Of a stretch of DNA of 42,177 nt, positions 1-42,177 are shown piece by piece. The notes beneath the pieces were generated by a model, which was not told the origin of the DNA, ran no database searches, and was given only the letters and a program-made list of their open reading frames with translations. The stretch's first letter is position 1; every line of letters starts with the position of its first letter. Made by a program: the position numbers and the translations under genes. The DNA is from a virus: UHGV virus genome UHGV-0135963. One strand, 5' to 3'.

Positions 1-49
1 GCCACTATTCTAGTTGTTCTTAACTGGCTGATATTGATTCAAATCGTGT

Positions 50-2782
50 TCAGGTCTTTCTTATTAACCATGCTTCCAGAGCGGCAACACTGCGTGTAAT
101 TTCTTCGTGTGGAAGGGGGGCAGATAATGGCTGCTGCTCCAGTTGTGCGCATAGCTGGCTGGCGCTACGCATTCCCAGACTCGAGCAACTGCTTTTTAGC
201 TGATGCGCGGCACGCTTTATTTTCTCGCTATCCTCACTGGCGCGGGCAATGTCGATGTCATCGAGAAGCGGCAGGGCATGTTGTGTAAATAATACCAGCC
301 ATTCGTGGATCTTCTCCGTCCCCATTAACTGAGCATCTTCATTGAGTTGCGATACATCCAGCGGTTGTTCGTTATTAGCTGGCAGTTGGAGATAGTGCGC
401 CAGTAACTGACCGAGCACTTCACGCGGCACCGGTTTAGGGATAATCCCGCGAAATAGCGAACTGGTACGCTGGCGCAACGTTTCGTCGATGACATGGGCG
501 CTAAAGCCAATCAAAACCAGCGACGGATATTGCTGTGCCAGTTGTCGGGCAAGCGTAATGCCGTCGATATCCGGTAGATCAAAATCCACCAGTGCGGCAG
601 CAAACGGTTCGCTATTTTGCAGTGCCTCTAAAGCCTGCGCGGCATTGCCAACAGCAACGACCTGCGCACCACTGTTGTTCAGCATCTCAACGGTAATTCG
701 CTGGGTTAGCGGGTTATCTTCAATTAACAGCAAACGTAAACCGTGCAGACACACCGCCTGATTGACTGTTTTTGGCACGGGGGCAGTGGCAACACGTAAC
801 GGCAAGCGTAAACAAAAACAGCTTCCAACCTCCGGTGTGCTGGTGGCGCTCAGTTCGCCGCCCATCGCCTGGGCCAGACGGCTACTGATAGTCAGCCCCA
901 GCCCGGTGCCGCCGCGTTTGCCGCTAACCTGAACAAATGGCTGGAAGATTTCAGCCAGTTTCGTGGGATCAATACCGCAGCCGCTGTCTTCCACTTCGAC
1001 CAGCCATTGTTCGCCATCAGTGCGACTACGCAGGATAATGTGCCCTTCGTCGGTGAAACGCAGAGCGTTGCTCAACAGGTTGGTAATGACCTGACGAATA
1101 CGCCGCGGATCGCCCATTAACGCAGTCGGTACATCGTCGGCAATTTCTGTTGCCAGGTGAATCGGGCGACCTTTCACCCGTCCGCTCATTAATTGCAGGG
1201 TACTTTCCAGCAGCGGGCGCGGTTCAAAGGGTTCATCGCTGACCGAAACATTCTTGCCGCCTGCTTCGATAGCCGAATAATCGAGAATATCGTTGAGGAT
1301 GGTCAGCAACGATTCACCAGAGTCAGTAATTGCGCGCAAATCATCGCGCTGGGCGTTAAGTGCGGGGTTATCTGCCAGCAGCTGTGCGGTGCCGAGAATA
1401 CCGTACAGCGGTGTGCGGATCTCATGGCTCATCGCCGCCAGAAACGCCGATTTTGCCTGGCTGGCTTTTTCTGCTTCCGCCCGTGCCTGTCGGTGTTCTA
1501 TCACCAGTTCCTGCAATTCAGCTGTACGCGCTTTGACCTGTGCCGCCAGCTGTTCGCGGTGGCGATTCAGTGCATGAACACTGCTGCGAAACGCATCCAT
1601 CAGCCGCCCGATGGTGTCCAGCTCCCGCACGCCAGCGGTTTCCGGAAAAGGGGAGTCGATATCACCGTCCAGTAAGCGTTGCAGCGCCTGCGTTTGTTCG
1701 GCAAGTGGACGCGTGACTGAGCGATAAACCACGCGCCAGAGGATCAGAATCAGTGCGCAAAGTGAAACCATCCCCAGCAATAACAGGCTGTACTGCCCGC
1801 GTGCACTGGCTTTTTCCAGATGCGCCAGACCGTGCTGATTACGCAGCTCAATGGTGTCGACCAGTTGACTGACTTCGCTACTAAACTGCGCGAACTGGGC
1901 GATGTTATTTTGCGTGAGAGTTTGCAGGCGATGACTGATTTCACTGTCCTGCTGATACAGCGCCAGCAAATCGCTATATTGGCTAACGGAAGTTAACGTT
2001 GTTGCAACCTGAGCACGAACTCCCGGATCTTCAATGCGTATTTGCCGACGTTGCAGAATTTTCACCGCATTATTGAGCTGCTTTTCCAGCGTTGGCGCAT
2101 TTTTCTGGATCTGTTCCAGCCCCAGATTCATCACCATTTGCTGCACCCGCAGGGCGCTAAGGCGCAGTTCATTCATCTGGTTAACATACTCAAGATCGAT
2201 ATCAATCAGCCGATCGAGTGCACTTTCTGCGGCCTGACGCTGATGTTGTTCGATCAAATCGTAAATCCCGGCCTGGGTCGCTCCGGCGGAGGTTGCCGCA
2301 TTATTCGCCTGACCTTGCGCCAGGCGTGCGATCTCATCGGCGGCGGCGACTATCTGCTGACTGAGTCGCTGTTGTTGCTGGCGCAGTTGCAAACGCTGCC
2401 CCACCAGTTCCCCTTGCTGACGTAACGAACGGGAGATCTCCTGCTCCTGTTGTTCAATAGCGGTGGTATCAAAACCTTGTTCCCGTAACGCTTGCAGCAA
2501 CGCATTAATCTTCAGGCTTTGTGCGGTGAGCATTCGCCCCTGCGCCTGCCACATCTTTTCGTTATCGGCACTGGTCAGGTTCTGCGCGGCGAAAAGTTCC
2601 CAGGCGCTGGCTTCGCTCAACTGGCGCGCCATATTCATGGTAGGAATCAATGCCTGAGTGTTGTCTTTTTCCACCTGGCTGATAAAGCGCAGGTTGTACC
2701 ATCCCACCAGGGTACTGGTCAGGGTTAACAGCGCCATCAGGGCAAAGCCCATCCAGAGTCTTCGGGTCAGGGTTAAATTCAC
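50..2782 (-). CDS. torS: TMAO-responsive hybrid sensor histidine kinase TorS (host gene)
   Basis: 910-aa ORF. N-terminal TM/periplasmic region, H-box (SHEIRTPL), HATPase G-boxes, receiver domain (LLLIEDNPL...DFDLPDIDG) and C-terminal HPt domain. N-terminus [19 protein letters not shown] matches my memory of E. coli TorS. Confidence 0.93.
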
Positions 2783-2789
2783 GGTCGGT

Positions 2790-2880
2790 GCACTTAAGGT
2801 GAATAAGTTGTATATTTAAAATATCTTTTGTTATCAATGAATTAATGTAAGCAGGTCATTATTAGTCAAAATAAAATCAT
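2790..2880. other. attL (B-O-P') attachment junction with Int arm-type sites
   Basis: Sequence upstream of the int stop (caggtcattattagtcaaaataaaatcatttgtcgatttcaattttgtccca) closely parallels the lambda attP P' arm with three arm-type repeats (AGGTCATTAT, TAGTCAAAAT, AAATCATTTG). The core is probably near ggtgaataagttgta (about 2800..2815). Exact core boundary not determined. Confidence 0.6.
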
Positions 2881-3950
2881 TTGTCGATTTCAATTTTGTC
2901 CCATTCCCGTCCACGGCTGTCCCTATACCGCGCCGCCATTGAATCTGATTTATGCCCGAGAAGACGTTGAGCAAACTTATCGCCAATCTGGTTCCGGTAT
3001 AGCCTCGCTGACAGGCTACGCAGTTCATGGAATGTTGGCGGGTTTCCATCAAATGAGAGTCCAGATGCATTTCTCGCCTTTGTAAAATACTTTGATACTG
3101 TTTTCGGGGAAAGCGGATCGTGATGCTTTGATGCGATTATAGTTTCACTGCTGCTGGCCTCCCTGCATTTCTGTAGTGTATCAGCCAATGAGATATTGAG
3201 CGCGTCAATCGTTAGCGTTAGCGGAATGGCGAGTTTAGCCCCTGTTTTACTCTGTTCAATGTGAAGATGGTTGTCGTTTATGTCTGACCATTTCATTCTG
3301 CACAAATCGCCGACTCTCTGCCCTGTAACGACGGCCAAATCCATCGCCAGCCTTAGCCAGATAGGGAGAGGTTCGGCTGCATGGTAAATCTCGACATACT
3401 CATTAGCTGTCAGCCTTGAGCGCCTTACTTCTGACTTTGCTGTACGGGTTGCTGTTACCGGATTCGTTGCCACATGCCCCTCGGCTATTGCTTCACGAAA
3501 AACGTCAACAAGGGTTGACCTGATTAATTTTGCGGAAGCTGCTTTACCTTCCGCTACGTAGGTGTTTAGCATTGCTGCCACATCTTTCGTTGATATGTCA
3601 GTGAGCGGTTTGTCCGGCAATTTTCTTCGGATTGCCCTGATTTTGCTGGCGTAGTCGAGTAGAGTTTTCGGCCTGATCCCCCTTTCGGTGAGGATTCTTT
3701 CATATCGGTCAAGCCACACATGAAGAGTGATTGCGTCACCGCCTTTAATTCTGTCTATCAGTGATTTGCGTCCGCTGTCTGAGAGTAACTCAATATTGGC
3801 CTGTATTGCTTCAGTGATTGCTATCCTCCTGTCTCGGCCTAATCCAAACTCTTTACCCGTCCTTGGGTCCCTGTAGCAGTAATATCCATTGTTTCTTATA
3901 TAAAGGTTAGGGGGTAAATCCCGGCGCTCATGACTTCGCCTTCTTCCCAT
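2877..3950 (-). CDS. int: Tyrosine integrase, lambda Int family
   Basis: 357 aa; N-terminus MGRRRSHERRDLPPNLYIRNNGYYCYRDPRTGKEFGLGRDRRIA is near-identical to lambda Int as I recall it. C-terminal catalytic region (HELRSLSARLY) conserved. Stop overlaps the P' arm. Confidence 0.93.
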   Translation of the reverse strand: MGRRRSHERRDLPPNLYIRNNGYYCYRDPRTGKEFGLGRDRRIAITEAIQANIELLSDSGRKSLIDRIKGGDAITLHVWLDRYERILTERGIRPKTLLDYASKIRAIRRKLPDKPLTDISTKDVAAMLNTYVAEGKAASAKLIRSTLVDVFREAIAEGHVATNPVTATRTAKSEVRRSRLTANEYVEIYHAAEPLPIWLRLAMDLAVVTGQRVGDLCRMKWSDINDNHLHIEQSKTGAKLAIPLTLTIDALNISLADTLQKCREASSSETIIASKHHDPLSPKTVSKYFTKARNASGLSFDGNPPTFHELRSLSARLYRNQIGDKFAQRLLGHKSDSMAARYRDSRGREWDKIEIDK

Positions 3951-4146
3951 TTCTGATCCTCTTCAAAAGGCTACCTGTTACTGGTCGATTTAAGTCAACC
4001 TTTACCGCTGATTCGTGGAACAAATACTCTCTTCCATCCTTAACCGGAGGAGGGAATATCCTGCACTCGCGTACCCATCGACGAACTGTTTCAAGGCTTC
4101 TTGGACGTCGCTGGCGTGCGTTCCACTCCTGAAGTGTCAAGTACAT
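3928..4146 (-). CDS. xis: Excisionase Xis
   Basis: 72 aa MYLTLQEWNARQRRPRSLETVRRWVRECRIFPPPVKDGREYLFHESAVKVDLNRP... matches lambda Xis as recalled. Overlaps the int start as in lambda. Confidence 0.9.
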   Translation of the reverse strand: MYLTLQEWNARQRRPRSLETVRRWVRECRIFPPPVKDGREYLFHESAVKVDLNRPVTGSLLKRIRNGKKAKS

Positions 4147-4172
4147 CGCAAAGTCTCCGCAATTACACGCAA

Positions 4173-4195
4173 GAAAAAACCGCCATCAGGCGGCT
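4173..4195 (-). terminator. Candidate intrinsic terminator (stem CCGCC/GGCGG followed by U-run on minus strand) between orf55 and xis
   Basis: Plus strand aaaaaaccgccatcaggcggctt. On the minus strand this is a GC hairpin followed by TTTTTT. Hairpin overlaps the stop of the upstream small ORF. Confidence 0.4.
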
Positions 4196-4353
4196 TGGTG
4201 TTCTTTCAGTTCTTCAATTCGAATATTGGTTACGTCTGCATGTGCTATCTGCGCCCACAGCATCCAGTGGTCATAGCAGTCATTGATGTTCTCTGCTTCG
4301 ATAACTCTGTTGAATGGTTCTCCATTCCATTCACCTGTGACTCGGAAGTGCAT
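4186..4353 (-). CDS. Small conserved phage protein (55 aa, lambda b-region orf55-like)
   Basis: Hand-translated ORF MHFRVTGEWNGEPFNRVIEAENINDCYDHWMLWAQIAHADVTNIRIEELKEHQAA. Below the 60-aa cutoff of the ORF track. Position corresponds to the small ORF next to xis in lambda. Confidence 0.45.
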   Translation of the reverse strand: MHFRVTGEWNGEPFNRVIEAENINDCYDHWMLWAQIAHADVTNIRIEELKEHQAA

Positions 4354-4441
4354 TTATCATCTCCATAAAACAAAACTCGCCGTAGCGAGTTCAGATAAAA
4401 GAAATCCCCGCGAGTGCGAGGATTGTTATGTAATATTGGGT

Positions 4442-4723
4442 TTAATCATCTATATGTTTTGTACAGAGAGGGCAAGTATCGTTTCCACCGTACTCGTGAT
4501 AATAATTTTGCACGGTATCAGTCATTTCTCGCACATTGCAGAATGGGGATTTGTCTTCAGTAGACTTATAAACCTTCATGGAATATTTGTATGCCGACTC
4601 TATATCTATACCTTCATCTACATAAACACCTTCGTGATGTCTGCATGGAGACAAGACACCGGATCTGCACAACATTGATAACGCCCAATCTTTTTGCTCA
4701 GACTCTAACTCATTGATACGCAT
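4442..4723 (-). CDS. Ea8.5-like cysteine-rich protein (putative zinc-binding)
   Basis: 93 aa with Cys/His cluster (C19, C27, HH, FCNV, CPLC). Size and position match lambda Ea8.5. Identity recalled, not verified. Confidence 0.55.
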   Translation of the reverse strand: MRINELESEQKDWALSMLCRSGVLSPCRHHEGVYVDEGIDIESAYKYSMKVYKSTEDKSPFCNVREMTDTVQNYYHEYGGNDTCPLCTKHIDD

Positions 4724-4914
4724 TTATAAACTCCTTGCAATGTATGTCGTTTCAGCTAAACGGTATCAGCAATGTTTATGTAAAGAAACAGTAAGATAAT
4801 ACTCAACCCGATGTTTGAGTACGGTCATCATCTAACACTACAGACTCTGGCATCGCTGTGAAGACGACGCGAAATTCAGCATTTTCACAAGCGTTATCTT
4901 TTACAAAACCGATC

Positions 4915-5607
4915 TCACTCTCCTTTGATGCGAATGCCAGCGGCACGGGAATCATTCCATCGCTTTACTTCTTCACGAATTACGTCAATGCATTCTTTCG
5001 AATCCATTAGGTAATCTTCATCAAAAAGCCTTTCCTGTTCGTTTTCTATCGCAACAATGATTGCTTCAACTAACTTTTGTGCCTGAGAACCACTTTCTAA
5101 CTCTGCAATGCGCTTCTCTGCGGCTTCCAGCTTCTCGCGCATATCGTCAACGTACTCGACCAGAGATCCGCCAGCAGGAATTTCGCACTCCTCGACCAGT
5201 TGGAAGTAGATATCAGCTGCGGCCCGTGTGTTGCTATGCCTAGCGTCGCCCATCTCACCTTCACGAAGAGCATCGCGTTCGGCGGTAAGATTGGCTATCT
5301 TGCTGTCTTTGCCTTCCAGTTCAACGCGCAGCTTCCCTACCGTTAGCGCAATATCCTCGTTCTCCTGGTCACGGCGTTTTATGTATTGCTGGTTTCTTTC
5401 CCGTTCATCCAGTAGTGCCAAAGCAATCTTTGGATTAAAGGCAGCAATAAATTCAGCGTTGTTTTTCAGAACGTGTTGCGCAATGGCCTGACTACTTAGT
5501 CGGACCTCATAACCACGTGCGCCACGGTGTGGTTTATATGAGTCCCAGTCTCCCCACGTTGCTTTCTCTGCCGCCTCACGCAGTGCCTGATAGTCAATCT
5601 TGCTCAT
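4915..5607 (-). CDS. Ead/Ea22-like protein
   Basis: 230 aa, acidic with coiled-coil segments. Position downstream of ea8.5. 4-bp start/stop overlap with the upstream gene. Confidence 0.55.
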   Translation of the reverse strand: MSKIDYQALREAAEKATWGDWDSYKPHRGARGYEVRLSSQAIAQHVLKNNAEFIAAFNPKIALALLDERERNQQYIKRRDQENEDIALTVGKLRVELEGKDSKIANLTAERDALREGEMGDARHSNTRAAADIYFQLVEECEIPAGGSLVEYVDDMREKLEAAEKRIAELESGSQAQKLVEAIIVAIENEQERLFDEDYLMDSKECIDVIREEVKRWNDSRAAGIRIKGE

Positions 5608-6146
5608 TGGATGACTCCTTTACGAAGCTGTTCTGCGATATCTTCGAGAACGCCATCAGAGAATGAACGGTCAAAATCGCCTTCCGGCGCATTGGCCATA
5701 AACTCAGTAGAGGTAAGAATCATCCGGGCAATATCCGCAGCGTTCTTCGCAGTATCATCAATAAAACCAGCTTTCCAGGCTGCCAACATTCTGTTCGCCA
5801 CAAAATAAGCGCCTTCCTTGCGTGCTTCAGTCTTCCCTTCAGCCAGGAAAGCATCGGTGGCAGGGGTCCCTTCAACCTTCAGCCCTATAGGGGCCAGGTA
5901 ATCCTTCAGACCAGCATTCTCAGCAGTCAGCGCCGCGCATTTAGCCTCAAGGTTATCAATCGTGATTCCAGCAGAACGACACTCCCGCAACGCCGTTTCC
6001 AGTTTTGATTCAAGTTCACCGAACTTACGCACCAGATATTCAGTGTTTGTTTCGTTCACCTTTAAATCTCGGGGGATGCATTTACCTTTCAGAAAACCAT
6101 CCATCTCAATTAGTGACATTTGTTTCATTTCTTCCAACTCCGCCAC
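5604..6146 (-). CDS. Hypothetical phage protein (180 aa)
   Basis: Long ORF in the same orientation as the PL operon, with coupled stop/start to neighbours. Confidence 0.55.
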
Positions 6147-6322
6147 ATCGCATTCAGATATTTGTTTTGATTTACTGACGGAAAAGAATTTCTCTTAAGC
6201 AATTCCTCTCTCGATGGCATTGGCTTTACGCGTTGGCGAATAATCATTTCTGCCGGAAGAATGCCGGGATTGTATGCAAGTCCTCTCATGGTAAATTCCT
6301 CAGTCATTACTGATAGCGCCAT
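6125..6322 (-). CDS. Hypothetical small protein (65 aa)
   Basis: ORF overlapping both neighbours by about 22 nt. Could be real operon packing or spurious. Confidence 0.3.
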
Positions 6323-6596
6323 AGCGTGAGCGGTAATTACGCAGGCGCGGGTCGATATATTCAGGGAAGTGGTTATATGTGGCTTTGCGGAATGGTCGGA
6401 TTGATGTTTCGTTTATTCGGTCTTTTTCCTGTTTTTCTGCGAGTTGTATATCGCGTCGGTACATCCGTTCTGCTTTTGTTTCTGGTGTCAGAGCAAGAAA
6501 CGCGTCGAAATTGTTTTTGATATTTTCCAGCACCTCCGCCTTGGAGCTACCGGAACAGCGGCGCGGGTCATTCGCACCATACAGAGGCGCTGGCAT
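6300..6596 (-). CDS. Hypothetical phage protein (98 aa)
   Basis: ORF in operon orientation upstream of the recombination module. No recognisable motif. Confidence 0.5.
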
Positions 6597-6619
6597 AATG
6601 GAATCCTTATGTTGCTACT

Positions 6620-7003
6620 TTAGAAGGGAATTGAATCGTCGTATTCAGGATGATTTTGATGATTGCTACTTTGCTGCTGTTGGCTGTTTCCTGAAGTTGC
6701 AAATCCAATCTTTGCATTCAGTAATTCAAGAGTGATTGATTGACCATTTTGCCCCTGATAAACATCAACCCTGATGTTTTCTCCGGTAATTTCCACAATG
6801 CCACCTTCAACAAGAACACTACGGTAGTAATCCGCTTGCGCTCCAGGCTTGGCAAATACAACGGCGCTGTAGTTTGTCCATTCTTTCTTTTTTGTCTGGC
6901 GATCGTAATACTGAACGCCAGCACGGATGTTGAATCCGATATTTTCCCCTGCCTGAAACTCTCTTGCGGGCTTGTTTAGTCTTACAGTAATCGAATGTGC
7001 CAT
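6620..7003 (-). CDS. Single-stranded DNA-binding protein-like (OB fold with SSB-type acidic C-terminal tail)
   Basis: 127 aa. C-terminus ...QQQQSSNHQNHPEYDDSIPF carries the SSB tail motif D-D-x-I-P-F. Directly downstream of erf. Confidence 0.7.
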   Translation of the reverse strand: MAHSITVRLNKPAREFQAGENIGFNIRAGVQYYDRQTKKKEWTNYSAVVFAKPGAQADYYRSVLVEGGIVEITGENIRVDVYQGQNGQSITLELLNAKIGFATSGNSQQQQSSNHQNHPEYDDSIPF

Positions 7004-7608
7004 TAAGCAGCCGCTCCTTCTAATTCGTCTCGTCTGATGTTGTAAACGTCCTGCGCTTTGTGCTGCTCAGGTGTGCCTTCGAGCATCTTCCACGCTTTGG
7101 CGAACGCCTGTTTAAGCTCTTCTAAGGTGTTTTTCTGCATTGCTGCGTCAGTGAATGCTTTTAGAACCTGTTCAGGTGTAGGTGATGGTTTTGATTGCTT
7201 TGCTGCTGCGTTCTGCTGATGTTTATGCTCGTCGGTATCTGCATCTTTCGCATCATCAATGCCGAACAAACCATTGAGGCAATACTTGCGTGCATAAGAG
7301 CTTGTAGCTCCCGTAACTTGTGCAGAATCCATTCCTTTCTTGCTTTCTTCCTCTCGTGCAAGAGCGGTTGCTGTATGACTGTTTTCGCCATCGGTAATAG
7401 TTGCCGTGGCTTTCACGTAATACCGATCACCAATCAACACAACTTCATCGCTGATTGATAAAAACAGACCATTCAGTAACGGTTTAACGCCTTCAAGAAT
7501 ATCTTCGCAGCTTCTGTATTTATATTTACCGAATGAGTTGTACTGATTCTTTGGCGCGTTCAGATTTTCCTGAATAGCTGCCAGTCTTGCGTAAAATTCT
7601 TTGCTCAT
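7003..7608 (-). CDS. erf: Erf-family single-strand annealing recombinase
   Basis: MSKEFYARLAAIQENLNAPKNQYNSFGKYKYRSCEDILEGVKPLL matches P22 Erf as recalled. The ORF track extends 10 codons upstream (to 7638). I place the start at MSKEF. Confidence 0.8.
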   Translation of the reverse strand: MSKEFYARLAAIQENLNAPKNQYNSFGKYKYRSCEDILEGVKPLLNGLFLSISDEVVLIGDRYYVKATATITDGENSHTATALAREEESKKGMDSAQVTGATSSYARKYCLNGLFGIDDAKDADTDEHKHQQNAAAKQSKPSPTPEQVLKAFTDAAMQKNTLEELKQAFAKAWKMLEGTPEQHKAQDVYNIRRDELEGAAA

Positions 7609-7618
7609 ATGTTTGTTC

Positions 7619-7789
7619 TCAGAATGGACATGGCCCAAGGAAATAACGCTGATTTAATACTTCGACTCGGGACAAATTAAGGCATGCCCGCATTCCTTCG
7701 CGGTCGCCATTATGGCGATACCAGAGAGCTTTCTGCGTGTACATGCGTCTCTGTAACTTGCTCTCCTTCACTGTGGTTGCAAGTGACAT
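7619..7789 (-). CDS. Small ORF (56 aa), possible Arf-like accessory protein
   Basis: Hand-translated MSLATTVKESKLQRRMYTQKALWYRHNGDREG... Overlaps the neighbouring small ORF in another frame, so one of the two may be spurious. Confidence 0.25.
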   Translation of the reverse strand: MSLATTVKESKLQRRMYTQKALWYRHNGDREGMRACLNLSRVEVLNQRYFLGPCPF

Positions 7790-7868
7790 GAATATCTCCT
7801 TCGTTACCGATTAATTCTTTCATCTGACGAATGAATTCTTCGTCTGACCAGTTATCTGTAAAACTCAT
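7710..7868 (-). CDS. Small ORF (52 aa) translationally coupled to the kil-like gene
   Basis: Hand-translated MSFTDNWSDEEFIRQMKELIGNEGDIHVTC... Start ATG overlaps the upstream gene stop (ATGA). Confidence 0.35.
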   Translation of the reverse strand: MSFTDNWSDEEFIRQMKELIGNEGDIHVTCNHSEGEQVTETHVHAESSLVSP

Positions 7869-8017
7869 TTCCTGCGATACCACGGAAGATTGATGGCTGA
7901 TTTCATCGCTTTATTTGCTTCAAGCCACATTTTTGAATCACCAATAAATCTGGCTATTACTGCTTTGTTCTGTGCAGCACGAAGCATCTGGTGATTGATG
8001 GCTATTTCATTGCGCAT
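7865..8017 (-). CDS. kil: Kil-like small protein (50 aa)
   Basis: Hand-translated MRNEIAINHQMLRAAQNKAVIARFIGDSKMWLEANKAMKSAINLPWYRRK. Motif A-x-F-I-G-D-x-K-M resembles lambda Kil (recalled). Located between cIII and erf as in lambda/P22. Confidence 0.4.
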   Translation of the reverse strand: MRNEIAINHQMLRAAQNKAVIARFIGDSKMWLEANKAMKSAINLPWYRRK

Positions 8018-8133
8018 AATAAGACCTCAACTCTTTTCCATCCGTCACGTAATTTACGGGTGATTCGTTCAAGTAAAGATTCATTTAGTTGGAAGGCACC
8101 CATGCGAGCGCCTCCCGCGATTGCGTAAATCAT
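8002..8133 (-). CDS. cIII: CIII-like protease (FtsH) inhibitor
   Basis: Hand-translated MIYAIAGGARMGAFQLNESLLERITRKLRDGWKRVEVLLCAMK. Contains the conserved CIII core ESLLERITRKLRDGWKR. AAGGAA RBS upstream. Confidence 0.7.
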   Translation of the reverse strand: MIYAIAGGARMGAFQLNESLLERITRKLRDGWKRVEVLLCAMK

Positions 8134-8156
8134 GGGTGGTTCCTTATGTTGGTTTA

Positions 8157-9125
8157 TTAGTAGGTTATTTTTGTTGCGAATACTTCGCCTTTTACGATGG
8201 CTGTTATGATATTTTTAGCAACATCTTCTGATGCGCCAACCTTGATAAGGTCAGCAAGTATTTTGTTATTTACTTCTTTCCGGTGAGCTTTATCCTTTGC
8301 TCTACGCTCTTCTTCGTCCTTGATTCTTTTTTCTTCTGCTATTCTGGCTTGCTCTTTTGCTTCAGCCTCGCGCCGGATTCGTTCAGCCTCCTCCTGTGCT
8401 TTTCGGCGTTCTGCTTCAATTGCCGCATGCTTTTCTCTTTCAGCTCGTTCTGCTGCCTCTTTTGCTTCGCGCTGTGCTCGTTGCTCGGCTTCAATGCGTT
8501 CACGCTCTGCACGTTCCGCTGCGGCCCTAGCTTCTGCTTCTCGCCTTGCTGCTGCTTCAATTTCGGCTTTTGCCTTTGCTTCGGCTTCTGCTCTGGCTTT
8601 CTCTTCAGCTTCTCTTTTTAAGCGTTCTTCATGCTCTCGCTTTTCCTGCTCCGCTTTGAGTCTTGCCTCTTCTCTTTGGCGGTCAAATTCGCGATCCATC
8701 AAAATCGCTATTTCATGGTCAGACTCAATTTGCTTTGCGAGAGCTTCAGCTGCTGCCTTAGCTTCTTCTTCGGCTTTAATCCGCGCCTGTTCTTCCTCAT
8801 AATCAGTAAGAGGCTGGCGCGCCTTGGCTTTCAGTTCATCAAGGCGATCACGCACTGTCTTGCGGTTGGCATCAATTAGCTTTGGAATTTCCTTCAGTTC
8901 AGCAACAAGGTCTTTGCCAAGACCATCGAGATATGTTTTCGTCTGCGCAACTTTATACGCCAGAGAAGCGATCTCCTTTCTGCCCTTTGCCGTTGTGATA
9001 TCAGGCACAAAGGACATAACTTCACGTTCAACCTTTTGAAGGATTTCTTCAATCTGGTCGGCAGACTGAAATACAGTCATTGCATTTGCTTTTTCAATAA
9101 CAACTAAATCTGTTACTTCACTCAT
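8157..9125 (-). CDS. Highly charged E/K/A/R-rich coiled-coil protein (322 aa)
   Basis: Central about 180 residues are low-complexity AEEEAKAAAE/REAEAKA repeats. Globular N- and C-terminal ends. The DNA shows matching GC-rich periodic repeats. Confidence 0.6.
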   Translation of the reverse strand: MSEVTDLVVIEKANAMTVFQSADQIEEILQKVEREVMSFVPDITTAKGRKEIASLAYKVAQTKTYLDGLGKDLVAELKEIPKLIDANRKTVRDRLDELKAKARQPLTDYEEEQARIKAEEEAKAAAEALAKQIESDHEIAILMDREFDRQREEARLKAEQEKREHEERLKREAEEKARAEAEAKAKAEIEAAARREAEARAAAERAERERIEAEQRAQREAKEAAERAEREKHAAIEAERRKAQEEAERIRREAEAKEQARIAEEKRIKDEEERRAKDKAHRKEVNNKILADLIKVGASEDVAKNIITAIVKGEVFATKITY

Positions 9126-9159
9126 ATATCCTCCTTCGTTGTATTCTTTAAAAACGCCC

Positions 9160-9528
9160 TCAGGCGGCTTTGATAGTCATATCATCTGAATCAAATATTC
9201 CTGATGTATCGATATCGGTAATTCTTATTCCTTCGCTACCATCCATTGGAGGCCATCCTTCCTGACCATTTCCATCATTCCAGTCGAACTCACACACAAC
9301 ACCATATGCATTTAAGTCGCTTGAAATTGCTATAAGCAGAGCATGTTGCGCCAGCATGATTAATACAGCATTTAATACAGAGCCGTGTTTATTGAGTCGG
9401 TATTCAGAGTCTGACCAGAAATTATTAATCTGGTGAAGTTTTTCCTCTGTCATTACGTCATGGTCGATTTCAATTTCTATTGATGCTTTCCAGTCGTAAT
9501 CAATGATGTATTTTTTGATGTTTGACAT
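9160..9528 (-). CDS. Hypothetical protein (122 aa), possibly Ea10-like
   Basis: Size and position (upstream of cIII in the PL operon) match lambda ea10. Sequence identity not verified. AT-rich. Confidence 0.5.
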   Translation of the reverse strand: MSNIKKYIIDYDWKASIEIEIDHDVMTEEKLHQINNFWSDSEYRLNKHGSVLNAVLIMLAQHALLIAISSDLNAYGVVCEFDWNDGNGQEGWPPMDGSEGIRITDIDTSGIFDSDDMTIKAA

Positions 9529-9547
9529 CTATTCATATCCTCACAGA

Positions 9548-9585
9548 TAAAAAATCGCCCTCACATTGGAGGGCAAAGAAGATTT
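9548..9585 (-). terminator. Candidate intrinsic terminator within the PL operon
   Basis: Minus strand gccctccaatgtgagggc followed by gattttttat: 6-bp GC stem plus U-run, in the gap between the 156-aa and 122-aa genes. Confidence 0.4.
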
Positions 9586-9678
9586 CCAATAATCAGAACA
9601 AGTCGGCTCCTGTTTAGTTACGAGCGACATTGCTCCGTGTATTCACTCGTTGGAATGAATACACAGTGCTTATTCGTA

Positions 9679-10149
9679 CTAATAAAACACCCAATTTTCT
9701 GTTTCTTGGTTGTGTCCAAAGTTATATTCAATATCTGGTATTGATGTATCAATATTCTTCATCCCATCAACAAGAGTTGATACAACAGCCAAATCTTGTT
9801 TGATTCTCATCAAATGGTACTTCTTCCGGCGCAATAAACTTTCAATGGCAAGTTTCTTCGTCGGGAATGCAAAAGATCTTTCGGCATTTTTTGCTACTTT
9901 CTTAATTGCATATCTATTTCTCCTTTGTTTCCATTCCTGTAACCACTGATTTGGTGCTGGTTTAAAATTAACAATCCAATGCGCAGGAACCAACCATGCA
10001 TAATGATCTGTCTGATGAAAAGCTATATATTGAAGTGCGAATATTTTTATTCCATCTTCTTCAACTGTCGCTTGGAATCTCCAGAAAACAGGCATTCCAT
10101 CATGTTCAGTTTCTGATTCAGGAAAAGGTACGCTCCATGATTTTGTCAT
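9679..10149 (-). CDS. Hypothetical protein (156 aa), AT-rich accessory gene
   Basis: ORF with no recognisable motif; Trp-rich. AT-rich relative to the flanking lambda-like genes. Confidence 0.5.
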   Translation of the reverse strand: MTKSWSVPFPESETEHDGMPVFWRFQATVEEDGIKIFALQYIAFHQTDHYAWLVPAHWIVNFKPAPNQWLQEWKQRRNRYAIKKVAKNAERSFAFPTKKLAIESLLRRKKYHLMRIKQDLAVVSTLVDGMKNIDTSIPDIEYNFGHNQETENWVFY

Positions 10150-10214
10150 ATCTCACCTCAAATAATTCAGTGCTGTGTTTATTCTGTTGTTTATGCCAAA
10201 AATAAAGGCCACCG

Positions 10215-10415
10215 TCAGGCAGCCTTGTTATTCTGTTTACCAAGTTCTCTGGCAATCATTTCCGTCGTTCGAATTGCCCATTTATCGACATATTTCCCAT
10301 CTTCCATCACAGGAAACATTTCTTCAGGCTTAACCATGCATTCCGATTGCAGCTTGCATCCATTGCATCGTTTGAATTGTCCACACCATTGATTTTTATC
10401 AATAGTCGTAGTCAT
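10215..10415 (-). CDS. ral: Ral-like restriction-alleviation protein (66 aa, four Cys)
   Basis: MTTTIDKNQWCGQFKRCNGCKLQSECMVKPEE... Size (66 aa), position immediately downstream of N and Cys pattern match lambda Ral as recalled. Confidence 0.55.
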   Translation of the reverse strand: MTTTIDKNQWCGQFKRCNGCKLQSECMVKPEEMFPVMEDGKYVDKWAIRTTEMIARELGKQNNKAA

Positions 10416-10539
10416 ACGGATAGTCCTGGTATTGTTCCATCACATCCTGAGGATGCTCTTCGAACTCTTCAAATTCTTCTTCCATATATCACCTCAAATA
10501 AGTGGTTTTCCGCGAAAATAAATACGTTTAAGTTACCTG

Positions 10540-10677
10540 TTATTTATCCCACCAGGTTCCGTATCTATCTATCCAGTTACACCAATCATCGACACTCCAT
10601 TTTGTTGTGTCGCATTTTGGCAATTGGCATGAATATCTGCCTTCTTTGTAAAGTCGGCGTTTGATTTTCTTGAGCAT
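10540..10677 (-). CDS. Small Cys-containing ORF (45 aa) coupled to N
   Basis: Hand-translated MLKKIKRRLYKEGRYSCQLPKCDTTKWSVDDWCNWIDRYGTWWDK. Strong SD (GAGGTGG) 5 nt before the ATG, directly after the N stop. Confidence 0.35.
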   Translation of the reverse strand: MLKKIKRRLYKEGRYSCQLPKCDTTKWSVDDWCNWIDRYGTWWDK

Positions 10678-10684
10678 GACCACC

Positions 10685-11017
10685 TCAATCGTAATAAGCT
10701 GGAATTGATTTTCCGCGTTGCTTCTGGCGGCCTGAGCAAGTCACACCCATTTCACTGCGTGGCTTGCTGTACCATGTGCGCTGATTCTTGCGCTCAATAC
10801 GTTGCAGGTTGCTTTCAATCTGTTCGTGGTATTCAGCCAGCACTGTAAGGTCTATCGGATTCAGTGCGCTTTCTACTCGTGATTTCGGTTTGCGATTCAG
10901 CGAGAGAATAGGGCGGTTAACTGGTTTTGCGCTTACCCCAACCAACAGGGGATTTGCTGCTTTCCATTGAGCCTGTTTCTCTGCGCGACGTTCGCGGCGG
11001 CGTGTTTGTGCATCCAT
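10685..11017 (-). CDS. N: Antitermination protein N
   Basis: MDAQTRRRERRAEKQAQWKAANPLLVGVSAKPVNRPILSLNRKPKSRVESALNPIDLTVLAEYH... matches lambda N including the arginine-rich boxB-binding motif. The ORF track extends 30 codons upstream (to 11107); I place the start at MDAQ. Confidence 0.85.
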   Translation of the reverse strand: MDAQTRRRERRAEKQAQWKAANPLLVGVSAKPVNRPILSLNRKPKSRVESALNPIDLTVLAEYHEQIESNLQRIERKNQRTWYSKPRSEMGVTCSGRQKQRGKSIPAYYD

Positions 11018-11127
11018 CTGGATTCTCCTGTCAGTTAGCTTTGAGTAACGCGCCGTGATGCTTATCTCCACGGTTGCTGTCTTGCAGCTGCATTTCGCGC
11101 TATTCAAAGCTTTCTGCTTTGAATGCT

Positions 11128-11158
11128 GCCCTTCTTCAGGGCTTAATTTTTAAGAGCG
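11128..11158 (-). promoter_or_regulatory. nutL (boxA CGCTCTTA, boxB GCCCTGAAGAAGGGC)
   Basis: Reverse complement of 11128..11158 reads CGCTCTTAAAAATTAAGCCCTGAAGAAGGGC, the lambda nutL boxA and boxB hairpin. Confidence 0.85.
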
Positions 11159-11202
11159 TCACCTTCATGGTGGTTAGTGCGTCCTGCTGATGGCTTAAAA
11201 TT

Positions 11203-11270
11203 ACAAGAAAGATTGTATGTTGTAAACAAGAAATATTGTAAATGGAGGTGCAAAAAACAAACTCCATTGT
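11203..11270. promoter_or_regulatory. OL/PL region with three 434-type 14-bp operators
   Basis: ACAAGAAAGATTGT (11203..11216), ACAAGAAATATTGT (11226..11239), ACAAACTCCATTGT (11257..11270). The ACAA-6N-TTGT pattern is typical of phage 434 operators. Confidence 0.7.
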
Positions 11271-11320
11271 TTTTAAACGGAAAATAGTTTGTTTTTGGGT
11301 TACTGAGATTGAGGTGGGGA

Positions 11321-12673
<1,353 letters not shown>

Positions 12674-12681
12674 GACATTCC

Positions 12682-12713
12682 CGCTCTTACACATCCCAGC
12701 CCTGAAAAAGGGC
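12682..12713 (+). promoter_or_regulatory. nutR (boxA CGCTCTTA, boxB GCCCTGAAAAAGGGC)
   Basis: CGCTCTTACACATCCCAGCCCTGAAAAAGGGC downstream of cro, near-identical to lambda nutR. Confidence 0.85.
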
Positions 12714-12789
12714 ATTACCAGAAACAAATCTCTATGGTTTTGCGTTTCTTTGCGAAGCCAACTCTATCTAATCATTAAGGAAATTATCT

Positions 12790-13071
12790 ATGGGTACTAT
12801 TGCAACTAAAAGCAAGAAAGCGGCTCGCATCGAGTCAGCCTTGCTGAACAAACTGGCACTGATGGGGCAGAAGACATTCGCTCGAGCAATGGGGGTTCCT
12901 GAATATCAGGTAAGCCGATGGAAGAATGGTTTCTTCTCGCAGGTAAGCATGATGCTGGCTGTTCTGGAATACGGAATCGAAGACGATGAAATGGCTGAGC
13001 TGACTAAGCGGCTTGCCAATTACCTGACAAAAGAAAAAGCCCCGAAGAACGGCGAATTCTTCGAGGCCTGA
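12790..13071 (+). CDS. cII: CII transcriptional activator
   Basis: 93 aa. [18 protein letters not shown]...SRWK...[25 protein letters not shown] parallels lambda CII. AAGGA RBS upstream. Confidence 0.8.
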
Positions 13072-13105
13072 TGTAGAAAGACTGGATCAATCCACAGGAG
13101 TCATT

Positions 13106-13252
13106 ATGACAAAACAACTCAGTCCTTACCAGGACAAAATTCACAAACACATACTACGTGATCGCTTCCTGTCCAGCTTCAAGCAGCCTGGTCGATTCCG
13201 GGCTGAGTTGGAAAAAGTGAAGCTGATGCAGAAGGAGAAAGGTCATGAGTAA
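13106..13252 (+). CDS. Small ORF (48 aa) between cII and the O-like gene
   Basis: Hand-translated [48 protein letters not shown]. Strong SD CAGGAG 6 nt upstream. Stop overlaps the next gene's start. Confidence 0.4.
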
Positions 13253-14105
13253 TCTTGCAACCGTAACACATTTAAGGCCTTCACAACGGCCTGTGGAGCG
13301 TCGTGTGGCAGAAGTTGAAGATGGTTATACCCGTCTTGCAAATGCCCTGTATGAAGAGCTTATCGGCGCAGATTTAACGAAAAATCAGAGCAAGGTTGCC
13401 CACGCCATATGCCGTAAAACATACGGCTACGGTAAAAAGATGGATCGCATCTCTGATAGTCAGTTAGCTCAAATTACCAGGCTGCCAAGACAGAAGGTAA
13501 ACAAGGCCAAGAATGAGCTTATCGCGATGAAGGTAATCCTTCGCGAAGGCCAGCAAATCGGGCCTAACAAGAACATCGAGGAATGGCAAATCGAAGGGTG
13601 TCACTACTCTGGTGATAATGTCACTGCATTGGTGACAAAAAGTGTCACCAAAACGGTGACAGCCCTGTCACCAAAACAGGGACACACAAAAGAAACTATT
13701 ACAAAAGAAAAAAGAAATAATAAAAACACTATGTCCGAAAGTGTTCGGACGGAGTGTGAAAAATCATCTGACCGTCACGAAGAAACCGACAAGGCATTCG
13801 AGGAAATATTCTGGTGTGCAGGCATGCGGAAAGCCGGGAAGAAAAACGCAGCTTCGGCATTCAGAACACAGTTCAGGGAATGGCGTAAAACTACCAGGGG
13901 TACGGCAAGCGAGTTTGCCACGATGCTGGCAGAAGACATCGCATGCAGGAATGGTAAGCAGTTCGGATTCGACAGGTTGTTACCATCGAGCTACCTGAAC
14001 GGTCAACGCTGGAACGACGAGAAGCCAGAAACTATTCAACCACAATCCAAACCATCATCCGCAATCACCGTATCGAAAACTGGCTACGTGTTTTTCGACA
14101 GGTGA
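13245..14105 (+). CDS. O: Replication initiator, lambda O-like N-terminal domain
   Basis: N-terminal region ([57 protein letters not shown]) parallels lambda O. Iteron cluster lies inside the gene. C-terminal domain differs from lambda O. Confidence 0.8.
13600..13735. repeat. Replication origin: iterons plus AT-rich tract inside the O-like gene
   Basis: ggtgacaaaaagtgtcaccaaaacggtgacagccctgtcaccaaaacaggg (inverted GGTGAC/GTCACC repeats) followed by acaaaagaaactattacaaaagaaaaaagaaataataaaaac. Same layout as lambda ori. Confidence 0.65.
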
Positions 14106-14212
14106 ACCATGAAATCAAAAATCAAATCGCTACTGGTCGCTGGTTATAACCACGGCTGGTTAAGTATTTCTTTTGTCGATTTCTGGTTTAAAAATCTCAA
14201 TCTGAGGGAATC

Positions 14213-16093
14213 ATGACGCCAAGTGAACTTAGCGACCTGCTTTGGGCGCAGGTTGACAGGGTGGCTCCGCACCTGTTGCCAAACGGCAAGAAAGAGGGGC
14301 ATGAGTGGGTTGCCGGTAACGTCAACGGCGACAAGGGAAACAGCCTTAAGGTCAACCTTAGCGGCAAGAAAAAATGGGCTGATTTCGCTGAGGGAGACGG
14401 CGGTGACATGCTTGATTTGTGGATGGCATGTCGTGGAATTAACCTGCATCAGGCTATGCAGGAAGCGAAAGCATTTCTCGGTATCAAGGATGACGATCAC
14501 CATTTCGATGCCAAACGTGAGAAGAAATTCTCCAGACCTGATCGCAAGAAAATAGCCCGCTACGTTACCAGAACAGAATCCCATCTTGAGTACCTGCAAT
14601 CGCGTGGCATATCGCCAGAAGTCGTAAAGCGCTACGAGGTTGTCAGCGGCAAGGTGTGGAATGGAGAACGAGAACTTGATGCACTGGTGCTCCCGTACAA
14701 ACGCGATGGTGAGTTGTTGCAGGTCAAGCGAATCAGCACTGAGCGCCCGGACGGGAAGAAAGTCATTATGGCAGAAGGTGATTGTGAACCTTGTCTGTTC
14801 GGATGGCAGGCTCTGGACGCTGGCGTGAGGGCGGTTGTGCTTTGCGAAGGCGAAATTGATTGTATGAGCTATGCGCAATACGGCATCTCGGCGTTATCCG
14901 TGCCGTTTGGTGGAGGAAAAGGCGCTAAGCAACAGTGGATTGAGTTTGAGTATCACAACCTCGACAGGTTTGAGGAAATATTCATCTCGATGGACGTTGA
15001 TGATGTTGGTCGTGAAGCCGCAAGGGAAATCGCAAGCCGACTCGGTGAACATCGTTGCCGTCTTGTTACTCTGCCGTACAAAGACATCAACGAATGCCTG
15101 ATGAACGGTGTTACCGAGGATGAAATCTGGCAGTACATCGGCACGGCATCCTACTTCGATCCTGAAGAACTCTACAGCGCGCGAGAGTTTTACCAGGACA
15201 CTATCAACGCTTTCTACGGCAAGCAGCAGTATCTGTTTAATCCACCGTGGGAATCTCTGGCAGATAAATTCCAGTTCCGTGAGGCCGAGTTGACGCTGGT
15301 CAATGGTGTGAACGGTCACGGAAAAACGGAGGTTGTCGGGCATATGGCTCTTGAGGCAATGCGTCAGGGTGTGAAGACGTGCATCGCGTCACTTGAGCTG
15401 AAGCCTGGTATTCTCCTTAAGCGCCTTACCCGTCAGGCGACGTGCTGCAAGATGCCGCCAGTGCTGGAAATTGACTCTGCATTTAAATTTTATGACGAAA
15501 GACTTTGGGTGTTTGGTCTGACCGGAACGGCGAAATCCGACAGGCTGATCGAAATATTCGACTACGCTCGCCGCCGATACGGGATCCAGTTATTCATCAT
15601 CGACAGCCTGATGAAATGTGGCATAGGCGACGATGACTATAACGGGCAGAAGGCGTTTGTTGACTCGATTTGCGACTTCAAAAACAAAACAAACTCCCAC
15701 GTCATTCTCGTTACTCACTCGCGAAAAGGAGACAGCGAAGAAAAACCAACCGGGAAAATGGACGTAAAAGGCTCTGGAGCGATAACAGACCTGACAGACA
15801 ACCTTTTCATCATCTGGCGTAACAAGGCTCGCGAGAGAGCGTTACAGAGAGTTCAGAGTGGTGAAAAGATGTCAGAGAAGGACGAACAGCTACTGGCATC
15901 TCCGGCATCTATTTTGATGCTTGAAAAACAACGTAACGGCGAAGGTTGGGAAGGTGGTGTCCCGTTGTTCCTTGACGAGCAATCGCACCAGTTCCTGCAA
16001 CTTGAATCAGGATCGCCATATAGCTACATCGCCAATATGCCGAAATCGGAATATGACGAGGCGTGGCGACAGGAAAACGTGACGGAGTATTAA
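14213..16093 (+). CDS. Primase-helicase fusion (N-terminal Toprim primase, C-terminal DnaB/RecA-like helicase)
   Basis: 626 aa. Toprim acidic motifs (VVLCEGEIDCMSY...FISMDVDDVGREAA), Walker A (GVNGHGKTEV), Walker B (LFIIDSL). Takes the place of lambda P. Confidence 0.85.
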   Translation: MTPSELSDLLWAQVDRVAPHLLPNGKKEGHEWVAGNVNGDKGNSLKVNLSGKKKWADFAEGDGGDMLDLWMACRGINLHQAMQEAKAFLGIKDDDHHFDAKREKKFSRPDRKKIARYVTRTESHLEYLQSRGISPEVVKRYEVVSGKVWNGERELDALVLPYKRDGELLQVKRISTERPDGKKVIMAEGDCEPCLFGWQALDAGVRAVVLCEGEIDCMSYAQYGISALSVPFGGGKGAKQQWIEFEYHNLDRFEEIFISMDVDDVGREAAREIASRLGEHRCRLVTLPYKDINECLMNGVTEDEIWQYIGTASYFDPEELYSAREFYQDTINAFYGKQQYLFNPPWESLADKFQFREAELTLVNGVNGHGKTEVVGHMALEAMRQGVKTCIASLELKPGILLKRLTRQATCCKMPPVLEIDSAFKFYDERLWVFGLTGTAKSDRLIEIFDYARRRYGIQLFIIDSLMKCGIGDDDYNGQKAFVDSICDFKNKTNSHVILVTHSRKGDSEEKPTGKMDVKGSGAITDLTDNLFIIWRNKARERALQRVQSGEKMSEKDEQLLASPASILMLEKQRNGEGWEGGVPLFLDEQSHQFLQLESGSPYSYIANMPKSEYDEAWRQENVTEY

Positions 16094-16122
16094 ATGACCA
16101 TCTACATCACTGAGCTTGTAAC

Positions 16123-16155
16123 AGGCCTGCTGGTAATCGCAGGCCTTTTTATTTG
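16123..16155 (+). terminator. Intrinsic terminator after the replication genes
   Basis: aggcctgc tggtaatc gcaggcct followed by ttttatttg: 8-bp GC stem, 8-nt loop, U-run. Confidence 0.65.
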
Positions 16156-16169
16156 GGGGAGAGTAAATC

Positions 16170-16376
16170 GTGGTTGAGTTTATGCTCGTCGCATTCAAAT
16201 GCGTTGGCGTTGGATGGATTCTTCTGACGTTTTTTATTGTTCTGCATAGCTACATTCGTCTTGTGAATGACGGTAAAGACCCATGGTATACGTTGTTTGG
16301 CGCTGCATTTGTCTGGGTGATTATCGGTGTTATGCCTGTCGCTGTAGCAAAAATGGCGTGGCGTTTTTTGAGTTGA
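16170..16376 (+). CDS. Small hydrophobic membrane protein (68 aa)
   Basis: Two predicted TM segments (GWILLTFFIVL, FVWVIIGVMPVAV). GGGGGAGAG RBS. Start codon uncertain (GTG or internal ATG). Confidence 0.4.
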   Translation: MVEFMLVAFKCVGVGWILLTFFIVLHSYIRLVNDGKDPWYTLFGAAFVWVIIGVMPVAVAKMAWRFLS

Positions 16377-16393
16377 ACTGAGGGTAAGTACCG

Positions 16394-16714
16394 ATGGACG
16401 AATCAAGAAGGCAGTTTGAAGAAAGTTGGTTGCGACGTGGAGGCGAATCCTCAGACCTTATCCGTTACCCTGAAAATCACCATGAAATTGGCAGTGGTAA
16501 TATTGGTGGTCAATACGTGATGGACGATGTTCAAGGCCACTGGCAAACGTGGCAGGCATCGCGATCAGCTATTGAAATAACCGCGCCAAAGTTTATCGAC
16601 AGCAGAGAAGCATTAGCCAAAGGGTTTACTGTTGATTATTCCAATGGCTTCGGTGATGCAATGGATGCTTATGAGGAAAACATCCGCGCTGCTGGAATCA
16701 AAGTGAAGGAGTGA
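16394..16714 (+). CDS. Hypothetical protein (106 aa)
   Basis: ORF in early-right orientation with coupled stop/start to the next ORF. Confidence 0.5.
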   Translation: MDESRRQFEESWLRRGGESSDLIRYPENHHEIGSGNIGGQYVMDDVQGHWQTWQASRSAIEITAPKFIDSREALAKGFTVDYSNGFGDAMDAYEENIRAAGIKVKE

Positions 16715-16902
16715 GCATGAATCGACGAAGTAGCTTTTTGGGGTTTGTAATATTCCTGTCCTGCACTGGTTACATCGTAATCTGGTCAATTTCGAACATT
16801 GACCGTGGCGGGGAATATCTCATTGTAATGTTCTTTCCTTTGTTTCTTGGGTGGTACGCCGCAAGGTTGCTGGAAGAATGGGGTTACAGGCATAAAAAAT
16901 AA
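16711..16902 (+). CDS. Small membrane protein (63 aa)
   Basis: Two hydrophobic helices (FLGFVIFLSCTGYIVIW, LIVMFFPLFLGWYAA). Confidence 0.4.
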   Translation: MSMNRRSSFLGFVIFLSCTGYIVIWSISNIDRGGEYLIVMFFPLFLGWYAARLLEEWGYRHKK

Positions 16903-16913
16903 AGGAGTGTTCA

Positions 16914-17324
16914 GTGAAGCAAACAATATTCCTCCGAACTAAGCAACAACAGCAAGCCGCAATCAACGCCATCCTCGCAACTCCTCTCGATAAAGACAAG
17001 CCAGTCACCATCCGCATTACTGACTACAAGCGCAACCTTGACCAGAACGCAAAATTTCACGCGATGCTGGCGGATATCGCTTGTCAGGTTCAATGGTGCG
17101 GCAAATGGTTAAAACCAGAGCAATGGAAGGTTTTGTTGATAAGCGGTCATGCAGTGGCAACAAAGCAGGAAGCTGATGTTTTGCCCGGGCTTGAAGGCGA
17201 ATACGTCAACATTCGCGAAAGCAGCGCGCAGATGAGTGTGAAGCGTATGGCAAGTCTGATTGAGTACACGACAGCATGGGCTATTGGTCAGGGTGTCAGA
17301 TTTACCGACAGGAGGTACGAATGA
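16914..17324 (+). CDS. ninB: NinB (Orf-family recombination mediator)
   Basis: 136 aa. [31 protein letters not shown] parallels lambda NinB (SLDQNRKLWACLGDVSRQVEWHGRWLDAESWK). GTG start with AAGGAG RBS. Confidence 0.8.
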
Positions 17325-17503
17325 GACGACAGCGACGAAGTATCACCGACATCATCTGCGAAAACTGCAAATACCTTCCAACGAAACGCTCCAGAAATAA
17401 ACGCAAGCCAATCCCAAAAGAATCTGATGTAAAAACCTTCAACTACACGGCTCACCTGTGGGATATCCGGTGGCTTAGAGAACGTGCGAGGAAAACAAGG
17501 TGA
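17321..17503 (+). CDS. ninE: NinE
   Basis: [60 protein letters not shown] matches lambda NinE as recalled. The ORF track extends upstream to 17276. Confidence 0.75.
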
Positions 17504-17673
17504 TTGACCAAAATCGAAGTTACGAACAAGAAAGCGTCGAGCGAGCTTTAACGTGTGCTAACTGCGGTCAGAAGCTGCATGTGCTGGAAGTTCACGTGTG
17601 TGAGCACTGCTGTGCAGAACTGATGAGCGATCCGAATAGCTCAATGTACGAGGAAGAAGACGATGGTGATTAG
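17500..17673 (+). CDS. ninF: NinF
   Basis: Hand-translated from GTG: [56 protein letters not shown]. Matches lambda NinF as recalled. Confidence 0.7.
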
Positions 17674-18055
17674 CCGATACGGACAAATAACGTTTAAACA
17701 TTTTCAAGACAATCCAACATGGGCTGCTGCGGCTGGATATGACTTTAATTATTTTGATTGTCTGTCAGTCGCATGTATAGCAACTACCAATGTTGCTAAC
17801 AACATAATCGATGAATTCTTGGATTTTCCAGACTATCAGGTCAGAGAGTTGCCTGCATTTTTTGTGAAAGTATCTGTTGCTACAGCTCTGTTATTTATTT
17901 TGTTATTCGCATATCCATTGCTTGCCGTATTTGTTTATGTGAGATGCAAGCACTCACAAAATGAATACAGCGGAGAGCATACCGATATTACCAGCCAAAA
18001 TATGCGAGTGTGGTTGAGGAGATGCCAAGAGAAATGGGGGAGAAGTCATGGCTAA
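17663..18055 (+). CDS. Hypothetical protein with C-terminal TM helix (130 aa), AT-rich nin-region accessory gene
   Basis: Hydrophobic segment VKVSVATALLFILLFAYPLLAVFVYV. AT-rich codon usage. Sits where lambda has ninG. Confidence 0.5.
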   Translation: MVISRYGQITFKHFQDNPTWAAAAGYDFNYFDCLSVACIATTNVANNIIDEFLDFPDYQVRELPAFFVKVSVATALLFILLFAYPLLAVFVYVRCKHSQNEYSGEHTDITSQNMRVWLRRCQEKWGRSHG

Positions 18056-18338
18056 CCTACGCAAAGAAGCGCGCGGAAGAGAATGCCAGGTACGTATTTA
18101 CGGCATATGCAATGGAAATCCTGAAACTACAGTTCTGGCACATTACCGGATGGCTGGAATTTGCGGAACAGGAATGAAACCTGACGACATGATCGGCGCA
18201 TGGGCTTGTAGCGCGTGTCACGATGAAATCGACCGACGCACCCATAATCTCGACAACAAAGACGCCAGACTTTACCACCTCGAAGGCGTGATCAGGACGC
18301 AGTCGATACTGCTGAAGGAGGGGAAGATTAAGCCATGA
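18048..18338 (+). CDS. Cys-rich nin-region protein (DUF1364-like, putative zinc-binding)
   Basis: 96 aa with CQVRIYGICNG...CSACHDEIDRR cysteine pairs. Commonly found just upstream of rusA in lambdoid prophages. Confidence 0.6.
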   Translation: MANLRKEARGRECQVRIYGICNGNPETTVLAHYRMAGICGTGMKPDDMIGAWACSACHDEIDRRTHNLDNKDARLYHLEGVIRTQSILLKEGKIKP

Positions 18339-18697
18339 ACGAATATCAGTTTGTGCTTCCATATCCGCCGTCGCTGAACACCTACTGGCGAAGACGGGGA
18401 AGCCAATACTACATCAGCGATAAAGGCCAGAAATACCGAAAAGACGTTCAGCAAATCATCCGCCAACTCAAGTTAGACATTTTCACCAAATCACGACTCC
18501 GTATCAAAGTCATCGCAGACGTTCCAGACTCCCGCCGCCGCGACCTCGACAACATCCTGAAAGGTTTACTCGACTCCCTTATCCACGCCGGATTTGCGGA
18601 AGACGACGAGCAATTCGATGACATTCGCGTAATTCGTGGCGTGAAAGTACCAGGCGGAAGGCTTGGAATAAAAATCACCGAACTGGAGAACGTATGA
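18335..18697 (+). CDS. rusA: RusA Holliday-junction resolvase
   Basis: 120 aa. LPYPPSLNTYWRRRG...DSRRRDLDNILKGLLDSLIHAGF...RGVKVPGGRLGIKITELENV parallels E. coli RusA including the catalytic D-x-D-N region. Confidence 0.85.
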   Translation: MNEYQFVLPYPPSLNTYWRRRGSQYYISDKGQKYRKDVQQIIRQLKLDIFTKSRLRIKVIADVPDSRRRDLDNILKGLLDSLIHAGFAEDDEQFDDIRVIRGVKVPGGRLGIKITELENV

Positions 18698-18882
18698 ACG
18701 CCACAATTCAAACGATACCAGAGCTTCTTATCCAGACACGAGGCAATCAGACCGAAGTGGCGAGGATGCTTTCCTGCGCAAGAGGAACAGTGCTCAAGTA
18801 CAACCGAGACAGCAAAGGCGAGCGTCACGTAATAGTTAACGGCGTCCTGATGGTCACGCCAGGCAAAAAGGGAAGACGATGA
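18694..18882 (+). CDS. ninH: NinH
   Basis: IQTIPELLIQTRGNQTEVARMLSCARGTVLKYNRD parallels lambda NinH (KTIPDMLVEAYGNQTEVARRLKCSRGTVRKYVDD). Confidence 0.75.
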   Translation: MNATIQTIPELLIQTRGNQTEVARMLSCARGTVLKYNRDSKGERHVIVNGVLMVTPGKKGRR

Positions 18883-19502
18883 GACTCGAAAGCGTAGCTA
18901 AATTTCACTCGCCAAAAAGCCCGATGATGAGCGACTCACCACGGGCTACGGCTTCTGACTCTCTTTCCGGTACTGATGTGATGGCTGCTATGGGGATGGC
19001 GCAATCACAAGCCGGATTCGGAATGGCTGCATTCTGTGGTAAGCACGAACTCAGCCAGAACGACAAACAAAAGGCTATCAACTATCTGATGCAATTTGCA
19101 CACAAGGTATCGGGGAAATACCGTGGTGTGGCAAAGCTTGAAGGAAATACTAAGGCAAAGGTACTGCAAGTGCTCGCAACATTCGCTTATGCGGATTATT
19201 GCCGTAGTGCCGCGACGCCGGGCGCAAGATGCAGAGATTGTCACGGTACAGGCCGTGCGGTTGATATAGCCAAAACGGAGCAGTGGGGGAGAGTTGTTGA
19301 GAAAGAGTGCGGAAGATGCAAAGGCGTCGGCTATTCCAGGATGCCAGCAAGCGCCGCATATCGCGCTGTAACGATGCTAATCCCAAACCTTACTCAACCC
19401 ACCTGGTCACGCACTGTTAAGCCGCTGTATGACGCTCTGGTGGTGCAATGCCACAAAGAAGAGTCAATCGCAGACAACATTTTGAATGCGGTCACACGTT
19501 AG
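18879..19502 (+). CDS. Q: Late-gene antiterminator Q (lambda type)
   Basis: 207 aa, essentially identical to lambda Q as recalled (MRLESVAKFHSPKSPMMSDSPRATASDSLSGTDVMAAMGMAQSQAGF...). Confidence 0.92.
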   Translation: MRLESVAKFHSPKSPMMSDSPRATASDSLSGTDVMAAMGMAQSQAGFGMAAFCGKHELSQNDKQKAINYLMQFAHKVSGKYRGVAKLEGNTKAKVLQVLATFAYADYCRSAATPGARCRDCHGTGRAVDIAKTEQWGRVVEKECGRCKGVGYSRMPASAAYRAVTMLIPNLTQPTWSRTVKPLYDALVVQCHKEESIADNILNAVTR

Positions 19503-19544
19503 CGGCATGATTGCCACGGATGGCAACATATTAACGGCATGATA

Positions 19545-19573
19545 TTGACTTTTTGAATAAAGTTGGGTAAATT
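19545..19573 (+). promoter_or_regulatory. Late promoter PR' (-35 TTGACT, 17-bp spacer, -10 TAAATT) with overlapping qut
   Basis: ttgactttttgaataaagttgggtaaatt matches the lambda PR' layout. Confidence 0.75.
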
Positions 19574-19579
19574 TGACCC

Positions 19580-19776
19580 AACAATGGGTTAATTCGCTCG
19601 TTGTGGTAGTGAGATAAAAAGAGGCGGCGCTTACTACCGATTCCGCCTAGTTGGTCACTTCGACGTATCGTCTGGAACTCCAACCATCGCAGGCTGAGAG
19701 GTCTGTAAAATGCAATCCCGAAACAGTTCTCAGGTAATAGTTAGATCCTGCATAACGGTTTCGGGATTTTTTATTT
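19580..19776 (+). ncRNA. 6S-like leader RNA ending at terminator tR' (hairpin 19714..19768 plus U-run to 19776)
   Basis: Region co-linear with lambda PR'-tR'. Terminator aatcccgaaac...gtttcgggatttttt. Confidence 0.6.
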
Positions 19777-19851
19777 GGATCAGTCGTATAAAGGTCATTA
19801 CGGAAGGCTGTTAACCTTCTTATCGTGGTTCGAGTCCACGCTGTCCCGCCA
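19777..19851 (+). tRNA. tRNA-like gene, anticodon GTT (Asn); imperfect acceptor stem, possibly degenerate
   Basis: 75 nt ending GCCA. Perfect anticodon arm GAAGG-CTGTTAA-CCTTC, T arm CGTGG-TTCGAGT-CCACG, GG in D loop. Acceptor stem has 2 mismatches; D stem only 3 bp. Confidence 0.5.
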
Positions 19852-19856
19852 AACAT

Positions 19857-19932
19857 GCTGGTTTAGCTCTAATGGTAGAGCAGTCGCCTTGTAAGCGAAT
19901 GGGTAGCGGTTCAAGTCCGTTAACCAGCACCA
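19857..19932 (+). tRNA. tRNA, anticodon TGT (Thr)
   Basis: 76 nt. Acceptor stem GCTGGTT/AACCAGC (7 bp), D arm GCTC-TAATGGTA-GAGC, anticodon loop CTTGTAA, T arm AGCGG-TTCAAGT-CCGTT, encoded 3' CCA. Confidence 0.75.
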
Positions 19933-20174
19933 TAACTGAGCCGTAGCCACTGGCTATCCTGAATTCATCAGTGATAGTTACGCTGCGGCCTTCTACACAT
20001 GATCTTCGTGAAAGCGGGTGGCAGGAGGTCGCGCTAACAACCTCCTGCTGTTTTGCCCGTGCATATCGGTCACGAACAAATCTGATTACTAAACACAGTA
20101 GCCTGGATTTGTTCTATCAGTAATCGACCTTATTCCTAATTAAATAGAGCAAATCCCCTTATTGGGGGTAAGAC

Positions 20175-20498
20175 ATGAAGATGCCAGAAAAACATGACCT
20201 GTTAGCCGCCATTCTCGCGGCAAAGGAACAAGGCATCGGGGCAATCCTTGCGTTTGCAATGGCGTACCTTCGCGGCAGATATAATGGCGGTGCGTTTACA
20301 AAAACAGTAATCGACGCAACGATGTGCGCCATTATCGCCTGGTTCATTCGTGACCTTCTCGACTTCGCCGGACTAAGTAGCAATCTCGCTTATATAACGA
20401 GCGTGTTCATCGGCTACATCGGTACTGACTCGATTGGTTCGCTTATCAAACGCTTCGCTGCTAAAAAAGCCGGAGTAGAAGATGGTGGAAATCAATAA
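20175..20498 (+). CDS. S: Holin S (class I, dual start)
   Basis: 107 aa [35 protein letters not shown]... matches lambda S. Met1-Lys2-Met3 dual-start motif. Confidence 0.95.
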
Positions 20499-20958
20499 TC
20501 AACGTAAGGCGTTCCTCGATATGCTGGCGTGGTCAGAGGGAACTGATAATGGACGTCAGAAAACCAGAAATCATGGTTATGACGTCATTGTTGGCGGAGA
20601 GCTATTCACTGATTACTCCGATCACCCTCGCAAACTTGTCACGCTAAACCCCAAACTCAAATCAACAGCCGCCGGACGCTACCAGCTTCTTTCCCGTTGG
20701 TGGGATGCCTATCGTAAGCAGCTTGGCCTGAAAGACTTCTCTCCGAAAAGCCAGGATGCTGTGGCATTGCAACAGATTAAAGAGCGTGGCGCTTTGCCGA
20801 TGATTGATCGTGGTGATATTCGTCAGGCAATTGACCGTTGCAGCAATATCTGGGCTTCACTGCCGGGCGCTGGTTATGGTCAGTTCGAGCATAAGGCTGA
20901 CAGCCTGATTGCAAAATTCAAAGAGGCTGGCGGAACGGTCAGAGAGATTGAGGTATGA
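20482..20958 (+). CDS. R: Endolysin R (lytic transglycosylase)
   Basis: 158 aa [51 protein letters not shown]... matches lambda R. Confidence 0.95.
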
Positions 20959-21392
20959 GCAGAGTCACCGCGATTATCTCCGCTCTGGTTATCTGCATCA
21001 TCGTCTGCCTGTCATGGGCTGTTAATCATTACCGTGATAACGCCATGACCTACAAAGAGCAGCGCGATAAAGCCACATCCATCATCGCTGATATGCAGAA
21101 GCGTCAACGTGATGTAGCAGAACTCGACGCCAGATACACAAAGGAGCTTGCTGATGCTAACGCGACTATCGAAAGCCTCCGTGCTGATGTTTCTGCTGGT
21201 CGTAAGCGCCTGCAAGTCGCCGCCACCTGTGCAAAGCCAACGACCGGAGCCAGCAGCATGGGCGATGGAGAAAGCCCAAGACTTACAGCAGATGCTGAAC
21301 TCAATTATTACCGTCTCAGAAGTGGAATCGATAGGATAACCGCGCAGGTTAACTACCTGCAGGAATACATCAGGACTCAGTGCCTGAAATAA
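20955..21392 (+). CDS. Rz: Rz inner-membrane spanin
   Basis: 145 aa. N-terminal TM ([18 protein letters not shown]), coiled coil, lambda-Rz-like N-terminus. Confidence 0.9.
21148..21339 (+). CDS. Rz1: Rz1 outer-membrane lipoprotein spanin, embedded in +1 frame of Rz
   Basis: Lipobox LLVVSAC followed by a Pro-rich stretch ([13 protein letters not shown]). Fully nested within Rz. Confidence 0.8.
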
Positions 21393-21424
21393 TTTTTTTG
21401 CAAATCACAAAGTCCATTTAATGA

Positions 21425-21448
21425 GCCTCGCGATGCGGGGCTTTTTTT
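21425..21448 (+). terminator. Candidate intrinsic terminator after the lysis cassette
   Basis: gcctcgc gat gcggggc ttttttt: 7-bp stem (one G-U) followed by T7. Confidence 0.5.
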
Positions 21449-21597
21449 ACATCTGAATTTCACAGCGCATCTCACGCGCATATTACATCACCCGAGCCTT
21501 TCAGAAAGTTGAGCCTGAGAACTGCCGTATATGGTGGCGACCATCTCGGGGCGGCTTTTCTGTGAGACAGGCTCACTTTCTAAAAGGTAAAGACGCT

Positions 21598-22116
21598 ATG
21601 AATCATCAATTGGCTAATCTCGATTTCCGGGACATGGTGGTTGTTTCTGGTGATCGCGTGATCACAACCTCCCGCAAGGTAGCAGCTTACTTCGACAAGC
21701 AGCATCACCACATCATTCAGAAAATCGAAAAGCTAGACTGTTCGGATGAATTTCTAACCAGCAACTTTTCGCGGGTTACCTATGAACACAAGGGTAATCA
21801 GTATGTTGAATATGAAATTTCCAAAGACGGTGCGATGTACATCATCATGTCGTTTACCGGCAAAAAAGCTGCCGCCATCAAAGAGGCGTTTATCAAAGCA
21901 TTTAATTGGATGCGTGACAGGCTGATGGAGATGGCTCACTCATACCAAAGAGAGCACAACGAGTTAATGCTGGAGTTCATGAAGGAAAAGGATGTTGCCA
22001 GTATGTCAGGACGCTTGCTGAACCGCTGGGGCAGGATCAAAAAACCTCAACTCATAGCAAGAATCGAAAGGCTTGAGCAGCAGGCGCAAATATCGATCCC
22101 CGGACTGCCAAAGTGA
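21598..22116 (+). CDS. Rha-family phage regulatory protein
   Basis: VITTSRKVAAYFDKQHHHIIQKIEKL is typical of the Rha/pRha N-terminal domain. The ORF track begins 12 codons earlier (21562). Confidence 0.65.
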   Translation: MNHQLANLDFRDMVVVSGDRVITTSRKVAAYFDKQHHHIIQKIEKLDCSDEFLTSNFSRVTYEHKGNQYVEYEISKDGAMYIIMSFTGKKAAAIKEAFIKAFNWMRDRLMEMAHSYQREHNELMLEFMKEKDVASMSGRLLNRWGRIKKPQLIARIERLEQQAQISIPGLPK

Positions 22117-22468
22117 CCATTCCAAAGCCCATCTACGGGTGGGCTTGATAATGAAACCGTGATTTACATCCCCACAATCCGGGTATGTAAAAGATAGTTC
22201 AGGCGAGAACAGATTTAACTAAGTCTGTGCACCACCAGTTGCGGCAGTACCACGAAACAACCCAAGCCAGTAAGTGGGGAAATAACACTGGCAGCCACTG
22301 AAAGATGAACCTCCAGCCTTAAGGCAAAAAAGATTCTTTGTGGTGGCGGACTGATGGAAAGACATCGGTTATTGCAGAGACCATTCAATGAGTGGTCTCG
22401 ACAATGGCTTATACCCTACACGGGATAACTTAACTGATATCCCTTTTAACGGATAAACGGAGCCAACA

Positions 22469-22711
22469 ATGGCAGAGATTATTCCCATGACTGAAGAACA
22501 GAAATTCCAGTTAGAGATTTACAAGCTGGTCATGAACCAGAACGCAGCCGCAGAGGAAGCATTTCAATTTATTGGCACTGACGAGCTGAAGCTTGAGTTA
22601 TTCAAAATTCACTTCCAGTCAGGCGGCGCTAATTCAGATATCACGACCCGCACAATCGAAGCGGTGCGTAAATCGAAGGAAGCGTTAGACCTGTTCACTA
22701 CCGGAGCATAA
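22469..22711 (+). CDS. Hypothetical protein (80 aa) upstream of terminase
   Basis: ORF immediately preceding and nearly abutting the small terminase gene. Confidence 0.5.
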   Translation: MAEIIPMTEEQKFQLEIYKLVMNQNAAAEEAFQFIGTDELKLELFKIHFQSGGANSDITTRTIEAVRKSKEALDLFTTGA

Positions 22712-22713
22712 AC

Positions 22714-23154
22714 ATGGCGCGCCCAACAAAGTATCAAGAGGCGTATGCCGAACAGGCACGCAAACTGTGCTTGCTGGGCTACACCGATGCAGAACTTGCT
22801 GATTTCTTTGAAGTCAGTGAGTCAACTATTAACAAGTGGAAGATTGATTATCCTAAGTTTTCGGAGTCCATAAAAAAGGGTAAGGCCGTTGCTGATGCAG
22901 AAGTTAGTGATCGTCTTTATCAACGCGCTATGGGCTTCGTGGCTCCAGACATCGATATTCGTGTTATTGAAAATAGAATTGTCGAAACTCCGCTTGAGAA
23001 GTATTACCCGCCTGATACAACCGCTGCCATCTTCTGGCTTAAGAACCGACAGAAGGATAAATGGCGCGACAAGGTTGATCACGAGCTAACAGGCAAAGAC
23101 GGCGGCGCAATCCAGATTGAAACATCACCGATGAGCACTCTATTCGGAAAATGA
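22714..23154 (+). CDS. Terminase small subunit (Sf6 gp1-like)
   Basis: 146 aa. C-terminus ELTGKDGGAIQIETSPMSTLFGK matches the Sf6-type TerS C-terminus as recalled. Overlaps the TerL start. Confidence 0.8.
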   Translation: MARPTKYQEAYAEQARKLCLLGYTDAELADFFEVSESTINKWKIDYPKFSESIKKGKAVADAEVSDRLYQRAMGFVAPDIDIRVIENRIVETPLEKYYPPDTTAAIFWLKNRQKDKWRDKVDHELTGKDGGAIQIETSPMSTLFGK

Positions 23155-24566
23155 CCTCGATTAATCCTATCTTTGAACCGTTCATTGAGGCGCATCGCTA
23201 CAAAGTCGCCAAAGGCGGTCGAGGTAGCGGTAAATCATGGGCAATTGCGAGACTGCTTGTTGAAGCGGCGCGTCGGCAGCCAGTGCGTATTCTCTGCGCT
23301 CGTGAACTGCAAAACAGTATCAGCGATTCGGTAATCCGGTTGCTTGAAGACACCATAGAGCGGGAAGGGTATTCGGCCGAGTTTGAAATTCAGCGTTCCA
23401 TGATTCGTCATCTCGGAACGAATGCTGAATTCATGTTCTACGGCATCAAAAACAACCCGACGAAGATTAAATCGCTCGAAGGCATTGATATCTGCTGGGT
23501 GGAAGAAGCGGAAGCGGTAACGAAGGAATCATGGGATATCCTGATCCCAACCATCCGTAAGCCGTTCTCTGAAATATGGGTGAGCTTTAACCCGAAGAAC
23601 ATCCTCGACGATACCTATCAGCGATTCGTAGTAAACCCTCCCGATGATATTTGTCTGCTGACGGTGAACTACACCGACAACCCGCACTTTCCTGAAGTTC
23701 TCCGTCTGGAGATGGAAGAGTGTAAACGCAGAAATCCGACACTGTATCGTCACATCTGGCTTGGTGAGCCGGTAAGCGCAAGTGATATGGCAATCATCAA
23801 ACGTGAATGGCTTGAAGCCGCAACCGATGCGCACAAGAAACTCGGATGGAAAGCGAAAGGCGCTGTTGTCTCTGCGCATGACCCATCAGATACAGGGCCA
23901 GATGCTAAAGGTTATGCATCGCGTCACGGTTCGGTGGTTAAGCGCATTGCCGAAGGTCTACTGATGGACATCAACGAGGGTGCTGACTGGGCTACTTCTC
24001 TGGCGATTGAAGACGGCGCTGACCACTACCTGTGGGATGGCGATGGCGTTGGTGCCGGGCTACGCAGACAGACAACGGAAGCATTCTCCGGTAAGAAAAT
24101 CACCGCCACGATGTTTAAGGGCAGCGAATCGCCGTTCGATGAAGATGCACCGTATCAGGCCGGAGCATGGGCTGATGAAGTCGTGCAGGGCGACAACGTT
24201 CGCACTATTGGCGATGTGTTCCGCAATAAGCGAGCGCAATTCTATTACGCGCTGGCTGACAGGCTGTATCTGACATATCGGGCGGTTGTTTACGGTGAGT
24301 ATGCAGACCCCGACGACATGCTGAGTTTCGACAAAGAAGCGATAGGCGAGAATATGCTGGAGAAGCTGTTTGCAGAACTGACGCAGATTCAGCGCAAATT
24401 CAATAACAACGGGAAGCTGGAGCTTATGACTAAGGTCGAAATGAAGCAGAAGCTCGGTATTCCATCTCCTAACCTGGCTGATGCGCTGATGATGTGTATG
24501 CATTGCCCGGAGTCGGCTGCGCAACCCGACTATTCCAGTTACTCAATTCCTTGTGGTGTAGGTTGA
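23151..24566 (+). CDS. Terminase large subunit (ATPase/nuclease)
   Basis: 471 aa. Walker A KGGRGSGKS near N-terminus. P22/Sf6-type TerL. Confidence 0.93.
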   Translation: MTSINPIFEPFIEAHRYKVAKGGRGSGKSWAIARLLVEAARRQPVRILCARELQNSISDSVIRLLEDTIEREGYSAEFEIQRSMIRHLGTNAEFMFYGIKNNPTKIKSLEGIDICWVEEAEAVTKESWDILIPTIRKPFSEIWVSFNPKNILDDTYQRFVVNPPDDICLLTVNYTDNPHFPEVLRLEMEECKRRNPTLYRHIWLGEPVSASDMAIIKREWLEAATDAHKKLGWKAKGAVVSAHDPSDTGPDAKGYASRHGSVVKRIAEGLLMDINEGADWATSLAIEDGADHYLWDGDGVGAGLRRQTTEAFSGKKITATMFKGSESPFDEDAPYQAGAWADEVVQGDNVRTIGDVFRNKRAQFYYALADRLYLTYRAVVYGEYADPDDMLSFDKEAIGENMLEKLFAELTQIQRKFNNNGKLELMTKVEMKQKLGIPSPNLADALMMCMHCPESAAQPDYSSYSIPCGVG

Positions 24567-24567
24567 T

Positions 24568-26766
24568 ATGGCAGAAAAAAAGATGACTGACTGGCATCGC
24601 AAGGTGCTGTGCAACTTTGATAATGCCTGGTCAGCAACGCAGGATATGCGTGAGCAGATTATTGAGGCTCAACGTTTCGTCCGGGTGTCCGGCGCACAGT
24701 GGGAAGGTAGCACAAACGCTGGTTACTCATTTGATGAGGGCAGGTTTGAGCATTACCCGCGCTTTGAACTGAATAAGATTGCCCGTGAATGTGATCGCAT
24801 CATTGGCGAGTATCGACAGAATCGCATCAGCGTTAAATTCAGACCGAAGGACGATAAGGCATCGGAAGCGTTAGCCGAAAAGATGAACGGAAAATTCCGC
24901 GCTGACTATCAGGAAACATCCGGTGGCGAAGCGTGTGATAACGCATTTGATGATGCCGTAACGGGCGGATTCGGTTGTTTCCGCATGTGTGCCGATTACG
25001 AAGATGAAATGGATCCGAGTAACGAGCAGCGACGCATCAGTCTTCTTCCTGTTTACGACCCGGCGACATGCGTCTTCTTCGATCAGGACAGCAAGCAATA
25101 TGACCGCTCTGATGCTATGTGGGCTATGGAAATGTTCTCCATGACGCCTAAAGCGTTCGAGGCTGAATACCCTGATTCCATCGCGGCAAGTCTTTCTCGT
25201 GATGACACTGGTACTCAATATGACTGGTCAACACCTGATGCCATCTATGTTGGACGCTACTACGAAGTTCGCATAGAGAAGGTGAAGCTCACGGCGTGGC
25301 GCAACCCTGTTAGCGGAGAAACGGCAATCTATGATGAAGAGCAAATCAAAGATATTGTCGACGAGCTGACCGATGGTGCATTCGAACTGATTGGCGAGCG
25401 AACGGTGAAGAAGCGCCGCGTTTATTGCGGTCTTCTGTCTGGCGCTGAATGGCTGGAAGAACCGAAGCGTATTCCGGGCGAACATATTCCTCTCATCCCG
25501 GTATATGGGCGTCGCTCATTTGTTGATAATCAGGAGCGAATCGAAGGCCACGCAGCAAAAGCGATGGATGCACAGCGTCTTGAGAACCTGATGGTTTCCA
25601 TGATTGCAGATAACGCCACTCAGGCTGGCGGTGATGGCATTCCTATCGTGGATGTTGATTTCATTCCCGGCCCATTAATGAATCACTGGGCAGAGAGGAA
25701 TAAGAAAAGACCTGCAGTTCTTCCTATGACCAGCAAGAAGGACAAAAACGGAGCAGTCATTTCAGAAGCTCAGGTTGCTGGCTGGACACCTCCGACACAA
25801 ATGCCTCCAGCTCTTGCCGGGCTATTGCAGTACACCGGAACGGCTATTCAGCAAATTACAGGTGCGTCGCAGCTTGAGAACATGCCGAGCAACGTCGCCA
25901 CCGATACCGTTGATAGCATTTTTAACCGGATGGACACGCAGTCCTATATCTACATGGACAACATGGCTAAATCCATGCGTCGCGCTGGCGTTGTGTGGCT
26001 TTCTATGGCTCGTGAAGTCTATGGCAGCGATACGCCAATGCGCATCGTTAATGAGGACGGCAGCGATGACGTGGCGCTGATGACTGGTGAAGTGGTTGAC
26101 CGTCAGACAGGGCAGGTTATCGCGCTTAACGACCTTTCGCAGGGTAACTATGAAGTGACTGTCGATGTCGGTCAGTCGTTCGCTACTCGCCGTGACGCAA
26201 CGGTTAAGTCGTTACTTTCCATGCTGGCACTTATCCCACCAGGAACGCCGAAGCACGACCTTGTATCGTCGATGATTCTCGACAATATGGATGGCGAAGG
26301 GATGGACGACCTTAAAGAATACAACCGAAATCAGTTGCTTCTGTCTGGAGTTATCAAGCCGAGAACGCCAGAAGAGCAGCAAATGGTTGAGCAGGCGAAA
26401 CAACAACAGGCCAGTCAGCCAGATCCGGCTATGGTTGCTGCGCAAGGTCAGCTTCTTGCTGGTCAGGCTGAATTGCAGAAAGCGCAGAACGAACAAGCAG
26501 CCATTCAGGTTAAAGCATTCCAGGCACAGACGGATGCTCAGGTTGCAGCGGCAAATGTTGTGAAAATCCTCGCATCTGCCGATAGCCAGCAGAAATCTGA
26601 TATCCGCGAGGCTCTGAAACTGCTCGGACAGTTCCAGCAACAGCAAGGAGACAATGCCCGTGCTGATGCAGAGCTTGTCCTGAAAAGTCAGGCACAGGGC
26701 CATGCGCAGCGTATGGACATCAGCAGCATCCTGCAAAAATCAACTCAGCAACAACCACAACAGTAA
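24568..26766 (+). CDS. Portal protein (P22 gp1-like)
   Basis: 732 aa, directly downstream of TerL. Q/A-rich C-terminal helical barrel region typical of P22-like portals. Confidence 0.92.
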   Translation: MAEKKMTDWHRKVLCNFDNAWSATQDMREQIIEAQRFVRVSGAQWEGSTNAGYSFDEGRFEHYPRFELNKIARECDRIIGEYRQNRISVKFRPKDDKASEALAEKMNGKFRADYQETSGGEACDNAFDDAVTGGFGCFRMCADYEDEMDPSNEQRRISLLPVYDPATCVFFDQDSKQYDRSDAMWAMEMFSMTPKAFEAEYPDSIAASLSRDDTGTQYDWSTPDAIYVGRYYEVRIEKVKLTAWRNPVSGETAIYDEEQIKDIVDELTDGAFELIGERTVKKRRVYCGLLSGAEWLEEPKRIPGEHIPLIPVYGRRSFVDNQERIEGHAAKAMDAQRLENLMVSMIADNATQAGGDGIPIVDVDFIPGPLMNHWAERNKKRPAVLPMTSKKDKNGAVISEAQVAGWTPPTQMPPALAGLLQYTGTAIQQITGASQLENMPSNVATDTVDSIFNRMDTQSYIYMDNMAKSMRRAGVVWLSMAREVYGSDTPMRIVNEDGSDDVALMTGEVVDRQTGQVIALNDLSQGNYEVTVDVGQSFATRRDATVKSLLSMLALIPPGTPKHDLVSSMILDNMDGEGMDDLKEYNRNQLLLSGVIKPRTPEEQQMVEQAKQQQASQPDPAMVAAQGQLLAGQAELQKAQNEQAAIQVKAFQAQTDAQVAAANVVKILASADSQQKSDIREALKLLGQFQQQQGDNARADAELVLKSQAQGHAQRMDISSILQKSTQQQPQQ

Positions 26767-26856
26767 TTAACCCATAACGTGCAATGGCTGTCTTTATGAG
26801 GCCTGGCACCCTATTGCCTTCCGATGGGCTGAACATCGAGTAAACAGGGGTAACAA

Positions 26857-27750
26857 ATGGACCAGATGGCAGAAAACACACCAGAAGTTGAAATCGAAAC
26901 CGACGCATCAGAGCAGATTCCTGATGATGTCGAACTGGCTGAAGAAGTCGAAACAGAAGATGGCAGTGAGTCCTCCGGCAATGATGCAGAGGAAGCTACT
27001 GAAACTGATGACGACGAATCAGAACAGGAATTCTACTTTGGTGACGAAAAGCTGGATTCGCCAACCAGCGAAGATGGCGCTGAGCATGGACTGGTAAAAC
27101 ACCTGCGCAAGACGATTAAAGAGAAAGACCGCGAGCTGAAAGAGCTGATGCGTCAGTCTAAGAAACCCGTCGAGCAGCAGCCGGTAATCACTCAACCACC
27201 GCGAATGCCAAAACTGGATGATGAGGACATCGGTTTCGATGAAGAAATCTACCAGCAACGCATGGCTAAGTGGGCAGAGGATAACGGCAAGTACCAGCAA
27301 CAGGAGATGGCTCGCAAGCAGAAGGAGCAGGAGCTTCAGGCTGCCTATCAAGAGCGATTATCCAAATATCAGCAACGTGTTAAGGCTCTCAAAGTTCCTG
27401 GCTATCAGGAAGCTGAGCAGGCCGTACTCGAGGAAATCCCCATCGAGACACAAAACGCGATCCTGTTTGAGTCAGAGAAGCCGGAAATCGTTGTTCTGGC
27501 ACTAGGTCGCAACGCTGAACTGCGCAAGCAACTGGCAGAAGCTACCAACCCCGTAGCAATTGGTCGTCTGCTGGAACGTATCGAATCGAAGGCCAGAATC
27601 ATGCCAAAAGCAAAAACCACGGCAGCCACAACCCCGACAGTTAAGGGGAGCAACGGCGCAGTAATCAACAACCTCGACAAATTGAAAGCCAAGGCGCTGG
27701 AAACTGGTGACTGGACGCCGTATTTCGCCGCTAAAAAGGCAAAAAAATAA
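26857..27750 (+). CDS. Scaffolding protein (P22 gp8-like)
   Basis: 297 aa. Acidic N-terminus, long coiled coil, basic C-terminal coat-binding helix-turn-helix (GDWTPYFAAKKAKK). Confidence 0.85.
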   Translation: MDQMAENTPEVEIETDASEQIPDDVELAEEVETEDGSESSGNDAEEATETDDDESEQEFYFGDEKLDSPTSEDGAEHGLVKHLRKTIKEKDRELKELMRQSKKPVEQQPVITQPPRMPKLDDEDIGFDEEIYQQRMAKWAEDNGKYQQQEMARKQKEQELQAAYQERLSKYQQRVKALKVPGYQEAEQAVLEEIPIETQNAILFESEKPEIVVLALGRNAELRKQLAEATNPVAIGRLLERIESKARIMPKAKTTAATTPTVKGSNGAVINNLDKLKAKALETGDWTPYFAAKKAKK

Positions 27751-27768
27751 CCTATCGGAGCATTAAGC

Positions 27769-29022
27769 ATGGCTAACCAATTAGCAAAAGACCTTGAAAT
27801 CATGTTCGAAAACTACGTTGAAGGCTTTGAGGCCGCCTGCGTAGTTTCCCGTAACGCTAAAAAATTCCGTCCCGGTGATACAGCAATGCAGCGAGCAGGT
27901 GATGTTCTGTATCGTCCGCAGCATTACCACATGAACATTGAGGAAGGCCTCGATCTCAGCAGCAAAACGCCAACAGCACTGGTTCAGCGCCTTGTTCCTT
28001 CAGTGTTCAAGGAGCCGAAAAACATTCTGTACACTCTGGATGCGCGTGAAATGCGTGACCCTGAGCATAAAACTGAAGCTGGTCGCGCCGCAGGTATGCG
28101 CCTTGCTGCACAGATTGACTCTGACCTGATTTCCATGGTTACGCAGCGTGCTACTAACGTGATCACAATGTCTGACTCAACCACAGGTACACAGGGCCGT
28201 GATTTGTGGAACTGTGCGGCAGGTATTGATGCCACCATGACGGCGATTGGTGTACCTCAGGGTATCAACCGTCGCTCTTTCTGGAACCCCTTCAACTACA
28301 AAGACCTTGCTGGCGAGCTTGGTCACCGTGCCTATGCTCAGGGCGCAACCCTGACAGCATACGAAAAAGCGCAGATCCCTCCGGTTGCGTCCTTCGATAG
28401 CTACAAGACCGATATTTCTGGTCGTGTTCCGAAGGGTACAGCAACTTCCCTGACGCTGGCGGCTGAACCTGCGCACAAGGTTGAAGCGAAAGATGCCAAC
28501 GATATGCCAGTGGATAACCGACAGGGGACCATTACGGTATCTGCATCTGGTTTGCAGGTTGGCGATGCGTTCACCATTGCTGGCGTGAATTCCGTACACC
28601 AGATCACCAAAGATACCACCGGGCAGCCGCAGGTATTCCGCGTTCTGGCAGTAAGCGGAACGACAGTAACTATCTCCCCGAAAATTCTGCCTCCTGACAA
28701 CGCTGATGTCGCCAGCCGACCATATGCAAACGTTGATGCTAACGCGGCAAATGGTGCAGCAATTACTATTCTCAACAAAAATGCCGCACCGGCTAACCTG
28801 TTCTGGGCTGATGGTTCTGTTGAGCTGATGTACGGCAAACTGGCGTTCCCGACTGGTCAGGGGCCACAGGTAATGACAGCAACCACCGAGCAGGGCGCTA
28901 CGCTGATCATGTCTTACGCCTTCGACCACATCAAAGGCGTAACCACTGCTCGTTTCACCACTCTGTACGGTTGCTCTGTACTTGTTCCTGAATATACGGG
29001 CATCGTTATTGCCGGGCAGTAA
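27769..29022 (+). CDS. Major coat protein (P22/Sf6/CUS-3-like)
   Basis: 417 aa directly after scaffold. N-terminus MANQLAKDLEIMFENYVEGFEAACVVSRNAKKF resembles Sf6/CUS-3 coat as recalled. Confidence 0.9.
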   Translation: MANQLAKDLEIMFENYVEGFEAACVVSRNAKKFRPGDTAMQRAGDVLYRPQHYHMNIEEGLDLSSKTPTALVQRLVPSVFKEPKNILYTLDAREMRDPEHKTEAGRAAGMRLAAQIDSDLISMVTQRATNVITMSDSTTGTQGRDLWNCAAGIDATMTAIGVPQGINRRSFWNPFNYKDLAGELGHRAYAQGATLTAYEKAQIPPVASFDSYKTDISGRVPKGTATSLTLAAEPAHKVEAKDANDMPVDNRQGTITVSASGLQVGDAFTIAGVNSVHQITKDTTGQPQVFRVLAVSGTTVTISPKILPPDNADVASRPYANVDANAANGAAITILNKNAAPANLFWADGSVELMYGKLAFPTGQGPQVMTATTEQGATLIMSYAFDHIKGVTTARFTTLYGCSVLVPEYTGIVIAGQ

Positions 29023-29063
29023 TTTTGGTGGGGCTTCGGCCCCATTTTTATTGGGAGAAGACA

Positions 29064-29252
29064 ATGGCACGAACAATGCTCTATAAGCCGGGCAACATGA
29101 TCACCTGTGGTCAGTTTGTTGTCGATTACGTCATTGTTGATGACGAAGAAGTTAAACCTCACCTGAAAAAAGGTTGGGTAAAAACTCCTGAAGAAACCGC
29201 AACGAAGCAAAAAGTGGCTAAGGCGGAAGAAGATGGCGAAAACGAAGGGTGA
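29064..29252 (+). CDS. Small hypothetical protein (62 aa)
   Basis: Internal Met with GGGAGA RBS. Acidic C-terminus. Overlaps the gp4-like start. Confidence 0.4.
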   Translation: MARTMLYKPGNMITCGQFVVDYVIVDDEEVKPHLKKGWVKTPEETATKQKVAKAEEDGENEG

Positions 29253-29694
29253 TCTCGTTCTAAAGGCTTTACGAAAAGCCGGGTTGTATTCCAATGCCAC
29301 GTTGACAGATGCTGACCCTCAGGCAATTGAAGATGCCACTAATGACCTCGAAGACATGATGGCAGCATGGCAGGCTAAAGGTATCGAGCTTGGGTATCAG
29401 TTTGCTGATACAGAAAACGGCATCATGCCGTTACCTGACGATGATTCAGGTATCCCTGCATGGGCAAATGATGGCGTCGCTTTTAAACTCGCTGTGCAAG
29501 TGTGCATGGATAACGTCATTCAGCCGTCAGACGCTCTCCTTACCGCTGCTGACAGTGCATATCAGACAATCTGCATCGCTTTAACCAAAATACCACCACT
29601 TGAGCGGCGAAATGACATGCCTCGCGGTAGTGGTAACAAAAGCGCGTTTACGTGGAATCGGTTTTACATCGAGAAAGATGATCCGAGTACGTGA
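29233..29694 (+). CDS. Head-completion / tail accessory factor (P22 gp4-like)
   Basis: 153 aa. TKGDLVLKALRKAGLYSNATLTDADPQAIEDATNDLEDMMAAWQ parallels P22 gp4. Confidence 0.85.
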   Translation: MAKTKGDLVLKALRKAGLYSNATLTDADPQAIEDATNDLEDMMAAWQAKGIELGYQFADTENGIMPLPDDDSGIPAWANDGVAFKLAVQVCMDNVIQPSDALLTAADSAYQTICIALTKIPPLERRNDMPRGSGNKSAFTWNRFYIEKDDPST

Positions 29695-29703
29695 GGTGAA
29701 TAA

Positions 29704-31122
29704 ATGCCGATTCAGCAACTTCCGCTTATGAAAGGTGTCGGCAAAGATTTCCGAAACGCCGACTATATCGACTATCTGCCAGTGAATATGTTGGCTACAC
29801 CCAAAGAAATCCTGAACAGCAGCGGATATCTTCGCTCATTCCCGGGCATTGCCAAACGTTCTGATGTGAACGGTGTATCACGCGGCGTCGAGTACAACAT
29901 GGCGCAGAATGCTGTTTATCGCGTGTGTGGTGGCAAACTGTACAAAGGAGAAAGTGAAGTCGGTGACGTCGCCGGAAGTGGTCGCGTATCAATGGCGCAT
30001 GGTCGGACATCTCAGGCTGTAGGCGTTAATGGTCAACTGGTCGAGTATCGCTATGATGGCACGGTTAAAACCGTCTCAAACTGGCCTACAGACAGCGGAT
30101 TCACGCAGTATGAGTTAGGCTCAGTCCGCGACATTACGCGCTTACGTGGGCGCTATGCGTGGTCAAAAGACGGAACTGATTCATGGTTTATCACTGACCT
30201 TGAAGACGAATCGCACCCTGACCGATACAGCGCACAATATCGTGCAGAGTCTCAGCCTGACGGCATCATCGGCATCGGAACATGGCGAGACTTCATCGTC
30301 TGCTTTGGTTCATCGACGATTGAATATTTCTCCCTGACTGGCGCAACCACCGTTGGTGCTGCTTTGTATGTCGCACAGCCATCGCTGATGGTGCAGAAAG
30401 GCATTGCCGGAACTTACTGCAAAACGCCGTTTGCTGATTCTTATGCGTTTATCAGCAATCCGGCAACAGGTGCGCCGTCTGTGTATATCATCGGCTCCGG
30501 TCAGGTATCACCAATCGCCAGCGCGAGCATTGAGAAAATACTACGCTCCTACACTGCTGATGAACTGGCTGATGGCGTGATGGAATCGTTGCGCTTTGAT
30601 GCGCATGAGTTGCTGATTATTCACCTTCCGCGCCATGTCCTAGTATACGACGCATCTTCAAGCGCCAATGGTCCACAATGGTGTGTGCTGAAAACAGGAC
30701 TGTATGATGATGTGTACCGCGCTATCGACTTCATTTTCGAAGGCAATCAGATAACGTGCGGCGATAAGCTGGAGTCCGTGACCGGGAAATTGCAGTTCGA
30801 CATCAGCAGCCAGTATGGGCTACAGCAAGAACACCTGCTGTTTACTCCACTCTTCAAAGCAGATAACGCCAGATGCTTTGATCTGGAGGTGGAATCATCG
30901 ACGGGTGTTGCGCAGTATGCTGACCGCCTGTTCCTCTCTGCAACTACTGACGGCATCAATTACGGGCGTGAGCAGATGATTGAGCAGAATGAACCGTTCG
31001 TTTACGACAAACGCGTTTTGTGGAAGCGTGTCGGGCGAATCAGGAAAAATGTCGGCTTCAAATTGCGCGTTATCACGAAGTCACCTGTCACTCTGTCTGG
31101 CTGCCAGATAAGGATTGAGTAA
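29704..31122 (+). CDS. Tail hub protein (P22 gp10-like)
   Basis: 472 aa. [49 protein letters not shown] is near-identical to P22 gp10 as recalled. Confidence 0.9.
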
Positions 31123-31823
31123 TGGCTGATTCGAATCTCAATGAGCCGGTAATCATTCAGACTACACGACTCGACACATCAGTCCTTCCACGCAATATAT
31201 TCAGCCAGTCTTACCTGTTGTATGTCATTAATCAGGGGGCTGATGTCGGCGCAATTGCCGGGAAGGCAAATCAGGCTGGTCAGGGCGCTTACGATGCCCA
31301 GGTAAAAAACGATGAACAGGATGTCGAACTGGCTGATCACGACGCAAGAATCACCGCAAACACAAAAGCGATAAATCTCCTTGAGGTCAGGTTAACAACC
31401 GCCGAAGGGAAGATAGTCGTACTGCGTAGCGATGTTGATTACTTGCTGGATGAGGTTATCGATATTCAGGCGCATCTGGTCACTGTTGACCAAAGACTGG
31501 ATGACGTAGAAAACGATGTCTCTGGCATTAAGAGTGATTACGTATCGAAAACCGTAACCGAATCGCAGTCTCTTGCGTCACCGCTGGATGTAAAAACGTC
31601 ATATTCAGTTGATGGAATTCAGGTCGTTGGAGCAAGAAATACCGGATGGACTGCAGCCACAGGTACACCTCTTCTTGGCTCATTCAACGCTAACCAGTCA
31701 TACACGGTCGGCACTACGTACACACAATCCGAAGTCGCGGCTCTCGCTACAGGTTTGCAGCAGGCGCGGCAGCGTATTCTGGCGCTTGAAACAGCACTTA
31801 GATTACATGGGCTGATTGACTGA
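31122..31823 (+). CDS. Tail needle protein (P22 gp26-like)
   Basis: 233 aa. N-terminus [36 protein letters not shown] and trimeric coiled-coil core parallel P22 gp26. Confidence 0.85.
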
Positions 31824-32278
31824 TGATTACATTCAAACCAACGCGAAACATCGACCTGATCGAAGCAGTAGGAAATCACCCTGACATCATCGCCGGGAGC
31901 AACAACGGTGATGGATACGACTACAAACCTGATTGCCGTTACTTTGAGGTGAACGTGCACGGTCAGTTTGGCGGCATTGTTTACTATCAGGAGATTCAGC
32001 CGCTGACATTCGATTGCCACGCCATGTACCTGCCAGAGGTGCGTGGATTCAGCAAGGAAATCGGGCTGGCGTTCTGGCGATACATTCTGACTAACACCAC
32101 TGTTCAGTGTGTCACATCGTTCGCTGCACGCAAATTCCGCCACGGGCAGATGTACTGCGCAATGATTGGCCTTAATCGTGTAGGAACCATCAAGAAATAC
32201 TTCAAAGGCGTGGATGACGTGACGTTTTACAGCGCCACACGCGAAGAACTAATCGACATCCTGAATCACAGGAGATAG
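31823..32278 (+). CDS. gp14-like head/ejection-associated protein
   Basis: 151 aa, in the P22 gene-14 position between the needle and ejection proteins. Confidence 0.55.
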   Translation: MITFKPTRNIDLIEAVGNHPDIIAGSNNGDGYDYKPDCRYFEVNVHGQFGGIVYYQEIQPLTFDCHAMYLPEVRGFSKEIGLAFWRYILTNTTVQCVTSFAARKFRHGQMYCAMIGLNRVGTIKKYFKGVDDVTFYSATREELIDILNHRR

Positions 32279-32280
32279 CC

Positions 32281-32976
32281 ATGTTATATGCATTTAAGCT
32301 GGGCAGAAAACTGCGTGGCGAGGAACCTTATTGCCCTGAAAAAGGTGGGAAAGGTGGCAGTTCTGATAGAAGCGCAAAGTATGCAGCAGAAGCTCAGAAG
32401 TATGCCGCAGACCTGCAAAATCAGCAGTTCAACACCATCATGAATAACCTGAAGCCGTTTACTCCTCTGGCTGAGAAGTATGTCGGCAGCCTCGAGAACT
32501 TATCGTCTCTGGAGGGGCAAGGTCAGGCACTTAACCAGTATTACAACTCTCAGCAGTACAAAGACCTTGCTGGTCAGGCGCGCTATCAGAGTCTGGCGGC
32601 AGCGGAAGCAACAGGTGGATTAGGTTCCACCGCAACCAGTAATCAGTTAGCAACAATCGCACCAACTCTTGGCCAGCAATGGCTATCTGGACAAATGAAC
32701 AACTACCAGAATCTGGCAAATATTGGTCTTGGCGCTCTTCAGGGACAGGCAAACGCCGGGCAAACATATGCCAACAACATGAGCCAGATTTCACAGCAAA
32801 GCGCGGCACTGGCGGCGGCAAACGCTAATAGACCTTCCGGCCTTCAATCTGCAATAGGCGGGGCTGCCTCTGGAGCAATTGCTGGAGCACAACTTGGCAG
32901 CATTGTTCCTGGTATTGGTACTGGTATTGGTGCCGCTGTTGGTGGCGGTCTTGGTCTGCTTGGCTCGTTGTTTTAA
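32281..32976 (+). CDS. Ejection (injection) protein, P22 gp7-like
   Basis: 231 aa. Q/A/G-rich low-complexity protein in the gp7 position. Confidence 0.8.
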   Translation: MLYAFKLGRKLRGEEPYCPEKGGKGGSSDRSAKYAAEAQKYAADLQNQQFNTIMNNLKPFTPLAEKYVGSLENLSSLEGQGQALNQYYNSQQYKDLAGQARYQSLAAAEATGGLGSTATSNQLATIAPTLGQQWLSGQMNNYQNLANIGLGALQGQANAGQTYANNMSQISQQSAALAAANANRPSGLQSAIGGAASGAIAGAQLGSIVPGIGTGIGAAVGGGLGLLGSLF

Positions 32977-32985
32977 GGGGTAATC

Positions 32986-34335
32986 ATGGCTACGTGGCAA
33001 CAGGGTATTAATTCTGGTGGTTTTCTGGCTGGCATCGGTACGCAAAATGAGAATGCGCCAAAGGCAAGCGACATTAACGCAACGCTTGGTCTGATCCGCG
33101 AAAACAATGAATTGGCTCGATCAGGTGCAAATAACGTTGGTCTGACCGCGTTACGTGGTCTGGCTGGAGTTGCTGATATTTACAATCAGGAACAGCAACA
33201 GAAAGCGATTAGTGCGTTCAATAAGGTTCATGCTGATGCATGGGCTTCTGGTGATCCATCGGGACTATTTAAGTTTGCCCAGGAAAATCCAGCGTTTGTT
33301 GCACAGGCACAACAGGCGTTTTCAGGTCTTAATGATCAGCAACGCAACGATATGGGCGATTTAGCCATGAGAGCTAACGTCGCTCTTTCTCAGGGACCGG
33401 AAGCCTACAGTAAATTCATTACTGACAACAAGGACAGGTTAAATCGCGTTGGCGCTAATGCTGACTGGATGATTCAGACAGGTATCCAGAATCCAGAGCA
33501 GCTATCACACATGCTGACTACTATGTCTCTCGGTGCGCTTGGACCAGAAAAGGCGTTTGCTGTTCAGGATAAGATGGTTGGTCGCCAGCAGGAGCAGCAA
33601 AGAATTAACGAAACCATTCGCAATAATGACATGACGAATGCGAGGGCTATTAGGGGGCAGGATCTTTCCTATAAGGCTCAAATGGCAAGACTGAATCACG
33701 ACAAGTATGTGTTTAAGCAGTCACAGGCGGCCCTTGAAAGAGCAGGACAACTTCAGGATATGGATGTTTTGTCTCTTAACTCACAGATAGCAACGACGGG
33801 AATTGATCCTCTAACCGGTAAAGCTGCAACGTCAGCCAGAATGTCTCAGGCTAAGAGATGGCTTGATGGCAACAATAATTACAACAATGCGTTGATTACT
33901 GGTGAGCGAGGGATAGAGAAAATTGATTCTTTGCTTGGTAAGAAGGAGCTTGAAGGTATCGGTCGCTTCGAAGGAAGAAATATAGATGGCTTCACAAGTG
34001 CTGAAGGGCTTGCAAACCGTAATGCGATAGAAGAATTAAAGTCGGGTGCGTTTGTCCAGAACGTGCAGACTATGCGAGGTATGGGTAGCCTCTCCAATGC
34101 TGAAGGCCAAAAACTGGAAAACCTGATCGCGAAACTCGATATAACACAGCCTGAAGAGGTCGTCAGAAAACAGTTATCTGAAATCCGATCGCAATATTCT
34201 GTATTTCAAAAGGTTGCAGCAAGGGAGGCTGAATCAATGGGATATAGTTCATCAGGTTATGACACATATGTTAGTGAGCGAAAATCAGGAAGCGACAGCA
34301 ATAAGTCCGGTTTCTCGTCTTTATGGGGTGATTAA
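32986..34335 (+). CDS. Ejection protein, P22 gp20-like
   Basis: 449 aa in the gp20 position. Confidence 0.8.
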
Positions 34336-36494
34336 TGGCTAAAGCATGGAAAGATGTTATCGCTTCTCCACAGTATCAGGCGTTAACTGAAGAACAGAAA
34401 GCACAGGCTCAAGCGCAATATTTTGATGAGGTTGTTGCCCCTAAGGCTGGTGACAAATGGGCTGAAGCAAGAGATCAGTTTTATGCAGCATACCCTCCGC
34501 CTCAGCAGCAGAAAGAAGAACCATCATTGATGCAACAAGCTGGTGATTGGCTCACAGGTGGTCAAAGTGCAGGGCAAATTGCAGAACAGGCTGGTCGTGG
34601 TCTGGTAAACATACCATTTGACGTATTGCAGGGTGGCGCAAGTCTGATTAATGCAATCAGCCAGGGGCTTGGCGGCCCCAAGGTTTTGGATGATGTTTAT
34701 CGCCCTGTCGAGCGACCGACAGACCCTTACGCGCAAGCCGGTGAAACAATTGGTGGGTATCTCCTGCCAATTGGCACAGCGGCAAAAGCTGCTGGAGCGA
34801 CAGCAAAGCTCGCTGGAGATATCGGTTCCGCAGGAAACATGATTGCAGGTTCTCTTGCTGATGCTGCAAATCAGGAGGGCGACTTTGCACAAAATGCTGC
34901 CATTAACGGTGGTATCAATATTGGTGCTCAAGGCGTTCTTTCAGGTGTCGGGCGCGTTATTGCGCCAAGGGTTTCACAGGCTCTTGGTGGTGCAGCACTG
35001 AATTCTGCTAATGATGTTTCCAGGATGGCAAAGTCAGGTGCTGGGCGTCAGTCAATTGCCAGTCAGGCCGCTAATGTGTCCGAAGATGTAGCAAAAGCGG
35101 CTGAGTCTGCTGGAATTGATATAAACGCATTAACACCAGGAATGCGATCTGGAAGTCGTGGAATTGCACAAGCCGAAGGCGCATTGGCATCAACACCAGG
35201 GATTGTTCAGGATGCCCATCAGGCAGCATTTAACGAAATATCATCAAAGTTAAGTCGAAACCTTGATGAATTTGGGGCCGCATCTGGAACGGCATCAGAA
35301 AAAAGTGCGGCTATAAAACAAAGGATTCTTCAAAATCTTGATCAGATGAAGGATGCTGAGCGCGCGGCATGGGATGACGTGCGGTCAACAATGCCAAATC
35401 AAAAAGCAAGAATGCTAAATGGTAATGCCGTTATTCAGGCAGAGCGATCTGCTGGCATACCGCTTACTCCTGAAATGAAACAGTTTGTTCAGGCAAACAA
35501 TCAAGGTGGAGTAACATTTGATGGCATGAAAGCATGGAGAGCGAAATTTGCTGATGCGGAGCAAAAATATAAGCGTAGCGGAGAGGCAAATGCGGCAAGG
35601 AGAGCAGGGGAAATACGCCGGGCAATTACTGATGATATGCGCACAATGGCGGAAAACGGCGGATTTCTTGATGACTGGCAAAAAGCTAATGATCTGTCTA
35701 AAGCGAGGTTATCAGCACAAGAGAGTGCAGAGTCTGTTTTCGGGCGTGATTTGGCAACAGATGCACTGATTACGAATGGAGTAAAATCCCTTCAATCATC
35801 GTCAGCTAAAGGTCTTAATGGTCCTTCTGGATTCCATTCTATGATCCGCGCGCTGCCAGAATCAGAGCGTGTTCCTGCTATATCATCAATGTTGCAAGAT
35901 GCTATCTCGCATGGTGTACGTGGTGGCAAAGCTGATGCAGCAGGAATTAACCATATCGCAGAGATACTCACTCCACAAAATGTAAAAGCCATTAGCCGAT
36001 ATTCCTCAGAGCTTGGAAGAATTGCTGATGCATATGGCACTCTTGCAAGAGCAGCAGTGAAACCTCAGCAGTATATTGAAAGAACAGGGAGAACTGCCAA
36101 TGTACTACGCGATCTGGATGCTGGTTTATCCAACGTCACATCAACAGTGTTAAATGCAATTGCCAACTCAACATCAGGTGCCATTGTTGGTGGCGCTGGA
36201 GGAGGCATTGCAGGTGCTGCCGCAGGTGCTTTAGTTGGCGCTGGGTTAAAAGGCGCTGTATCTAAAATTGCCACCACACGTAGTGGTCGGTATGCGATAG
36301 AGAAAGCAGTTCAGGAAGCAACTAAAGCAGTAAGAGCAGGCGGAAGCAAAGAAGCATTAGTGGCGGCTGAACGCAGATTTATGGCAAATAAATCTGCCGT
36401 AAAAGCGATACGTGATACAGTCGGAAACGAAGAGTTCAATCGCTTAGCGAGGGCTGGGATTGTGGCATCGCTAAGCGGAATAGCACAGGAGTAA
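34335..36494 (+). CDS. Ejection / DNA-transfer protein, P22 gp16-like
   Basis: 719 aa in the gp16 position. Gly/Ala-rich C-terminal stretch. Confidence 0.8.
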
Positions 36495-36818
36495 TTAATC
36501 ATCCATGGATGGATTGAGATTATCTCGTGTTGATGTGGCGATTTGTCCTACATTTCTAAGCCAAGATTTCAAATCCTTGATATTGTCATTGATTTCATGA
36601 ATATCTTCTTTTTTTAATCTGTTAATATTATTTTCAATAATTTCAATGGATTGCTCAATATCAGATATAGTGAATGATAGTTTGTTCTTCTCATCTTTTA
36701 TTGAGTTTTTAAGTGCTTCGTTCTCAGTCTTGAGGTCAGATATCTTTTGTTTTAAAGATGCCAGTTGGTACTGAACCACAATGAGTGCGATAGCTATCAC
36801 GATAACTGTTGTATACAC
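36495..36818 (-). CDS. Small membrane-anchored coiled-coil protein (107 aa); third gene of accessory cassette
   Basis: N-terminal TM helix (TTVIVIAIALIVVQY) followed by heptad-like coiled coil. Strongly AT-rich. Convergent with gp16. Confidence 0.55.
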   Translation of the reverse strand: MYTTVIVIAIALIVVQYQLASLKQKISDLKTENEALKNSIKDEKNKLSFTISDIEQSIEIIENNINRLKKEDIHEINDNIKDLKSWLRNVGQIATSTRDNLNPSMDD

Positions 36819-36840
36819 ACCAACCTCCTTAGTTGATATT

Positions 36841-37260
36841 TTATTTGTATGAAATCAACGAGTTAAGCTCCCTCTCATTTAGAGATTGGAATCTTTTTTC
36901 AGTTATATCAATGATGGTTGGCAATAGTTTTTTTACCTTCTCATGACCATCAGGTTTAATGATAGCAATGATCTGGATATGAATTGGATATGTGTTGTGT
37001 ACCGCAAATATCAAAAAGTTATCGCTAACTCTACGATGTATTGGCGTTGTTTTTAACCAAGGATCATCTACTCCAGGGATCCTGATGTGCGACTTGTAAA
37101 TTCCCGATAAGACGGCGTGATGGTTTCTCTCAAACCCACCAATCTTACCAAGATAAGCTGAAACGGTGCCTCTGTTTTTGTAGTTTGCAAGAGCCTTCGC
37201 AAAGTATTGTTCTAATGGTCCAGCCGCTGCATCTACAACAATGCTTATGCGGTTTTCCAT
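36841..37260 (-). CDS. YafO-like toxin-domain protein (139 aa); second gene of accessory cassette
   Basis: C-terminal region FLIFAVHNTYPIHIQIIAIIKPDGHEK resembles the YafO core (HLVYC...AWLLIAILKPEPHK) as I recall it. Needs profile search. Confidence 0.55.
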   Translation of the reverse strand: MENRISIVVDAAAGPLEQYFAKALANYKNRGTVSAYLGKIGGFERNHHAVLSGIYKSHIRIPGVDDPWLKTTPIHRRVSDNFLIFAVHNTYPIHIQIIAIIKPDGHEKVKKLLPTIIDITEKRFQSLNERELNSLISYK

Positions 37261-37844
37261 TTTGGTGCTTCCATGCCAAATCTTTTATGTGAATCTTCAA
37301 CTGATTTCTTGAATGAAGCCAACTCTTCTTCAGTGAACTCTTCAGGTTCAGCATATGATAGTGGTATGTGCTGCATTGCTAGCGTCACAAGCCCCATAGT
37401 TAGCCTTTTGTATTCTATAAAAGTATTTATTGAGTGGTTTTTCATTGTTGTAAGAGTTGACATATGGGGCTTCCACGCATCGCTGTTCTCAGCGATGAAG
37501 AAGGTATACAACAGTTTCGCGATACCATAATCAAGCTTAGATATCTGATCGCTCAACATATCTACATCGTCATGTTGAATATCAAGTGAGGAAATATCTT
37601 CTTCCGTACCATTACTTAATATGTCAATGAATGTAATGTACTTTTTGCAAACTTCCTCTACAGGTGACATAACGCAGTAGATCTTGCTAAGAGCTTCAGA
37701 AGCCTGTTTTTTAGACAAAGAGCCGCTATGACTGCGATCAAAGTCTGAAATTGAACGCTCGATAGATGTTGATATGTCAGAAAAAACGTTTTCAATTTTT
37801 CCTGGCTCTTGATTCAGGATGGCCATAACGCCTATCTCAATCAC
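37245..37844 (-). CDS. Acidic hypothetical protein (193-199 aa); first gene of accessory cassette
   Basis: No TM or recognisable motif. Start is either GTG (37844) or ATG (37826). 16-nt overlap with the downstream gene. Confidence 0.55.
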   Translation of the reverse strand: MIEIGVMAILNQEPGKIENVFSDISTSIERSISDFDRSHSGSLSKKQASEALSKIYCVMSPVEEVCKKYITFIDILSNGTEEDISSLDIQHDDVDMLSDQISKLDYGIAKLLYTFFIAENSDAWKPHMSTLTTMKNHSINTFIEYKRLTMGLVTLAMQHIPLSYAEPEEFTEEELASFKKSVEDSHKRFGMEAPKWKTA

Positions 37845-37886
37845 AATGTATACCTTGTTATTTTATATCAACGAACAAACATTGAC

Positions 37887-38135
37887 CTATCTGGTCTCGT
37901 ACATTTTTTTCAGGGTTTCAAACACCATCTTCTTAACAATTTCTGCTTGCTGATCAGCCATGCGTTCTGCTTCGTCGCGGTAACCTGCAATCGGCGATGG
38001 CTTTGAGAGAGCATCCTGAACGATTTGTAATAACTCAGAGTTCATTGACCTTCCGTTAGCCTCGGCTCTTAATTTCAATTTTTCTCTTACTTCCAAAGGC
38101 ATACGGAAGTTAAAGTGCGGCTCATCTCTAGCCAT
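37887..38135 (-). CDS. mnt: Mnt repressor (ribbon-helix-helix)
   Basis: 82 aa MARDEPHFNFRMPLEVREKLKLRAEANGRSMNSELLQIVQDALSKPSP... is near-identical to P22 Mnt as recalled. Confidence 0.85.
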   Translation of the reverse strand: MARDEPHFNFRMPLEVREKLKLRAEANGRSMNSELLQIVQDALSKPSPIAGYRDEAERMADQQAEIVKKMVFETLKKMYETR

Positions 38136-38158
38136 GCCATCACTCCAAGTTAGTATCT

Positions 38159-38443
38159 CTAACTTTCGTCTTTATTGTTGCCATACATGCATTTCAATTT
38201 CTCAACATCATGTTCAAGATCTATCAATCGTGATGCTATAGTTGCAAGGTCTAGTGCTTGAATGTGTTTATTTTTTTCGGTCCATGCTTCAAGTGCCGCG
38301 ACCATCTCAGCATTTAATGAACGAGAATTAGCCTCAGCCAGTTCAATAAGACGTTCCTTTATCTCTACAGGAAGCCTCAGATTCACTTGAGGGTTTTTGT
38401 ACTTACGATCAGACATCGGCACATCCTGAATAATTTTTACCAC
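38159..38443 (-). CDS. Second Mnt-like ribbon-helix-helix repressor
   Basis: 94 aa. RHH core PQVNLRLPVEIKERLIELAEANSRSLNAEMVAALEAW with C-terminal coiled coil. 23 bp upstream of mnt. Confidence 0.7.
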   Translation of the reverse strand: MVKIIQDVPMSDRKYKNPQVNLRLPVEIKERLIELAEANSRSLNAEMVAALEAWTEKNKHIQALDLATIASRLIDLEHDVEKLKCMYGNNKDES

Positions 38444-38520
38444 AGGATATGTAGGTATCTATTGACTATCAATGCGTACCTAAATACTATGTATGCGTAC
38501 CACATACAACGGAGGATGCA
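38444..38520. promoter_or_regulatory. Divergent promoter/operator region of the immI-like locus
   Basis: Palindrome ATTGACTATCAAT and direct repeat ATGCGTACC x2 between divergent RHH genes. GGAGG RBS for arc. Confidence 0.5.
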
Positions 38521-38661
38521 ATGAAGGTAAAAACACTGCGTATGCCAGAGAAGCTAGAAAAAATTCTTGAAGAAAAAGCAAAGGAAGAGTGTCGCTCATT
38601 CAGCGCAGAAGTAATTAAACGGGTGCTGGACAGCCTGAAGAGGGAGGGGGTAACGGTATGA
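38521..38661 (+). CDS. arc: Arc-like ribbon-helix-helix repressor (46 aa)
   Basis: Hand-translated MKVKTLRMPEKLEKILEEKAKEECRSFSAEVIKRVLDSLKREGVTV. RHH pattern comparable to P22 Arc. Position upstream of ant. Confidence 0.6.
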   Translation: MKVKTLRMPEKLEKILEEKAKEECRSFSAEVIKRVLDSLKREGVTV

Positions 38662-38861
38662 GTAAAGAATGTTGTTTCTGCGGCATTAGCGAATCAGACG
38701 CTGATCAAACATACATTTACTCTAAAGAAACAGGTCGGATGCTGTGTAGTGACTGCGTGTTGGACATCATAAGATACAAGCATCTTGGATGTTCTGCCAG
38801 CATTAGCAATATAGGTGAAGTATATGAAGGGAAAGATATAACTGATAGAGCAGAAAGTTGA
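38658..38861 (+). CDS. Small Cys-rich protein (67 aa, CxxC...CxxC zinc-ribbon-like)
   Basis: CCFCG...CSDC motifs. Start overlaps arc stop (ATGA). Confidence 0.45.
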   Translation: MSKECCFCGISESDADQTYIYSKETGRMLCSDCVLDIIRYKHLGCSASISNIGEVYEGKDITDRAES

Positions 38862-38924
38862 AGCCCCAACTGCGGCAACAGTCAGGGCTTCGGTATCGTA
38901 AAACCACGCATAGGAATTAACGAC

Positions 38925-39848
38925 ATGAAAAGTATAGCAACAGCAGTATCTACTATCAATGTGCCATTCCACGGCGCAGAGCTTTATGTTGTCAATCACA
39001 ACGGCGAACCGTACACCCCAATGAAACCTATCGTTGAGGGAATGGGGCTAGACTGGAAATCTCAACATAAGAAGATTTCTCAACGCTTCTCGAAGGGTAT
39101 GGTGGAAATCACCATACCTTCTGCCGGTGGGGTGCAAGCCATGATTTGTATGGCTTTACGAAAATTGGCAGCTTGGTTGAACAGCATCAGTCCTAACAAA
39201 GTCCGCCCTGAAATCCGCGACAAGGTAATCCAGTATCAGGAAGAGTGTGACGATGTGCTCTACGAGTACTGGACTAAAGGCCATGTAGTTAACCCACGCA
39301 AAGCTAAAAAGGCGTTGCCGGGTAAAATCACCACTGAACAGCAGGAAGCCATTAAACAACTCGTCATGAGTCGCGGTCAGTCTCTGCCAAAAGAAAAACA
39401 GGCTAAGGCGATGATCACCATGTGGTCGTCACTGAAATCCCATTTTGGATGTTCGTACAAAGAAATCAGTGAGGAGCAGTTTACCGAAGCACTGTCACTT
39501 GCAGCTCGAGTTCCACTTGAAGGTGAGTTCATCGGCAAACAAGAGAAGAAAACCAACGAGCTTTCTGCAAAAGAAGCAAACAGCCTTGTATGGCTATGGG
39601 ACTATGCCAACCGCTCACAGGCATTATTCCGCGAATTGTATCCGGCGCTAAAACAAATTCAATCGAACTATTCCGGCAGATGTCATGACTGCGGTTATGA
39701 GTTCTCCCGTATTATCGATATGGCGAGAGATGTTTTAATCAATCACACACGAGATGTTGATATCAATGAGCCAGACGGACCAACGAATCTTTCCGCATGG
39801 ATGAGACTTAAGAATAAAGAATTACCTCCTTCAGTACATAACTACTGA
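38925..39848 (+). CDS. ant: Antirepressor (Ant-like)
   Basis: 307 aa, in the ant position of the immI arrangement (mnt / arc / ant). N-terminal AntA-like region. Family assignment from position and general resemblance only. Confidence 0.65.
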   Translation: MKSIATAVSTINVPFHGAELYVVNHNGEPYTPMKPIVEGMGLDWKSQHKKISQRFSKGMVEITIPSAGGVQAMICMALRKLAAWLNSISPNKVRPEIRDKVIQYQEECDDVLYEYWTKGHVVNPRKAKKALPGKITTEQQEAIKQLVMSRGQSLPKEKQAKAMITMWSSLKSHFGCSYKEISEEQFTEALSLAARVPLEGEFIGKQEKKTNELSAKEANSLVWLWDYANRSQALFRELYPALKQIQSNYSGRCHDCGYEFSRIIDMARDVLINHTRDVDINEPDGPTNLSAWMRLKNKELPPSVHNY

Positions 39849-39866
39849 CAGATAACCAACGCAACG

Positions 39867-39890
39867 ACCCAGCTTCGGCTGGGTTTTTTT
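39867..39890 (+). terminator. Intrinsic terminator after ant
   Basis: acccagc ttcg gctgggt followed by tttttttat. Confidence 0.7.
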
Positions 39891-40026
39891 ATGCCCAAAA
39901 TTCACCGCAGCAACTAAGCGGCGATGGCCTTGATGGATAGCACTACACAAAAAGTGTAGTGCAAAAAGCAAACAAATACTCACCGTAGCTACGCTGCGGC
40001 GATTCATTGTATCTGGAGCAAATTAA

Positions 40027-42177
40027 ATGACAGACATTACAGCCAATGTGATCGTATCGATGCCTTCGCAACTCTTCACTATGGCGCGTTCTTTTAAAGC
40101 CGTAGCCAATGGCAAAATTTATATCGGTAAAATTGACACTGATCCTGTAAATACAGAAAACCAGATTCAGGTCTATGTGGAGAATGAAGACGGTTCTCAC
40201 GTTCCTGTTTCGCAACCAATAATCATTAACGCTGCTGGATATCCGGTATATAACGGACAGATTGCCAAATTCGTTACCGTGCAAGGCCATTCTATGGCTG
40301 TTTATGATGCGTATGGTGCGCAGCAGTTCTATTTTCCTAATGTGCTGAAGTATGACCCTGATCAACTACGGCAGCAATTAGAAGACCCGGATGGAGCTAA
40401 AAAATATCCTGAATTGCAGATATCTCGGTGGAGGGACGATTGTGATGTAAGAGGGTGGGGGGCAAAAGGCGATGGTATAACAGATGATACATCTGCATTG
40501 ATCTTGGCTGCAGAATATGCACGAGAATCATCCAAAACATTACGAGCGGAAGGTAATTTTATTATTACGGAGACATTAAATCTTCGTAATGTCAGCCTCG
40601 AAATGACCAATGCTGTTTTTACCATATCCCACTCAGGAATAGGGGTATTGCTTGGCGGGGATGCATCAAACCCTAACAACCCAAGACAAAACTTCGGAAC
40701 GATTATCAGAAATTCTGGTATTTCATCTGAAACGACACCGGATATTCGTATTATTGGGGCAAAAGGGCAGCATATAAACATTGAGCGTTGCGACTACTTA
40801 CAGTTATATGCAAATTATAATGCTTCGGTGGCATCGACGGATTATTCAATAGCATACTCAACCTTTAACCTGAAAAAGGTCGATACAATTCATTTTCTTG
40901 GAGTTGAGAACGGATGGATAAATGAAAACTATTTTTATCTGAATCGTACGAATAATATCATTTTCGCTGATAATCCATATCATCATAACCACAATAAGTT
41001 TTATGGTGGAACTATGGAGGGGGCAGGTAAAATTGATATTCAAAGAGGTGATAACAATTACTTCTACGGGTTTCGTTTTGAACGATATCCATCATCCCCA
41101 ACTAACCAACAGTTGATAATTAACTTTGGTGAATATACGTGGAATAACTCAATTGAGGCTTCATGGTTAAGTTCTCCTTACTATACAAATGAACCATACA
41201 ATCCATCACCTTACACTTATGTAGAGGTAACTGATAATGGCAAGGGGAATGCAGTATTTCATGTTCAGGAAAATATATCCGATGAAGTAACATTGTTTTC
41301 TTTAAATGCTAACACCCCATTTATATCCAGTGCCAACAATGGAGAAGTTGGTGCATTAGCATATCAAACAGATGTAGATGGTTTATATAATATCCGTCAC
41401 CTAGTTTCTTCTAAGTTTGCTTTTATGCGGAATTTTGGGTTGTTATGGGAATCTGGAGATGTACCAGTAAGAAATGGTGATATGTTTACATTCTCAGCAG
41501 ATACGGCATCGTTTCGCATTTACCTGTATGCATTAGATGGAGATGGGAATGTCATAACTTCACAAACAGAAGCAATAACTTCTTCTATGCAATGGGATTC
41601 ATCTAACCATAGATATGCTACTGTTGCTAACATTTCTTCCATTAAGATCAGGATTAATAATGAAGGGGTTCCAGTTAGTGCAATTCGTTTAGCTGTGTAT
41701 TCTGGTGGTAATGTAGCGAATACTGCATTTTCATGGCTATGCTTAACTGGTAGATATTACAAAAATAGCACATCCTTGCCAAGGAAAAGCAAAGATAACT
41801 TCACCTTAAAACAAGGAAAAGCAATTACTTATTATAGTGATACTGATATTAGTATGGCTAACATTGGTTCAGGAATTACCTGTTATAAAACCGATTTATC
41901 TGAAATCAAAATTAATCTTGTAAGGGGCAGGTATGTAGTGAAATCAATTTCAGGCAGTGAAATATATGTATACCAAGGAACAGTCACTTATTACCCTCCA
42001 TTCAGTGATGTCAAATTGGTATATACGGATGGGGTTGAAAATAAATTATTAGATGTGCAAAACATCTCTTCAGGAAAGATTACTCTTGCAGATACAGTAC
42101 CATCAGCTATATCTGCAGGTGATTTTGTAGATGTTATTGTTACGAAGACGAAGTCTATTTTATCCAGTGCGCCGTAA
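40027..42177 (+). CDS. Tailspike protein (P22-type N-terminal head-binding domain plus divergent receptor-binding domain)
   Basis: 716 aa. N-terminus [58 protein letters not shown] matches the P22 gp9 head-binding domain. Remainder is an AT-rich, Asn/Ser/Tyr-rich beta-rich domain. Stop codon is the last 3 nt of the window. Confidence 0.9.

What the first reader, a model, noticed from the sequence alone, without database searches (positions are those of the whole stretch)
40027..42177. Tailspike with conserved head-binding domain and a divergent, AT-rich receptor-binding domain
The first approximately 115 residues match the P22 gp9 head-binding domain closely, then the sequence diverges completely into an Asn/Ser/Tyr/Thr-rich, AT-rich region typical of a swapped beta-helix receptor-binding module. 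Host-range specificity is probably set by this horizontally exchanged domain; it may be HK620-like but I cannot confirm from memory.
Basis: partly seen in the sequence, partly recalled or inferred. Interest (0 to 1): 0.4.

Follow-up and report, generated by a model that had tools for sequence, protein, structure and literature searches.

The report
Prophage tailspike for chondroitin-type (K4-like) capsules
This is the tailspike of a P22-like E. coli prophage: a standard virion-attachment domain fused to an uncharacterised sugar-cutting module that is found almost only in strains with chondroitin-type (K4 and K4-like) capsules, so it most likely recognises and degrades that capsule.

Summary
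ORF 40027..42177 encodes a 716-aa tailspike. Residues 1-113 are a P22-type head-binding domain: 75% identical to P22 gp9, 91% to Sf6 gp14, 100% to CUS-3. The rest is AT-rich (37% vs 47% GC), Asn/Ser/Thr/Tyr-rich and unrelated to P22, Sf6, HK620 or CUS-3 receptor domains, so the "HK620-like" guess is not supported. The junction is a shared neck (aa 114-158), not a single point. The receptor module is a right-handed beta-helix plus about 300 aa of beta-sandwich domains with no solved relative. It occurs behind at least four different N-terminal adaptors. Its only experimentally tested relative is Pasteurella phage PHB02 Dep-ORF8 (34% identity), a capsule-type-A depolymerase. In 5,426 complete E. 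coli genomes, 15 carry this module. All 15 have a group 2 capsule locus although their O-antigen loci differ. Thirteen have a KfoC (chondroitin polymerase) capsule locus, against 53 of 5,411 other genomes (p about 4e-24). Best reading: a capsule-specific depolymerase for chondroitin-backbone K antigens, a K4-type counterpart of CUS-3. It is a new member of a known kind. The substrate and the chemistry (lyase or hydrolase) are inferred, not shown.

The parts
40027..42177 (+). Tailspike gene, 716 aa plus stop; last gene of the prophage arm in the window
   Evidence: ORF list and translation. 96-99.5% identical genes are annotated 'phage head-binding domain-containing protein' in 11 E. coli genomes.
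40027..40365 (+). Head-binding (virion attachment) domain, aa 1-113
   Evidence: PF09008 1-113/113, E=1.8e-66. Sf6 gp14 7sg7 and P22 gp9 PDB hits cover aa 1-118. 75% identity to P22, 91% to Sf6. 100% identity to CUS-3.
40366..40500 (+). Neck/linker plus beta-helix cap motif (aa 114-158; [40 protein letters not shown]). This is the shared recombination junction.
   Evidence: CUS-3 similarity runs to aa 158, PF18668-type relatives join at aa 114, and the 771-aa type joins at aa 134. 9vvr_A and many E. coli phage spikes match only this stretch. The A1 profile hits the PDB only through this motif.
40501..41271 (+). Right-handed parallel beta-helix, the presumed catalytic domain (aa ~159-415). Family-invariant residues: Y277, W297, E300, R307, Y318, E331, R350, E352. 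Near-invariant: K246, H320, H322, D403.
41272..42174 (+). C-terminal beta-sandwich/barrel domains (aa 416-716), a sub-module of the RBD. Exchange points lie near aa 415 and aa 594.
39849..40026 (+). ant-tailspike intergenic 'boundary sequence': ant terminator hairpin, a 78-nt insertion (39901..39978), then ~48 nt conserved immediately upstream of the start codon in all relatives
   Evidence: Alignment with CUS-3 (where it is annotated bsq1), PS_131_S11 and 100117.

Best explanation
The gene encodes the tailspike of a P22-like (Lederbergvirus-type) prophage integrated between torS and torT. Residues 1-113 dock the trimeric spike onto the tail hub, as in P22, Sf6 and CUS-3. A short neck (aa 114-158) joins this to an exchangeable receptor module. 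The module is a right-handed beta-helix (aa ~159-415) that most likely carries a polysaccharide-cleaving site lined by invariant Glu, Arg, Tyr and His residues, followed by two or more beta-sandwich domains (aa 416-716). I infer that the module binds and depolymerises a group 2 capsule with a chondroitin-type backbone, made by KfoC-family polymerases (canonical K4 and two K4-like loci). This would let the virion tunnel through the capsule to the outer membrane. On this reading it is the K4-type counterpart of the K1-specific prophage CUS-3, with which it shares an identical attachment domain. Shown: domain identity, fold, modular exchange, and the host-capsule association. Inferred: the substrate, that the module cleaves rather than only binds, and the catalytic residues. 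Whether it is a lyase or a hydrolase is unresolved.
Against: No biochemical data exist for this protein. The closest tested relative is only 34% identical, was called a 'putative' depolymerase, and was assayed only by spot clearing. Its substrate (type A capsule = hyaluronan, from my own knowledge) differs from chondroitin at the hexosamine C4. Two RBD hosts lack any kfoC: W46 has a glycerol-phosphate-type region 2 and S87 is untyped. The association is not phylogenetically corrected and several hosts are clonal (100117/100248). For 23CRST013, PEC011 and fS10a the second gene is inferred from 'places per record' counts, not listed coordinates. The same RBD type occurs with three locus variants that probably differ in side groups (fructose, possibly pyruvate), so tolerance of substitutions has to be assumed. 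Fold neighbours mix hydrolases, lyases and epimerases, and no known catalytic motif was identified.
Confidence: 0.6

Rival explanations
1. It is an O-antigen-specific endoglycosidase like the P22, Sf6 and HK620 tailspikes. The receptor is the LPS O-chain and the capsule association is incidental.
For: Most characterised P22-like tailspikes read O-antigen (established knowledge). Three RBD hosts (E200086, 100117, 100248) share an O-antigen cluster present in only 13 of 5,426 genomes, with the prophage at two different att sites.
Against: RBDs 96-99.5% identical occur in hosts with unrelated O loci: the rare Rha/ManNAc type, the O17/O44/O73/O77/O106 family (only PS_131_S11) and O166:H15. There is no sequence similarity to any O-antigen tailspike RBD. 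The closest tested relative is capsule-dependent.
Confidence: 0.1
2. The link to KfoC-type capsules is a lineage artefact. The prophage simply circulates in a few clones that happen to have these loci, and the true receptor is some other surface structure.
For: Hosts are few (15) and partly clonal. No phylogenetic correction was possible. Two hosts lack kfoC.
Against: Hosts span three kfoC alleles with different locus architectures, at least three O types, two att sites (torS-torT and argW) and two phage backbones. They come from human, dog and prawn sources in Bangladesh, Mali, Gambia, Japan, Sweden and China. A second, diverged RBD variant is again found only in KfoC+ genomes. W46's region 1 proteins are identical to those of an allele B strain, consistent with a later region 2 switch.
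Confidence: 0.15
3. The module binds its glycan but is catalytically inactive: a lectin-like fibre rather than a depolymerase.
For: No catalytic motif of a known CAZy family could be assigned. The family profile matches solved enzymes only in the N-terminal cap.
Against: Acidic, basic and aromatic residues are invariant over 45 sequences down to 22% identity and recur at roughly one-rung intervals: Y277, E300, R307, Y318, E331, R350, E352. The PHB02 homologue produces clearing zones as a purified protein. The fold is shared with active depolymerases.
Confidence: 0.1

Closest known systems
CUS-3 endosialidase tailspike (K1-specific P22-like prophage of E. coli RS218/UTI89)
   Same: Same phage type and gene position (after ant). 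The upstream boundary sequence is conserved. The protein is 100% identical over aa 1-120 and similar to aa 158. It is also a temperate phage whose spike targets the group 2 capsule of its own host lineage.
   Different: After aa 158 the proteins are unrelated. CUS-3 carries an endosialidase specific for polysialic acid. This one carries a pectin-lyase-fold beta-helix with different C-terminal domains, and it associates with KfoC-type rather than K1 loci.
Pasteurella phage PHB02 gp17 = Dep-ORF8 (also Pmp1, Pa7, ZA29, F108 fibres and P. multocida prophage proteins)
   Same: Homologous across the whole receptor module, beta-helix and C-terminal domains (aa 133-711; 34% identity). It is the only relative with experimental data, showing capsule-dependent clearing. 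Its host capsule is also a glycosaminoglycan-type polymer (hyaluronan; my own knowledge).
   Different: It has a T7-like N-terminal adaptor (360 aa) instead of the P22 head-binding domain, a different host genus, and low identity. Its chemistry is uncharacterised.
P22 gp9 / Sf6 gp14 / HK620 gp9 tailspikes
   Same: Head-binding domain (75-91% identity) and the overall plan of attachment domain, neck, beta-helix and C-terminal domain.
   Different: Their receptor domains are O-antigen endoglycosidases with no detectable sequence similarity to this one.
Coliphage K5A lyase KflA (2x3h) and chondroitinase B (1dbg)
   Different: Only 11-15% identity, no shared motif was found, and the similarity is no better than to many hydrolases. 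A lyase mechanism is therefore not established.

Membership tests
P22-type tailspike (gp9 family, PF09008 head-binding domain) | N-terminal head-binding domain matching PF09008 over its full length | tested here: met
   aa 1-113 vs profile 1-113, E=1.8e-66, 222 bits against a cut-off of 24. PDB hits to Sf6 and P22 N-termini.
P22-type tailspike (gp9 family, PF09008 head-binding domain) | Encoded at the end of the late/immI arm of a P22-like genome, downstream of ant | tested here: met
   ant (P22_AR_N/C) lies at 38925..39848, with Arc/Mnt-like ORFs and ejection-protein-sized ORFs upstream. The window matches Sf101, CUS-3 and other P22-like phages.
P22-type tailspike (gp9 family, PF09008 head-binding domain) | Homotrimer bound to the gp4/gp10 tail hub | not testable with these tools
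   Only a monomer was modelled. Inferred from 91-100% identity of the domain to Sf6 and CUS-3.
Pectin-lyase-fold (right-handed parallel beta-helix) phage depolymerases | Right-handed parallel beta-helix core | tested here: met
Pectin-lyase-fold (right-handed parallel beta-helix) phage depolymerases | Pfam PF12708 (Pect-lyase_RHGA_epim) signature | tested here: inconclusive
   Not reported for the window protein. Sub-threshold in close relatives (18-21 bits against a cut-off of 27), above threshold in distant relatives P0038 and P0044 (49 and 34 bits).
Pectin-lyase-fold (right-handed parallel beta-helix) phage depolymerases | Demonstrated glycan cleavage and identified catalytic residues | not testable with these tools
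   Only conservation is available: E300, E331, E352, R307, R350, Y277, Y318, H320.
PHB02 Dep-ORF8-like capsule depolymerase family (phrog_18162-type RBD) | Homology over the complete receptor module, beta-helix plus C-terminal domains | tested here: met
   tblastn 30-34% identity over 97% of the RBD, E~1e-69 to 1e-71. Local alignment aa 133-711 vs 361-967. phrog_18162 covers aa 135-712, 1018 bits.
PHB02 Dep-ORF8-like capsule depolymerase family (phrog_18162-type RBD) | Capsule-dependent activity | not testable with these tools
   Indirect only: 15 of 15 hosts are kpsE+ and 13 of 15 are KfoC+.
HK620-type tailspike receptor domain | Sequence similarity of the receptor domain to HK620 gp9 | tested here: not met
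   The HK620 DNA match ends at nt 335. The HK620 spike is not among the PDB sequence hits for the RBD.
Endosialidase tailspikes (CUS-3, K1F; GH58) | Endosialidase catalytic domain | tested here: not met
   Similarity to CUS-3 ends at aa 158. No endosialidase Pfam or PDB hit for the window protein.
PL16 phage hyaluronate lyases (HylP) | Triple-stranded beta-helix catalytic core | tested here: not met

The most novel reading that the evidence does not exclude
The receptor module is the founding E. coli example of an uncharacterised family of phage enzymes that degrade glycosaminoglycan-type capsules (chondroitin/K4 in E. coli, hyaluronan in Pasteurella). The family is built on a single-chain beta-helix unrelated to the known phage hyaluronate lyases (PL16) or K5 lyase. 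Both the capsule polymerase (the KfoC/Pasteurella synthase family) and the phage module that targets it are AT-rich imports shared between Pasteurellaceae and E. coli, so receptor and anti-receptor may have moved between the two lineages in parallel.
Probability: 0.4. Interest if true: 0.65.

Novelty: new member of a known kind. Interest (0 to 1): 0.45.

Why it matters
Modular tailspikes are textbook, so the architecture alone is ordinary. The added value is the predicted specificity. I found no phage enzyme for the E. coli K4/chondroitin-type capsule in the searchable literature. This module has no solved relative, and its only tested homologue is a barely characterised Pasteurella phage protein. 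If the prediction holds it gives three things. First, a typing and decapsulation reagent for K4 and K4-like strains, which mimic host chondroitin. Second, a possible new chondroitin- or hyaluronan-cleaving enzyme family of biotechnological interest. Third, a clean second example, beside CUS-3 and K1, of a P22-like prophage matched to its host's group 2 capsule, with the same attachment domain on a different enzymatic head. The composite-query host typing also shows that at least two K4-like loci lacking kfoD/kfoE exist in diarrhoeagenic and ExPEC-type strains.

Tried and rejected
1. HK620-, P22-, Sf6- or CUS-3-like RBD: rejected, no similarity beyond aa 158.
2. O-antigen receptor: tested by locating the O-loci of two hosts and by composite searches. 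Hosts have unrelated O-loci.
3. A lysogenic-conversion gene next to int as a clue to the receptor: the 910-aa ORF at 50..2782 is host torS, not a phage gene.
4. Strict one-to-one co-variation between RBD variant and kfoC allele: I first thought so. It is only partly true, because the main RBD type also occurs with alleles B and C.
7. Literature on the Vectrevirus PDP21 phages (48% identical RBD): nothing found. Naming of the K4-like loci: nothing found. A described K4-specific phage enzyme: none found in the library. One paper search failed on a two-letter term.
8. The 95-aa membrane ORF downstream as an obligatory partner: it follows only the 712-aa variants and is absent from the 716-aa variants like this one.

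Full report
**1. Observation**

The region holds one long ORF, 40027..42177 on the + strand. It encodes 716 aa and its stop codon is the last three bases of the window. The short ORFs on the opposite strand inside it (e.g. 39943..40365, 40362..40781) lie wholly within this gene and have no support.

Pfam's Head_binding model (PF09008) matches residues 1-113 over its entire length (E=1.8e-66). PDB sequence hits are the N-termini of Sf6 gp14 and P22 gp9. Identity is 91% to Sf6 and 75% to P22.

Beyond nt ~330-470, no record in a 50,697-genome phage collection matches the DNA.

- GC is 0.425 in the head-binding part, 0.375 in the beta-helix part and 0.355 in the C-terminal part, against 0.471 for the rest of the prophage.
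- GC3 is 0.287 against 0.473.
- Asn+Ser+Thr+Tyr is 32% against 19% in the other structural proteins.

**2. Context**

The window is chromosomal, not a free phage genome.
- ORF 50..2782 (-) is the host sensor kinase TorS, and 2877..3950 (-) is a lambda-type integrase.
- In near-identical prophages, torT lies just beyond the tailspike. The prophage therefore occupies the torS-torT site, and the window ends exactly at the tailspike stop.
- The rest of the window matches P22-like phages such as Sf101, CUS-3 and phiv205-1 in mosaic fashion.
- Directly upstream are an ant gene (P22_AR_N/C) and Arc/Mnt-like ORFs.
- The ant-tailspike spacer corresponds to the 'bsq1 boundary sequence' annotated in CUS-3. 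About 48 nt immediately upstream of the ATG are conserved even where the upstream gene differs.

**3. Where the module boundary lies**

A 20-aa sliding comparison gave these results:
- The CUS-3 endosialidase tailspike is identical over aa 1-120, 70-83% identical to aa 158, then unrelated.
- E. coli proteins with a PF18668 (Tail_spike_N) N-terminus (P0003, P0008) share the rest of the protein from aa 114 at 91-93%.
- A 771-aa prophage protein with an unannotated N-terminus (E-1246; P0006) shares it from aa 134 at 96-97%.

The junction is therefore a conserved neck (aa 114-158, ending in the GAKGDGxTDDT cap motif). Many otherwise unrelated spikes also carry it.

There are further exchange points inside the receptor module:
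- near aa 260, where P0010 falls from 90-100% to 40-55%;
- near aa 415, where DNA matches H76 and H77 stop at nt 1245;
- near aa 594 (P0009).

**4. What the receptor module is**

AlphaFold2 with a 45-sequence alignment gives pLDDT above 90 for most of aa 140-716. The N-terminal domain is poorly modelled only because most alignment rows lack it.
- A family profile hits solved structures only through the cap motif. The module therefore has no structurally characterised relative.

An exhaustive search of 1.84 billion representatives finds 537 relatives of the beta-helix part. Only about a dozen clusters cover the whole module. Hosts include E. coli, E. marmotae, Aeromonas salmonicida, Pasteurella multocida, [Haemophilus] felis and Chelonobacter. 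N-terminal adaptors include PF09008, PF18668, PF12571 and PF27114.

Residues invariant or nearly so across 45 sequences down to 22% identity are: D153, R187, K246, Y277, W297, E300, R307, Y318, H320, H322, E331, R350, E352 and D403. I take this as a conserved active site or binding groove. I could not decide between a lyase and a hydrolase.

**5. The only experimentally tested relative**

tblastn finds the tail fibres of Pasteurella multocida phages (PHB02, Pmp1, Pa7, ZA29, F108) aligned over 97% of the module at about 31% identity. A local alignment with PHB02 gp17 gives 34% identity.

PHB02 gp17 is the published 'Dep-ORF8': both cloning primers map to the ends of that gene. In that paper the purified protein produced translucent spots on all 31 capsular type A strains. 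It produced none on capsule-deletion mutants or on types D and F (PMC6090149).

Type A capsule is hyaluronan (my own knowledge; the paper does not say so). A review of hyaluronan-degrading enzymes lists phage enzymes only of the PL16 HylP type, a triple-stranded beta-helix. That fold is different (PMC11669647).

**6. Which receptor in E. coli?**

I used the prophage's hosts as evidence. Fifteen of 5,426 complete E. coli genomes carry the module at 96-99.5% DNA identity.

*O-antigen loci.* Synteny walking located the O-antigen loci of two hosts.
- Strain 100117 has a rare rfbBDAC-wzx-wecB-GT-wzy-GT-GT cluster. Only 13 genomes share it, including hosts 100248 and E200086.
- PS_131_S11, whose spike is 99.5% identical to the window's, has an O17/O44/O73/O77/O106-family cluster.
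- A third host is labelled O166:H15.

*Composite queries.* To type all hosts at once I used composite queries: RBD DNA plus a shorter marker gene. RBD hosts rank first, and the number of places per record shows whether the marker is also present.
- Only PS_131_S11 has the O17-family wzy.
- All 15 hosts gain one place with kpsE, the conserved export gene of group 2 capsules, against 1,709 of 5,426 genomes overall.

*The capsule locus.* The kps locus of PS_131_S11 has a region 2 encoding:
- a GalE-like epimerase;
- a 589-aa protein;
- a 689-aa GT2 that matches crystallised E. coli K4 chondroitin polymerase (2z86) at 75.5% identity over 621 residues;
- a UDP-glucose dehydrogenase;
- a further GT2.

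*The polymerase association.* Composite searches with this polymerase gene show 11 of 15 hosts positive by megablast and 13 of 15 by sensitive blastn. The other genomes give 35 and 53 of 5,411. Fisher p is 6e-21 and 3.8e-24.

Three locus types exist:
- Allele A: the minimal locus above; 9 hosts.
- Allele B: with an added pyruvyl transferase and IS1; hosts EC11 and MS14385.
- Allele C: 2 hosts. Its polymerase is essentially identical to 2z86 (1455 bits over 625 residues). Its gene order (IS3-family element, kfoD/kfoE-like genes) matches what I recall of the canonical K4 locus.

One search lists the polymerase coordinates directly for ten of the hosts. For fS10a, 23CRST013 and PEC011 the evidence is the place count.

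*Supporting observations.*
- A diverged variant of the module (766 aa, P0010 type) occurs in only two genomes, both allele B.
- Two hosts (AST20, PS_131_S11) carry the module twice. In AST20 one copy is on a P22-like spike and one on the other backbone.
- Overall, 15 of 66 KfoC-family genomes carry a prophage with this module family, against 2 of 5,360 others.

*The exceptions.* W46 has a glycerol-phosphate-type region 2. Its region 1 proteins are identical to those of allele B strain N1131, which suggests a later capsule switch. That is an inference. S87 was not examined.

**7. Interpretation**

The most economical reading is that the module recognises, and probably cleaves, the chondroitin-type backbone common to these K antigens. 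That makes this prophage the K4-type analogue of CUS-3, which has the identical attachment domain and a K1-specific endosialidase.

Other details fit. The Pasteurella homologue targets hyaluronan, the C4 epimer of chondroitin at the hexosamine. Both the module (37% GC) and capsule region 2 (33% GC, against 50% for region 1) are AT-rich imports.

Caveats:
- No biochemistry exists for this protein, and its nearest tested relative is distant.
- Hosts are few and partly clonal, with no phylogenetic correction.
- The three locus types probably carry different side groups, so tolerance of substitutions has to be assumed.

I put about 0.97 on 'P22-type tailspike with an exchanged beta-helix receptor module', about 0.6 on 'specific for KfoC-type capsules', and leave lyase versus hydrolase open.

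**8. Comparison, novelty and score**

The architecture is a standard modular tailspike. The head-binding domain passes its family test. HK620-type, endosialidase and PL16 memberships fail. The module belongs with the PHB02 Dep-ORF8 / phrog_18162 family, which is essentially uncharacterised.

I found no described phage enzyme for the K4 capsule in the searchable library. That is absence from this library, not proof of absence.

I rate it a new member of a known kind. The bare finding deserves about 0.3. The predicted chondroitin-capsule specificity and the uncharacterised enzyme family raise it to about 0.45.

Noticed in passing
window 50..2782 (-) and 2877..3950 (-): The first ORF is the host sensor kinase TorS and the next is a lambda-type integrase. 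The window is therefore a chromosomal prophage in the torS-torT site, cut exactly at the tailspike stop. Close relatives sit either there (100117, PS_131_S11) or at argW (E200086, W46).
   Followed up: partly
L004 7174..7461 and L003 7742..8026 (outside the window, just downstream of the homologous spikes): A 95-aa hydrophobic ORF with no Pfam hit follows the 712-aa form of the spike on two unrelated phage backbones. It is identical over its first ~77 aa, and the DNA homology is continuous from the spike gene. It is absent after the 716-aa form found in this window. It may be a cassette partner (conversion or exclusion factor).
   Followed up: partly
window 39901..39978: A 78-nt insertion relative to CUS-3 and strain 100117 lies inside the ant-tailspike boundary sequence. 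It starts with a near-repeat of the conserved TCACCGTAGC motif and contains an inverted repeat (CACTACAC-AAAAA-GTGTAGTG).
   Followed up: no
window 36841..37260 (-): A YafO-family toxin-like ORF (PF13957, E=1e-11) sits in the moron region between the ejection-protein genes and the immI region. A YafO-family toxin is also annotated near the variant spike in N1131 (L015 1094..1639).
   Followed up: no
NZ_AP043617.1 (AST20) 1234624..1236774 and 2867422..2869056; NZ_CP145099.1 (PS_131_S11): Two hosts carry two copies of the same receptor module. In AST20 the copies are on two different prophage backbones. The second copy in PS_131_S11 is inferred only from the place count.
   Followed up: partly
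L013 (PS_131_S11 kps region 2) and L014 (N1131 kps region 2): Two K4-like capsule loci have a KfoC-family polymerase but lack the kfoD/kfoE-like genes of canonical K4 (L019). One has an added pyruvyl transferase. Together they occur in 46 of 5,426 genomes. I could not find names for them, and their polymers may be unsubstituted or differently substituted chondroitin.
   Followed up: partly
L018 (W46, NZ_CP163115.1 4236475..4251806): W46 carries the spike but has a glycerol-phosphate-type region 2. Its KpsF/E/D/U proteins have the same accessions as in allele B strain N1131, which suggests a recent region 2 replacement (capsule switch).
   Followed up: partly
L007 25531..32362 (strain 100117 O-antigen cluster): A rare O-antigen cluster (rfbBDAC, wzx, wecB, GT2, wzy, GT2, GT4) is present in only 13 of 5,426 genomes, three of them spike hosts. 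I did not assign the serogroup.
   Followed up: no
window aa ~260, ~415, ~594 of the spike (nt ~40805, ~41271, ~41808): There are internal mosaic breakpoints within the receptor module itself. P0010 decays after aa 260, H76 and H77 stop at nt 1245, and P0009 diverges after aa 594. Sub-domains therefore appear to be shuffled as well as the whole module.
   Followed up: partly
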